Source of the DNA: an uncultured Chloroflexia bacterium | GTDB taxonomy: Bacteria; Chloroflexota; UBA6077; JACCZL01 | Length of the DNA stretch: 64,000 nt | Assembly (NCBI GenBank): GCA_963765765.1 | Contig: CAVXYC010000016.1 | Location: forward strand, 14,151 to 78,150 | Direction of reading: 5' to 3' | Shown here: positions 1 to 64,000 of the stretch, piece after piece | How positions within the stretch are numbered: position 1 is the first letter of the stretch | Layout: each line of letters starts with the position of its first letter | Position numbers and translations under genes: made by a program | Notes under the pieces: generated by a model | Told to the model about the DNA's origin: nothing | The model's database searches: none | The model's input: the letters and a program-made list of their open reading frames with translations, nothing else

Positions 1-42
1 ATTGCGGACTCATGCGCGGTCCAGCCACACGGGAAGACACAG

Positions 43-717
43 ATGACGGTCCGAGTCTCCGAACCGCGCGCAGAAGGCAGCACACCACCGCCAGAAAGTC
101 TTACGGACGGCCTTCGCGGCCCCGGTACGGTTGTGATTCGAGTCCCACTTGCATCTGTGGGAGAGCGGCCTGAGCGAGACCGTCCCGACTCCTGCACGCA
201 GTGCGGCAGCAGGGGATTCAACGTGCACCAGCGGTCCTGGCGAACTGTGCGCGATCCGCACATCAAGCGGGTGAACGTCGCACGCTACGTCTGCAAGCGC
301 TGCGGCGGTACCAGCAGACTCTATCCAGCCGGTATCGGTCCGGAGCGGCAAACCGCGGCCATCAAACAGATCTGTGCGATGCTCTACTGCATGGGCCTGA
401 CCTATCGAAACGTGCAACAGATCCTGAAAGCCCTCGACTGTCATCTCTCCATGACGACGATCCGCCAGGATGTGCTTCAAGCATGCGCGGTGGAGCAGAC
501 AATGCGCCCATTTGAACGACTCCGCCTAACCCCGCAGCAGCCCGGAAAGCTTAGTGGCCCGGACGGCTCACTGACGGTGCGTCTGCTTGGAACGACTCCC
601 ACCCGTCGCTGGCTCGAGCTCGAGCTACAACAGCGGCCGGGCGGTGCGGAGCTGGAGTGGCGCGCGCAAGTCTGCGCGCGTCAATTCACGAGTGTGGCGA
701 CATCCGTGGGAGTTTGA
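43..717 (+). CDS. Transposase-derived zinc-ribbon + HTH protein, no recognisable DDE domain
   Basis: CTQC...CKRC Zn ribbon followed by HTH-like LYCMGLTYRNVQQILKALD, resembling N-termini of IS1/IS6-like transposases; ORF ends at 224 aa. Confidence 0.55.
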   Translation: MTVRVSEPRAEGSTPPPESLTDGLRGPGTVVIRVPLASVGERPERDRPDSCTQCGSRGFNVHQRSWRTVRDPHIKRVNVARYVCKRCGGTSRLYPAGIGPERQTAAIKQICAMLYCMGLTYRNVQQILKALDCHLSMTTIRQDVLQACAVEQTMRPFERLRLTPQQPGKLSGPDGSLTVRLLGTTPTRRWLELELQQRPGGAELEWRAQVCARQFTSVATSVGV

Positions 718-790
718 GGCATCAACGAGTGCCTCGAGCATTAGTCGTTCTGTACGAAAGGGGCCGCGTGCAGGGAGCGCCCTGAGCGAC

Positions 791-1321
791 TCAGTGCTCC
801 TCGTGATCCACGCGCAGTGAGCGCAGGATTCTCGAGACCATGTTGTAGAAGCCGATTGTCGCGGTGAGCTCCATGATCTCCTGATCGTTGAAGTGAGCGC
901 GCACGGCGGCGAAGGTGGAGTCGTCCGCGTCGAACTCCCGAGTGATTTGCTCAGCGTACGCGAGCACTGCCCGCTGCATGTCGGTGAAAACGGTGCTGGT
1001 GCTCCAGTTGGCCAGATCGTCGATCTGCGCCTGACTCACGCCCTCTTTCACGGCGATGGGAGCGTGCGCCTGCCATTCATAATCTGCTCCGGAGATCTGG
1101 GCGACGCGGCAGATGGCCAGCTCGCGCATGTCGCCTCTCAGGGACGACTCCATCCGCACGGCCGTACCCATGTGGAGCCAGCCTGAAGCGATGGCCGGGC
1201 TATTCATGAGCAGCTTGTAGAGGTTGAGCATGCGCCCGCCGCGCTCGCGCTTGATCTGCTCCACCAGCGGCTTGAGCTCGTCCGGAACCGTGTCTGGGTT
1301 AACCAGTGGGATGCGCGCCAT
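791..1321 (-). CDS. Carboxymuconolactone decarboxylase (CMD/AhpD-like) family protein
   Basis: MARIP..., RELAICRVA...YEWQAH, ELTATIGFYNMVSR motifs; GGAG RBS. Confidence 0.9.
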   Translation of the reverse strand: MARIPLVNPDTVPDELKPLVEQIKRERGGRMLNLYKLLMNSPAIASGWLHMGTAVRMESSLRGDMRELAICRVAQISGADYEWQAHAPIAVKEGVSQAQIDDLANWSTSTVFTDMQRAVLAYAEQITREFDADDSTFAAVRAHFNDQEIMELTATIGFYNMVSRILRSLRVDHEEH

Positions 1322-1337
1322 GAGCTACTCCTTGCTA

Positions 1338-1422
1338 AATGAAGAATGCAGAATTAAGAACGAAGAATAGCCAACAGAGATTACTGACCTAATTCTTCAT
1401 TCTTAGTTCTGCATTGTTCATT
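1338..1422. repeat. Inverted pair of heptamer tandem repeats
   Basis: GAAGAAT-GCAGAAT-TAAGAAC-GAAGAAT mirrored by ATTCTTC-ATTCTTA-GTTCTGC-ATTGTTC. Confidence 0.8.
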
Positions 1423-1425
1423 AGC

Positions 1426-1956
1426 TCAGTGCGCCTCTGAGTCCACCCTCATGGTTCGTAGCACGCGCGATACCATGTTGTAGAACCCGATGGTTGTCAC
1501 CAGCTCCAGCGTATCGCGCTCATTGAAGTGCTCACGCACGGAGCTAAAGAGCGCATCGTCCGCGTCGAGCTGTGAGGTCATAGAGTCGGTGAGCTCCAGC
1601 GCAACCCGCTGCGCCGGCGTATAGACATCCGAACCGCGCCAATCGCGCAGCGCATCGATCTGCGCCTGGGTTGCGCCGTCCTTGATGGCGAACGGCGCGT
1701 GTGCCTGGAACTCGTAGTCCGCGCCATTCGTGAGTGCGACGCGACAGATGGCGAGCTCGCGGATCGCGCCGTCCAGCGTGCCGCGGAAACGAACGGCGCT
1801 GCCCATGTGTATCCAGCCCTCGGCGATCGGCGGACTATTCAGGAGCATGCGGAAGAGATTCGATACATTGCCACCGCGCTCGCGTCTGATAAGCGCGATC
1901 GTCTCCTGTAGCTCTGCAGGGGCGGTTTCGGGATCGATATAAGGGATTCTGGCCAA
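1426..1956 (-). CDS. CMD/AhpD-like family protein (tandem paralog of 791-1321)
   Basis: Same length (176 aa) and motifs (RELAICRVA, YEFQAH, TIGFYNMVSR); TTG start. Confidence 0.9.
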   Translation of the reverse strand: MARIPYIDPETAPAELQETIALIRRERGGNVSNLFRMLLNSPPIAEGWIHMGSAVRFRGTLDGAIRELAICRVALTNGADYEFQAHAPFAIKDGATQAQIDALRDWRGSDVYTPAQRVALELTDSMTSQLDADDALFSSVREHFNERDTLELVTTIGFYNMVSRVLRTMRVDSEAH

Positions 1957-2061
1957 TTGGTAACTCCGATGAGAGGTGAGTTAACTGTTGACAGTTAACA
2001 GTGAGAGACGAAGCATTGGCCGCTGATAGCGCGTGCCGTTACTGTCGACGACTGTAAACCG

Positions 2062-2340
2062 TCAACTCCGTTTTGCCTTCGCGTCGGCGCGGCGGAAGAG
2101 CGATTGTGACATACCTGCGCGGATCGCCATGATCCAGGCAATGGCGGCGTCGATTTCGGCGTCGCTTGCGCCAGCATGCCTCGCACCTACGAGGCGACGC
2201 TCCGTTCAAGGCTCGCAGTTGCCGGTGATGACAACGGCCAGACCAATCAAGGCTTTAGTCTTGGGATCCAGAGCGTCGTTGTCTCGACAGTGGGCGTACC
2301 ACTCCTCGAACTCTTCGAACACATTGACGGAGTCATCCAT
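2062..2340 (-). CDS. Predicted selenoprotein, small AhpD/CMD-like protein with CxxU motif (92 aa)
   Basis: Manual translation MDDSVNVFEEFEEWYAHCRDNDALDPKTKALIGLAVVITGNCEP(UGA)TERRLVGARHAGASDAEIDAAIAWIMAIRAGMSQSLFRRADAKAKRS*; in-frame TGA at 2208-2206 in the second Cys position of the AhpD CxxC; CMD-like pattern continues past the TGA; SECIS-like hairpin follows. Confidence 0.85.
2173..2201 (-). promoter_or_regulatory. Bacterial SECIS element
   Basis: AGCGU-C-GCCUCGU-[AGGU]-GCGAGGC-AUGCU stem-loop; G-containing apical loop at +18 to +21 after the UGA. Confidence 0.8.
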
Positions 2341-2423
2341 GGCGGGTTCCCTGGTGAAAGTCTCCGCGCATGGTAGCAGAGGTTTGTTCGATCAGCGCCT
2401 GCTAAGAAGGCTCAGTTAACGCC

Positions 2424-4218
2424 CTAGTATGGCCGTCGCCGCAGCCGGCCCGCTGATCGCTGGCGATGCAATCGCGAGTGAAGCACGGTTGCCGACCGCC
2501 CTTCGGCTCTCACCGGGGTGGATCGCGATGAGTGGGGGGTTTCGATCTCCGCGAAGAGCTCGCGCACTTCGTCGGCTTCAATGGTCTCCCGCTCCATGAG
2601 TCGCTTTGCAACCCGCTCAATGGTGGACCGATTGGTGCTCAGGATCTCGTGGGCCAGGCGATGGGCATGAGAGATCACCTTACGGACCTCCCGGTCGATC
2701 GCACGAGCGGTATCCGAGCCAACCCCTCGATACTCATCCATGTCGTAGCCGTAGCCCGCTCCGGCAATAGCCATGGGGCCAATCCCCTTGCTCATGCCGA
2801 ACGAAGTCACCATGCGCCGGGCCATCTCCGAGGCACGCTGAAGGTCGTTTGAAGGCCCGGTAGTGACCTCGCCGAAGATGAGCTCCTCTGCCACGTGTCC
2901 GCCCATCGCGCAGGCTATCGCCGCCTCGAAGTCGGACTTGCGCCACATGTTGCGATCCTCCTCTGGAGCCAGACGCGTATAGCCGCCGACCATGCCCCGC
3001 GAGACGAGCGAGATTTTCATGACTCGGTCCGCGTTCGGAAGCGCGGCCGCCACCAGCGCGTGGCCCACCTCGTGATACGCGGTGATCACGCGTTCTTTCG
3101 CGCTGAGGAGGTGACTCTTGCGGCGTGGTCCAGCCACAACGCGGTCCAGTGCCTCCTCGAGCTCCAGCTGGCCGATACTCGTGCCCTCTCTGCGGGCGGT
3201 AAGGATGGCCGCTTCGTTGAGTACGTTTTCGAGATCCGCACCCGAGAGCCCTGTGCTCTGCCGTGCCAGGTAATCCAGGTCGGCGTCTTCCGCGAGCGGT
3301 TTCCCGCGCGCATGCACATCCAGTATCTGTCGACGCCCCGCGGCATCGGGCAGGTCCAACTGTACCTGCCGATCAAAGCGGCCCGGCCGCAACAGTGCCG
3401 GATCCAGAATGTCGGCGCGGTTCGTCGCGGCCAGCACGATCACAGCACTGCGATCGCTGAACCCGTCCATCTCTACCAGAATCTGATTCAGCGTCTGTTC
3501 GCGTTCCTCGTGCGAAACACCCGCGTGGCCACCGCGGCGGCGTCCCACCGCGTCTATCTCATCGATAAAGATGATGCACGGTGCCAGCCTGCGCGCTTCC
3601 TGAAAGAGGCTTCGAGCACGCGACGCACCGACACCGACGTAAAGCTCTACGAACTCCGAGCCCGAGCTCGAAATAAATGGCACACCCGCTTCACCCGCGA
3701 CCGCTCGTGCGAGGAGCGTCTTACCAGTACCAGGCGGGCCTACCAGCAAGGCTCCACGAGGAACACGCGCGCCCAGAGCCGTGAAGCGGTCCGAATTACG
3801 GAGGAACTGAACAACCTCCTCAAGCTCTTCTTTTGCCCTCTTCAACGCCGGCCACATCTTTGAACCGGGTGGTCGGGCGCTCCGCGGTGATCGTCTTGAA
3901 ATGATTCGAGGATAGGATTTTGCTGGGCGAGGAAACAGTTGACCTGGGAGTTTCCTCAGGAGCCGCGGATCTGGCGCGAGAGGCTAGCGCGGAGCGCACG
4001 CCGAAGACGAGCAACGCCGCGAGCGCTATTGCGGGAACAATGAGGTATACGCCGTTCAGCCATTGAGTCCACTGTGTGAAGTCCGCCAGCCCGGCGTTGG
4101 TCAGCGTATTGAGCCACGGTACGCTCAGTGCGACCAATGTCACGATAAGTAAGAATATCGCGAAGGTTCCCATACCGTTGGGTGCTTCACCTCCCCCAAA
4201 CCCACGTCCCCGAGCCAT
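2424..4218 (-). CDS. ftsH: ATP-dependent zinc metalloprotease FtsH family (frameshift near 3840)
   Basis: Two N-terminal TM segments, FKDVAG, Walker A GPPGTGKT, Walker [24 protein letters not shown] zinc motif. Confidence 0.9.
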
Positions 4219-4339
4219 GCGAATCTATTCTCCTGTGCCACACCGCAGCGACGCGGAACTCTGCAAGAGGCATGCCGTAAGCGGCGCTGAACAGGCCGGA
4301 CTTTACCGAATGAGCTCGAGGTAGCTTTTCCCAGCCTGA

Positions 4340-6590
4340 CTAGGAAGCGGGCGCGAGATGTTTCGCCGTCAATGAGTCAGGGACGCCGAGGAGGTCGCGA
4401 GGAGTGCCCGCGAATACCACCTCACCGCCGCGACTGCCACCCTCCGGACCCATGTCGATGATCCAGTCGGCGTTGCGGATCACATCCAGGTTGTGCTCGA
4501 TGACGATCACGCTATTCCCGCTGTCCACGAGACGGTTCATAATCGCCAGCAGGTGGGTGATGTCCGACATATGCAGGCCCGTTGTCGGCTCGTCGAGCAC
4601 GTAGACGCTACCTTCCTTATGGAGCTCACTGGCCAACTTGATGCGCTGACACTCGCCGCCCGAGAGCGTGGAAAGCGGCTGTCCCAGGGTCAGATAGTCC
4701 AGGCCGACGTCGCTCATCGCCTGAAGCTTGCGGCGGATCATTTTTTGATGGAAGAACTCCAACGCCTCAGCGACGGTCAGTGCCAGCACATCGTTGATGG
4801 ACTTGCCGTCAAGCTTGTATGCCAGGACCTCGTCCTTGAATCGACGCCCTCGCAGATCTCGCAGGGAGTCTTGATGCCATCGAGAAATGCCAGGTCCGTG
4901 TAGATCACACCAGAGCCCTTACAGTTCTCGCAGGCGCCTTTTGAGTTGAAGCTGAACAGACCCGCATCAGCTTTATTGGCACTGGCGAACGCCTTCCGGA
5001 TGTCGTCCATCACGCCGGTGTACGTGGCTGGGTTTGATCGTGAAGTGGTTCCGACCGCTGATTGATCGATCACAATCGCTTCCGGATGCTGGCGCAGAAA
5101 CACGTCCTCGATAAGCGAGCTCTTGCCCGACCCCGCCACGCCGGTGATGACTGTCAGCACGCCCACGGGAATATCCACGTTGACGTCCTTCAGGTTGTTT
5201 GCGCGCGCATTCCGCACGGGAAGCGTTCCCGCGGGCGCCCGCACGTCTGTCTTCATGGGCAGTGAACGCTGAAGATACTGTCCCGGTGAGCGTGTCCGCC
5301 TTCAATAGATCCTGGAAGCTGCCTTCGAAGACGATCTCACCGCCCGCGGTCCCGGCATGAGGGCCAACATCGACAATGTGATCGGCTCCCTCGATGACAT
5401 CGCGATCGTGCTCCACCACCAGTACAGTGTTGCCCTTGTCGCATAGCTTTCGGAGTAGCTCATTCAGCCGATGCACATCGCGCGGATGGAGACCAACGCT
5501 CGGCTCATCAAAGATGTACATCACGTCAACCAGGCTGCTTCCCAGGTGCTTGACCATCTTGACGCGCTGCGATTCACCGCCCGAGAGAGTGTCAGTCTCC
5601 CGATTTAGACTCAGGTACTCCAAGCCGATGTCGGCCATGTGCTGCAGCCGCTCCACGAGGGCATCGACCATCGGCGCGGCAACGGAGTCGGTGATCTCCC
5701 GAAGGACCGGGATCAGATCGCCGATCTCCATGCTCGACAGCTCGGCAATGTTGCGACCGTTGATTCGACAGCTCAGCGTGGCCTGGCTCAGGCGGGCTCC
5801 TTTGCAGAGCGGGCATGGCTGAGGCCTGATGTACGGCGCGACGGCCTTCTGGGTGCGCTCGGAAAGCGTCTTGAGGTCGCGACGCACATACGACTTCTCA
5901 ATCTTCTCGATGATGCCCATATACGTGGCGTTCATCGTGGTGGCATCGCCTATCTTCAGCGGGTACTTGCGCGGCTTGCTATAGAGCAGCAGGTCCAGCT
6001 CTTCAGGTGTGAAGTCACCAAGCTTCTTGTCGTTGTCGAAGAACCCGGACGCCGCGTACCACTTGGACTCCCAGGAGGCGAAGAACGGCACCTGGATGCC
6101 ACCATCATTAATTGACTTGGAGTAGTCGAGAAAATCATCGGCAATCACCCCGAGCTTCCTGCCGATGCCGTTGCACTCCGGGCACATGCCCTGCGGATCA
6201 TTGAACGAGAATGCGTTGGAGTACCCTATGTGAGGCTGACCGACGCGAGAAAAGAGCAGGCGCAGAAGCGTGTAAATGTCAGTGATCGTTCCCACCGTGG
6301 AGTGTGACCCGCCACCAAGCCGCTTCTGGTCCACGATCACCGCCATACTAAGGTTCTCAATGGCGTCCGCGTCCGGCTGCGGGTACCGGGGCAAGAAATT
6401 CCGGACGAACATGCTGAAGTTCTCGAAGAGCTGCCGCTGCGCTTCGGTGGCGACCGTGTCGAAGACGATTGAGGACTTGCCCGAGCCCGAGACGCCGGTG
6501 AAGATGGTGATCTTCCGTTTCGGAATCCTGAGCGACACGTTTTTCAGGTTGTTCTCGCGCGCCCCCGCGAATCTCGATGTATTCGGACAC
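4340..6590 (-). CDS. uvrA: UvrA-family ABC ATPase, DrrC/UvrA2-like paralog (several frameshifts)
   Basis: [19 protein letters not shown], Zn fingers, LSGGESQR, second [27 protein letters not shown], spread over four ORF pieces. Confidence 0.85.
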
Positions 6591-6717
6591 GTTCCACCTT
6601 CCGCGTGAGTGGCCCCGGGAGGTTTAGAGGGTACAGAGCCAACGGGGCTAAGGTGAAACGAACGGAACGGCGCGAGGGCGCGGAATTCGGAACCTTCTCT
6701 TTTCTGATCGCAAGCCA

Positions 6718-6804
6718 TAGCAACGGGCTTCCAGCCCGAACGCGCAGCGCGTGAACTACCTTTACTAACCTTGCTACGCGTACCGGGTGGAAGCCCGTTG
6801 CTAC
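6718..6804. repeat. GTAG-type REP doublet
   Basis: TAGCAACGGGCTTCCAGCCCG ... CGGGTGGAAGCCCGTTGCTAC inverted pair. Confidence 0.7.
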
Positions 6805-6827
6805 GTGACTCTTGTGAGACGGAGCTG

Positions 6828-7304
6828 CTACTCCACACCCAGCTCCCGGGCTAGCGCCTCAAAGAGCTCGCGACTGCCCTCCTCACGCATGCGCGGGGCA
6901 TCTTCGGAATCGAAATATGCTCCCTGCTCGGTGAATGTCAGACGCACCCCCTCGCCAGTCGGCTCGAGCTCAACAGTTGCGAGCGACGCTGAGATGGGTG
7001 AATCTTCGACGGCCATACGGTAGGCGAAAACGATGCGCCACTCTGGCACGATGTCCAGATAGATGGTCTCGTTGATGATCGGCGGCCCGCCCTGGTAGCG
7101 GAATCGTGAGAATTCCCGCCCTCCGACCCGAAAGTCGGCGGTGTACTCCTCAACTTCCCATCCCTCGCCTTCGGCGAACCAGCGACGCTTGGTCTCCAGG
7201 TCGGCGAAAGCAGCGAAGACGCGGGCCGGCGAAGCGGCGAAGGTTCGTTCAATACTGAATGTGCTATGGATGGCGAACGGCTTGCCTGTCATCTTGTCTA
7301 TCAT
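6828..7304 (-). CDS. SRPBCC/AHSA1 (START-like) domain protein
   Basis: FSIERTFAASPARVFAAF...DFRVGGRE...LTFTEQG pattern. Confidence 0.9.
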   Translation of the reverse strand: MIDKMTGKPFAIHSTFSIERTFAASPARVFAAFADLETKRRWFAEGEGWEVEEYTADFRVGGREFSRFRYQGGPPIINETIYLDIVPEWRIVFAYRMAVEDSPISASLATVELEPTGEGVRLTFTEQGAYFDSEDAPRMREEGSRELFEALARELGVE

Positions 7305-7319
7305 GATGTGCTCCTTTTC

Positions 7320-7469
7320 TTATCGCGGGAAGTTGTAGGTCAGATGAACGGTGCGCTCTGAGTGCCGGACATCGGCAAGCTCGAGCCGACCGAGGCGCTC
7401 GACGATCGCCCGCCGCGTCGCCTCATCCAGCGACGAAAAGACCCAGTCCACCGCGGATTGGTCAAGCAT
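7320..7469 (-). pseudogene. Truncated ArsR-family regulator remnant
   Basis: MLDQSAVDWVFSSLDEATRRAIVERL resembles the N-terminus of ArsR proteins usually paired with SRPBCC genes; HTH core missing. Confidence 0.55.
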
Positions 7470-7514
7470 CGACTTAAGTATTGCAGAGTGATGGGCGATA
7501 GTCAAGTAGACGCT

Positions 7515-7649
7515 TTAGTATCCCCAGATCCTTGGACTGCGGCGGTCTTCGCCGCTTTCTACTAGCGCGAAGCGCATCCGCCGACGCGCTTCCAGCCTCG
7601 CGAGAAAGCGGCGAAGACCGCCGCAGTCCAAAGGATCTGGGGATACTAA
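7515..7649. repeat. Long palindromic REP/MITE-like element
   Basis: TTAGTATCCCCAGATCCTTGGACTGCGGCGGTCTTCGCCGCTTTCT ... AGAAAGCGGCGAAGACCGCCGCAGTCCAAAGGATCTGGGGATACTAA near-perfect arms. Confidence 0.85.
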
Positions 7650-7661
7650 GGCCACCGCAGA

Positions 7662-8267
7662 TCAGGCTGCGCGCAGCCGCCAACCCAGCACGGACATCGC
7701 GATTCCATACACCGCGGTCGCCGCGATAATCAGGGCACCGCCCGCCGGACCGGCACGCCTCCGGCCGCGAGCAGCGCCAGTGAAACGCCAACGAGAGCCG
7801 CGTGAATCCAGCTCGGTCCAAACCCGGCCCGGTGGCAGGCGAAAGCTAGCGGGACGCTCGACACAACCCAGAGGAGCGACAGGAAGCCACCGACTGCGCC
7901 GAACCCCGTAGCTTCAATACGCTGCATCATCTCATGTCCGACTTGAGGCGCAACGTATTGCCTCCAGCAGCAATCCTGGCGCCATGCCAATTGCCCCGTG
8001 ACGACCACCATCGCCGCGGCAATGGGAGCGTAGGCCCCGGCGCGGCGCATCTCGAGCGCCTCTATGAGTGCGGGCAAGCCGAGCAATAGCACCGGAAGAC
8101 TCAGGAGGCACAGCAGATGCGCCGCCTCCCACGTGGCCGCGCGGTACGCGGCATCGCTGTGCTCCAACGGATGCAGCAGGTTTCCCATGGCGAACATTAA
8201 TCCGCCAACGATCAGTGCCCAGACCGGAGACGGCGGCGCGAGCCACTGAATAGAGCCGTTCGGTCAT
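7662..8267 (-). CDS. Hypothetical multi-pass membrane protein (frameshifted)
   Basis: Several hydrophobic helices (LLHP..WEAAHLL..) across frames; stop at 7662. Confidence 0.55.
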
Positions 8268-8425
8268 GGTGCGCGGCAGAATCCGGATCTCCTGACAGGC
8301 GAGTCTACGTCCAATCGGCGGGTAGATCCTTCGCTGCGCTCCAGGATGACAAGGATTCACTTCCAGACACGGAGCCGCGCGCATACGGCGGACTCTGTAT
8401 CGTCATTCGGTCCTGCCGTTCCTGC

Positions 8426-9282
8426 CTAATAAATGATCGAAGGCAGGAACGCGCCTTTGGGCTCGTTGTAGAGACCGATGCTCATCAGCGTCAGCGGCTG
8501 AACGACGCGCAGACCATGCTCCAGGCACCAGCGGAATACTTCGCTATTGCGTGTGGGCAGCAGGAACCCACTTGGATGGAACTCTGGCACGGCGCCGATC
8601 AGCGCCTTCAGGTCTTCATTCGTCTCGGCCACTGCATGGCCGAAGAACGTGAGCGAGGATGCGTACCCGGAGATTCGACCTGCGTGCTCGACCACCGTGG
8701 CGGTGCCCTGGCGAATGGCCTCAAGGAGCTCGGTAGTACGCGAGAAGCCGTGCACCTTCACGCTCAGCGAGTCGCACGCATCAAGATCGCTCTCGGTGGC
8801 CGCCCGCACGGAGTGGCCCGGTATTTCAACTCTCAGAGCGTTACCGCCGATGTTTGAGAGCGGCTCCCGCGCGTCGAATCCGAGCTTCGTGTACAGCGAC
8901 AATGAGCGATTGTGATAGGCCGACTGCACCAACCGAACGCCGCAAACTGCTGCTCGCGTACGCGCCGGAGGACGTCTTCCATAAGCCGTCGGCCGATCGA
9001 GCCATTCTGGACGGACGGGTCAACAGTGATGGGCCCCACGCCAGCAATCGGCGCAAGCTCCCACAGGAAGTTGCTCCCCGCCACGCGCCCATCAACTTCG
9101 GCCACAACCGAGTAGACGTCGGAGCGCGTGAAGATATGGGAGACGAGGCCGATTCCTGCTTCTGGCGATGGGAAATCGGCAGGAAAATTGTGCTGCCCAG
9201 AAATCGATTTGAAGGCTTCGTAGCAGATCGTTCCACATGCCACAGCGTCTTCTGGTTTACCGGGTCTCAAGATGATGTCCAT
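8426..9282 (-). CDS. Two-domain GNAT N-acetyltransferase (frameshift near 8940)
   Basis: VGPITVDPSVQNGSIGRRLM, LYTKLGF acetyl-CoA motifs; second GNAT-like domain. Confidence 0.85.
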
Positions 9283-9567
9283 CGATATGCCTCTTGAATG
9301 TTGACTGATCGGAGATTATGACGGTGCGGGGGGCGATGCGTGCACGATAGCTTTTGTCGGCTTGACCGAGGCGAACGTTCCAAACACGCAGCTTTGGCGG
9401 GCAGATCTCGCCAAGTTCGGCATATCGCATGCAGTTCAAGCTATGCAGATTCGTCTAGCCAGCAAAGGCGGGTAGATTATCGGGCGCCACACCTTATCCC
9501 GCTAGCAAGCCAAATGCGAATAGGCCCCTAGCAGCCTGACTGGCACCGCTGTATCGCCGACTGATAA

Positions 9568-9945
9568 ATGAGGGAAAGCATGCCACGATCAACTATTGAG
9601 GCGATCTATCAGCCGCTGGCGCAACTCGAGAGCGGTGAGCCTGTACATTTCATTGATACGAAGAACGGAATCGAGATACCTATTGCCGGGGCTGTCAAGA
9701 TTCTGCTTCACGTCAGAAATGACGGCCCTTCGCTGGCTACCGTAGTGATCCAGGGCGGCAATCCCAGAGTGAGCCCGCACGGGAATGGCGAGGACGAAAT
9801 TATCCAGGTCGCGCGGCGTGAAACGCGATTTATCGGACCGATCGACGTCGCCGCGTTCGCTCAATTAGGCGATGTGCTATGGCTAGATTTCACCCCCGAA
9901 ACCGTCGGCCGACTGAGCGTGTACCGCCTCAACCAGACTGGTTAA
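9568..9945 (+). CDS. Hypothetical beta-rich protein, resembles small phage head-associated proteins
   Basis: Compact ORF with GNG..IIQV...FIGP.D...FAQ....LDF pattern; resemblance from memory only. Confidence 0.5.
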   Translation: MRESMPRSTIEAIYQPLAQLESGEPVHFIDTKNGIEIPIAGAVKILLHVRNDGPSLATVVIQGGNPRVSPHGNGEDEIIQVARRETRFIGPIDVAAFAQLGDVLWLDFTPETVGRLSVYRLNQTG

Positions 9946-10123
9946 TCCATGGGCGTCCGCCACAATTTCCTGCCCGCTAGAGGGGCGCTCCGGCCAGAGA
10001 AGAATTATCCTGCTTGACAGGTGGCCCGCCCGGAAGTATCACAGGCGCACAGCGTGGACCGTGTACTGGCGTGATGAGTGTCGCGCGCGGCGACACTTCC
10101 GGCTGGTCGAAAGGAGCCGAACG

Positions 10124-10624
10124 ATGACACAGGTGGAAAAGAACCCGTTGGACAGGTCAGGGGTTATCACCGACGAGAAGCTGAGCGGCGACCACGACTA
10201 TCAGAGGCGGCAGAAGCTGGCCACCAAGGGCTGGCAGGTGGCCAGCATTCCGGACAACGCCAAGCCCAAGCCTGGCGGAGGTAGCTATATCAAGCTCACC
10301 GACAACCGCCATGCTGAAGCGGTCATCAACGTCTACCCGCCGGGCAAGAAAGACGAGATGCACTGTCACCCAGGGTCAGAGCACATTTTCCTGTGCTTCC
10401 AGGGTCAGCTCCACATTTACGGTCTCGAGGACGGCGAGGATGTGATCCTCAATCCTGGAGAGCTGGTGCACATTCGTGCCAGCTACTACTACCAGCTCGC
10501 CAACGAGACCGATGAGCTCACCGTGCTCTACCAGGTAGCCACCAAACCGGCCAAGCCACCGCGCATCACCCGCTACAGCTATCGCGGCAAGGGCGACGTC
10601 GACCCAACGACGCTCGAAGGGTAA
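10124..10624 (+). CDS. Cupin domain protein
   Basis: AAGGAG RBS; MHCHPGSEHIF metal-binding cupin motif, LNPGELVHI. Confidence 0.85.
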   Translation: MTQVEKNPLDRSGVITDEKLSGDHDYQRRQKLATKGWQVASIPDNAKPKPGGGSYIKLTDNRHAEAVINVYPPGKKDEMHCHPGSEHIFLCFQGQLHIYGLEDGEDVILNPGELVHIRASYYYQLANETDELTVLYQVATKPAKPPRITRYSYRGKGDVDPTTLEG

Positions 10625-10798
10625 TCGGGCCGCAGAGCGCTTGGCATGCGGCGCTCCCCCACGCCGCATCCAAAGCTCCGGGCGGATGTCGCCTCCATAG
10701 AGCCCACGGCTGATCGATGGCACGGCCATTGCGGGGCCGCCGGGTTAATATTGGAGTGGTCGCGACCACTCCGGGCATCGTGGTAAATCAGAAACAGC

Positions 10799-13504
10799 GT
10801 GCACCATCACTGCCGACGGTACGGGCGCAGCACTGCGCCCCCTATACCGAATGGCCTTCACACGCGGCGAGCTGTCAGCCCTCGCTCGCGATGGTCCCCG
10901 GCCACCCTGCTGACCGTGGCCCTACTTTTGGCCCTGGCGACGGCGTGCGGCCAGACGCAGCCTCAGGCCGGATCAGCCGGGCCGTCGGGCCGCGCATCCT
11001 CATCGCGGCAAGACAGGTCATCGACGGACGGCGCCGCTTCAGCTTTGCCGTCGCCGACGGCGGCGACGGCCGGCAACGTGGCGCTCTCGCGGCCCCTCCA
11101 GACGGGCGAATACGCAATCACGGCTAATCGCGACGATCACTCGCTGTCAATCGTGCCGATCGGCCTGGCCAGTGTCGTGGCGACGGTTCCTGTGGAAGGG
11201 GCACCGCTCGGCGTCGCAACCGCGCGGGGACCAGATCGAGCCTTCGCACTCATCGACTCGCCGACGAGCTCGGGCCTCGCGGTGACCGACATCGACGCGA
11301 TGACGCCGCTCGGGGCCGTCGAGGTGAGCCCACGTCCCGATCGGTTGCTCAATTCGCCCGGAAATGTCGGTGGTCCGCTTCTGATGCTGTCGGACGCCGA
11401 CAACACGCTCCGATCGCTGGACCCTGACACTGGGACACTCGGCCCGGCGGTGCAGCTTGGTGCTGGACCGCATGCCGCGGCGCTGGACATCACCTCAGAC
11501 CAGGCGGTTCGGCGGATCCTTATCAGCAGCGCGGGCGAAGGGGTCGTCTCGGCCATCAGCCCCGACGCGAAGGACATTCTCGCGACGATTCAGATCGGCA
11601 GACGGCCCGTCGGCGTCGCCCCGGCGGCGTCCTACGGATCGCGCCGCGACCGGGTGTGGGTGGCAGACGGGGAGGCTGGTACCGTCACGCTGGTCGATCT
11701 CACGAGCGGGGCGACCGAGCAAACGATCCAGGTAGGTCCGGGCCTCACCAGCATGGCCGCCACGGCCGGTAACAGGTATCTTGTCCTCTCCTCGAGTGAT
11801 CCGCTTCACGCGCTCTACGCGATCGATATCTCGATGGCCCAGATCGATCCACGCCGCACAGTGGTCCAGGAGCTCACCGTGGACGGCGGCGTTCTGGCCG
11901 TGGCGACGGGCCTGGAGCCCACACTCGCATTCATCACGACGGGTGACAATCGGCTACTGTATTGGGATCTAACCTCGAACACGATCAAGCAGTCGATCAG
12001 CGTCGGTCAAGGTCCGGTAAGCCTGACGCTCGGATTCGCGAATCCCTCAGGCTTTGTCCCGATCCGCACACCCGGTGGAAGCACTGACACTGGCGCGGCT
12101 CAACGGGCAGCGTCGGCTCGACAGGCAGCTCCGGCGGTGCGAGTGCGTCGGGCGCAGGCGGCTCCGCTGCAACGGGCGGCCAGATTGGGGCCGGCTCGAC
12201 TGGCGGCGGCTCTACGAGTGGGGGCGGAGGCGCCAGCACAGGCGCTTCCAATGGCGGCGGGGCTGGAGGCGGAACCAACGCCGGCAGCGGCAGCAGTGGT
12301 GCCGGGTCGGGTGTCACAGGAACGAACAGCGGTGGAGGTGGCTTACAGGCGAGCGCCGGCGGTGGCGCGACGACATCCGGCGGTGGCACCGGTGCGTCAA
12401 ACGCCGGCGGGGCCGGCTCGGCCGGTGGTGGGGCAAGCTCGAGCGGCGCTGGGTCCGGCTTAGCCGTTGGGTCCAGCTCGACGCGGCGGCGGGTCCGGCG
12501 CAGACCGGCAGTGGCGGGACCGGCTCGGCCAGTGGCGGGATCAGCTCGGCCGGCGGTGGGTCCGGCTCGGCCAGTGGCGGCGGAAGCAGCTCAGCCGCCG
12601 GCGGGAGCGACTCGGCCGCCGGCGGGACTGGCTCAGCCGGTGGCGCAACCAGCTCTCAGAGCACTGGTCCCACCACTGGCCGCACCGGCGGTGGAGCGTC
12701 AGGCGGTACTGGAGCGTCGACGAGCACTGCCCCATCTAACGCCGGCAGCTCGAGCGCTACCCCGGGGGCTCAGGCCGCTGGCAGCGGATCTAGTGGCAGC
12801 ACCAGTACCAACGCGAATTCGACCAGTAGCTCGGTTGGCGGCGCGGGTTCGACAGGAGCGAGCTCTGGAAGCAGTCCTTCGAGCGGTTCGGCCAGCCAGA
12901 CAGGAAGCACGAGCGCTGGCGGCTCAACGGGCAGCACGGGCATCCGGTCGGCTCCCAGGCGGAGCCGCCGCAGAGCTCGCTCGTGTGCGGCATCCTGCAG
13001 CAGATCAGTCCACCGTTGTCCACCGCGGCTGGGTGCGCCGCCGCCCCGAACGAGTCCGGCACTACCGCGAGTAACGCCGGTGCCACCGCCACCCCAACCG
13101 GCACGCCCAAGGACACGCAAGCCGCACCACCGGCGGCAACAGGTGTGCCAACTAGCCAGCCCGGCGCGGGTCAGGCCAGCACCCCGGTGAGCGCGGTACC
13201 TACGAGCACCCCAGCTCCTGCCACGATGTCAGGCTCCTCCAGCGGTCCACAGCCCGCCGCTCGAAGCGGGACTGGCCAGGCGAACATCGGCGGGGCCGGC
13301 CAGGTGTCATCCGGTGCGAGTCAGTCGGCTTCCCGTCCAACGGCGACTCGCGAGAGTAGCTCCGACGACGAACCAGATTGCGAGAGCCTGGTGCCCTCCT
13401 GGCTACAAGCTGACGTGCGCTCCTTGTGCAACGAAATGCGCGAGCGTACCGACCAGTCCGGCGATCAGGGACAGCGCGATCGCCCCTCGCGCGGCTCGCG
13501 CTAG
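10799..13504 (+). CDS. YVTN/YncE-type beta-propeller lipoprotein with long Gly/Ser/Ala/Thr-rich tail (frameshifted)
   Basis: Lipobox-like LATAC, repeats such as TIQIGRRPVGVA, VWVADG, SISVGQGP; low-complexity GGS/GGT tail split over several frames; start uncertain. Confidence 0.7.
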
Positions 13505-13618
13505 TACCGACGCACCTGGAGCTGACCGGTGGGCCGGGAGTCTCCGACCGTGCAGTACCAACTGGCATGGACGACTTGGTGGGTTGCCGGCCCCGTTCGT
13601 AGCAACGGTCTTGGAGTG

Positions 13619-14580
<962 letters not shown>

Positions 14581-14619
14581 ACCACGCCTCCTCATGGCGA
14601 CACTGGCAGTCGGCGACCG

Positions 14620-14850
14620 GCGTCCCCAGGCCGGAACTTGCAGATACGGGCTGAGCGCCCCGGCAACAGTACAGGCTCACGGGACGACGGGCAGAGGTGA
14701 GGCCCAGGCTACAAAACGGTCTCACCGGACCGAGTGCGGATCGGACTCTCACCTCCGGCCGACCGCATTCCAGATGGGCTCGCTGGCCTCGCGGAGTTAT
14801 CCCCACCCCGCGACGACGGCGACTTATCCCCATCTTTCACGCTTCGCGTT
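14620..14850 (-). ncRNA. Predicted bridge RNA of the IS110 element (boundaries approximate)
   Basis: Target loop AUCCGCACU (14741-14733) and UUUGUAG (14715-14709) inside a GAGGUGAG/CUCACCUC stem; donor loop ACUGUUGC (14670-14663) and CAAG (14640-14637). Confidence 0.8.
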
Positions 14851-14983
14851 CAAGATACAAGTGCGGAATTTATTCCGCCGTCTCCCGAACTGCAGCGGCT
14901 CGTGATCGCCAACTGAGCCGTCAGCGCACATGGGTCATGCGGTTAGACTCATTGCCGGATCTGATGGACGGAGAGCGCGGCAC

Positions 14984-16090
14984 ATGGAATCTGGCGACAT
15001 CATCCAGCGGCGGATGCACAACCAGCACCTCTGGGGACCGCCCCTCGAGCGGCCGGAGAGCGTTGTGCGATGGCTGGGCGCGATGCAAGCTCAGGAGTTC
15101 GGGCCGGCCAAGTGGGCGGTAGCACAGCGGTGCGGCGTGGTGGGGAATGACGTCCTGGACCGCGCCTACGCCGAGGGCGTCATCCTCCGCACGCACATCC
15201 TGCGGCCGACCTGGCATTTCGTCGCGCCGGCGGATCTGCGCTGGCTCATGGCGCTTAGCGGCCCGCGCGTCCGGGCACTGAATGCCTCTGGGGAAAGACA
15301 GCTCGAGCTGGACAATGAGACCATTGCCAGGACCAATGCACTCATCGCCGCCGCCGTCCAGGGTGGCCAGCATTTGACTCGCACAGATATCGCGACTCGC
15401 CTGAACGAGGCCGGCATCCAGGCGAGGGGTCAACGTCTGGCGTACATCGTCATGCGAGCCGAGCTGGATGCAGTCATCTGCAGCGGCGCGCCGCGTGGCA
15501 AGCAGCACACCTACGCGCTCTTCGATGAACGCGTGCCTGGTGGCCCCGGCTTCGATCGGGATGAAGCTCTGGCCGAGCTGACCGAGCGTTACTTCACCAG
15601 CCGCGGACCGGCCACGCTAAAGGACTTCCTGCGCTGGTCGAGTCTGACAGCGGCTGATGGACGACGTGGCCTGGAGATGGTCGGAGGCCGACTCGAGCAC
15701 GAGCAGGTGGATAACCGAACGTACTGGTTCGCAGCGTCGTCGCGATGGCCGGCGCCGGCGTCTCCGCGAGTCGATCTGATTCAGATCTACGATGAGTACG
15801 TCATGGGCTACAGCGAGAGTCGAGACCTGATCCAGTACGGGGACACCCCATTCGACCTGTTCCAGGGTCGCGTCCAGTTCCCCCACGCGGTCATGCTCAA
15901 CGGCCGGCTGATCGGCCACTGGCGGCCCGTCATGACTCCTCGTGCCGCCGCGATCGAAACGCAGCTTCTCAGATCGCTTAACCAGACCGAGCAGCGAGTG
16001 CTGGAGAAGGCGGTCGAGCGATATGGTCGTTTCATCGAGAAGCCTATCAGCGTACTGTTTTCGGACGCGGCTTCTGGAGCTCCGTCGTAA
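14984..16090 (+). CDS. AlkZ/YcaQ-like (HTH_42) winged-helix DNA glycosylase family protein
   Basis: MQAQE (QxQ motif), RTHILRPTWHFV, RYFTSRGPATLKDFLRWSSL, YDEY motifs. Confidence 0.85.
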   Translation: MESGDIIQRRMHNQHLWGPPLERPESVVRWLGAMQAQEFGPAKWAVAQRCGVVGNDVLDRAYAEGVILRTHILRPTWHFVAPADLRWLMALSGPRVRALNASGERQLELDNETIARTNALIAAAVQGGQHLTRTDIATRLNEAGIQARGQRLAYIVMRAELDAVICSGAPRGKQHTYALFDERVPGGPGFDRDEALAELTERYFTSRGPATLKDFLRWSSLTAADGRRGLEMVGGRLEHEQVDNRTYWFAASSRWPAPASPRVDLIQIYDEYVMGYSESRDLIQYGDTPFDLFQGRVQFPHAVMLNGRLIGHWRPVMTPRAAAIETQLLRSLNQTEQRVLEKAVERYGRFIEKPISVLFSDAASGAPS

Positions 16091-16322
16091 GCAGACAGGC
16101 TGCGCGACGTTCGGGATATTCGAAAGCTTGCACCGGCAGGCTTTCCCCGCCCGCTAGCACCGCACAGAGACTGATCCGTAGTGCCTGCAGAATCTGGCTC
16201 GGCACATCGTCTCCCATGTGCTCTACGCGTATCGAGCTGAGTTCCTTCGTCGCCCCGAATAGGTCACATCGGGCAGTGCCCGCCTCCGCTACACTTGCAG
16301 ACAAGCATTCCGGAGGGACCGC

Positions 16323-17255
16323 ATGGATTATCGGCGCCTCGGCAGCTCGGGGCTGCTTGTCTCCGCCATTGGCCTGGGCACTAACAACTTTGGTGGCCGT
16401 AGCGACTTTGATCAGAGCCGCGCCGTTATTGAACGCGCGCTTGACCAGGGAATCACACTGTTCGACACGGCGGATGTCTACGGCAAAGGCCGCTCCGAGG
16501 AGTTCATCGGTGAAGTGCTTGGTAGCCGCCGCAAGGACGTGGTGATCGCCACCAAGTTCGCCATAGCAATGGGCGACGGGCCTTACGATAGTGGCGCGTC
16601 ACGCCACTACATCTTCCGAGCGGTCGAGGCCAGCCTGCGCCGTTTGAAGACCGACTACATCGACCTCTATCAGATCCATCGGCCGGATCCCAATACACCC
16701 ATCCTGGAGACGCTGCAGGCGCTGGACGATCTCGTCCGCCAGGGCAAGGTGCGGTATGTGGGCCACAGCAACTTCGCCGCGTGGCAGATCGTCGACGCAC
16801 AGTGGACGGCAAAAACGGAGCACCTGGCGCAGCCCATCTCGGCACAGCACGAGTACAGTCTGCTCAACCGAACGATTCAGGCCGAGGTGCTGCCAGCGAG
16901 TCGAGCTCTGGGCCTGGGCGTGCTGCCCTACTTTCCGCTGGCCGGTGGTTTCCTCACGGGCAAGTACCGCAAGGACGCCATGCCAGAAGGGGCACGCCTG
17001 AGCGGTCCCGGCACCCAGCTGGCGGGCCGCATCCTGACTGATCCTAACTGGGAGCGCGTGGCAAAGCTAGAGGACTTCGCCGAGCAGAGCGGCCACAGTA
17101 TGGTGGAGCTTGCCTTCGGCTGGCTGCTCGCCGAGCCGGCAATCGGCAGCGTCATTGCCGGCGCCACGCGGCCGGAGCAGATCGACCAGAACGTCAGGGC
17201 CGGGAGCGAGAAGCTCGCCGCGGACGAGGTCGAGGCGCTTTCCGCTCTCGTCTGA
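16323..17255 (+). CDS. Aldo/keto reductase
   Basis: GLGTNNFG, FDTADVY, TDYIDLYQIH, PYFPLAGG. Confidence 0.93.
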   Translation: MDYRRLGSSGLLVSAIGLGTNNFGGRSDFDQSRAVIERALDQGITLFDTADVYGKGRSEEFIGEVLGSRRKDVVIATKFAIAMGDGPYDSGASRHYIFRAVEASLRRLKTDYIDLYQIHRPDPNTPILETLQALDDLVRQGKVRYVGHSNFAAWQIVDAQWTAKTEHLAQPISAQHEYSLLNRTIQAEVLPASRALGLGVLPYFPLAGGFLTGKYRKDAMPEGARLSGPGTQLAGRILTDPNWERVAKLEDFAEQSGHSMVELAFGWLLAEPAIGSVIAGATRPEQIDQNVRAGSEKLAADEVEALSALV

Positions 17256-17309
17256 GGCTGCGAGGTGGCTGCCGCTGCAGCACCCATCGGGATTGGCTTC
17301 GGTATCAGC

Positions 17310-17600
17310 ACGATCCATTAGTGAGACAAATGATGCGAACCCGGGGGTCCACGCACCTGGCATGAAAATGGGGCTGGGCTCGTCAGGGCCCAGCGGAGGC
17401 GTGGAAGGGCGCAAGCATTTGGCGCTGCGAGTACCGGTAGTGAGATTGACCCGCCGTGCCGCCCGGCACACCCCTGTGGTGCTTCGAGCCCGCGTGAGAG
17501 TTTCGCGTGGTGTCCCGGCACGGCCGCGCCTCCAGATTGGAGGAACCCCCCATGGACGTCGTGCATCCTTGCTGTCCGCGGCTTGACGGAAGCATACGAA
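17310..17600 (+). pseudogene. Vestigial IS110 left end with decayed transposase start
   Basis: GGAGG RBS then ATG at 17552 giving MDVVHPCCPRLD, like the MxVVHxxCAGLDVHK start of IS110 transposases; structured non-coding region upstream. Confidence 0.5.
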
Positions 17601-17613
17601 GGTACCATCCTCA

Positions 17614-18535
17614 TTGCAGGGTAGGGAGGCAACAACGGTGGCGGAACGGGACATTGGCGCGCGGTCTGGGAGCCTGGAGCAAGACCAGGCACAATCTGCT
17701 CACTACACGGAGTGGTTATCGGCGTTCTTTGCCTCGCCGGATTGCGCTCGCTTATTCCTGCTGCTTGCCGAATCGAGCCGCGCGCTTGACGAGCTAACCA
17801 CCGCTACAGGACTTCCGAGAGACGCTGTTTGCGCGAACCTGGCAACGCTGGAAGGACTGGGTCTCATACGCGAAGATGCCTCCACGGATGGCCCGTTCTA
17901 TCGCCTTGACGAGCGAGCAGATTGGTCGGGCGATGGAATTCCTGGCTACTCGTCCCAGCGACTTTCGAACTCTCGCGGGTCGCCCGGCGCCGCTGTTCTC
18001 GTTGCCATCGGCGGACGGCAACGAGATCTCACTGGAGGATTGTCTTGCCAGAGGTCCCGTGGCTCTCTGGTTCTCCAGCGGCCTGGCGTGCCCGATTTGC
18101 CGCAGAAACAGAGCCCGTCTTAGCGTCAACTACTCGGTCTTCCGGTCTCTTGGTGCAGAGCTGCTTGAGGTGACACCCACGCCACCGGACAGAGCACGAA
18201 TGTACTACTCCAGATTCAGCCTGACGTTCCCGTATTTGTGCGACCCCGATACGCGCGTCTGGGAGATGTACGGTCTCCGGCCGGGACGGCTGGGCCCGCT
18301 GCATGTCCTGGGAGTGATGCTTCCGGATGCCGTGGGCCCCAGGACCGTCTTGCACGATTGGGTTGATGGGCCGAAGATACAGCCCACGCAGGCAGAGTTA
18401 GCGCACCTGGGAAACGAGTACGGGTTCTTCCTGATCGATCAGTCCGGCGCCATCCGCAGCGCCGATGCCGGGCCATACATGGGCTTGCCTGCCAACGCGG
18501 AGATCGAGCGCCAGCTGCGGGCCCTGGTCTCTTAG
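17614..18535 (+). CDS. Winged-HTH domain + AhpC/TSA peroxiredoxin-like domain, probable fusion (frameshift near 17910)
   Basis: LDELTTATGLPRDAVCANLATLEGLGLI HTH, then APLFSLPSADG...GPVALWF..GLACPIC redoxin motif. Confidence 0.65.
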
Positions 18536-18573
18536 GCTGATCGGCTAAAGGAGCGTCTCGGGGCGCATGGTGC

Positions 18574-19712
18574 TAATACCGAGCGCCCGTAAGGGTGGCG
18601 CAGATTGTGCGGGGCTGGCGGCACGACGCGGTGGGAGTGCCTCATGGCTGGGCGGATCGGTGCGGTGAGCTGGGCGGAACCGGTGGACGAGCTCGAGCGG
18701 CGATACCGCCAGGCGACCACGGTGGGGGCGCGCACGCGGTTGCAGGTTCTCTGGTTGGTGCGCCAGGGCCAGAGCGCTCGGGCGGCGGCGCACCCCGCCG
18801 GGGTGGGCGAGCACACCGCCATCCGCTGGCTCGGCTGGTATCGTCCCGGCGGCCTCGCCGCGGTCCTGCGGCGGCTGCCGGGGCACACCTCCCGGGGGCG
18901 GGCGAACTGGCTGAGTCGCGACCAGCGGTCCGCGCTGCTGGCCGAGGCCGCGACCGGGCGGTTCCTCACGGCCGCCGACGCTCAGGCCTGGATCCGGGCC
19001 GAGTTCGGCGTCGCCTACAGCCGGCGCGGCACCTACGGGGCGCTCGCCCGACTGGGGATTCATTCCAAGGTCCCCCGTCCCCAGGCCGAGCGAGCCAACC
19101 CGGCGTCCCAGGACGCCTGGAAAAAGGGGGGCTGACCGCCGCCCTGCGCGACGCCGGGCTCACGCGCGAGCGGGCGATTGTCTTCGGAGATGAGCTGCGT
19201 CTGGGGCTGCGCGGCCAGACGCGCCGGGTGCTCGGACCGCGTGGGGTGAAGGTGACCCAACGCCTGCAGCTCCGCTATGTCTGGCGGTACCTGCTGCTGG
19301 TCGTCGATCCCCGCGCTGGGACGCTCCGCTGGGCGTGGCTCGAGCGCATGCGCCAGACGCACCTGAGCCGGTGCTGCGCCGCTGGGCGCTGGAAGGATTG
19401 GTCTGGGACGGCGCCGGGAGCCATCGCGGGAAGCTGCTGGCCCCGCTGCCCACGCCGCGGGTGCTGCTGCCGCCGTACGCGCCGGAGCTGAACCCAGCCG
19501 AGCGGGTGTTCGAGGAGCTCCGCCGCCAGGTGGAGGGGCGGGTCTATCCGAGCATTGAGGACAAGCAGGCGGCGGCGGAAACGTCGCTGGCCGCGCTGTC
19601 CGCCGAGCCGGCGCGCGTCCGCCGACTGTGCGGCTGGCAGTGGCTCACGGCCGACCTCGATGCCCTGCCCCGGGCTGGGTAATGTCCGCCACTCTCACAG
19701 CGAATCGGTATA
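18574..19712 (+). mobile_element. IS630-family element
   Basis: HTH ORF ending WKKGG at A5G6 slippery site (19121-19131); DDE motifs FGDE, VWDGA, PYAPELNPAE; imperfect TIRs TACCGA...GTGGCG with TA at both ends. Confidence 0.88.
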
Positions 19713-19725
19713 AGGGGAGATCAGA

Positions 19726-20480
19726 GTGAACCCAAAAGTGACCTTGGCGGCAAGTGGCAAGACTTCTCGTGGCCAATTGATGGGATGGATGCGTATGCGT
19801 GGAGCGAAGCGCGTATTGATGGACGAGATCAAGTCTTTCTATCGGCCGATCACGCCCCCAATGAACAGCCCTTGGCCAGAACCGCTCTTTGCGGCAGGTC
19901 GAGCCGTGGGCCACGTCCATATGTCGATTGGCTTTCTTCGCGAGACTGATGATTACGGTATAGCCACTTACCACGCTCAAGCTGGTGTTGCAGCAGCTTA
20001 TGCAGCAATCGATTGACCACTGCTGTATTTCTGAATTTTTGGCTTGAGCTTGGCCGAGAGCAAAGCCAGCCCCGAGCGCCCGTGGCCTCGAACCCAACAG
20101 CACCATCGACTTTGCCCGCGACGATTTTAGGGCCCTCGTGCGTGCAGCGGTAGCAAGTAACCCTAGCTGCCGAGTAGCTGTCGAACGGCTAATCACGGCC
20201 GTTGCCAAAATTAAGCCGTACCGAGATCGCGCCCTGCATCGCGACGGTCTCCGATTGTCGGGAGGTGGACGCGACACGGCTTTTGACCTTTGAATCCAGA
20301 CAATGGATCGAGTCGCGTGGAGACAAATGGATAGGACCAATGGGCACGCCATTCCCCGGCGGCGGACGGCATCGAAACGGTGATCGTCGACCTGTTCACG
20401 TATTGGGCGGCTTCTGGATCCGCGATTCTTGGTCTATTAGATGGGCTCAAAGGGCAAGGCGCCCCCCGAGCCCGGGTTCC
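19726..20480 (+). pseudogene. Fragmented hypothetical gene, possible HEPN-like protein
   Basis: Coding-like segments in several frames (AID..AVFLNFWLELG, IDFARDDFR, KPYRDRALHR); starts directly at the IS630 end. Confidence 0.35.
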
Positions 20481-20538
20481 CGAACCGGCCCTAATGACGT
20501 GTCGTCAGTGATGAGCGAGTCCCATGCGTTCTCTTGTT

Positions 20539-21204
20539 CTACATGGGCCACTCCTCCTTCCGCCACCCCATATCGAAGAACATCCACTCGTAGCGGCTGC
20601 AGGCGTAGTAGTGGCGGGCGAGGCGGGCGCGGGTGGTGGCGTCGGTGTCGGCAGCGAGGCGGTCTAAGAGGGCGCACATCTGGACGCTCTTCTCCTGCAT
20701 GACCGGGCTGGCGTAGGTCTCGATCCAGAGGCGATACAACGGATGCTCGGGAAGGGCGCGCTCGGCCAGGATGCGGCCGACGTGGGCGTAGCCCCAGAGG
20801 CAGGGCAGGGTGGCGACCATGACGTCCAGGAAGCCACCGTTCAGGGCGGCCGCGGACATGTAATTGAGGTAGGCCTCGCAGGTGGGCGCGCGCTCACCCT
20901 TCGCGAAGTCTTCAACTGTGCAGCCGAAGTGCTCGGCGGCGGCCTTGTGGAAGATGGCCTCGCCTTTGAGGATGAAGAGCGCGCCCTCAGCGAACTGGGC
21001 CATGAGCTCAGGCGTGGGCGCTTTCTGTGAGGCGGCGACGCGCATACGCGCGTACTCCATGATGTACTTGTAGTCCTGGGAGATGTAGTAGCGGAACGTA
21101 TCTTCGGGCAGCGTGCCGTCAGCGATGCCGCGCACGAGCGGCAGGTTGAGCACGTCGGCCCAGATTGGCGCGGCGGGCTCGTTGATCTCGTTGAAGAAGC
21201 TCAT
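20539..21204 (-). CDS. tenA: Thiaminase II / TenA family
   Basis: FRYYISQDYKY, LPCLWGY catalytic Cys, WIETYAS, YEWMFFD. Confidence 0.9.
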   Translation of the reverse strand: MSFFNEINEPAAPIWADVLNLPLVRGIADGTLPEDTFRYYISQDYKYIMEYARMRVAASQKAPTPELMAQFAEGALFILKGEAIFHKAAAEHFGCTVEDFAKGERAPTCEAYLNYMSAAALNGGFLDVMVATLPCLWGYAHVGRILAERALPEHPLYRLWIETYASPVMQEKSVQMCALLDRLAADTDATTRARLARHYYACSRYEWMFFDMGWRKEEWPM

Positions 21205-21378
21205 GGGAACTCCAGGTGTTAGGAGCTAGGGGTAAGGGATCAGTGAGGTGAATGGTACTCCGGCGAGGTGTGACTTGCGCGTTCTGAGGTCAGTACTGAT
21301 GGCCTTCCGGGACCGCCGACATCCTGTCGGACCGGCCTGTGAGGGCCGTCGCGGTGATGCCTGTCGGTCGAGGAGACA

Positions 21379-21416
21379 CCCCTCCCCCGGCCCCTCCCCG
21401 CGCGCGGGGAGGGGAG
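21379..21416. repeat. CCCTCCCC...GGGAGGGGAG palindromic repeat family copy
   Basis: CCCCTCCCCCGGCCCCTCCCCGCGCGCGGGGAGGGGAG; related copies at 35906, 48619, 49702. Confidence 0.7.
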
Positions 21417-21500
21417 TTGGGATAGGGCAGAAGGAGCGGGGAGTTGTGGATCTGTCGCGAAGGGTCCGGGACAGGATGCCGGGCGGTCCAAGCGGCAACG

Positions 21501-21962
21501 CTACAAGCTCGTTACGGTGATGGCTCGGGGTGGCCCAGCCGGCCCACCGGGCGCGAGAAGCCGAGACCGTACGGCTCGCTGTTCTCCCATTCGCCGGCGC
21601 CGATGCCGATGATGGGCGGTCGCTGGCTCAAGTGCGCCAGGGTGAGCGCCGCCTGGGCGAGTACGACCGGGTGGCGGCGGATCGGCTCGGTCACACCGAC
21701 CCCAGCCGCGGGCCTGGAGCTTTGGCGGCGAGGTAGCCAAGCACCGCCTGGAACTCGAATGGTTCGTGCGGGGAGCTGCCCGGCGCGGCGAACCAGGTGA
21801 ACTCCTCGTCCAGGTCGCCGCGGGGACGAAGTCCTGGTGATGGTCCTAGACGAACACGGAATCGAGCTGCTGGTCGCGGGCGGCCGCGACCAGCGCGTCG
21901 ACGGAGCCAAGCGGGGGCCTGGCGGCGATGTACATGCCGACTTCGATTTTTCGGTGAGTCAT
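21501..21962 (-). pseudogene. Truncated LLM-class (luciferase-like) oxidoreductase
   Basis: VGVTEPIRRHPVVLAQAALTL...GIGAGE motif; in-frame TAG (VFV*DH), frameshifts, C-terminal half missing. Confidence 0.7.
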
Positions 21963-22041
21963 GTCTCGTTATTTCCTTGTTTTCAGCTTGTCGCATTCGC
22001 GGCTCGGACCACATCGCGGCCGGGCGGGCGCTCCGTGCTCC

Positions 22042-22789
22042 CTACACCAGAGGTTGTAGGCTGTCGCCGGTGAGGAGATACGCCAGGACCAGGCTGGCCG
22101 GCTCGGTCGTCGCCAATTGAGCGAACGCCTTACCGGCAGCGGCTGGCGTGACAGGCGTACCCATCTGTGCCAGGAACTGCGCTTCCGTGATGCCGGCCCG
22201 AGCCGCGTAGGCGGCCACGAACGGGCGCCCCATATCGGTCTCGTTCGTTAACCGCGGCAGCACAGCGATGAAGCTGATGCCCAGCTCGGCGCGCCTGGCT
22301 TCTTGCCCGGCATAATCAGCCATGAAGCGCAGCGTGGATTTGGCTCCCGCGTAGCCGCCGCTCAGGGGCGAGCTCCCGAGCGACGCGCCGCTGCTCATGA
22401 CCAGCACCCGGCTGCCGGGTTTGAGTGGCAGCAACAGCACCTCGCGCAGCCATTGAAACCCGATCCGCACGTCGCTGTTCCAATTGGCTGAGAAGGTTTC
22501 CCAGGTGTGGTCCTGAAGCGGCCCGGGCTGGACCCGCGCACCGGCCACAAGCGCCAGAATGTCCGGCTCGGTGCCGCTGGAGCAGCGTCCGGGCGGCCCA
22601 CGGTTCCGTGGCGTCGGCGACCTCGACAACAATGCCCGCTCTGGAGCGGGCAAGCTCAGTCAGACATGCCCCATCCCGCGCCACCGCGACCACGGTCGCT
22701 CCGGCGGCATGGAAAGCCTCCGCGATCCCGCGCCCCAACCCCCGGCTGGCGCCCACCACGAGTGCCGTCTTCCCTGTCAGCTCGTTCAT
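22042..22789 (-). CDS. SDR family oxidoreductase (frameshifted)
   Basis: GASRGLG Rossmann motif, YAGAK catalytic YxxxK. Confidence 0.85.
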
Positions 22790-22856
22790 TTGACCCTCCT
22801 ATTGGTCTCCGCCTGCGTTCTGGTCTCGACGCCCGGATGGTCCGGGCCGTCACTGA

Positions 22857-22887
22857 TGCAGACACCCCGACATTCGAAAAGTGGGCG
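22857..22887 (-). promoter_or_regulatory. Predicted ECF sigma promoter, copy 1
   Basis: CGCCCA-N15-GGTGTCTGCA upstream of SDR 22789. Confidence 0.6.
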
Positions 22888-23095
22888 CACACCCTCGGAA
22901 CCGATCGTGGCGATGGACCGCTTCTCGATGGCTACTCACCGGGCAACGTTTGCAGGGCCGCGGAACGAGGCGAGCCGAGGGAGGACCACCCGCGCCAGCT
23001 CCGCGGTGGCGTGTCGGAGGCGCGTTGCTCAGGGAGAGTAGGCAAGCACCCGCGCCGTGACCCAGTCGTACGTGCGCGGCGCCCTGGCGCCCGCC

Positions 23096-23181
23096 ACAGA
23101 GCCGCGCCAGAGCAAGCGATTGCTCTGTGCGCGCCCTAGCCAGCGGCATCTCAGGAGGGACCTCTCCGCGCGCGGCTCTGT
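23096..23181. repeat. AGAGCCGC-type REP doublet
   Basis: ACAGAGCCGCGC ... GCGCGGCTCTGT inverted pair; family also at 60567-60727, 61624, 63581. Confidence 0.55.
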
Positions 23182-23269
23182 TCGGTGGTGGCAGACCGCC
23201 TGGTCGCGGGCGGTGAGCATGCCGGCTGGGCGTGACCGGCCGCCGCCCGCACGGCGGCGGTCACACCGC

Positions 23270-24067
23270 TTAATCCACCAGCGCGCCGCCGGTGAGGTTG
23301 GCGATGGCACCCGTCATCCCGCCGGCGCGATCAGAGGCTACGAAGGCCGCGTAATCAGCGACTTCGGCAAGTGTCGGGAGGCGCTTCAGCAACGTGGTGC
23401 GCGCTAGCTCCGAGAGCCAGGCGTCTACGGTCAAACCAGAGAGCCCGGCCATGCCAGCGAAGAGCTCGCGCGTGTGCGACGTGGCCACCGCTTCTGGAAT
23501 TGCATGTGGGCGTAGACCCACTACGCGGATGCCGCTGGGACCGAGCTCCCCCGCGAGGATGCGTGAAAGCGCCTCGACGGCGGCGGCGGAGACGCCGTTT
23601 CCCAGAAACCCCTGACCCGACATCCGCGCTCCCGGCCCTGGCGAGAGCACGAGAATGACGCCAGAGCCCTGTTTGGCCATATGCCGCGCGGCTGCCTTCG
23701 CAGTCAGGAACATTGTTCGCGTGTAGGCCGTGATGGGATGTGCGTAGTCTTCCAGAGACAGCTCCGCGAACGGAGTGCCCTGGACATGGGAGATGCCAAC
23801 CGCGTTCAGTGCGATGTCGATACCACCCACCTTCGCCGCCACTGCGTCGGCGTGCCTATCGACAGCTCGCTCGTCCATTGCGTCGACCTCCGCGGTCTCC
23901 GCCCTCCCGCCCGCGGCAACTATTTCCTCAGCCACCTGGTCCAGTTTGGCAAGAGTGCGCCCCGCAAGAAAGACCGTCGCTCCCTCTCGAGCAAAAGCAC
24001 GGGCAACCGCCCCGCCGACTGAACCACCGCCTCCGTAGATCACCGCAACCTTGTCCTTCAGCAACAT
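23270..24067 (-). CDS. SDR family oxidoreductase
   Basis: AAGGAG RBS, MLLKDKVAVIYGGGGSVG, LAGELGPSGIRV, RLPTLAEVA. Confidence 0.88.
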   Translation of the reverse strand: MLLKDKVAVIYGGGGSVGGAVARAFAREGATVFLAGRTLAKLDQVAEEIVAAGGRAETAEVDAMDERAVDRHADAVAAKVGGIDIALNAVGISHVQGTPFAELSLEDYAHPITAYTRTMFLTAKAAARHMAKQGSGVILVLSPGPGARMSGQGFLGNGVSAAAVEALSRILAGELGPSGIRVVGLRPHAIPEAVATSHTRELFAGMAGLSGLTVDAWLSELARTTLLKRLPTLAEVADYAAFVASDRAGGMTGAIANLTGGALVD

Positions 24068-24152
24068 CGCTGGCTCCTTTCTGTGTCGGTTGGGCGCGTG
24101 GCTGCCACGTTCGCCCTCCATCGACGTCCGGATCGTCCGAGCCGTCGATGAT

Positions 24153-24183
24153 TGCAGACACCGCGACGTCGAGAAAGTGGGCG
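24153..24183 (-). promoter_or_regulatory. Predicted ECF sigma promoter, copy 2
   Basis: CGCCCA-N15-GGTGTCTGCA upstream of SDR 24067. Confidence 0.6.
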
Positions 24184-24190
24184 CGCCCAC

Positions 24191-24221
24191 CGCCCAGTTC
24201 GCCCCTCGGCCGGTGTCTCTA
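24191..24221 (+). promoter_or_regulatory. Predicted ECF sigma promoter, copy 3
   Basis: CGCCCA-N15-GGTGTCTCTA upstream of the DHFR-like/MFS/sigma operon. Confidence 0.6.
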
Positions 24222-24300
24222 CTGGCAGAACGACACGGCGCGTGTCGCTCGACTCGGTCACGCAACACGCTTGCGTGGCGCAACTGCAAGGAGAGGTCTC

Positions 24301-24879
24301 ATGCGAAAGCTGATTGCCGGAATGAAAGTGTCTGTTGATGGAAAGATCGAAGGGCCTGACGGTTATGCGGATTGGGTGGAGGCGTGGTCTGAGGATTACG
24401 GTCTCACCCCGCGGATAGACGCGTGCCTGCTGGGCGGCGGCATGTACCCCGGCTACGAGCAGTACTGGACCGCCATCCAGAATGAGCCGGGCAAGCCCAT
24501 ACCGATGACCGGCAGATTACCCACGCCGGGTCAGGTTGAATGGGCCCGCTTCGCGCTGCAAACCCCGCATTACGTCCTGTCGAACACGCTCACCTCGGCT
24601 CTCTGGCCAAATACCAGCTTCGTCCGGGGACTCAATGAAGTCGCCGCCCTGAAGGAGCAGCCCGGCAAGGACATCTATCTCATAGGGGGCGCTCGAACCA
24701 CGGCGAGCCTCATCGAGGCGGGACTCGTGGAAGAGCTGCGTCTCATCGTCTACCCGCTGGTCGTCGGTGAGGGCAGGGGGCTATTCGCAACGTCCGAGCG
24801 TCGTCACGGGCTCGAGCTACGGAACGTTGAGCAGCTAGATGGCGCACGCGTCAGCCTCGTCTATGGAATCGGCAGTTAG
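24301..24879 (+). CDS. Dihydrofolate reductase-like (RibD C-terminal) family protein
   Basis: MRKLIAGMKVSVDG, LKEQPGKDI..GG, GLVEELRLIVYPLVVGEG. Confidence 0.9.
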   Translation: MRKLIAGMKVSVDGKIEGPDGYADWVEAWSEDYGLTPRIDACLLGGGMYPGYEQYWTAIQNEPGKPIPMTGRLPTPGQVEWARFALQTPHYVLSNTLTSALWPNTSFVRGLNEVAALKEQPGKDIYLIGGARTTASLIEAGLVEELRLIVYPLVVGEGRGLFATSERRHGLELRNVEQLDGARVSLVYGIGS

Positions 24880-26347
24880 GTGAAGCTCATGAGCTCATCA
24901 AGCAACACGGCAACGAGAGGCTGGGTGCTGGCGCTTACGTCCGCGGCCTCGGCTATGGTCAATCTCGATTCGCTGGTCGTTACGACCGCCCTCAGCACGA
25001 TCCGTCTAGACCTCGGCACGTCAATCGAGGCGCTGGAGTGGACGGTGAACGCCTACATTCTGAGCTTCGCGGTGCTCCTCTTGACCGGCGCGGCGCTCGG
25101 CGATCGATTCGGGCGGCGGCGACTATTCGCTGCCGGCCTCGGCCTGTTCGTCGTGGCGTCGGCCGCGTGCGCACTGGCGGGCAGCATCGGCTGGCTTATC
25201 GCCGCGCGCGCCGTTCAGGGGGCCGGCGCGGCGCTGATCATGCCACTCGCGATGGCGCTGCTCAGCGTGGCGTTCCCGTCGGAAGAGCGCGGGAAGGCGC
25301 TGGGGATCTTCAGTGGCATCACCGGGCTGGCCCTCATCGCCGGCCCGGTGGTCGGCGGCGCGATCGCCGAGGGGCTCGCCTGGCAATGGATCTTCTGGAT
25401 CAACGTCCCCATCGGCCTGATCATCCTTCCGCTCGCGCTAAGACGCATCCCGGAGAGCTTTGGACCGCGCAGTGCGCCCGACTTTCCGGGCCTCGTGCTC
25501 GCGACGGGCGCGGCTCTCGGGTTGGTATGGGGGCTGGCGCGCGCAAATGGCGCCGGCTGGGCCAGCACTGAGGTGGTGTTGGCGCTCGCGGGCGGGGCCG
25601 TGCTCACCATAGCGTTTGTCACCTGGGAGCGTCGCGCGCACGAGCCAATGGTGCCACCGCGGCTCTTCCGCTCGCGGGCTTTCTCCTCGGGCATTGTGGC
25701 GGGCTTCTTTCTCTATGGGTCGATCTATGGAACGCTGTTCTTCATGGCGCAGTTCCTGCAGACCGGGCAGGGCTACGGACCGCTGGACGCCGGCCGTACG
25801 ATTGCTCCCCTGGACGGGCACCCTGTTTGTCGCGGCGCCCATCGCCGGCGCTCTCGTCAACCGGGTCGGCGAGCGGCCGCTCGTTAGCGGCGGACTGCTC
25901 GTGCAGGCGGTTGGCTTAGTGTGGATCGCGCTCATCGCCGCCCCGGACCTTGCCTACGCCGAGCTAATTGCGCCGCTGATCATCGCGGGCGCGGGCGTGT
26001 CCATGGCCATGCCCGCGACTCAGAACGCTATCCTGGGCGCCGTCGCCGCGCACGAAGTCGGCAAAGCCTCCGGCACGTTCAACACCTTCAGGTTTCTCGG
26101 CGGGGTATTCGGCATCGCGATCCTCGCCGCGGTGTTCGCGCAGGCCGGCGGCTTCGGCTCCGCACAGGCCTTCAGCAACGGATTCGCTCGCGCGATTGGC
26201 GTCTCAGGCATCCTGTCGCTCGTGGCAGCCGTCGCCGGGCTGTGGCTGCCCGGACGTCGCGCGATGCTATTTGCGACGGCGAGCGCAAACAGTGCGCCAG
26301 AGCCAAACAGACCGCTTGACCGCGAGGAGCGCCGCGATGCTGCTTGA
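24880..26347 (+). CDS. DHA2 (EmrB/QacA) MFS efflux transporter (frameshift near 25800)
   Basis: LDSLVV, WTVNAY, GDRFGRRR motif A, WQWIFWINVPIG. Confidence 0.9.
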
Positions 26348-27434
26348 GCGGGAGAACACGGTGATCTTCGGATCCCGGGATGCCATACTGGTGGGGCCAC
26401 GGGGTTCCGAACAGGTGACAGAGAGTCTGGGCGTTGAATCAGCGGATCTGATCCGCAGGGCGCGGGCCGGGGACGATGACGCGTTCCGCGAGCTCACCGA
26501 GCCGCACCGTCGCGAGCTGCAGGTGCACTGCTACCGGATGCTCGGCTCCCTGCAGGATGCCGAGGACGCGCTCCAGGACACGCTGTTGGCCGCCTGGCGA
26601 GGCCTCGGGGGATTTGACGGACGCGCCTCGATCCGGACATGGCTCTACCGGATCGCCACCAACCGTTGTCTCAATGCCCTTCGCTCGGCCAGCCGACGCC
26701 CCGCCAAGGAGTGGGACAATCCCCTGATTGAACCGCCCGAGCCCACTCGGCTGGGTGAGGTCATCTGGCTCGAGCCCTATCCTGACTCCCTCCTCGCGGG
26801 CGCGCTGCACGCGCCACTCGGTCCGGAGGCTCGGTATGAGCAAACTGAAGCCATCTCCCTGGCGTTCGTGACTGCGCTGCAAGTCCTGCCCGCGCGCCAG
26901 CGCGCCGTGCTGATCCTCCGCGAGGTACTCGGATACCACGCCCGCGAGGTGGCCGACATGCTTGACACGACGCTGGAGTCGGTCACCAGCGCCCTCAAGC
27001 GGGCGCGGGCCAGCCTGCAGCTTCGGCTGCCACCTGGCGAGCGCGAACCGCCTCCGGCTCCTGAGTCCCCCGCCGAGCGGGCGCTCGTTGCCCACTTCGT
27101 CGGCGCGTACGCCTCTGGCGACGTCGACGCCGTGATCGCCTTGCTTACGGCCGACGCCCTCGTGTCCATGCCACCCATTCCCTTTGAATACGTCGGCCGC
27201 GACATCGTTGCCGACTTCTTTGCCAGAGTTCTGGGTCTGGGACGGAAGCATGACTTCCTGCCGACGCGGGCGAATGGACAGCCGGCATTCGGAGTGTACA
27301 TTCGGACTCTCAATGGCGGCAGCCGGGCAAGCGGCCTTTACGTGCTCACGCTCGCAGGTGACCGGATCTCGGCGCTCACGCGTTTCGAGCCAAGCGTGCT
27401 CCCGTGGTTCGGGCTACCACAATCGCTCCCGTAG
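26337..27434 (+). CDS. ECF sigma-70 factor, SigG-like, with C-terminal SnoaL-like domain
   Basis: HCYRMLGSLQDAED, WLYRIATNRCL, WLEPYPD, SMPP and TRANGQPAF motifs; start uncertain (26337 or 26415). Confidence 0.88.
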   Translation: MLLERENTVIFGSRDAILVGPRGSEQVTESLGVESADLIRRARAGDDDAFRELTEPHRRELQVHCYRMLGSLQDAEDALQDTLLAAWRGLGGFDGRASIRTWLYRIATNRCLNALRSASRRPAKEWDNPLIEPPEPTRLGEVIWLEPYPDSLLAGALHAPLGPEARYEQTEAISLAFVTALQVLPARQRAVLILREVLGYHAREVADMLDTTLESVTSALKRARASLQLRLPPGEREPPPAPESPAERALVAHFVGAYASGDVDAVIALLTADALVSMPPIPFEYVGRDIVADFFARVLGLGRKHDFLPTRANGQPAFGVYIRTLNGGSRASGLYVLTLAGDRISALTRFEPSVLPWFGLPQSLP

Positions 27435-27440
27435 CGAAGC

Positions 27441-27490
27441 AAGAGTGAAGAGTGAAGAATTGGAGCTCGGAACACTCTTCACTCTTCACT
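27441..27490. repeat. Inverted heptamer tandem repeats between convergent genes
   Basis: AAGAGTG-AAGAGTG-AAGAATT ... CACTCTT-CACTCTT-CACT. Confidence 0.7.
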
Positions 27491-27495
27491 GGCAG

Positions 27496-28437
27496 CTAGG
27501 CTGCCTGCGCCAGCGCCGTCACCTCGTCGCGCTCCTGCGGCGTCAGCACCCATTCCGAGGCCTTCGCGTTCTGGGTCACCTGCTCCGGCTTGCGAGCGCC
27601 GGCGATCACCGTGGCGCATTCGGGGTGGGCCAGGAGCCAGGCGATGGCCAGCTCCACCAGCGTTTTGCCGCGCGCATCGGCGAACGGGCGAATGCGGTCT
27701 ACCACGTCCAGCGCGTGGTCGGTGAGATCGCGTCGGCCGTAGGGGACCTCGGCCGCGCGCGTCCCGGCCTCGGGCTCCTGGCCGCGCTGGTACTTGCCCG
27801 TCAGCACCCCGCTGGCAATCGGTCGAAACGGAATGATGCCCACGCCGTACTCGCGGCAGGCATCAAGGAGGTGAGGATCCTGAAGACCCTCGACGATGTT
27901 CCATGAGGGCTGCACGGAGATCCACGGCGAAAGGCTGTGCTTATCCTGAATGCCGCGCGCCTGGGCAAGCTGCCAGGCCATGTAGTTGGAGCAGCCGATG
28001 TAGCGCACTTTGCCCTGCTGAACGAGGTCATCGAATGCGCGTAATGTCTCTTCCAGGGGTGTGCTGTTGTCCGGTCGGTGCGCCTGATAGAGATCGATGT
28101 AATCGGTGTCCAGACGCTTCAGCGAGGCTTCCACGCCATCCATGATGTGCTTGCGAGAGAGCCCTGAATCGCTGGGGCCATCGCCCATCTTGCCAGCCAC
28201 TTTGGTGCCGATAATGATGTCCTGGCGCTTGCCCTTCACGGCTTTGCCCACGAACACCTCGGATGCGCCGTTGTTGCCGTAGACATCCGCCGTGTCCACG
28301 AAATTGATCCCTGCATCGAACGCCGCCTGGATGACCGCCACGGATCCAGACTCGTCCGCGGTAGCGCCAAACGTGTTCCCACCCAGCCCGATGGCCGAGA
28401 CCTTGAGCCCTGAGCTCCCTAATCGCCGGTATTCCAC
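27496..28437 (-). CDS. Aldo/keto reductase
   Basis: EYRRLGSSGLKVS, DTADVY, TDYIDLYQAH; GTG start after GGAGG. Confidence 0.93.
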   Translation of the reverse strand: MEYRRLGSSGLKVSAIGLGGNTFGATADESGSVAVIQAAFDAGINFVDTADVYGNNGASEVFVGKAVKGKRQDIIIGTKVAGKMGDGPSDSGLSRKHIMDGVEASLKRLDTDYIDLYQAHRPDNSTPLEETLRAFDDLVQQGKVRYIGCSNYMAWQLAQARGIQDKHSLSPWISVQPSWNIVEGLQDPHLLDACREYGVGIIPFRPIASGVLTGKYQRGQEPEAGTRAAEVPYGRRDLTDHALDVVDRIRPFADARGKTLVELAIAWLLAHPECATVIAGARKPEQVTQNAKASEWVLTPQERDEVTALAQAA

Positions 28438-28569
28438 ACGCACCCTCCAGACATAAGTCAGCCGAGAGCGGCATTCTAGCAGTGCTGAGTGGGAAGCTGA
28501 TCGATAAGCGTGGAATAAGCAGCGCGGGATGCGGCTCATATCTCAGGCTTCGTCTGTTAGAAAGAGCTG

Positions 28570-29887
28570 ATGAGCACGTCGCGTTACGCGCACCTCAACT
28601 TGTTCACCGCGGGGCACGGCTACCACGAGGCGGCGTGGAGGTTCTCACCCAGCGGCGGCGGGCCGCTCACATTGCAACATTACGCCGGGCATCGCGGCGA
28701 CGGCTGAGCGGGGCGTGATCGACTCGATCTTCTTCGCCGACTCGCCCGGCGTGGCCGAGTTCCGCACGCGGTATATGCCGCAGGGCGCCTACGACCCGAT
28801 TGACGTGCTTGCCACGCTTATCCCGGTGACGAGCCACATCGGCTTACTGGCGACCGCATCCACCACCTACAGCGCGCCATGGGACATCGCTCGCCGCTTC
28901 GCCACGCTCGATCAGCTCAGTAACGGCCGTGCCGGCTGGAACATCGTCACCACCACGAATCCCGCGGCGGCGCCAAATTTCGCCAATCGCGCCCATCCGG
29001 AGCACGGCGACCGATACGATCGGGCGCGCGAATTTGTGGAGGTCGTCCTCAAAGTGTGGGATGGCTGGATGGATGACGCCGTTGTGGCGTCGCAAGACGC
29101 GGGCATTTGGACCGACACCTCAAAGCTCCGTCCGCCCCGCCACAACGGCGAGCATTTTTCCGTGGCTGGTGTGCTGCCGTTTCCGCGCTCGCCTCAGGGC
29201 CACCCGGTGCTGGCCCAGGCGGGATCTTCTTCGGATGGAGTCGACCTGGCGGCTCGATTCGCCGATGTCGTGTTCACACCACAAGCATCGATGGATGCAG
29301 GCATCGCCTTCAGGGAGCGAATTCGCATGGCCGCGAAGGGCCACGGACGGGACCCGGACAACGTTCGCCTACTGCCAGGGCTCAGCTTCGTGCTGGGCAG
29401 CACGGAGGCCGAGGCCCACGCAGCCTGGGAGCTACTGGAAGCTTCATCCAGCGAGGAGTTTCGGCTCTTCAACCTGTTGCACATCACCGGCCTTCCAGCC
29501 TCGATGCTGGCCGAGGTCGATCCTGATGGTCCGTTTCCGTTCCACGTGTTCGAACGGTCGGCAGGGCACACGTTCGCCGCGGCCGTCACGAAAGTAGCCC
29601 GCGACGGAGGACTCACCTTTCGGCAAACCGCGCATCGGTTCGCAACCCTGCCCGGCGGGCTGCACTTCACAGGGACGCCGGAGAGACTTGCGGACCTTAT
29701 TGAGACCTGGTGGAAGGCGGGAGCCGCGGACGGCTTTACGTTGCAGCCACTGCGACTCCCGTCGGATCTCGACTTGTTTGTGGACCACGTAGCTCCCTTA
29801 CTACAGGAACGCGGTGTGACCCGACGGGAATACTCGGCCGGAACACTGCGGGATCAGCTTGGTCTTCCGCGACCGATGAACGGTTAG
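28570..29887 (+). CDS. NtaA/SnaA/DmoA-type FMN-dependent monooxygenase (frameshift near 28690)
   Basis: GYHEAAWR, FFADS, TASTTY, GRAGWNIVT, PQGHPVLAQAGSS, TLRDQLGL. Confidence 0.9.
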
Positions 29888-30054
29888 CCCGGATTATTCA
29901 TCGGCCGCCTGGATCATTGTCATCCGGGGATTCACCATGCGGTCCGGCGCACCGGTGCGCCATGAACACCGTCAACAATTCCCGCCGTCCGGAGGCCCGG
30001 TCATCCCTCGTGCCTCCGGGTGACAGGCGGACGAAACGGCAATACCAGGCCTGA

Positions 30055-30157
30055 GCCTCACTGTCATCCTGAGCGTCGAGCGAAGGATCTTCCCCGCCGG
30101 CGTCCTGGATAGTGCTGGGTGAGATCCTTCGCTCGGCGCTCAGGATGACAGTGAGGC
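30055..30157. repeat. TGTCATCCTGAGC...GCTCAGGATGACA palindromic element
   Basis: Inverted arms with GAAGGATCT/AGATCCTTC; second copy 31768-31862, half copy near 30351. Confidence 0.85.
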
Positions 30158-30191
30158 CTGGGGTTAGAACGCGAGGCGTCCGGATCCGAGC

Positions 30192-30284
30192 CGCCGTAGA
30201 GCGAAACTCCGTGCCCGCGAGTCAGCGACCCCGGGCAGTAATTTAGGACAAAGACTCGCAGTCACGGAGTCCCGCTCTACGGCG
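30192..30284. repeat. GTAG-type REP doublet
   Basis: CGCCGTAGAGCGAAACTCCGTG ... CACGGAGTCCCGCTCTACGGCG. Confidence 0.7.
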
Positions 30285-30528
30285 CACCGGTAATGATGGC
30301 ACCGGTTCCGGCGTCCATTACACGTCGGTGCGCCGGACCGCATGGCGCTTCTCAGGATGACAGTGACACAGGTGGCCGGGAAATAATCCGGGTAGTGCCC
30401 TCACAGTGCTCGCGTCAGCGAGCTAGCCCTAACCTTCGCGAATGCAAAGAAGTCCGGCGAGCTCGAGAGCTCGCCGGACTTCTTCAAATTTGCCTCGGCG
30501 GAGGCAGAGCTTAAGTTACGCGTCGCTG

Positions 30529-31086
30529 CTATTCGGGCTGGTTGCCAGTCTGCTCGGCAGCAGCAGGTGGAAGCAGGACCGCGTCAATGACATGGATGAC
30601 GCCGTTGCTGGCCATGACGTCCGGTGTCTGAACGCTCGCCTGATTGATGTGCACAGAGCCGTCCATCACAGCGATCTGCACCGGCTGTCCTTGCACGGTG
30701 GTGGCTGACGTCAGGGTAATGACATCGGCCGAAGAAACTGCACCCGGAACAACGTGGTAGGTCAGCACAGAGCGGAGCTGCTCTGGGTCGGCAAGAAGCT
30801 GCTCCACGGTGCCCGCGGGAAGCTTGGCGAATGCTTCGTCGGTCGGAGCAAAGACGGTGAAGGGTCCACTGCCTTTAAGCGTATCCACCAGGCCGGCGGC
30901 CTGGAGAGCCGTGGCTAGTGTGGTGAAGCTGCCAGCCGATACCGCTGTATCGACAATGTCCGGCTGCATGCCCTGAGCTTCAACGGGCGATCGGCCGGCG
31001 ACTGCCACCATTGCGGTCAGTGCCAGCGCTCGGACCACGGTAACCCAGCTTCTTGTGGGCGGGCGAAGCGCAACTATCGATTCCAT
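30529..31086 (-). CDS. Secreted fasciclin (FAS1) domain protein
   Basis: Signal peptide; [34 protein letters not shown]. Confidence 0.93.
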
Positions 31087-31767
31087 TCCTGGTGCCTCCT
31101 AGCACGTTCATCTGCCGCGTCAATCGCGGCCTGACATCACCTTACGGATGGTCAAAGAGCAGCAAGGAGGCGTTTCTTAGACAAAACATGGACAGACTGT
31201 GGGGCGAACGTGCGGTACCTATGTGGGTATTGGGCGGGCTGGCCGGGACGGGCGCGAGGCCCACGATCCCAGGCGGCTGCTCTCTCGCGGGGCGGCTGAA
31301 CGAAGTTCTCCAGACGCGGGGAACCCGGAGGCTGGCCGCGCCAGCCCCCGGGACACGGGAGGAGATAAGGGGATTCGTTCAGCTACGCCATAGGCCCCTC
31401 CGCCACCGCAATCGCCTGCGTGCTCCGGTACTCGCGTCTTCCTATCACGGGCTACTGAGCAGAACCCCGATTCGTGCTCAACACTCCGTGATATCTAAGG
31501 AGAGATTCGAGCTACCGTTTGCTCTGCACACCCCGCGTCTGTGATGAGCGAATACTATGATTGGTCGTCGAGCCCAAACGCCGGCAGAGCATCCAATCTT
31601 TTGTTTTGCTTCTTCGTACGCGCGGCACAAATGGCACTGGCTCAAAGGTCACGTTACGGCGAGCGGGGCGCCAACTGCATCGCAATGGGAACGATCGCAG
31701 CTTTTGAAGCCCCGATCGGTGGGCTCCAGCGACCCTCGTGGCGGTTTCCCATCCATTCGCCGGATCG

Positions 31768-31862
31768 CCCTGTCATCCTGAGCGCCTAGCGAAGGGTTTG
31801 CCCCAACGAAGTCCAGGAGCCCGGTGGGTAAGATCCTTCGCTTGACGCTCAGGATGACAGGG
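31768..31862. repeat. TGTCATCCTGAGC palindromic element, copy 2
   Basis: CCCTGTCATCCTGAGCG ... CGCTCAGGATGACAGGG. Confidence 0.85.
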
Positions 31863-31920
31863 TAGCCAGGTGTCGATTCTCGATATCGATGCGGCGTGCC
31901 CGGTACTGGGCAAGTCCGAC

Positions 31921-33294
31921 TCAGCCTCTGCTCAACGCCGCCAGCAGCGGTCCCATCTCTTCTTGCTCGTCCAGCGCCCAGCATCGCTCCAGGACCGCGC
32001 GGCAGCGATCTTCGCCGAGCGCCGCGCCGGCAAGTCGACGGAGTTTCGCTTCTACATCTGTGTCCGAGAGTGGGTTACTGGCATTGCCAAGCGGGTAGCG
32101 TAGCTCTGCCACGTGCTTCTGCCCGCCTACTGTGGTCACTTCCATCCGACAGTTGAACTCCTTCGGATGGCGCGCGGTGAACTCAGGATTCTCAACCACG
32201 GTCATCTTGCCCAGCAGTGGCCTTAGTCTGGGATCACGAACGCGCAACTCCTCAAAACTCGCGGGCGAGATGTCGCCATCAGTGAAGGCCACGGCCACGC
32301 AGTACGGGATGCTGTGGTCGGCGGTCTCGCGCGTTTGCGGGTCCCACTTCGCCAGCTCAGTGGCTGCGTTTCGCATCGCAGTGCGGTAGCTATCGATGTG
32401 GATGGAGGCGATTTCCTCCAACGCCACCCGCGTCCGAAGCTCTTGCGCCAGACCGATCGGTCCCTGCGTATCGATCTGCGACGGGAACGACTTGAATGTG
32501 GTGTTGAGGATGCGGAACGGCTCGCTACCGCCGCCCATAGTGCCGATGGAGCGCTGCTCACCGCAGATTTGCTCCCAGAAGCCGTGCTTACCTTCGAATG
32601 ACTCCGCCGGGCCGGTCATGCCAAGCTCGGCGAGCTGGGCCGCAAAGACCGCGGCGCGGTTTGCGCTTGCGGTGGCACAGCCCTTCCACATGGTGAGATG
32701 CCCGACGCGGGTCACATCCAGCGCGACATTCGGGACAACCGCCAGCGTGATCGCCTGGCGCATGCGGGCATCGTCCAGACCCAAAATCTTGCCCGCGCCG
32801 CAGGCCGCGCCAATGACCGAGAGCATGCCCTGGTCCCACCCCAGCTCGCGCACTTCCATCTGATCCGATAGGCGGCAGAACACCTCGTAGGCCAGGACGA
32901 TGGCGGTGATGACGTCCCGGCCGTCGCTGCGTCGCGGCTCGGCCAGAGCCATGATCGCGGGAATCATGTCGCTCGGATGCCCGCCACCCGGATTGAAGTA
33001 GGAGTCGTTGCAGTCCAGGTAGCGAACGGCAACACCGTTCACGAACCCGGCCATATCCGGGCTGGTGGAAGCGGCCGTTCCCCAGATGCGGGTCGCCTGC
33101 GTCCCCGAGATCGACTCGCCCAGCTTGCGTGCAATGGTCGGCGGCTCACCGTCGAACCCGCCGATAGCACAGCCGAACGTGTCGATCAGCGTGCGTTTCA
33201 CGGCATGCACGACCTCGGGTGGGAGGTCTTCATAACGCAGCGCGCAGGCATACGTGCTGAGCTTCTCGAGCGTCTGATCCATGGGCAGGTCCAT
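31921..33294 (-). CDS. MmgE/PrpD family protein
   Basis: RYLDCND, GHPSDMIP, MWKGCA, RETADHSIPY. Confidence 0.9.
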   Translation of the reverse strand: MDLPMDQTLEKLSTYACALRYEDLPPEVVHAVKRTLIDTFGCAIGGFDGEPPTIARKLGESISGTQATRIWGTAASTSPDMAGFVNGVAVRYLDCNDSYFNPGGGHPSDMIPAIMALAEPRRSDGRDVITAIVLAYEVFCRLSDQMEVRELGWDQGMLSVIGAACGAGKILGLDDARMRQAITLAVVPNVALDVTRVGHLTMWKGCATASANRAAVFAAQLAELGMTGPAESFEGKHGFWEQICGEQRSIGTMGGGSEPFRILNTTFKSFPSQIDTQGPIGLAQELRTRVALEEIASIHIDSYRTAMRNAATELAKWDPQTRETADHSIPYCVAVAFTDGDISPASFEELRVRDPRLRPLLGKMTVVENPEFTARHPKEFNCRMEVTTVGGQKHVAELRYPLGNASNPLSDTDVEAKLRRLAGAALGEDRCRAVLERCWALDEQEEMGPLLAALSRG

Positions 33295-33455
33295 TCTCTA
33301 TTGGCGGTGAGTGTGGGTCTTGATGCGTTGTACACCCTGGCTTGCGGTTCCGGCAGGGTCCTTCCCGGGCTCAGCTTTTCAGCACAGCCCATCCGCAAGT
33401 GCGTATCATTGAAGCTCCGCCACCTGCCTCGGACTACTGCCAGGAGTCAGTTACG

Positions 33456-33932
33456 ATGACTGTGTCCGCGTCCATCGCGAATGCCACCAGGAGCGATTTC
33501 GACGAGATCGTGACACATCTCGAGGACTTCTGGGGGGATCACGCGCCGGCGCATCTGCATCACGTCTCGCTCATCAACCAGTTCGGAAATTCAGCGTTTG
33601 TGATCCGTGAGAATGGCCGAGTAGTGGCTTATCTCTTCGGATTTCTCTCACAGGTGGAGCCGAGTAGCTGGGTTCACCTGATCGCGGTACGGAAATCGCA
33701 CCAGGGGCAGGGACTAGGTCACCGGCTCTACGAGCGCTTCATCGAGTTTGCGCGGGAGCACGGTGCGCACGAGGTCATGGCACAGACAAGCCTGGACAAC
33801 CTCGGCTCAGTCAAGTTCCACAAGAGCGTCGGCATGGAGCTGCTGGGTGAGCCCGACGAGCGGGGTATCCCGGTGGTGAAGGACCGTGGCGGTCCGGGGA
33901 AGGACCGGATTGTGTTCAGGATGTCAATTTGA
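33456..33932 (+). CDS. GNAT N-acetyltransferase
   Basis: VHLIAVRKSHQGQGLG, N..S..FH..VG. Confidence 0.85.
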   Translation: MTVSASIANATRSDFDEIVTHLEDFWGDHAPAHLHHVSLINQFGNSAFVIRENGRVVAYLFGFLSQVEPSSWVHLIAVRKSHQGQGLGHRLYERFIEFAREHGAHEVMAQTSLDNLGSVKFHKSVGMELLGEPDERGIPVVKDRGGPGKDRIVFRMSI

Positions 33933-33938
33933 GGACAC

Positions 33939-34045
33939 GAATGAAGAATGAGCAATTAAGAATTAAGAATGACTCGGGCTACGGTGAGTCTAGAGAGATT
34001 TCCAGCTCCGCTCATTCTGCATTCTTAATTCTTCATGCTTCATTC
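33939..34045. repeat. Inverted heptamer tandem repeats
   Basis: GAAGAAT-GAGCAAT-TAAGAAT-TAAGAAT ... ATTCTGC-ATTCTTA-ATTCTTC-ATGCTTC. Confidence 0.8.
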
Positions 34046-34065
34046 GTCGGAGCGGCGGACTAGCG

Positions 34066-35870
34066 TTGCGTCCTCTCCTTCGTCTTCTCCGATATCTCCG
34101 CAGCTACCGCCTCATCACCATTGGGGCGTACATTTGCCTCCTGGCCAACGCCGGGCTAACCCTGATCGTACCGGCGCTTATTGGCAAGGCGGTGGACGAA
34201 GGTATTGCACAGGGCGACTTGACCGCGGTGGCGCACTTCAGTTGGCTCATTGTGTGGGTCAGTGCGTTGCGCGGGCTCTCGGCGTTCGGCCAGGGCGCGC
34301 TAGCCGAGGCATCCGCGCAGGGTGTGAGCTACCAGCTTCGTAAGGTGCTCTACGCCCACGTCCAGCGACTCTCGTTCAGCTTTCACGATCAAGCTCAAAC
34401 GGGCGAGCTCATGGCACGCGCCACGTCCGATGTGGAAGCGGTGCGCAACTTCACCGGCCGCGGCTTGCTGCACACCATCCAGCTTGTGCTGCTGCTTGTG
34501 GGCGTCTGCGTTGCACTCTTCAGCATTCAATGGCAGCTTGCCCTGCTCTCGGTCCTGGTGCTTCCCGCGCTCGCATGGCGGACGGAGCGCTTCAGCCGAC
34601 GCATCCGGCCTATGCACCGCGCCGTTCAGAACGAGCTGGCCGCGCTGGCCACGCTGATCCAGGAGAACATCGCCGGTATTCGCGTGGTGAAGGGCTTCGG
34701 CCGCGAGCAGTACGAGATCGATAAGTTCGAGCGACAGAACCGGACCCTGTACGACCGTTACCTGGCGGCCACGCGTGAGATGTCGCTCAACGGCCCCGGC
34801 CTCGATCTGCTTTCGAATATCAGCACGCTGCTCATGTTGTGGTTCGGTGGCGTGTTGGTGATGTCCGGCCAGCTCACATTTGGCGAGCTCATTGCCTTCT
34901 ATACCTATCTCCTGCAGCTCGTCCTGCCGATCCGCCGCGGCGGATGGCTTGTCGCCATGGGCTCACGCGCTTCGGCCTCAGCGGACCGCATCTTTGAGAT
35001 CCTGGACACTCCAGTGGATGTGCAAGACAAGCCTGACGCCGTTCCAGTGCCGGCAATCACCGGTCGTGTGGAATTCCAGGACGTCTCGTGCGCGTACTTC
35101 CCCGGACGGCCGGTGCTGGAGCATGTCAACCTGACGGTCGAGCCCGGGCAGACGCTGGCGCTGGTGGGCGGCACGGGCTCCGGCAAGACAACGGTGGCCA
35201 ATCTCATCCCGCGCTTCTACGACGTCTCGTCCGGCCGCGTCTTGATCGATGGTCTCGACGTGCGCGACGTGCAGCTTCAGTCTCTGCGGCGCCAGATTGG
35301 GATCGTCCAGCAGGAGACGCGCCTTTTCGCCATCTCGATTCGCGAGAACATCGCGTTTGGCGTCCCGGATGCCACCGATGCCCAGATCCGCGCGGCCGCG
35401 CGCGCTGCCCGAGCGGATGAGTTCATCGAGCAGCTTCCGGATGGCTACGCCACGATACTGGAAGAACGAGGCACCGGGCTTTCCGGCGGTCAGCGGCAGC
35501 GCATTGCCATTGCTCGAGCGCTGTTGCTCGACCCGCGTATTCTCATTCTCGATGAATTCACCTCCAGCGTAGACCTGGCTACCGAGCGCCTCATCCGCGA
35601 GGCGCTTCTGCACTGATGCAGCATCGAACGACGTTCGTTATTGCCCATCGAGTCGCCACCGTGCGTACGGCCGATCAGATCCTGGTGATGGACGCCGGCC
35701 AAATCGTAGCCCGCGGCACCCATCAGCAGCTCATCGAATCGAGCCAGGAATATCGGGAGGTCTACGCCGAGCAGCTCGAGAACGAGCGCACCGCGAGAGC
35801 GCCGCTCGAGACTGATACGGACGGGCCTGCCGATGAGGACGGAGATTTCATCGGGGGCCCTTCGTGGTTA
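34066..35870 (+). CDS. ABC exporter ATP-binding/permease subunit 1 (frameshift near 35610; 3' end uncertain)
   Basis: TM domain, [26 protein letters not shown] in next frame. Confidence 0.88.
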
Positions 35871-35905
35871 GGGTGGACAAGATGTCAACCTGGAACACCG
35901 TGGGG

Positions 35906-36014
35906 CGACCCCACCCCAGCCCTCCCCGCTGCGGCAGGGAGGGAGCCGGATTCTCGGGATTCCTTAGTTACCAGCCCCCTCCCTGCCGCAGCGGGGAGGG
36001 CTGGGGTGGGGTCG
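35906..36014. repeat. CCCTCCCC...GGGAGGGAG repeat doublet
   Basis: CGACCCCACCCCAGCCCTCCCCGCTGCGGCAGGGAGGG and its inverse. Confidence 0.8.
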
Positions 36015-36050
36015 TCCTCGCGTCGCAGTTAAAAGAGAAGAGCCGCATCC

Positions 36051-37871
36051 ATGTATGACGCCTGGAACAGCGGCCCGGGCTTGCGCGACCTTGGCGATGA
36101 AGAAGGCGCAATTTACAACCCTCAGGTAGCCAAGCGCGCCCTGGCCTACGCGAAGCCGTACAAGCGCCAGCTCTTCGTCACTCTGGCCCTCACGATCCTG
36201 GCGGCCGCGCTCAATCTGACAGCGCCGTATCTGGTGAAGATCGCGATCGACGAGCACATCGCGGTGGGCGATTTCCAGGGACTGACGGTCATCATCTTGC
36301 TGACGCTGGCAGTGTACGTCGGTCAGTATTTCGCCGTCTCGCGCGAGAGCGTCATCGTCGCACGGGTGGGCCAGCAAGTCATCAGTAAGATTCGCTCCGA
36401 CCTATTCCACCGTTTAGAGCGGCTATCCCCGGGTTACTACGACCGCGCCAAGGTGGGGGTTGTGGTCTCCCGAGTCATCAACGACGTCTCGGTCATGAAC
36501 GATCTGCTCACCAACGGGCTCATTACGCTTTTCGGCGACGTCTTCACTCTGTTTGCCACGATCGGAATCATGCTGGTCATGAGTCCCAAGCTGGCGCTGG
36601 TGACGTTCGCGGTGATGCCGGTAATGGCGATCGCCGTGGCCATTTTTAGCGCCCACGCCAAGGTGGCATACCGCAATACGCGACACAGGATTGCCGCGGT
36701 GACGGCCGATTTCGCGGAGGCCATTGCCGGCGCACGCGTCGTGCAGGCATTCAGCCGCGAAGACGTGAGCCAGGCCAATTTCGATCGCTTGAATGACGCC
36801 AATCGTCGGGCTCACATCCACGCCAACACGCTCTCCTCGGGGCTGATGCCGATAGTCGAGTTCACCAATGCACTCGCCATTGTCGCGGTCATCTGGTACG
36901 GCGGCGCTCTGGTACTGGGAGAAGAGGTGACGCTGGGCGTGCTGGTGGCATTCCTTACTTACATCTCGCGCTTCTTTCAACCAATTCGTGAGCTCACGCA
37001 GTTCTACAACCAGCTCCAGTCGGCTACTGCCGGGGGCGAGCGAGTCTTTGAGCTCATGGATGAGCCGGTCACCGTGAGTGAGCGGCCGAACGCCGTGTCG
37101 CTGGAGCAGGTGCGTGGCGAGGTCGACTTCGACGACGTCTGGTTCGCTTACGATGAGCGGCCGGTGCTGCGCGATATCGACATTCATGCCGATCCCGGGC
37201 AGATGATTGCACTGGTGGGACATACCGGCGCCGGCAAGACCACCGTAGCAAGCTTATTGGCGCGCTTCTACGATCCGACCCGCGGCGCAATCCGCCTGGA
37301 CGGCCATGACCTGCGTGATCTCTCAATGGCGACGTTGCGGAGCAACGTGGCGGTGGTGCTGCAGGATAATTTTCTGTTCGCGGGAACGATCGCCGACAAC
37401 ATTCGCTACGGGAAGCTGGATGCGAGCGACGCCGAGGTAGAGCAGGCGGCACGCATCGCCCACGCGGACGAATTCATCCAGCGCCTGCCAGACGGTTATC
37501 GGACACTGGTGATGGAGAGCGCCGCGAATCTCTCCCTGGGTCAGCGTCAGCTCATCGCGATCGCTCGAGCCGTCCTGGCAGATCCCAGGGTGCTCATCCT
37601 TGACGAGGCCACCTCTAGCGTGGACCCGCGGACCGAGGCGCGGCTTCAGAAAGCACTCCAGGCGCTGTTGAAGGGCCGCACTTCATTCGTCATCGCTCAC
37701 CGACTGCCCACGATTCGGGCCGCCGACAGCGTGTTGGTCATCGACGAAGGACAGATCGTCGAGCGTGGAAATCACGAAGAGCTCCTCGCCCGGCGAGGCG
37801 CCTACTGGAAGCTGCATCAACAGCAGTTCGAAGTAGCGCCGGCAGAGGACGCGACTCCGGTCCGATCATAG
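36051..37871 (+). CDS. ABC exporter ATP-binding/permease subunit 2 (heterodimer partner)
   Basis: GHTGAGKT, degenerate signature LSLGQRQ, LDEATSSVD, IAHR. Confidence 0.92.
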   Translation: MYDAWNSGPGLRDLGDEEGAIYNPQVAKRALAYAKPYKRQLFVTLALTILAAALNLTAPYLVKIAIDEHIAVGDFQGLTVIILLTLAVYVGQYFAVSRESVIVARVGQQVISKIRSDLFHRLERLSPGYYDRAKVGVVVSRVINDVSVMNDLLTNGLITLFGDVFTLFATIGIMLVMSPKLALVTFAVMPVMAIAVAIFSAHAKVAYRNTRHRIAAVTADFAEAIAGARVVQAFSREDVSQANFDRLNDANRRAHIHANTLSSGLMPIVEFTNALAIVAVIWYGGALVLGEEVTLGVLVAFLTYISRFFQPIRELTQFYNQLQSATAGGERVFELMDEPVTVSERPNAVSLEQVRGEVDFDDVWFAYDERPVLRDIDIHADPGQMIALVGHTGAGKTTVASLLARFYDPTRGAIRLDGHDLRDLSMATLRSNVAVVLQDNFLFAGTIADNIRYGKLDASDAEVEQAARIAHADEFIQRLPDGYRTLVMESAANLSLGQRQLIAIARAVLADPRVLILDEATSSVDPRTEARLQKALQALLKGRTSFVIAHRLPTIRAADSVLVIDEGQIVERGNHEELLARRGAYWKLHQQQFEVAPAEDATPVRS

Positions 37872-37950
37872 GAGTGCGGGAAGCCCGCCCCTCCGTGCGC
37901 GCCTTCCGTGCCATCCCCCCAGACCACCGTGGGCGTTTCCTCCGACGATG

Positions 37951-38484
37951 TCAACGCTCCCGCATGCCCTGCCACCGACCATACGATTTGCGCTGGCGCT
38001 GAGCTGGGCATTTCGGACAGTCCTCGATCGATTCGTCCCTGCCGCGCTCTTTGGCTTTGTCGCGGTCGGTCGTTCCAGTTTGCTGGTTCGACATCTCGGT
38101 GACACGCCCGTTTTCCGCCACCGTCTGGTAGAAGCTCCTCAGCGGCCCGCTGGCGCTGCGTCCCAGGAGGACGATGGACCTGATGTCAGGTCGCCCGCGT
38201 AGATACTTGACCGCGAGGGCCACATCCGGGGCCTGGTCCTCGATCAGATTACGGACTGTTGTTCGTGCCCACAGTGTGTGGATTGGCGCACAGCACGGTG
38301 TAGCCGCGAGAGGCGAGATGCTGCTGGAGATATGCCCCAGATCGTTCGAGAGCGGATGCATCGAGAGCACGGCGGTACCGGTCCGCTCGTTTGGTGTGAC
38401 CGGCTGATAGAGCATGCCGGGCACGCGGGGGCCAAGCACGAGGTAGGTTGAGGTGAAGTCCTGTCGTGCGATCTCTGCCATCAT
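37951..38484 (-). pseudogene. Truncated alpha/beta hydrolase-like gene
   Basis: LASRGYTVLC, DVALAVKYLR..IVLLGRSASG nucleophile-elbow-like; frameshifted and short. Confidence 0.5.
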
Positions 38485-38520
38485 TCTCCCCGTGCTTCAG
38501 AAGTAAGAGCCGCTGAAGAA

Positions 38521-38627
38521 AACGTAGTGGCGTCCCTTTGCCCTTCACGGGCGCCACCTGGGTATCCGTAGCCGCGACCGGGAACTAAGATCTCCAAGTG
38601 GCGCCCGTAAAGGGACGCCACTACGTT
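38521..38627. repeat. GTAG-type REP doublet
   Basis: AACGTAGTGGCGTCCCTTT...ACGGGCGCCAC ... GTGGCGCCCGTAAAGGGACGCCACTACGTT. Confidence 0.75.
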
Positions 38628-38656
38628 AACTCACGCCTTCGCGAGTTGTTAGCGAT

Positions 38657-39763
38657 TCAGAGCCAGGGATTGACTGTTACGTGTACACCACCGGGCTCGC
38701 CCGTTCCGCCGGTCGTATGGATCGCCAGATCGACATCCTTCAGACCGAATTGGTGCGTGCACATGATGTCCAGCGGGTACTTCCCACCGGCGATGCGATT
38801 GATGGCAAGCTCGACGGATGCGTAGCTGTGGCCACGCGCACTCTTGAGCGTGATGTATTTGCGGGTCAGGCGATCGAGCGGGAACTGATCGATCTTGCCG
38901 TAGTAGCCCTGAGCCACATACACGCCGGCCTTACGAGTCATGATCTCGATGGCTTCGGTCATGATGGCTGCCGGCGCGCCGTTCGTTGTATCGACGATGA
39001 CGTCTACCCCATGGCCGTTGGTGATCTCGCGCATCTTGCTCGGCAGATCTTCCTTCTGGACGTCGATCGTGTGGTCAGCGCCGAGCTGCTTGGCGACCTC
39101 GAAGCGCTCGGCGTCTTTGGTCAAACCGGTGACGATGATCATGTCTGCGCCGGCGATCTTGGCAGCCAGCACGCAGCCGAGGCCCTGCTGGCCAGGACCC
39201 TGGATCCAGACGATCTTGCCTGGGCCTGCACCACCCTCGATGCACGCCCACTGAATACCGTTGCCAATAGGCAGCGCCAGCGCCGACTGATCATTTGGCA
39301 CGTGCTCGGGCATGTGGTGCAGCACTGCTTGAGGCGGCAGATAGGTGTACTGGCTGTAACCGCCCCACAGCGCGGGCGTGATTTTTGTGGTGGTTGACCC
39401 GTAGCGGAGCGCCTCGGAGTTTGCCGACGCGTCCGTGGCGAGACAGTGGCGGTATTCACCCGCCCGGCAATACTCGCAGTGAAGGCACGGAAGGTATTCC
39501 TCCACCGCCACCCGGTCACCTTCCTTCACACCCCAGATCCGCTCCGCAACGCGCCCAATCTTGTGGATGCGACCGACGTTCTCGTGGCCCATGATATTGG
39601 GCGTGTTGCGGTCCCCGTGGAACCCATGCACGTCGCTACCGCAGACGCCCGCCGCCTCGACCTTGAGAATCGCGCCATCCTCGGGCACGTCGGGCATCGG
39701 GAACTCCTGGAGCTCCATCTTCTCGTGGCCGATCTTTACCGCCGCGACTACTGTTTCTGCCAT
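38657..39763 (-). CDS. Zinc-binding (MDR) dehydrogenase
   Basis: GVCGSD, GHE, CLHCEYC...C structural Zn, GPGQQG. Confidence 0.92.
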   Translation of the reverse strand: MAETVVAAVKIGHEKMELQEFPMPDVPEDGAILKVEAAGVCGSDVHGFHGDRNTPNIMGHENVGRIHKIGRVAERIWGVKEGDRVAVEEYLPCLHCEYCRAGEYRHCLATDASANSEALRYGSTTTKITPALWGGYSQYTYLPPQAVLHHMPEHVPNDQSALALPIGNGIQWACIEGGAGPGKIVWIQGPGQQGLGCVLAAKIAGADMIIVTGLTKDAERFEVAKQLGADHTIDVQKEDLPSKMREITNGHGVDVIVDTTNGAPAAIMTEAIEIMTRKAGVYVAQGYYGKIDQFPLDRLTRKYITLKSARGHSYASVELAINRIAGGKYPLDIMCTHQFGLKDVDLAIHTTGGTGEPGGVHVTVNPWL

Positions 39764-39773
39764 TGGGGACTCC

Positions 39774-39838
39774 TAAGTGATGAGTGATGAGTGATGAGTC
39801 ATGAGTGGTCTTGTCCATCGCTCATGACTCATCACTTG
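39774..39838. repeat. Inverted heptamer tandem repeats
   Basis: AAGTGAT-GAGTGAT-GAGTGAT-GAGTCAT-GAG ... CTCATGACTCATCACTT. Confidence 0.75.
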
Positions 39839-39840
39839 GT

Positions 39841-40843
39841 CTAGAGGTCGAGGGTGCTCGGGGCGTAGATCTCCTCCAGGGAGACCCGCCGCTTGGTGAG
39901 ACCCTGTTCGTAAGAATAATCCGCCACCGTCTCAAGCGTCTTCAAATTGGACTTCACGCCGTAGGGATACGGATCGATGTCCAGGGCGCCAGCCTGTTCC
40001 GGCGGGATCAAGCCAAGGTTGACGTGCGTGGCGGCGAGCTCCTTCATACGCTTCTGGACGCCTTCTTTGGCCAGGCGGAAGGCATTGAATATGTTGAGCG
40101 CGACCCACGGGTTTTCTTCGAGAATGGAGCGCCGCACGACCATGCCGTGGTTGATGGGGAAGATTCCGGTTTTCTGGAAGTACCGCCGCCCCTCAGCCAC
40201 TGGATTGGGGAACAGTCTACGGACCTTTGGGTTGCCTTCAAACACGATCTTGGCGCGGTCTACGAGGTTGGAGTCCACGATGTACAGGAGAGCCGCGTCG
40301 AGCCGCCCTTCCATCATCATCGTGCCAATGTTCTCCTCGAGCCGGAATCCGATTGAACTTGAGTCCCTCCGGAGGCGTGAAATTCGTAGCGCCGCCGTGG
40401 CTGCGCTCCTCCGTCCGCTCCATCCACCACTCACAGTCCATCGGGTCCACGCCAAACTCATGGAGGTTGACGCCACGCGACCAGAGCGCGGCGGTCTGCT
40501 GATACTCGGGGACGCCGATGCGCTTGCCCTTGAGGTCCTCAGGCTTGTCGATGCCAGCATCCACTCGTACCCACTGTCCCGAGTGAAAGAATTGGCGGTT
40601 CGTGTAGATGGGCAGTCCGACCCACTCCTTACCGCCGTTGGCGATGTACATGAGCAGGGACGAGAGCGACATCTCGGAGATATCGAATTCAGAGAAATGA
40701 AGCTGGCGCCAGAAGATCTCGGACGGATGGGCGACGGTGGAGATTAGATCGATGCCATCCGGCTGAATCGATCCGTCAAGGACGGGGCGTGACCTGTCGT
40801 TGAGCCCCATGACCATGCTGAGCTGTAGTTTTGCCACTTGCAC
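39841..40843 (-). CDS. 4,5-dihydroxyphthalate decarboxylase-like (PBP-fold) protein (frameshift near 40340)
   Basis: FDISEMSLSS, DLKGKRIGVPEYQQTAALW.RG, TGIFPINH, DPYPYG motifs. Confidence 0.8.
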
Positions 40844-40914
40844 CTCCTCGTGCGCGCTGACCTATTACGTCAGTGGTTCGTTCCGCGTTCGCCGCGGCAC
40901 GGGTCCTAAGAATA

Positions 40915-40988
40915 AACCAGGGGAGCCTCTACGGACTCCCCTGCCTACCTCGCGGTCAGAGGGGAACCCGTGAGCGGCTCCCCTGGTT
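40915..40988. repeat. Intergenic palindromic element
   Basis: AACCAGGGGAGCC ... GGCTCCCCTGGTT. Confidence 0.65.
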
Positions 40989-41019
40989 GCCGTATCTCAC
41001 GGAGTATCGGACGGGCTGA

Positions 41020-42279
41020 CTAGAAGACCGCCTCGACCTCGCGTGCGAGCTGCGTCTCGTGCCACGGCACATCGTCAGGCAGAAGCATCTCCGCGGGCCG
41101 CACGTTGGCGCCCTGACCCTGGCTGCCGATCGGGTCCTTGCCTTCCTGCACGTCCCGCGCTGCCTGAACCAGCAGTCGGCGCATGAAGATGATGGCCGTA
41201 TCCGCAGCGCCGAGCTTCTCCTTGGTGCGATCGAAGATGTGGCCCATCGTCTCCTGCAGCGCCGCGTCCTGGGTATTGACGCCGCGGATGCCGACGAAGA
41301 GCTCGTTCTTCTCGACTTCGCGATCCAGGAACCAGTCATTGCTGCGGTTCGCCTTGAGGTTGAACGTGCCCGGGATGAAGTCCTGCACACCGCGGCCGGA
41401 CTCGTGCTCGTGCACCTGCCAGTCCTCGTACGAAAGCGGCTGATCCTTGTTGCACTTGTAGTTGTAAACGTAGCTCGTGTTGTCGTCTCGTGGCACCCAG
41501 ATGTGGCCATTCATGGCCCGGTTGCCTTCCTGCTCATAATCCGACGCGCGGATCTGATAGAAGGGCATGATGTACTGGTAAAGCCGCACGTAGTTCTGGC
41601 GATCCTGAGGCAGGTTCCTCACACTCGCGTACATATAGCCGTAGTCTGTCGTGAGCACTTCGATGCGCGGATGCGTGGAGCGAGCCCGTGGATTGGCCAG
41701 GCCCCTCTTGCTCAGGCGGCGGTGCAGGAATGACGAGTGTGACGTGTCCAGTCCCCCCTCGAGCGCCTGGACGTAGTTACAGTCCTGGTATGTCTTGGAG
41801 ACTCGGCACCAGCCCTCTGGCGCTCGCATCCACTCGAGGTTCGGGGGCGGCGGTTGCTTCTCGCGCGGACCCATATAGGTATAGACGATGCCCGCGAGGA
41901 CAACCGTGGGATACGCGGTCACCTTCACCTTGTGTTTGAAGTTCGACTCTGGAGGCTCGTTGGGCATGTCGACGCACGTGCCGTCGGCATTGAACTTCCA
42001 GCCGTGGTACACGCAGCGGAGACCTTCCTCCTCATTGCGACCGAAGAACAGCGAAGCACCACGGTGCGGGCAGTTCTCAGCGACCAGGCCGATCGTGCCA
42101 GCCGTGTCCTTGAACGCGACAAGGTCCTCACCGAGCAGCCGTACACGAACGGGAGCGCTGTCAGGCTCGGGCAGCTCAGATTCGAGTAGCGCCGGCATCC
42201 AGTAGCGGCGAAGCGCCTCGCCCATTGGTGTCCCCGGACCAACCCGGGTGATCAGCTCATTCTGTTCCTTGTTCAGCAA
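41020..42279 (-). CDS. Rieske non-heme iron oxygenase, phthalate 4,5-dioxygenase/LigXa-like
   Basis: TRVGPGTPMG..RRYW, CPHRG...CVYHGW Rieske, EGGLDTSHSSFLH iron site. Confidence 0.92.
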   Translation of the reverse strand: MLNKEQNELITRVGPGTPMGEALRRYWMPALLESELPEPDSAPVRVRLLGEDLVAFKDTAGTIGLVAENCPHRGASLFFGRNEEEGLRCVYHGWKFNADGTCVDMPNEPPESNFKHKVKVTAYPTVVLAGIVYTYMGPREKQPPPPNLEWMRAPEGWCRVSKTYQDCNYVQALEGGLDTSHSSFLHRRLSKRGLANPRARSTHPRIEVLTTDYGYMYASVRNLPQDRQNYVRLYQYIMPFYQIRASDYEQEGNRAMNGHIWVPRDDNTSYVYNYKCNKDQPLSYEDWQVHEHESGRGVQDFIPGTFNLKANRSNDWFLDREVEKNELFVGIRGVNTQDAALQETMGHIFDRTKEKLGAADTAIIFMRRLLVQAARDVQEGKDPIGSQGQGANVRPAEMLLPDDVPWHETQLAREVEAVF

Positions 42280-42419
42280 GAGGCACCTCCTTCAAGTCCT
42301 GCAAATCTGCGTCGTCGTTCAATCAGGCGTTCTATCCCGCGCCACACTGACTCGATCATACGCTCGTAAAGCGCAATTCGGCCAGTGGATAGGTAATGTA
42401 AGGCCATGTGAGATGGATC

Positions 42420-43691
42420 GCGTATGTCAGAGTGTACGTCCGCCCACGAGCACCGTCAAATGGCTGATGTGCTGAAGTGCTTGGAAGCTAGCATCGAGGA
42501 ACTGGAGCGCCGCCGGGAGAAAGGCGGTCCGCGCGGGATGCAAGGCCTGAAACCGTCGCCAGCAACGGGGCGGCCACGCCAGAGCGCAGAAAACAAAGGG
42601 CGCAGGGAGTGGCAAGGGGGCGGGAGACGCAGACAGAGACGGTAGATCATGCTCTGGATAGGTGTAAAGACTGCGGCACCATGCTCAATGGCGGATGGGT
42701 GAAACGCAAAGGGAAGTACTGGAGATCACCCCGAGGAAGGCCCGCGTCATAGAGCACCGCTTTCTAGAGCGCGAATGCGCGCTCTGTGGGACGCGCGAGA
42801 ACTCTGCGGTGGACATAGGAGAGCGGGTGCTAGGTAGTAAACGGCTGGGCATAGGCTTGATCAGTCTGATAGTCACGCTGCGCGAAGTAGGCAGTCTAAA
42901 GGTGCGGAACATAGAGGCCTATCTGGAGAAGGTACATCAGCTGCATCTGAGTGTAGGCGCAATTACAGCAGCCAGTCAGCGCGTGGCTCTGGCAGCAGCG
43001 GAAGAGGTGACGGCCATCAGTGATCAGATCAGCGCGAGTGCGGCGGTCATGCGGATGAGAGCGGCTGGCGCACCGCGGGGCGCAATGGCTACATCTGGAC
43101 CTTCAGCACGCAGCACGCGCGCTACTTACTACACGGGCGCAGCACCAAGGATATGGTTGATAAGGCGCTGGGGAAGGCGTTAGACGGCGTGCTGTGCAGT
43201 GACTTCTACGCAGCGTACACGCATTACGAGGGACTCAAGCAACGCTGTTGGGCGCATCTGCTGCGGGAGATACATGACATACAGCAGATCTTCACGGAAG
43301 ATGCCTCGCTCGGAACCTGGGCCGCGGCGGTACACGCGCTGTTCCTGGAAGCTCGCGACACGGTGTGTACAACGGCGGAGCGACGCGCACAGGCCGCCGC
43401 GGCGTACCGGCGGCGCCTGCTCAATCTCGTGCGACCCGTCGTGGCCGACCAGATGCGACGGCACGGCAGCTGAGAGAGCGCCTAGAGCGTTTCATTGGGG
43501 ACCTGTTAGTGTTAGTGACGGAGAGCGGCGTTGCCACGACCAACAATCTGGCGGAGCGCGGCCTGCGGCCGCTGGTCACGCGGCGGAAGATCAGTGGCGG
43601 GAGCCGGTCCGCGGAGAGGACCGAGGCCACGATGGTGCTGGCGAGTCTCTTCGGCACCTGGCAGCTCCAGGCCCAGAACCCGTGCACCTGA
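42420..43691 (+). mobile_element. IS66-family transposase (multiple frameshifts)
   Basis: ADESGW-like, CSDFYAAY, QRCWAHLLR, TNNLAERGLRP.V..RKISGG motifs; ends not resolved. Confidence 0.8.
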
Positions 43692-45217
43692 AACTTGTGC
43701 ACAGGCCGTGGCTGGACGGGACCGGAGTGATGGGTGATGGGAGGAGTCGTGGCTGAGCGGTAATGCCCGACACTGCCGGAGAGATCAGCAATGGCCCTTC
43801 CGGGAAAGCTCACCACGCATCCCGGAAGGGCGCTGAAAGGACCGCCGACCATGGACAGGTCAGCCCTTCCCCCCGCTATTGTTGCACCCATCGATACCTT
43901 CGTGCGCGACCTCATTGCTTGGGCCACCCAGCATCGCGATGCCGATCTCGCCATGATCGAAACGGTGGTGCGCGACCATCTGCGCGCGCTGGCACCGCAG
44001 CTCGTCGGCGGGATGATCAGCGTCACCCAACGCAGCCTCGATCCCGGCCAGCAACGCGATCGGCCCGGTGCCCGGAGTGCGGCGCGCTTGGGCGCGTGCG
44101 CGGCTGGCGGCGACGGCAGTTGCAGACCACCTGTGGACCGATCCAGTGGGAGCGGCCCTGGGCTCAGTGCTCGGCCTGCCGGGCAGTGCTGGAGTCCGAC
44201 CGATCGCACGCTCGGCGTGCCGCCGCAGCAACGCAGCAGCACCAGCCTCCAGGCATGGCTGGTGTCCCTGGGCACGCTGCTGCCCTTCGCCACGGCCGGT
44301 GCGCAGCTCGCCACGTTGACCGGCGTGCGGGTGAGTGCCGAGACGCTGCGCCGCCTCACCGAAGCCGCCGGCCAGGCGCTCGACGCCCAGCTCCAGGAGG
44401 ACGCCGCCACGGTGGACCGGACCAAGGGCCCGTCGGCCCAGTCGATCCGGCTCGGACGAGCTGGTGGCGGAGACCGATGGCGTGCTGGTGCGCTATCGAG
44501 ACGGGTGGCATGAGGTGAAACTGGCGGTGGTGGGCGGGTGGAACGCGGACCTGCCGCGCGAGCAGCAGCGCCTGCGTGCGCCGAGCTACGTAGCGGCGCG
44601 CGCCGGACGGGATGCATGGGGTCGGCGCTGGGGCGCGGAGGTGGCGCGGCGGCGGGGTGGAGGAAGTCAGCTACGCGGGCAGTGGCGTCAGCCCGGGCAT
44701 CGCCACGCTGCGGCGGGTGCTGGTGCTGGGGGACGGGGCGCGCTGGATCTGGACCGCCGCGGCGGAGCACTTCGGGGAGCGGATCGAGATCGTTGACTGG
44801 TACCACGCCAGTGAGCACCTCGGACGGTGGCGCGGGCGGTCTACGGCGAGGGGACGACGGCGGCGACGGCCTGGGCGGAGGCGAGTCCACGGTGCTGTAC
44901 GAGCAGGGCGCCGCGCGGTTCCTGGAGCGCCTGCACGATCTGACGCCCGCGACGGAGGCAGCCGGGCGACGGTGGCCACCGAGCGCGGGTACTTCCAGAC
45001 CAATCGGGCACGGATGGCCTACCCGGCGTTTCGGGCCGCCGGCTATCCGATCGGCTCGGGCGCGGTGGAATCGAGCGCGAAGCATGTCATCCAGCAGCGG
45101 ATGAAGCGTGCCGGCTGCCGCTGGTCCGAGCGCGGCGGGCAGGCGCTGGCCGTCTTGTGTGCCCACCATGCCACCGCCACCGCCGCATAACCAAATACCC
45201 TCAAGTTTTGGGTGCAC
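43682..45217 (+). mobile_element. ISKra4/UPF0236-type (IS256 superfamily) element (frameshifted)
   Basis: ETDG, WHEVK, LGDGARWIW, DWYHASEHL, PIGSGAVES, RMKRAGCRWS; TIRs GTGCACCTGAAACTTG / CAAGTTTTGGGTGCAC. Confidence 0.85.
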
Positions 45218-45416
45218 CCATGTGCGTTGTGGGTGGCCGAGCCTCATCTAATACTGGCAAATAATACTGGCAAAGAGTCACCGATCTGCAGCATGATGAA
45301 ACGCGTACTGTGTCCAACGATATGCGACGATTTTCGCGTACATATGGAACGTGTTGCTTCGGTATGAAGCGAAAGTATCGAAATAGCGGACCTTTTCGGA
45401 GTAGAGGTAGAGGAGC

Positions 45417-46664
45417 ATGAGGGAACTACGTCGATCATTTGGCCTGGTGGCTTCGATTGTCCTGGCAGTCGTTGTAGCCGCTTGTAGTCAACCCAGTCCA
45501 GCGGCACCGGCTAAGGATTCAGCCCCAGCCGCGAAGGAAGCAGCACCGGCTCAGCCCGCGGCCAGCAAGGATGCGCCCGCGGCTAAGGATGCCCCGGCGG
45601 CGGCCAGCAATACTGGCACCGCAAAGGCTGATGAGATGCTGGCCGCGGCGAAGAAGGAGGGTTCGCTGACGCTTGTCACGCATACAAACCTCCTCTACCG
45701 CGAGGTAGTCAACAAGTTCAAAGAGAAGTATCCCGATATCCAAGTGGAGCACAACGCGATCCGTCCAAGCGAGTTCGCGCCGAAGGTCGTGACGGAGCAG
45801 CAGAACGGTCAGTTTGCGTACGATCTGTGGCTTTCTCCAACCAGCAACATGGTTGAAGTTGTAGTTCCCGCGGGCGGGTTCCAGTCTATGGCCTCTTACC
45901 TCCTTCCCGAGACACTGGATGCCAAGAACTGGCGCACAGGCAATCCGCTTTACGCGACCACCGACCCTCTCATCCTGCTCAACCGCGGTAACGTGGATGG
46001 CACGGTCTGGGTCAACCGCGACCTCCTTCCAGCGTCAGAGTTCAATAACACTGAGCAGATCATCGATCCGAAGTTCAAGGGCAAGATTCAGCTCCGAACG
46101 CCCAATGCTCCGCATGCGACAAGCCTGAACATGACCGGATGGCTCCACTCAAAGGGAGAGGACTTCGTCTGGAAAGTGATGAAGGATCAGGAGCCGATCT
46201 ACATCGACAATGCTCGATTGCTCACTCAGAACCTGATCAACGGGAAATATCCGCTGGCGGTTGGTATTGACGGCGCAACCCTCGACAACTGCATTACGTC
46301 CGGTGGCTGCAAGAACCTCGAGGAAGTTCGGGCTGGCGGAATGAAGTATCTTCTCGGCCAGGGCGTGGGCATGCTGAAGAATTCCCCGCACCCCAATGCC
46401 GGTGGCGTGTTCCTGAACTGGTTCTTCTCTAAGGAAGGGCAGGAAGCATTCGTCAACGGCATTACCGCGACTGAGCCGACGGGGAAGGACGCGCACTCCA
46501 TCAACCCGGCCATCGAACCGCACAAGGACGCGGTTGAGAATGGCATGGTTCCTGACTACACGAATCTCGCACAGTACAGCCTTCAAGGGATGGAGCAGGG
46601 TGCTGAGGAGATGCAGAAAGTTATCGAGCTCTACCGTAAGGTGGAGGCCGGCGAGAGCCGCTAA
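45417..46664 (+). CDS. ABC transporter substrate-binding lipoprotein (Fe3+/polyamine-like class)
   Basis: Lipobox VAAC, Ala/Pro linker, AAKKEGSL, DPKFKGKI, PHPNA..FLNWFFSKEGQ. Confidence 0.88.
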   Translation: MRELRRSFGLVASIVLAVVVAACSQPSPAAPAKDSAPAAKEAAPAQPAASKDAPAAKDAPAAASNTGTAKADEMLAAAKKEGSLTLVTHTNLLYREVVNKFKEKYPDIQVEHNAIRPSEFAPKVVTEQQNGQFAYDLWLSPTSNMVEVVVPAGGFQSMASYLLPETLDAKNWRTGNPLYATTDPLILLNRGNVDGTVWVNRDLLPASEFNNTEQIIDPKFKGKIQLRTPNAPHATSLNMTGWLHSKGEDFVWKVMKDQEPIYIDNARLLTQNLINGKYPLAVGIDGATLDNCITSGGCKNLEEVRAGGMKYLLGQGVGMLKNSPHPNAGGVFLNWFFSKEGQEAFVNGITATEPTGKDAHSINPAIEPHKDAVENGMVPDYTNLAQYSLQGMEQGAEEMQKVIELYRKVEAGESR

Positions 46665-46684
46665 GCGGCGGATCGCTGGATTCT

Positions 46685-46728
46685 GAACGGGCGCGGAGGG
46701 ATAATCGACCCCTCCGCGCCCGTTCTTT
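46685..46728 (+). terminator. Hairpin/intrinsic terminator after SBP gene
   Basis: GAACGGGCGCGGAGGG-loop-CCCTCCGCGCCCGTTC followed by TTT. Confidence 0.65.
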
Positions 46729-46826
46729 CATGTAGCGCGGTAGATTGAAGGGAGACCATTGGTGTCCGGAGGCCGTTCTCGCTCGCGCGGGCTCCTTGCG
46801 CGGCGAACGAATTTGTACTGGAGGCT

Positions 46827-48590
46827 ATGCCCGTGGCCAGTGATGCCGTAGCCGCGAAGCAGCCGGTTTCTTCAGCTCCTCCGCGCTTCCGAGTGGATGG
46901 ACTTACGATTCTCTACGTCATCTTGTTGACGTTCGTAGCGTTCATCGTGCTCTATCCCATCGTCCTTCTCGCGATCAACAGCTTCAACACGGCGCCATTC
47001 GGTCGCGGCTGGACCTGGGGCGTGCAAAATTGGCAGACGTCCCTTACTCAGCCGCGAATTGGAACCGCACTCTGGAATACGGTCACCCTATCAGTGACAC
47101 GCCAGGTGCTTTCCATCTTGATCGGTGTCACGATTGCCTGGCTTCTGGCGCGCACCAATCTGCCTGGGCGAGGTTGGTTGGAGATGGGCTTCTGGTTTGC
47201 GCTTCTGCTTCCCCATCTCCCGATCTTGATGGGCTGGATCCTTTTGCTCGACGGGCATTACGGCGTGCTGGTCAATGCGATCCGCGCGATTCCCGGCTTC
47301 TCAGGATTCCAGTTTGAGATCTTCTCCTGGTGGGGCATCGTGGTAGCCCACCTGGTCATCAATCTCATACCGCTCAAGGTTTTTTTGCTGACCCCGGCGT
47401 TTAGAAACATCGATGGAGCACTCGAGGAAGCGGCCAGGGCGCATGGCGCGAGTACAGTGCGCTCGCTCTTTCAGATCGTTTTCCCCCTGGTGACGCCCGC
47501 GATTCTGTTCACGGCGCTGCTCGGCATCATTCGCTCCATGCAATCGTTTGAGATCGAGCTCATTCTGGGCGGCGCGGCGGGCATAGATGTCTATAGCACG
47601 ATGATTTACCGCGAGATCCAGCAGTCACCGCCACGCTATGGCAGCGCCACAGCCTTAGCGATGATTGTGCTCATAGCCATGACGCCATTCATCTTCATGC
47701 AGCAAGGCTTCATTCAGAGGCGCAGTTACCAGACGGTGTCGGGGAAGTTCCAGGCGCGGCTCTACGACCTCGGTAAACTGCGTTGGCCACTCTTCGCCGT
47801 GGTTGCCGGCCTGCTCGCATTCATTCTGGTCCTCCCAACGGCATTCATGCTGCTCAGCAGCTTTATGAAGGTCTTCGGCGTGTTCAACATCCCGGAGCCC
47901 TGGACTATGGGCAACTGGACTCGGATTCTCTCTGACCCACTCCTACTCAAGGCAATTGGCAACACGCTCACGATAGGACTGGGGGCCACGTTCGTCTCGA
48001 TCACACTCTTTACGGTCATCGCCTACGTCTCCTTGCGATCAAAGTTCTTTGGGAGCCGACTCCTCGACTTCCTTACCTGGCTACCCAGCACGATCCCGGG
48101 AATCGTGACGAGCCTTGGACTTCTGTGGCTGTTTCTCAGCACCCCAATTTTCCGACCGCTCTACGGAACGATCTGGATTCTCATCATCGCCATGGGCATT
48201 GCTGGCATCACCATTGGCGTTCAGCTCATCAGAGCCAGTTTGATGCAGCTCGGGAATGAGCTCGAAGAGGCATCGTGGGCGGCCGGCGCGGGTTGGACGT
48301 TGACGATGCGTCGAGTTCTCATGCCGCTCATGGCGCCCACCATCGCCATTGTGGGGCTGCAAAGCTTTGCTGGGGCTGTGTCGGCCGTGTCGCTTATTGC
48401 ACTGCTCGGGTCGGCTTCAAACAAGCCGCTCTCGCTGCTTCAGCTCGAATACCTGGACACCGGGCTTTTCGAGCCAGCGTCTGCCATTGGCATTGTCATC
48501 TTTCTGATGGCCGTTGTTGCCGCGGTGGCTGCGCGGATGATTAGCAATCGCGTCGGTCTGGCGAGGTTCGGGAGTAGCACTGGGCGGTAA
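46827..48590 (+). CDS. ABC transporter permease, FbpB-like (two fused TM domains)
   Basis: Two EAA motifs (LEEAARAHGA, LEEASWAAGA), many TM helices. Confidence 0.9.
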   Translation: MPVASDAVAAKQPVSSAPPRFRVDGLTILYVILLTFVAFIVLYPIVLLAINSFNTAPFGRGWTWGVQNWQTSLTQPRIGTALWNTVTLSVTRQVLSILIGVTIAWLLARTNLPGRGWLEMGFWFALLLPHLPILMGWILLLDGHYGVLVNAIRAIPGFSGFQFEIFSWWGIVVAHLVINLIPLKVFLLTPAFRNIDGALEEAARAHGASTVRSLFQIVFPLVTPAILFTALLGIIRSMQSFEIELILGGAAGIDVYSTMIYREIQQSPPRYGSATALAMIVLIAMTPFIFMQQGFIQRRSYQTVSGKFQARLYDLGKLRWPLFAVVAGLLAFILVLPTAFMLLSSFMKVFGVFNIPEPWTMGNWTRILSDPLLLKAIGNTLTIGLGATFVSITLFTVIAYVSLRSKFFGSRLLDFLTWLPSTIPGIVTSLGLLWLFLSTPIFRPLYGTIWILIIAMGIAGITIGVQLIRASLMQLGNELEEASWAAGAGWTLTMRRVLMPLMAPTIAIVGLQSFAGAVSAVSLIALLGSASNKPLSLLQLEYLDTGLFEPASAIGIVIFLMAVVAAVAARMISNRVGLARFGSSTGR

Positions 48591-48618
48591 CAGGAAGCAG
48601 GAGTCGCTCGCGCACTGA

Positions 48619-48770
48619 GAGGAACCCGACACCGGCTCCCTCCCCGCTGCGGCAGGGAGGGAGCCGGTGTAGCCGAAATTTCCTGGCTCAGAACCCGCCC
48701 CCAAACTAGAAATCCTTATCGTCCGGCTCCCTCCCTGCCGCAGCGGGGAAGGGCTGGGGTGGGGTTCCTC
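48619..48770. repeat. CCCTCCCC...GGGAGGGAG repeat cluster
   Basis: CCGGCTCCCTCCCCGCTGCGGCAGGGAGGGAGCCGG plus inverted copy; nearly identical to 35906-36014. Confidence 0.8.
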
Positions 48771-48807
48771 CGCCCCTATCACCTGGACTATTTATGGAGG
48801 CTTTCCA

Positions 48808-49674
48808 ATGAAATTCAACATCAGCTTCCCGCAGGACAACGCCATGGCCGATCCTGGCGCCGTGCGGGAGTTCGCGCAGATGGTTGACGAGAGTGGCTTC
48901 GATCACCTCACCGTCTCAGACCATGTGCTCGGCGCCAATCCCGCCAGCCGACCGAACTGGACGGGGCGGTACACGGTGGATGACCCGTTCCGCGAACCAA
49001 TGGTGATGTTGGGGTTCATGGCCGCGTGCACGTCGCGTGTACGGCTTGGAACGTCGATCGTCATCCTGCCTCAGCGCCAGACCGCGCTCGTTGCCAAGCA
49101 GATGGCCGAGATCGATATTCTCAGCAATGGACGGGCAATGCTCGGCGTTGGTGTGGGCTGGAACGAGCTGGAGTTCGTGGGCTTGAACGAGGACTTCCAC
49201 ACTCGCGGTCGACGCATGGAGGAGCAGCTTGCTGTGATGCGCGCGCTCTGGACTGAGCGATCCACGACCTTCAGAGGCGAGTTCCATACGATTGATGATG
49301 CCGGCCTCAATACGATGCCGGTACAACGACCGATTCCCGTCTGGATGGGCGGCGCGGCTCCCCGTGTGATGAAGCGCATCGCGCAGCTTGCCGATGGCTG
49401 GCTGCCGAGCAGCGCCAGCGTGGCTGATTTCAACGCACAATACGAGCAGTTCAAGGGGCTGGTCCAGGAAGCCGGGCGGGACATCAATAGCATCGCGGTT
49501 GTGCCTCGGATGACGCTGAAGCGCGGCGCCGAATCCACCTGGCCGGAGCTTGTGGATGGGTGGCGCTCAACTGGCGCCACTCATCTCGGCGTGAGCACCA
49601 ATAACAGCGACGCGGACTCAGCCGACGAGCACATCTCACTGGCGAGGGCGTTTGCCGAGAGCGTGATGCGGTAA
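48808..49674 (+). CDS. LLM-class, probably F420-dependent, oxidoreductase
   Basis: DHVLG, ILPQRQTALVAKQ, LGVGVGWN..EF, PVQRPIPVWMGG. Confidence 0.9.
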   Translation: MKFNISFPQDNAMADPGAVREFAQMVDESGFDHLTVSDHVLGANPASRPNWTGRYTVDDPFREPMVMLGFMAACTSRVRLGTSIVILPQRQTALVAKQMAEIDILSNGRAMLGVGVGWNELEFVGLNEDFHTRGRRMEEQLAVMRALWTERSTTFRGEFHTIDDAGLNTMPVQRPIPVWMGGAAPRVMKRIAQLADGWLPSSASVADFNAQYEQFKGLVQEAGRDINSIAVVPRMTLKRGAESTWPELVDGWRSTGATHLGVSTNNSDADSADEHISLARAFAESVMR

Positions 49675-49701
49675 CTGCTAGCAGTTCGGGAATCCATGGT
49701 T

Positions 49702-49801
49702 CCCTCACCCTAACCGTCTCCCAAAGGACGAGGGAATAGCGTCGACGATCTCGGGCTTGATCCAGTTCCCTCGCCCTATTGGGAGAGGGTTAGGGTGAGG
49801 G
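49702..49801. repeat. CCCTCACCCTAACC repeat doublet
   Basis: CCCTCACCCTAACC.TCTCCCAA ... TTGGGAGAGGGTTAGGGTGAGGG. Confidence 0.75.
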
Positions 49802-49803
49802 GC

Positions 49804-50951
49804 CTACGAACTCGTTGTCTCTACGACCTGCACCACCCGCTTCTCCTTCAGGTGCCGCTCCGCTTCAGCGAAGTAGTCGCGCACGTCTCCCTGCGATCGT
49901 ATCCAGCTCAAGTAGCGCTCGATTCCATCGCTGATCTCTACGGTCGGCTCATAGCCGACGGATCGTATGCGAGTGATGTCGGAGATCAGATGCCGCATCT
50001 CACCCGGTCGGAATTCACCGGGGATCGATGGCTCGATGTTGATCCCCAACCCGTCCGAGACCATACGGGCGATTTCGCGGATCGTGGTCGCATGCCCGCT
50101 GCCTACGTTGACAGGTTGTCCGTCCAGCACGTCCGAGCTGGCGGCGAGCAGATTAGCTCGGGCGATGTCGTCGACGAAGCACAAATCGCGTGATTGCGCG
50201 CCATCTTCGTAGAGCACCGGCGCCTGGCCGCTCAGGAGGCGCGTGGCGAAGATCGCAATGACTCCCGTGTACGGATTGAAGATCGATTGGCGTGGACCAT
50301 AGGTGCACGAGTAGCGAAGAGCCACGGTTGGGATTCCGGTTTGATTTCCCCAGGCCAGCACCGTTTTCTCCTGGTCCACCTTGGTAATCGCGTAGACGGT
50401 TTCCCCGCCCACTGGCATCCTCTCCGGGGTGGGAGCCGGCATGGTGATGCCGTCGCAACAAGGGCAGTGCACGTGAAAATCACCGCGGCGGAATTGATCT
50501 ACCGGCCGTACCGGCGGAAAGACCAGGCCGTGCTCGGGACACCTGGCGGCACCCTCGCTATAAACGGCCTGAGATGAGGCGACGAGTACTTTCTTCACCG
50601 GCAGTCGATCGTCGCGGATGATCTCCAGCATCTGTGCCGTGCCGAAACTATTGACGTGAAAGTACTTGCCCATCTCGGGCATGTAGCCGCCATACGCAGC
50701 TTCGTGGAAGACAAAGTCGATTCCCTGGAGTGCCGCGCGAACCGTCTCCGCATCGCGGATATCACCCTGGACGAGCTCAGCTTGATCGTTGACCCAACCG
50801 GGCTTGCCAAGTCGGTGCGTCTGAGGCTCGAAATTGTCCAGAATGCGCACGCGCCAGCCGTCTTCAATAAGGAGATCGACGATGTGCGAGCCGATCAGCC
50901 CCGCTCCCCGGTGACGAGCGCCGCGGGCCGAGATCCGGCGTGGGGAATCAT
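49804..50951 (-). CDS. NAD-dependent epimerase/dehydratase (N-terminal frameshifts)
   Basis: LVTG..GLIGSH, ASSQAVY, YAITK, NPYTGV, RPGEMRH; ATG overlaps upstream stop (TGATG). Confidence 0.88.
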
Positions 50952-51652
50952 CAAACGCGCCCCATTACAGGCGTCGCAGCTAGTGCAGTTAGGGCCGACT
51001 TCGTGAACGGCAGGTCGGAACGTGACCGAACAGCGTCGATCAGGTACCCGAGATCGTCCTCACAGTCCACGTCAAACGTCGGTTCCATCAGGGCCAAAGA
51101 TACGCCCTGAAGATCCGCCAGGCAGACGATGTCGCGAAGCACAGTGTTCGTGCTCATGGGGATGCAGCGCAAGACGTCTCGCCAGATGCGCATGCCGATG
51201 AGATAGTATCCGCCATCGAAAGTCGGCCCTAGCACCACGTCGTGATCGTCCAGCGTGTCGAACGCATCGTCGATCATCTCTTTTGTGATCTGGGGTGAGT
51301 CTGAAGCAATCAGCAGAGTACGCCCTTCACCGCGGCTCTCCATCGTTTGAAAGAGCCAGCGTTGTCGATCGGTCCAATTGCCGGGCGGCTGCGTGATGAC
51401 TCTCGGTGCGCTTGACTGCTGATCCAACAGTACGCCCAGTTCCAGCCAGGCGTCGGCAGGCGTGACATACCAGCCCAGCTCATAGTGGCTGCTGTGCAGG
51501 TTGGCTGAGAGATCCCGCAGAAACGCTTGGTAGAGGGAAATCGCGGCGGACTCACCGACACTCAATGCAAGTCTCGTCTTGGCGAGTCCCGGCCTGGGTG
51601 CTTTCGCGGCCGCATACAGCGTTCGCCGCGGTAGAGTCGCGGTAGGGCTCAT
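50951..51652 (-). CDS. DUF2064/TIGR04282-type GT-A fold (CofC-like) transferase
   Basis: AKAPRPGLAKTRL, LIASDSP, VLGPTFDGGYYLIG, FDVDCEDDL; ATGA overlap with upstream gene. Confidence 0.88.
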   Translation of the reverse strand: MSPTATLPRRTLYAAAKAPRPGLAKTRLALSVGESAAISLYQAFLRDLSANLHSSHYELGWYVTPADAWLELGVLLDQQSSAPRVITQPPGNWTDRQRWLFQTMESRGEGRTLLIASDSPQITKEMIDDAFDTLDDHDVVLGPTFDGGYYLIGMRIWRDVLRCIPMSTNTVLRDIVCLADLQGVSLALMEPTFDVDCEDDLGYLIDAVRSRSDLPFTKSALTALAATPVMGRV

Positions 51653-54600
51653 GAGCCAATCTCCGCACTGGAGCCTTCCACTCGCTCGGTCACCTCCGCT
51701 TTTCCGGGCACGCGCAACGTAACCGAGCGCGCGATCGGGTTGCCAGTGATCCGCAGTCTGGCGCCATCCCATGCGAGGGAGGTGCCGTCGTACAGGGTGA
51801 ATCCAGCGCTACCGGCACCACCGGGAGCAATGCGCACGATCAGGTCATGCTGGTATGACCGAACACCCGGTGCGGTGGTTGGAGCAAAGGTGTCCACGTC
51901 GGGAGCCAGTGGAATAATGGCGCCGGCGCGAATGAACGCCGGTGCGCCGGCCGCCATCCAGCGGGGCAGGCACCGTAATATCACGCTCGCCCTCGTATAT
52001 TTGATCCGTCCAGAAATCAGACCCACGAGCCGCTCGGGAGATATAGCGTACGGGTCGTGGCACCCGCCTCCACCACGGGCGCTACGAGGATGTCCCGACC
52101 GAAGAAGTAGCTCTGTTCCACTTCCCACGCTCGTGGGTCGTCCAGCGCCTCCAGCGGCAAGTAGCGCATGAGCGGCAGGCCGGTGCGAGTTGACTCAGCT
52201 ACGGTGCTATAGATGTAGGGAATCAGGCTGTTGTGTATCCGAGCGGCATCGCGAAAAGCCGTCCGGTTCGTCTCGTCCAACCACAAATCCATGGGCGCCA
52301 GCGGATAGTCGCCATACTGGTCACGCAGTGTGCTGCTCCACGTGCCGAGCTGCAGCCATCGCATCCAGAGCTCGCGCTCCTGCTCACTCGGTAGGCCCAC
52401 CTGCACGTAGCCGCCCACTTCGGGGTGCCAGTACGGGAAGCCGCTCAGGCCAAAGGACAGAGCGGCTGGTATGAGCGAGCGTAAACCGGACGGCGCCTCC
52501 CATTGCATGGTGGGATCACCCGGCCATTGCAGACTCTGGTACTTCTGCGCTCCGGCCGCGCCACTACGGGCGAACAGCAGGAAGTCTCCATTGGGTCGAA
52601 TAGCCGAGGCGTGCTGCCAGGCGTGTTGTGCGTAGAGTAGTGGGTAGCGATTGTGCGCCTGCTCACCGCTGCTGCCATCAGCCATCACGGCGCTGGGCGG
52701 TAGAATCTCACCCACGTCCAGCATGCCGCCGTCATAGCCAAGATCACCCAGTGCTCGCTGCCATAGGCCGCCCCACCAGTCCACCGCGGCGGTATTGGTG
52801 AAGTCCAGCCAGGTGACCGGAAATCGTTGGTGCTGCAGCAGATCTCCATTGGGCCCTTTCACCAGGAATCCGCGCTCGGCGGGCACCTCCCAGCCAGGCC
52901 GGTCCAGATGGAAATCTGCTTTGAAATAGGTAAGCGCCTTGTAGCCGAGCTGGTGCAGTCTGTCGGTGAACCCGACGTGATCGGGATATGGACCCGCAGC
53001 TCGCCCCGCGTAGTTGACGTAAGGCCAGCCGATATTGGCTTGGTAGTCCACGGAGTCATACGCGTATACCGCTGATACAGGGATCTGCATCTCGCGCAGC
53101 CGCTGCATCTCATCTAGCACGTGACCCTGCCCGCCCGTACTGGTCTTGATCACACCAAATGCCCAGATCGGAGGGCGTGGCGGCAATCCGGTCAGCGCGG
53201 CGTGCTGCTGCACCAGCTCCTTCAAGTTGCCGCCGTAGCTGACCACCAGGTCAGCCTGACCGGACTGCTGCTCCCATGCCCAGCGATCGGGGCGCGTCGC
53301 CGCGAGATCAAATCGGGCGCGTTCGCTTCGCTCCAGCAGCAGACTGTGTCCGCGGCTCGAGAGCAGCAGCGGAATCGGCGCGTAGGTGCTCTCGCCGTGT
53401 TGGCGCGAGGATCCGATCGTCGGCCCAGACGTCGACCAGCTTGCCGCGCTGATTCACGCCCGTGAATCGCTCGCCGAAGCCGACGAAGCGCTCGTCCGAG
53501 GGAGCGACCATGCTGCCTCCGACGCGCTGAAGTGGGGCCGGACCCGACGGGCTCACACTAATGCGCGCTGATCGCAAGTTCACCGAATGAAGGTCGACAT
53601 TGATAGTGCGGCCTGTAGGGTCGTCCGTTGCCGCGATCAGTCGCGTGCCGCCGTCAGGCAGCGGCTCAATCGCACGTAGACGTTGCGCGCGTCGCCAGAA
53701 GCCATCGGCTGATTGGAACCCGATCGGCTCACCGGGCGCCTCTTCCCACAGCGCCGATCTCGATGGACTGAGGAGGCGCATGCGCCACGGATCAGGGGAC
53801 ACTTCAAGTGAGAGCTCTCCCAGCGCGATGCGCCGCGGCTCGGGCTGATCGACGGACGCCGACCAGCTAACAAATTGGCGCAGCGGGACGCCTGGCACAT
53901 CGATTGTCACGACCTCACCGGCCTGCCATTGCTCTGGCGGATACCACCAGAGGCCGGCAAGATCACTTGTGGCCAACGTTGTGCCGTCACTCAACTGCAC
54001 ACGAACGGTGGGCGAGACCCAATCGGGTAGTTGCCCATGTGCCCGCCAAGTCGTTCGAAGGCGGCCGCGTGGACCGTCCGGCTCAACTGCACCGTCAGGG
54101 CTTGGAATGAGCTGTCCCGATACCAGCTCCAGCGTTCCGCCGAGGTACGACTCCAGCGCTGGATTTTGAGCGCTGGTAGCGTCGCGGACAAAGGAGAAGA
54201 ACTCTTCAGGAATGCAGCGTGCCGCGGTGCAGGCGGCTGCACCTTCCGCTTCTCGTCGCAGAAGGATCACTCCGTCGCGGGCCGTCTCAATGGACCACTG
54301 GCCGCTCTCGAGCATGGAGCTGACACGGAGATAGACATCACCGGCGCTCGTGGGGGCTGGACTAGATGCTACGTCGATTAGTGCGTAGTCAGCGTCCTCG
54401 ATTGCGGGAAACACGTAGATAGCGGCACGTTGGCTCACATGTGGATAGAGCGACGCCGTTGCGGTGACTCGCGCGTCCGCGGGAATGCCTGCCGCGATGG
54501 CACGTGCCGTCACGCCATGCGAAGTAACTTCTGCCGGGGAATAGTTCGCGGCAAGCGGGCCGGCGCCCGACTCTATGTACGCGAACGTGGAAGTGGCCAT

Positions 54601-55774
54601 CAATCCCGCGGCTGCGGCCCCAGGAAGGAAGCGGAGCGATGCACGAGCATTGTTCGAGGTCAGGCGCGTGAGGAGACCCAACCCGCTGGCGGCTCCGATG
54701 ACAAGGAACGGCAGCATAAGAGCCGAGTAGTGTGCCCTGCCGGCGGACATCCACGGGGAGCTGGAGAAGACGTTCATCGCGAGCAGGGGAAGTGCAGGAG
54801 CCAGACTGAGCGGCGCCAGCACACCCAACCAGCCGCCGCTGAGCACGATGGTCTGCAGATACTCCGTTACGGGAGCTTGCCGCAGCGCCTCGAAAGCTGA
54901 GGATGGTCCGCCAAATAGCGACGCGTAGCGGACGACGAACGGCGATGCCGCGCCGCCCCCGTAAACGCGCATGATGGCCAGGTCGACCCCCGCCCAGAGG
55001 ATTCCCAATGCAGCCAACAGCATGCCGGAGACGCCATCGTCCCGAGAGCGCGACCACGAAGCCCAGCCCCGCCGCAGCGATTGCCGCGTCTTCACGCGCG
55101 CTTGCTGCCAGCATCGCCGCGCCCAGGGCCATCAGGATTTGGCCGGCGACAAATCGCTCCGCGGCAAGCATCAGCAGAGGCGCAGCCAATGCTGTGGTAT
55201 GGAAATCGGACAACACGGCCCATTGTCCAAGGGGCGAGAGCAGCCACGTGGCCGCGATAGCGAGTCCTGCGAGCGAGCTTCCCGTCAGACGCCTGGCAAG
55301 TCGATGTGCCGGAATGGCACCCAACGCAAAGATCACTGACTGGATGACCAGAAGATGCTCTGGGCCTCCTCCCAGTGCGTAGACGGGAGTGAAGAGCACG
55401 AGCATGGGCTCAACGTGAAACGCATTGAGTGAATTGGGCGATCGGATCTTGCTGATGTCAAGCTCGGTGTTCCAGGATGCGCCCTGATACACCGTCATCT
55501 CGAACCATCGACCATGGAGCATGTTCCAAATCACCTGATCTGTGAACCCGAGGTCCTCAGCGTGCGTGCCCAGCGCCTGATGCCGCGTGAGCGCCAGATT
55601 CGTGAAAGCCACGCACCAGATTCCGATGGCGGCTAGCAGCACGGAAGCGGCCCAGTAGCGGGTGATGCTTAGCGAGTGAAGGGACGTACGGGACCGTGCG
55701 TCGGCCGCTTCGCCAACCTGGGGTTGGTGCATTTCCCCGACGCCCAGAACGCGTCGAAGTGAACTGGCACTCAC
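51649..55774 (-). CDS. Fusion: DUF2079-like membrane domain + GH31 glycoside hydrolase (about 1375 aa, several frameshifts)
   Basis: EDLGFTDQVIWN, HVEP, DFH, RED, HYSA, IP..A.V.A...PH.SQR (DUF2079-like); FVGFGERF, PPIWAFG, LDFTN, GGMLDVGE, WPGD, DILVAPV (GH31). The junction lies within one uninterrupted ORF (53308-55095). Confidence 0.75.
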
Positions 55775-56502
55775 CCCGCGATTGCCTGATGAGACTCCGC
55801 CATCGGCGGACGCCACTGTGCGTACTTGAACGCACAGGAAGTCAACTTCCAAGCAGCGCCAGCGGAGCCCCGAAAGGTGCCCGAGACCTTCGAGCGCCCC
55901 CCTAAACGGGCACGGTAGGAGATGGACACGTCACTGATGCGAAGTTTCAGACGTATCGTCTTGACCAGCATTTCCGTGGTCCAGCCGTAGGTCATCTCCG
56001 ACATGTGAAGTTGATGAAGCGTGTCAATTCTCAGTGCCTTGAACGATGGCAAATCAGGGAGTCGTTGTCCCGTCATAGTTTGAAGCGCACCGAGCACCAG
56101 CCTGTTGCCGAGGCGAGCGTGAATGGGCAAAGCGTCCGGGCTTGAGCGCATGTCGCGAACACCCAGCGACAAGTCCGCGCTACCGGAGATCAGCGGCGCG
56201 AGGACTGATGGAAGCGCTCCGGGCGGGTCGGAATAGTCGCCATCAAGAAATGCGACGATCTCCACCCCGAGCTCCGCGGCACGTTGCGCCCCTGCCCAGC
56301 ACGCTGCGCCGTAGCCGATGGCGTTATCGTCGACGACTTCAGCGCCGTGTTCACGAGCAATACGATCAGTTCCGTCGGTCGAATGGCCGCATACGACAAT
56401 GGTCCGCTGCACAATCCCACGAGGCACTTCATCTAGGACGGGGCCGATGCAATCGGACTCGTTCCAGGCTGGAATGACCAACGCTACAACAGGATCTGAC
56501 AC
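55771..56502 (-). CDS. GT2 glycosyltransferase (polyprenol-phosphate glycosyltransferase-like)
   Basis: IPAWNE, STDGT, GYGAAC, FLDGDYSD, TYGWTTEM, R.GGRSKVSGT. Confidence 0.9.
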   Translation of the reverse strand: MSDPVVALVIPAWNESDCIGPVLDEVPRGIVQRTIVVCGHSTDGTDRIAREHGAEVVDDNAIGYGAACWAGAQRAAELGVEIVAFLDGDYSDPPGALPSVLAPLISGSADLSLGVRDMRSSPDALPIHARLGNRLVLGALQTMTGQRLPDLPSFKALRIDTLHQLHMSEMTYGWTTEMLVKTIRLKLRISDVSISYRARLGGRSKVSGTFRGSAGAAWKLTSCAFKYAQWRPPMAESHQAIAG

Positions 56503-56661
56503 CCCGCCATACTAGTAGAGCCTGCGCAGCGAAGGCTAACGAAGGTGAACGACACGGTCCGCAAATCAACTCTGCGCGGAGGATTCGCAGGGGAGCTAGC
56601 GACGATAATCTCACCGTATGCATCTAGCAGAGTTAGCTCACATCCCCGAAACAGATAGGGA

Positions 56662-57502
56662 ATGATGCCCCTCGAAGCGTCCTTTCTGGTCGCGTTCGCC
56701 GGTGGAGTACTCTCGCTGCTCGCGCCGTGCAGTGCGCTCCTGCTGCCGGCGATTTTTTGCATATGCATTCACATCACGCACCGAGCTTCTCGGACGGACA
56801 CTACTGTTCCTCGCCGGACTCTGTACGGTGTTCATCCCACTGGGCCTCGGGGCCTCATTGGTCGCTGCCCTGCTGCTGGACTACCGCGAGACCACGATCA
56901 TCATGGCGGGAAGCCTGCTAATTGCATTCGGAGTGGTGGAAATCCTTGGCGGTGGTTTCTCGCTCGCGCCCCAGGGGCTGGCCAACAGGTTTCAGGCTGG
57001 ACGCTCCGCCACCGCGGCGTACGCAACTGGCCTGGTCTACGGGATTTCGGGGTTTTGCGCCGGCCCCCTTCTGGGAGCGGTGCTCACGGTTGCGGCGACT
57101 TCGCCGAGCCCACTAATTGGCGCGATGCTCCTCTTTACCTATTCATTCGGCACGGCTTTGCCGCTCTTTCTCATCGCATGGCTATGGGATCGATATCAGC
57201 TCGGGTCGAAGGCCTGGCTTCGCGGGCGCGTCATCCGCGTTGGTCCAGTACAGACGCACACGACCAGTCTCATCGCGGGCCTGCTCTTCATCTGCTTCGG
57301 AATCAGCTTCATCGTGTTTCAGGGCGCATCCGTGCTGAGCGGGACGTATGCGAGCCTGGGTCTCGAGGAGCTTGGATTCCGATTGCAGACTCAGCTGCAA
57401 GTCGCGCTGGCAAGATCGCGGGGGTGGGCGCTTATAGCAACGGCCGTCATTCTGGCATTGCTTGGTCTGGCCGTTCGCCAGCTTCGGGCGCTACATGCTT
57501 AG
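56662..57502 (+). CDS. CcdA/DsbD-like membrane disulfide transporter (frameshift near 56755)
   Basis: GGVLSLLAPCSALLLP and FCAGPLLG cysteine motifs. Confidence 0.82.
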
Positions 57503-59304
57503 CCCGGGCAAATGCGCAGGGTAGACGCCTCTCCCGGAGTGAGAGTCAGCGGGATGCCGGAAATGAGTGTGACTCCGCTCACCGAACGGTCCACGCCGTT
57601 GCTGCTCACGGTGTAGGCGGCGTTCGGCGTAGCGGTGAACCATTCCATCCACTGGTTGAGCCGTGGATAATCACTCGGCAAGCCAAGATTGTCACGGTGC
57701 CGTTCGGTATCTACCATCAGTGAGCCGCTCCAGGCGCGCCCCGCCGCGGCATGGAGCAGAAGACAATCGTCTAAGCGAGCCGCGCCCAGCTGCAGACCCG
57801 GCTCCCACGGCTCCAGGCGTGTCCCCTGAGTGAGCCACAGCCCGTAGAGAAGTGTGGTTCGGATGAAGTTCCCATCGATGTTTTCGTCCGTTACGCGACC
57901 ATCGTCTTGCTGGAACCCGAAGAGCGTTCCCATGGCGTGATGCAGCCACGCAACGGCATCGGGATCAGGAATTGTGCGGAGCACGTAAAGCGCACTCTCG
58001 ATGGTGTCGGCATAACCGTCCATGGTGCCGCTATCCCAGGGGTAATCGCCAGTCCGCGCGACGGCGGCAAAGGCTCGGCGCGCGGTTTCCTCGTATCGCT
58101 CGGCGAAGGTCACATCCCCTCCGGGGAGCTGGCGCTCGATGTCCGCCTGGTTTAGATAGGCCTGTGCCAAATAGCCCCAGTTGTCCGTCAAATCAGAATC
58201 GCGAACGCGACCTGACGGAACGTCGATCAGCTCATACCAGAGCCCTTCCGGTGTCCGACCTTTTGTGATAAGTCGATCCAAGAGTTCTCGAATGGCCTTG
58301 CGATGGTGAGTCACGTCTGGCGATCCAATTTCGATTTCCACACGGTGCCACTCGATCAGCCCAGAGACCACCTCGTTCCCATGGTCACCCAGAAAGAATC
58401 GGCGGGGGCCAATCGGCTCGTTCTCGATGAAATCCCAGCGGTGCGCCGGGATGTCCTCAGTTGCGAGAAGCTGCCTATCGAGATAGGCTCTGGCCGTACG
58501 CTCGCCCATCTCTATGTACTGGGTGTCCCGGGTTCCCCAGTAGAGCCGCGAGAGTACCTGGAGAACGTTCCCATTGATCTCAGCGGAGCTGGCCACAATC
58601 GGGCCCTCGCGCGTCGGCGTATTGGCCGCGTCAATGTAACTTCCTGTCACCTGGGTCATCCGTCCTAACCACGGGGTCCGTCCAAGCATTTCGACCATGG
58701 GGAGGAGACCGTCTTTGGTGTACTCCGTGGCGCCGAGAAACACCTTCTCCTCATCCTGGACTTCGGCGGGATCCGAGGACAGGGCAATATCGCGCGGGAG
58801 GCCGGGGGAACGTCGGCGCTCGGCCGAAAGCGTATTCAAGATCTCGTCATAACGTTTGGGCATTAACAGCTTTGCGCCGATTGCTAGGAACGGGAAGAGG
58901 TCCGATGCGGCGTCTTCGTACGTCCAAACACGGCCATCTGGCTTCAGATTGGTGGGGAAGAGTCCCGTCGCAGCATCGCGATGATCGAGCCAGTAACTCG
59001 TGACACGGGCCGCTCGAGCGAACGCGTCACCGCCCAGAACCGCATGAACTCGCGCCAGGGCGCTGGTGTCACGAGCGGCAACAGCATCATTGCGCTCGGC
59101 AAGGAGCCGTTCCCTGGTTGGCGCGTCGATGGTCCCGCCGTCCGGCCGCCCCCATCGGCTCTCACTGGGGCGCAGCGTACACGCCGTGAGGAGAGCAGCG
59201 ACAAGGAGGAGCGAGAGAGGCTGAAACATCGGAATCCGGATCGAGATGCAACCACCGGCCGGTGACGGAGAGGGAATCGCGGATGATACCGGCCCGCACA
59301 TCAT
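57499..59304 (-). CDS. Hypothetical lipoprotein, possibly (alpha/alpha)6-barrel glycosidase-like
   Basis: Long intact ORF, LLTAC lipobox, helical repeats with acidic/aromatic motifs (DAASD, EYTKDGL, DHGNE, DNWGY, DGYAD); start uncertain. Confidence 0.6.
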   Translation of the reverse strand: MMCGPVSSAIPSPSPAGGCISIRIPMFQPLSLLLVAALLTACTLRPSESRWGRPDGGTIDAPTRERLLAERNDAVAARDTSALARVHAVLGGDAFARAARVTSYWLDHRDAATGLFPTNLKPDGRVWTYEDAASDLFPFLAIGAKLLMPKRYDEILNTLSAERRRSPGLPRDIALSSDPAEVQDEEKVFLGATEYTKDGLLPMVEMLGRTPWLGRMTQVTGSYIDAANTPTREGPIVASSAEINGNVLQVLSRLYWGTRDTQYIEMGERTARAYLDRQLLATEDIPAHRWDFIENEPIGPRRFFLGDHGNEVVSGLIEWHRVEIEIGSPDVTHHRKAIRELLDRLITKGRTPEGLWYELIDVPSGRVRDSDLTDNWGYLAQAYLNQADIERQLPGGDVTFAERYEETARRAFAAVARTGDYPWDSGTMDGYADTIESALYVLRTIPDPDAVAWLHHAMGTLFGFQQDDGRVTDENIDGNFIRTTLLYGLWLTQGTRLEPWEPGLQLGAARLDDCLLLHAAAGRAWSGSLMVDTERHRDNLGLPSDYPRLNQWMEWFTATPNAAYTVSSNGVDRSVSGVTLISGIPLTLTPGEASTLRICPG

Positions 59305-59348
59305 AACGGACTACGAACCTATCGCTCCCGTTCAGAGACGCGTAGTCT

Positions 59349-60140
59349 TTGAACGCTCGATCCCTGAATGCCTCCCGATGTTGCGATGATGCGGTATCGA
59401 TCTTGCCTTTGGTATCGGTATCGTGTCTGGAAATTATGTGCAGGCCACACGGCATCCGACGCCCGGCTCTCGATCTCCCCAAGGAGCCATTCGACATCGA
59501 TGTCGTGCTCAACCGCATACGGAAGGCGGTCGCGCCCTTTGCGCCCGCCGCAATGTTTCAGCTTGCGGACGAGGGCTACTCCTCCGTCTTCGAGCAGATT
59601 GTCGCTTGCATCATCTCCACGCGCACTCGGGACGAGACAACGGTAGTCGTTGCCCGAGAGCTTTTCAGTGTCGCGCGTACTCCGCAAGAAATTGCCTATT
59701 TGAGCGTTGCGGAGATCGATCGACTGATACACGCAAGCACATTCCATGGGGCAAAGGCTCCCCAAATTCAGAAGATCGCTCGCCGCGTGCAGGATGAATT
59801 CCGTGGCGATCTTCCGGCCGATGCAGAGCTGCTTATGTCGCTTCCCGGCGTTGGGCCGAAGTGCGCCAACCTCGCGCTCGGTGTCGCTACCGGCCAGGCG
59901 CGGATTTCTGTGGACGTGCACGTGGATCGCATTACCAACCGTTGGGGTTACGTTCGGACTCGCTATCCCGAAGAGACGATGGAGGCTCTGGAGGAGATTC
60001 TTCCGCGTGAGTACTGGATCGAGATCAATCGACTACTCGTCCCGTTTGGTAAGCATGTCTGCACCGGCCCGTTGCCTGCGTGCTCGATCTGCCCTGTTTT
60101 GAGCATGTGTCAACAGGTGGGCGTGACGCGACATCGTTGA
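59349..60140 (+). CDS. nth: Endonuclease III
   Basis: HhH LPGVGPKCA, VDVHV, C-x6-C-x2-C-x5-C Fe-S motif; true start probably downstream. Confidence 0.9.
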   Translation: MNARSLNASRCCDDAVSILPLVSVSCLEIMCRPHGIRRPALDLPKEPFDIDVVLNRIRKAVAPFAPAAMFQLADEGYSSVFEQIVACIISTRTRDETTVVVARELFSVARTPQEIAYLSVAEIDRLIHASTFHGAKAPQIQKIARRVQDEFRGDLPADAELLMSLPGVGPKCANLALGVATGQARISVDVHVDRITNRWGYVRTRYPEETMEALEEILPREYWIEINRLLVPFGKHVCTGPLPACSICPVLSMCQQVGVTRHR

Positions 60141-60566
60141 TGCAGCGAGATCAGACCCGCTCTCCGCGGCCCAGGCTAACTTAAGTACCATCGTCGGCGC
60201 GATTGGTAGTCATATCGACCCGACTACAGCGGCCATGTATTACAGCAACTTCCTCGTATCTCCGTTGGACGTCCCCGGGGACTACCGATATCAAGACTGC
60301 CTCCCGTTTACCTCCGATAGCAATCGGCGATTCACACCATCGACCTGCCCGAGCTCACTCCCTGCTGGCAGACGGGTGTGTGGCCGCAAGGGACTCAGCA
60401 TCGACCAGATAGCTCGTGAACAGGCGCTCTCGTCGCCAGCCGGGCGCTCTCGGTGAACGTAGCGAGCTCCCGAGGTACCCGGTTCTCGCCGGAGAGCTGC
60501 GGCAATGGCTGGGTGATCGTTGAAGCGGAGCCGAGAGGTGGCGAATTAAGCGCCACCCGGACTAGC

Positions 60567-60727
60567 AGAGCCGCATCCCGTCAGGGTGCGGTTCCTCTCG
60601 CGATGACCTCCCATCCCGGCGCGGAACCGAACCGACGACAGAGCCGCGCACGTGAGTAAGCGGCTCCCGCCGAACAACGGCGGGCGGCGATATCGCGAGA
60701 GGAACCGCTTACTCACGTGCGCGGCTC
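60567..60727. repeat. Cluster of AGAGCCGC-type REPs
   Basis: AGAGCCGCATCCCGTCAGGGTGCGG, AGAGCCGCGCACGTGAGTAAGCGG and inverted CCGCTTACTCACGTGCGCGGCTC. Confidence 0.75.
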
Positions 60728-60822
60728 GGAGGCAGGTTGATGAGGGTGATCAGGAGCGGAATTGCTCGCGGGAGGGACGGCGCACTGTCACGGAATGCGG
60801 CTCAGCTGATCCTGCTGGTCCC

Positions 60823-61575
60823 CTAGTTACCGCCTGCCTGAAAAAGCCGCCCGTAGCCGTTGACGAGCCTGGGATTGACGCCTGCCAGACAGAGACCTCG
60901 CCAGAACGTCGCTTGCGCGCTGGTCACGACCGGCACGCCGATGTCCTCTTCGAGCGCTTCGATCATTCCGACCGTAGGGCGGTTTGCGCCGGGGATGTAG
61001 ACCACCTCGGCGGTCGGCGCAGCGCGATGCAGCTCCGCGGCGCCTCGGTAGAAGACGCCGAGAGATTCCGCGCCCGGCTCTCCGTCAACGCCGCTTGGAT
61101 ATCCCGATGCCACCTGCTCGAGGCCGGCGTGGCCGAGGTATTCCGCCATGCCCTGCAACATGGACTCTTCAGCCAGTACCGCGACTTTCGTGACGCCGAG
61201 CGCTTGAAACGCGGCGATGCAGCAGCCAATGTCGCTGGCGAACGGCAGATCGGTAATCGTGGCGACCCGCGCAGCGAGCTCGTCCTCGAATCCCCATCCG
61301 CGCGTGACCACCGGCAGTACGCCGGACTGAACGATGACGTCCACCTTCCGATTCAGTAAGCGTCGGATTGGACCTTCGATCTCCGCGATCGCCCGAGCGT
61401 ACGACTCCTGGCGATTCCCGCCATCAGGGATGCCCATGGACGTCAACACCATCTGCACGCCCTGCGGGGCCATCAAGTAAAACTCGATCGGGTTATTGTC
61501 TGAGACCATGCTCGGCTGGAGCAGGCCAATGCGCGCCCGCCAGCCGTAAGGAGCTCCTGGATACGCCGTCGGCAT
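60823..61575 (-). CDS. Maleate isomerase/arylmalonate decarboxylase (Asp/Glu racemase) family protein
   Basis: YGWRARIGLL.P, ALGVTKVAV, IEALEEDIGVPVVTS.QA, GYGRLF. Confidence 0.8.
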   Translation of the reverse strand: MPTAYPGAPYGWRARIGLLQPSMVSDNNPIEFYLMAPQGVQMVLTSMGIPDGGNRQESYARAIAEIEGPIRRLLNRKVDVIVQSGVLPVVTRGWGFEDELAARVATITDLPFASDIGCCIAAFQALGVTKVAVLAEESMLQGMAEYLGHAGLEQVASGYPSGVDGEPGAESLGVFYRGAAELHRAAPTAEVVYIPGANRPTVGMIEALEEDIGVPVVTSAQATFWRGLCLAGVNPRLVNGYGRLFQAGGN

Positions 61576-61623
61576 GGTGCCTCCAATGCGTGGAGAGTTT
61601 CACGACGGAGTGTAGCTGACAAC

Positions 61624-61653
61624 AGAGCCGCATCCCGTGAGGGTGCGGCTCTG
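61624..61653. repeat. AGAGCCGC-type REP / possible terminator
   Basis: AGAGCCGCATCCCGTGAGGGTGCGGCTCT hairpin 3' of the peroxidase gene. Confidence 0.65.
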
Positions 61654-61664
61654 TTCCGTCGTTG

Positions 61665-63468
61665 TTAGTGAGCGGCCTCTTGCCACGGTGCGAAGGCGTT
61701 CTTTACGCCTCGCAGCGGAGCCGCTAGTGACGGCAAATGCCGCAGCAGGATCGTCGACATGTCCGTATCATCGATCCACTTGAGACCTTCGGGTGTATAC
61801 ACCTCAGGCCTGTAGTCCACAGTGAAGAAGCGATCGCTCTTCAAGCGGCGCGAGGCCATCAGGATAAAGATCCGGAAGGCCGTATCGCTGAAGCCAAAAC
61901 CGAACGGCTTCGGCTCGGCGAACATACCGACCATCAGGTCGACGCGTTCCACGTCTCCGTAGACGCGACGCAGCTCATCGACCCAGACGGGGTTGTCGGT
62001 GAGGTCTTCAAACCTGCGCGCGGGTTTCAGATGCATCAGCCGCCTGAAACGGTTGTAGCGGGGAACGCCGACCTCGCGTATACGCAGGATGTCCGTCGCC
62101 GCCAGGTCCATCATCTTGCCGTCTGGTCGCTCAAACTCCTGCAGAAAGCGGGGAAAGTTGTGCAAGGTTACGGCGCCCGGGTGAGACGTGCCGAAAGAGT
62201 AAAAGAGGTCCGCAAGTGGGACCTGGTCAACGAGCCGAGGGGTATCTGGAGCCTGAGATCTCCCGGAATGTGTACTGCCCCAGGGCCCGATTATCAGCCG
62301 CCGCTCGGAGCGCGTAGTCATCCGGAATTAGCGGATGCATTCGATAGACGGCGGTGAACTCCTCCGTCAGCGAGTATGGCGCGGCATGATGATCGGTGGG
62401 CGAGCCCGGAATACCGGTGATGAGATCGATGCCTCTGCGACCAACCGTTCGAGTGATGCGCTCCTGGAGCACGCCCCACCAGTTGGCCCGCAGTGCGAAC
62501 TGGGTGGTTGGGTGACTGATGATGGCCGGTGTCCACTCAACAGTGTGAATTTTGGCAAGTAGCGCCGCGTTGACCAGCCGCGCGTGATCGAACAGATCAT
62601 CATCCGACCATGATGGGTAGGCGGATCTTAGGTAGTCACAGATTGCGTTGTGCTCGCGTGCGAAAATCGTGTGCAGTATCGCCAGGCCAACCCAGAAGCC
62701 CGGTTCCTGACTCGCGTGCTCCAGAATTTCGCGCGGGAGCATGCCATCTGCTTCCAGCCGCAGCTTGCCTCCTTCGCCCGAGCGAAACATCGCCTGCATC
62801 TGCTTGGTAGTGCCGTACAGGCTTGAGCCGTCCCACCACGGGGACTCGGTGTTGATATAGGTGGGCGGTCCGACGTCACCGATAGATGGTCGAGTAGGAT
62901 CCGGGAAGGTGCGCGGAATCAGCATCGGATTCTGCGGCCAGGAATCGTCAGCTCCCAGCGGCAGTTTCCAGGGATGCTCAATGTCGCCCTTGCCGTGGCT
63001 GAACCAATCGCGAATCATGAACTGGAGCCATGCCGCGGCCAGGACATTGATCGTGGTAGCCGGCTGAAACTGCTCGCGGGTGAGCAGCTCGCGGCTCACG
63101 GTGCGAGGGCTTGGCTCCAGGATGGCCGGCTCGGGCTCCGGGTAGGCTTGCTTGAGAGGAATATTCCGCCCAAAGCGTCGTCCCGCGCTGCCCATGAGCG
63201 GCTCTTGTAAGTCGTTGAACGTCCCGTCCGCCGTTCGGGCGGTGAGATGGCGCTCTCCCTCCGGTATCGGCTCGGGTTGATCCACGGCGGGCAGTACATT
63301 CGTGTTGTGAAGGTTGCGCCAGCGATAGAGCGATCGAAGCGCAATCAAGACTGGCAACGCCAGTGGCGTGGGCAGCTTGTCCCAGCCGATGGAGTTGTCG
63401 ATCTTCACGGCAATTCGCGCGAAGAACGTTGAGATTGGCGACATGCCACGACGGCGTTGTTGGCTCAT
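61665..63468 (-). CDS. Peroxidase-cyclooxygenase superfamily heme enzyme, alpha-dioxygenase-like (frameshift near 62250)
   Basis: RTADGTFNDL, WWDGS, REHNAICD, AKIHTVEWT, YSLTEEFTAVYRMH, MASRRL.SDRFFT. Confidence 0.88.
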
Positions 63469-63580
63469 GGCTGCTTGCCTCCGGCGGCGTTCGGGGTCTC
63501 GGTCAGTGCGATTGTAGGCAGTCTGAACAGGGCTCGTATGACCCAGATGGGGCACGCTCAGACGCTGCCCTGGTTAGAAC

Positions 63581-63678
63581 CGAGCCGCATCCCGTGCGGG
63601 TGCGGTTCCTCTTAAGAACACAGTTACGCCCTCAGTCGGGAAATTCAAGCACGAACTGAACTCACGTGGATGCGGCTT
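63581..63678. repeat. AGAGCCGC-type REP doublet
   Basis: GAGCCGCATCCCGTGCGGGTGCGG ... CTCACGTGGATGCGGCT. Confidence 0.6.
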
Positions 63679-63687
63679 TGAGTTGCG

Positions 63688-64000
63688 CTAGCGCTTCAAA
63701 TCCTCAGCGATCAGCGCGAACTGCTCCAGCGCGGCTTCCAGGTCCTCAACGATCTCGGCCGCGATGATATCTGGGTCGGGCAGGTTGGCTGAGTCCTCGA
63801 GCGACTCGTCGCGGAGCCAGAAAATGTCCAGATTGAGCTTGTCGCGCTTGAGCAGATCGTCATAGTCGAACGACTTGAAGCGCTCGGACTCGGTGGGCTG
63901 GTGGCGGTTCTCGGGGTTCAAGCAGGCGACGAAGTCGTCCAGGTGGGCTGCGCTGGAGCGGATTCTCCTTCAGCGTAAAGTGCTGGTTCGTGCGCAGGTC
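63688..64000 (-). CDS. hsdM: Type I restriction-modification methyltransferase subunit, C-terminal part (runs off window)
   Basis: DLRTN.HFTLK.N, RDKLNLDIFWLRDESLEDSANLPDPDIIAAEIVEDLEAALEQF. Confidence 0.85.

Follow-up and report, generated by a model that had tools for sequence, protein, structure and literature searches.

A gene of a soil Chloroflexota bacterium joins a DUF2079 membrane domain of predicted GT-C fold to a complete GH31 glycosidase domain

Three-component extracytoplasmic glycosylation, as carried out by GtrB/GtrC, ArnC/ArnT, PpgS/Rv3779 and MtxS (Rv0539)/MtxT (Rv0541c), combines a GT2 polyprenyl-phosphate sugar synthase with a GT-C transferase, and in the Gtr-type systems the synthase, a flippase and the GT-C enzyme are encoded together. 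We know of no GT-C enzyme of these systems that bears a glycoside hydrolase domain. The excerpts of the respective papers state that MtxS makes the lipid-linked donor (PMC12088412), that MtxT transfers the donor sugar (PMC8780516) and that Rv0541c is counted as a GT-C (PMC3229680). In two further enzymes, EmbC and AftD, the polytopic GT-C core carries a large C-terminal extension outside the cytoplasm, which for EmbC is described in the excerpted source as a lectin-like carbohydrate-binding module (PMC3044687). The outer domains of both are non-catalytic.

A glycosidase follows a lipid-dependent transferase in the eukaryotic endoplasmic reticulum (ER), where ALG5 (GT2) makes Dol-P-Glc and alpha-glucose is attached by ALG6, ALG8 and ALG10 (GT-C), to be taken off again by glucosidase II (GH31). 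The excerpted account of the last of these assigns to it the two innermost glucoses (PMC3103398). Among GH31 enzymes of known structure, the YihQ-type sulfoquinovosidases, the alpha-xylosidase YicI, the Listeria cycloalternan-forming enzyme, the alpha-transglucosylase Agd31B and the dextranase FjDex31A share the fold and the catalytic Asp pair of the domain described here; unlike it, the GH31 enzymes among the structure matches listed carry no DUF2079 domain. Those enzymes are soluble.

The window (the whole stretch of 64,000 nucleotides that was analysed) carries a single gene of ~1373 codons on the minus strand (55774-51649), in which a DUF2079 membrane domain, a DUF2079-family soluble domain, a short linker and a complete GH31 glycosidase follow one another from the N to the C terminus. 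As in the three-component systems, a GT2 gene accompanies the gene for a GT-C-fold membrane protein; here the GT2 gene (243 aa, 55771..56502, minus strand) overlaps the start of the fusion, its stop codon sharing GTGA with the GTG start at 55774. Of the Gtr-type trio, the GT2 and the GT-C are recognised in this operon, and no flippase gene was identified there. The best family matches of the GT2 are AglJ, dolichyl-phosphate hexose transferase and PpgS, all polyprenyl- or dolichyl-phosphate sugar synthases and all below their cut-offs. Downstream, the TGA stop of the fusion (51651-51649) shares ATGA with the ATG (51652) of a DUF2064/TIGR04282-like gene with a CofC-like nucleotidyltransferase fold (50951..51652, minus strand), which scores 125.9 bits against a cut-off of 134, while its orthologue in the relative G004 reaches 167.9 bits. 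The stop of that gene shares one base with the start of a gene for an NAD-dependent sugar epimerase/dehydratase (49804..50951, minus strand), which has lost its Rossmann N terminus to the deletion of 1 base from a run of G at ~50906-50909; this epimerase gene and a DsbD_TM-like gene in the window are also split. The surroundings of the fusion are alike in the window, G001, G003, G004 and G007, with GT2 and DUF2064 genes and an epimerase or radical SAM gene as its flanks.

The fusion is read in five frame pieces, all on the minus strand. The first (55031..55774) begins at the GTG at 55774, with an alternative ATG at 55732, encodes the N-terminal half of DUF2079 including TM1 and the first outer loop (PF09852, profile positions 1-179, 93.9 bits, cut-off 28.2) and contains the motifs AEDLGFTDQ (55561-55535), FHVEP (55420-55406) and RED (55102-55082). 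The second (53404..55029) runs from the C-terminal half of the membrane domain through the soluble domain (WWYPPEQW, 53949-53926) and the junction SWSASVDQPEPRR (53868-53830) and ends after the opening part of the GH31 N-terminal beta-sandwich (ERFVGFGERF, 53493-53464). The third (52020..53399) completes this N-domain and continues with the (beta/alpha)8 barrel (PF01055, 162.6 bits, cut-off 23.5) and the first part of the proximal C-domain (PF21365, the GH31 C-terminal beta-sandwich, 50.3 bits); the fourth (51947..52018) is a stretch of 24 codons, DFWTDQIYEGERDITVPAPLDGGR; and the fifth (51649..51945) holds the C-terminal beta-sandwich domains and the stop codon.

The initial annotation had placed the joining of the two domains in ORF 53308-55095, bounded the gene by the overlapping start and stop codons at about 1375 codons, and seen GH31 motifs in the next frame, and each of these observations was borne out. 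The ORF is open throughout and joins in one frame the second half of DUF2079 (PF09852, profile positions 241-459, 83.2 bits) and the GH31 N-terminal domain; in the same Pfam profile search, PF13802 matches at residues 517-560 with 23.4 bits, below its cut-off of 27 because of the frame break (48.7 bits in G004). Indel-corrected read-through yields 1372 residues plus X at the breaks, and the motifs GGMLDVGE (52730-52707) and LQWPGD (52532-52515) both lie in ORF 52017-53246, which also holds the TIM-barrel match. With the junction lying within one open frame of the window itself, uninterrupted by a stop and new start between the domains, and with relatives that encode intact fused frames rather than always two genes, the architecture is supported, and the window copy should be annotated as a single gene with probable errors in its consensus rather than split into four or five small ones.

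The suggested resemblance of DUF2079 proteins to GT-C transferases is supported at the level of predicted fold. Modeling was performed on the intact relative G004 (47% identical) rather than on the window's own protein; PF09852 matches this relative with 205.5 bits over profile positions 1-458, and the AlphaFold model of its residues 1-690 has a pLDDT of 90 and a pTM of 0.90. In a Foldseek comparison of the membrane part with the PDB, the best 36 rows (ranks 1-36) were all GT-C enzymes, with E values from 2e-6 to 5e-3 and TM scores of 0.18-0.48, including STT3/OST, ALG12, ALG9, EmbC, AglB, PglB, ArnT, AftD, DPY19 and AftA. By this model, the DUF2079 domain is a bundle of ~11 membrane helices with the GT-C glycosyltransferase fold. 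The charges of the loops between the modeled helices, from which the topology was read in place of the coordinates, indicate an N-in, C-out arrangement over 11 helices, which would put the first outer loop, with a near-invariant Asp (D41 in G004 numbering, at least 90% conserved in 85 sequences), on the outside.

What had been taken for a beta-rich linker between the two domains is mostly the DUF2079 family's own soluble C-terminal domain, an alpha/beta plus beta-sandwich unit that contains WWYPPEQW and is also present in stand-alone relatives; only ~10 residues in the window are true linker. Stand-alone DUF2079 relatives match ORF 53308-55095 up to ~residue 401-436 and stand-alone GH31 relatives match it from ~residue 402-424 onward. 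The tether is disordered and ranges from ~0 to ~110 residues among the fused proteins, so that no fixed docking is implied. Like EmbC and AftD, the fusion appends a large C-terminal part to a polytopic core; the appended part differs from theirs in being a complete enzyme with its catalytic residues, held on a flexible tether.

That the C-terminal part is a complete GH31 retaining alpha-glycosidase, with an N-terminal beta-sandwich, a TIM barrel bearing both Asp residues and C-terminal beta-sandwiches, is supported by the Pfam matches and by the model of G004 residues 395-1437 (pLDDT 92.9), for which all PDB matches listed are GH31 enzymes, with E values down to 4e-60. Alignment of the window protein to YihQ (5aed, E 3.9e-52) places both catalytic Asp, which in YihQ we take to be D405 and D472, in GGMLDVGE (nucleophile) and LQWPGD (acid/base). 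Both Asp, AEDLGFTDQ and the other outer-loop and first-piece motifs are kept in all 11 fused proteins compared, the window's included, the one exception among the motifs being a G-to-S change beside the nucleophile in P0198. By fold the domain is no nearer to GH31 hydrolases than to GH31 transglycosylases, and its specificity cannot be read from its sequence.

The fusion is real and rare. Intact fused open frames of 1441 (G004), 1512 (G003) and 1572 (G007) codons were found in three other genera, alongside a contig-cut fused frame of 1147 codons in G006, and all four Pfam families fall in a single chain in each of these relatives. In G001, of the same genus as the window, the gene is spread over two contigs with an overlap of exactly 127 bases. 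PF09852 and the GH31 families occurred together in 8 of 12 matches in one search and in 4 among the 120 matches listed in another. The fused form is present in five genera of one family and falls into two sequence groups, and in four genomes with the fusion it provides the only GH31 match at E ≤ 1e-20. Other genomes (G017, G025 and G028) encode the two parts as separate genes, the stand-alone GH31 orthologues of G025 and G028 adjoining a DUF4388 gene outside any DUF2079 operon, while G005 and G030 possess a DUF2079 orthologue and GH31 genes elsewhere that are merely 31-34% identical; the two activities are thus not always linked. In both domain trees (FastTree only, with open forks), stand-alone forms nest among the fused ones. 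This nesting, the sole GH31 match of the four fused genomes, the possession of both parts by G017, G025 and G028, and the recurring neighbor genes all speak for a coupling of the two parts.

We assign a probability of roughly 0.6 to the reading that the locus encodes, in one gene with consensus errors, a bifunctional envelope enzyme of ~1373 residues that couples GT-C transfer to GH31 action. The mechanism we infer begins at the cytoplasmic face, where the neighboring GT2 would load a sugar onto polyprenyl phosphate, with the DUF2064 and epimerase neighbors possibly supplying or modifying the activated sugar. After flipping, the DUF2079 domain, working as an inverting transferase, would pass the sugar to an acceptor of the envelope beyond the membrane, and the product would be alpha-linked. 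The tethered GH31 domain probably also sits outside, since its stand-alone relatives mostly carry export signals (a Tat-like RRxFL signal begins 35 of 54 such proteins at ≥39% identity) and since the loop charges place the C-terminal side of the helices outside, and would act on alpha-glycosides of the same glycan, either trimming the added sugar or moving it onward by transglycosylation. The putative function is the transfer of a lipid-linked sugar, coupled with the trimming or transglycosylation of alpha-glycosides.

A less probable but still serious reading keeps the fusion and gives up the coupling: the DUF2079 part would be merely a membrane anchor for an exported catabolic alpha-glycosidase, the two domains acting on unrelated substrates. 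The Tat export of close stand-alone GH31 relatives, the position of the examined stand-alone genes (G025 and G028) away from DUF2079 operons, the retention of DUF2079 without an orthologous GH31 in G005 and G030, and the lack of fixed docking implied by the tether are all consistent with it. However, a single membrane helix would suffice as an anchor, genomes with the fusion show no second orthologous GH31, and the fused form has been kept across its five genera and both sequence groups. The two domains also have the alpha configuration in common: inverting GT-C enzymes give alpha products, and retaining GH31 enzymes act on alpha-glycosides. On balance, we consider the anchor unlikely and prefer the coupled enzyme.

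To restore the frame of the window copy, four corrections are needed rather than one or two, all +1, corresponding to single-base insertions at ~55030, 53400-53403, 52020 and 51946. When the intact relative P0008 was compared with the window by tblastn, it matched contiguously over the five pieces (residues 53-255, 257-823, 825-1286, 1285-1308 and 1309-1405), with at most one residue lost per break and no in-frame stop. At the first site (55029..55030) the frame changes from 55031 to 55029 through one extra base, and a 196-base contig of run X1 is without one base at 55029; at the second (53400..53403), which lies outside contig cover, four bases, CCAA, stand in place of one expected codon; at the third (52019..52020) one extra base creates a TGA after ...LPSGSWV, and a 151-base contig of run X3 is without one base at 52020; the extra base of the fourth (51946) lies just beyond the end of the X3 contig at 51950. 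The extra base is therefore absent at both of the covered sites (two of the four). The short contigs that show this stem from other soil runs, have ≥98% identity and a depth of only 2.5-2.6, and may derive from the same sample as the window. Within this assembly, the rpoB match is spread over three frames and that of uvrA over three open frames, with rpoC intact, and arithmetic on the match coordinates gives the +1 direction for all nine shifts in rpoB, uvrA and the fusion gene.

Because rpoB and uvrA are broken alike and the short contigs are without the extra base at both covered sites, we most readily attribute the four frameshifts to an assembly prone to indels in its consensus, rather than to decay of the gene; the split epimerase and DsbD_TM-like genes point the same way. 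A true pseudogene, whose frameshifts are real and whose protein is no longer made in the host organism, would fit the density of lesions (four within 4.1 kb), could hide at sites 2 and 4, where neither reads nor contigs give cover either way, and might find a parallel in the same-genus G001, where the GH31 barrel also carries a frameshift, at a C5 run, which could mean decay in the genus. It is nevertheless very improbable given that the shifts in rpoB and uvrA affect essential genes and that the window copy shows neither an in-frame stop nor a deletion nor the loss of a conserved motif.

Weakest is the proposal that the GH31 domain acts, in the manner of a sulfoquinovosidase, on a C6-modified (e.g. 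sulfonated or thio) alpha-sugar at a locus handling an unusual sulfur sugar, which we think very improbable: the best six PDB sequence matches are all YihQ-type (5aed, 5aee, 8r56, 5ohy, 5ohs and 6pnr; E 4e-52 to 3e-44), in G004 and probably also in G007 a gene for a membrane sulfite-oxidase-like molybdoenzyme lies after the fusion, in G003 and G004 radical SAM/SPASM genes lie before it, and the excerpted PMC12780224 records a sulfoquinovosidase without the RWY motif, but neither kind of gene adjoins the fusion in the window, and of the Q/E-R-W-Y motif, which the same excerpts give as the sulfonate-binding motif of the YihQ type, only the Tyr aligns in the window GH31 (Y stands opposite Q288, P opposite R301 and a gap opposite W304), so that the motif is not kept in the YihQ alignment.

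Set beside the ER pathway, the coupled enzyme has the same order of enzyme classes, with a GT2 neighbor, a GT-C fold and a GH31 domain; ALG12 and ALG9 are among the fold matches of the membrane part, and glucosidase II chains match the window GH31 at E ~1e-16 to 1e-18. The ER enzymes are not joined to one another and act at different stages, whereas the bacterial GT-C and GH31 form one chain, making the likeness an analogy of logic and not of orthology. By this analogy we tentatively propose, as a possibility that we hold to be somewhat short of even, that DUF2079 and the exported GH31 clade form a bacterial pair that adds an alpha-linked envelope sugar outside and then trims it or passes it on, in the manner of ALG6/8/10 and glucosidase II.

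The statement in the initial annotation that no example had been described holds for the literature, where our search found no paper on a DUF2079-GH31 fusion and none mentioning DUF2079, the papers with both GH31 and GT-C appearing unrelated in their excerpts; it does not hold for the public databases, where no fewer than 12 fused proteins, complete or partial, stand under automatic labels only. To our knowledge, this would be the first bacterial case of a lipid-dependent membrane glycosyltransferase and a glycosidase in one chain. The natural fusion to an enzyme whose chemistry is known limits the possible roles of DUF2079, since GH31 acts on alpha-glycosides and an inverting GT-C that depends on a lipid-linked sugar is expected to yield this same configuration. 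The soluble GH31 domain lends itself to expression and assay and could thereby reveal which sugar the operon as a whole handles. If the proposed pair is real, the repeated joining or splitting of the two genes in Chloroflexota would be a Rosetta-stone link, and would offer a first functional clue to the large DUF2079 family, with its 7,699 representative clusters at E ≤ 0.001.

The fusion gene lies at window positions 55774–51649 on the minus strand, in a stretch (55852–51649) that is spanned by five overlapping open frames. Pfam assigns the N-terminal half of DUF2079 to ORF 54389–55852, the C-terminal half of DUF2079 together with the GH31 N-domain to ORF 53308–55095, and the GH31 TIM barrel and C-domain to ORF 52017–53246 (all minus strand). 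Searches by tblastn with intact relatives as queries place four frame changes across the gene, at ~55030, 53400–53403, 52019/20 and 51946 on the same strand. The match to P0008, the closest full-length fused relative in a large public protein collection, is nevertheless contiguous over all the window pieces (53–255, 257–823, 825–1286, 1285–1308 and 1309–1405), with no in-frame stops and at most one residue lost per break. Joining the frames with an X at each break gives a product of 1372 residues, which is 57–59% identical to P0008, P0189 and P0198, and 44–48% identical to seven other fused proteins. The gene overlaps both its neighbours: the GTG start at 55774 falls on the stop codon of GT2 upstream (GTGA), and the TGA stop (51651–51649) on the ATG of DUF2064 downstream (ATGA). 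The DUF2064 stop and the start of the following epimerase gene have one base in common. The initial annotation proposed one fused gene of ~1375 codons, and this proposal stands: two separate genes are ruled out, as the junction falls inside one open frame of the window and the relatives are fused too.

The four frameshifts in the fusion gene are probably not real. In the same assembly rpoC is a single open frame, rpoB is matched in three frames inside ~700 bases (G000:C20:327266–327928, outside the window) and uvrA is split over three open frames (G000:C20:424314–427273, also outside). Arithmetic on the match coordinates gives nine shifts for rpoB, uvrA and the fusion gene together, all in the same direction (+1) and with one extra base each. 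Single-base insertion errors are frequent in this assembly, so split genes in it should not be taken as pseudogenes without read support. Contigs from four other soil runs, aligned to window 51600–55900, covered only parts of this stretch and left most of it bare; both of the frameshift sites that they cover (two of four, with the second and fourth sites outside the coverage) are corrected, by a 151-base contig from run X3 that is one base short at 52020 and a 196-base contig from run X1 that is one base short at 55029, although these contigs are shallow (depth 2.5–2.6) and the best-matching run may be the window's own sample. Programmed frameshifting was set aside, as essential genes show similar shifts and the short contigs lack the extra bases. 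An indel at 54943 in run X2 was disregarded: the match there is partial, spans 32 bases and is loose at both ends, and it was taken to come from another organism.

Other genes in the window look broken as well. The downstream epimerase gene is one base short in a G run at 50906–50909, which separates its Rossmann N-terminus (MIPHAGSRPAALVTG...) from the remainder (...GAGLIGSHIVDLL). A DsbD_TM/CcdA-like membrane gene (56662–57502, plus strand) is seemingly split over two frames, with its N-terminal part in ORF 56662–57723 and a Pfam match from profile position 48 in ORF 56702–57502, and a uvrA-like paralogue at 4391–6568 (G000:C16:18541–20718) gives a UvrA family match in five pieces over three open frames.

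The DUF2079–GH31 fusion is real, and a search for the same architecture in relatives found it as single open frames in several genomes of the source family (f1) and in protein databases. Matches to ORF 53308–55095 occur in 14 of 31 genomes, the source assembly included. Both halves share one open frame in G004 (1441 codons), G003 (1512) and G007 (1572). In G006 they share a frame of 1147 codons that is cut by the contig; this genome is unpublished, and that one count depends on it. All four Pfam families are present in each of these fused chains. In G001, from the same genus as the window, the gene is spread over two contigs that share an exact 127-base overlap, and a C5 run in its GH31 barrel holds a separate frameshift (L015:1100–1135, G001:C538), which could be a true lesion or an assembly error. 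Altogether, the fusion is present in six of the ten f1 genomes. A further f1 genome, G005, encodes a stand-alone DUF2079 protein, the three genomes of the f1 genus g2 gave no match to ORF 53308–55095, and the fused form is absent from all 21 genomes searched outside f1.

In the protein collection, the junction region has 12 matches, eight of which are full-length fusions (1408–1620 residues), named either 'DUF2079 domain-containing protein [Chloroflexota bacterium]' or with JGI glycosidase labels. Four further fusions containing both families are found among the 120 GH31 matches listed, and three more entries that start within the DUF2079 soluble domain are probably partial fusions. Among the best 150 of 7,699 DUF2079 representatives, five exceed 890 residues: two with GH31, one without another domain and two, P0069 (1023 residues) and P0149 (915 residues), with C-terminal DUF3048 (N and C domains), a second kind of appended domain. 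The ESM Atlas returned only DUF2079 or PMT_2 clusters, with scores (0.79–0.81) below the level counted, and none with both families. Literature searches found no paper on DUF2079 or on DUF2064 in the library covered; judged from titles and abstract openings, papers naming both GH31 and GT-C seem unrelated to the fusion, and among the papers listed for GT-C/glycoside hydrolase fusions and polyprenyl none treats a fusion of this kind.

The membrane part was modeled with AlphaFold on residues 1–690 of the G004 protein from 85 sequences (pLDDT 90, pTM 0.90), and every one of the best 36 Foldseek PDB matches is a GT-C glycosyltransferase. Residues that are nearly invariant (G004 numbering) include D41, in a short helix that follows membrane helix 1, H87/E89/P90 and E195; R439, D457 and D490, also among them, belong to the soluble domain. 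The matching motifs are present in 11 of 11 fused proteins, the window's included. As the hydropathy scan of the read-through was too noisy, topology was derived from loop charges set on the model helices. On this basis the DUF2079 part would have ~11 membrane helices, with the N-terminus and three Arg/Lys-rich loops on one side of the membrane and the conserved motifs and C-terminal domain on the opposite side.

The "beta-rich linker" of the initial annotation requires revision. In the window ORF, matches to stand-alone DUF2079 relatives end at residue ~401–436 and those to stand-alone GH31 relatives start at ~402–424; these end points assign most of the linker to the DUF2079 family's own soluble domain. 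The true tether is a Pro/Ala/Ser-rich segment whose length ranges from ~0 to ~110 residues among the fused proteins. In a model of G004 residues 395–1437 (overall pLDDT 92.9) the tether is disordered, with pLDDT of 28–49 at model residues 234–267.

All PDB matches listed for this second model belong to GH31, and they include both hydrolases and transglycosylases. Among solved structures, YihQ-type sulfoquinovosidases come closest in sequence (E 3.9e-52), and both catalytic aspartates of the window GH31 align with theirs; of the Q/E-R-W-Y motif, Tyr alone aligns. According to an excerpt of PMC12780224, this is the sulfonate motif of sulfoquinovosidases, and a sulfoquinovosidase without it is on record, so that sulfoquinovosidase activity of the fusion GH31 is unlikely. 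Tat-like RRxFL signals begin 35 of 54 stand-alone GH31 relatives (at least 39% identity), the other 19 being mostly truncated, partial fusions, or proteins with other hydrophobic N-termini; in a more distant GH31 group only one has such a signal. The signals of the stand-alone relatives support a predicted extracytoplasmic location for the GH31 domain of the fusion.

Gene order varies around the fusion. The window and G001 have GT2 upstream and DUF2064, then epimerase, downstream; in G007 GT2, DUF2064 and epimerase all lie upstream; and in both G004 and G003 the upstream genes are DUF2064 and a radical SAM/SPASM gene, while a GT2 gene is found nearby on the opposite strand in G004. A radical SAM/SPASM gene also precedes the stand-alone DUF2079 orthologues of G005 and G025, whereas the stand-alone GH31 orthologues of G025 and G028 adjoin a DUF4388 gene instead. 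After the G004 fusion gene comes a membrane-anchored sulfite-oxidase-like molybdoenzyme (Oxidored_molyb, Mo-co_dimer; L011:10477–12267), of which a G007 ORF (L013:4976–7000) looks like an orthologue from its similar C-terminus; the window has no molybdoenzyme gene after the fusion. A DUF5010/GH99-like protein (L011:13055–14242) is encoded beside the GT2 gene near the G004 fusion.

The four fusion-bearing genomes tested contain no second GH31 at E ≤ 1e-20. G017, G025 and G028 encode the two parts as separate genes, with GH31 60–61% identical to the window's. In FastTree trees, one per domain and with fragments left out, the fused group P0001–P0007 branches first, and the window's group (P0008, P0189, P0198, P0035 and P0200) is nested among stand-alone forms. 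These topologies may reflect either one old fusion followed by splitting or two fusions, and both histories point to a functional link.

Architecture, folds, catalytic residues and gene order are shown, and the rest of the mechanism is inferred from what is established about these enzyme classes. GT2 polyprenyl-phosphate sugar synthases invert, as do GT-C transferases, and an alpha-linked product is therefore expected from the GT-C domain. The GH31 family consists of retaining enzymes, either alpha-glycosidases or alpha-transglycosidases, so the tethered GH31 could trim, or hand on, the sugar added by the membrane domain. In the endoplasmic reticulum ALG5 is followed by ALG6/8/10 and then by glucosidase II, the same three enzyme classes in the same order as proposed for the fusion locus, although this is an analogy only. 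The source assembly holds three further DUF2079 paralogues (C15:511355–512479, C14:96116–97000 and C7:172158–172997). Among 14 named control genomes a DUF2079 match was found in Sulfolobus acidocaldarius only, which suggests a culturable organism for studying the family.
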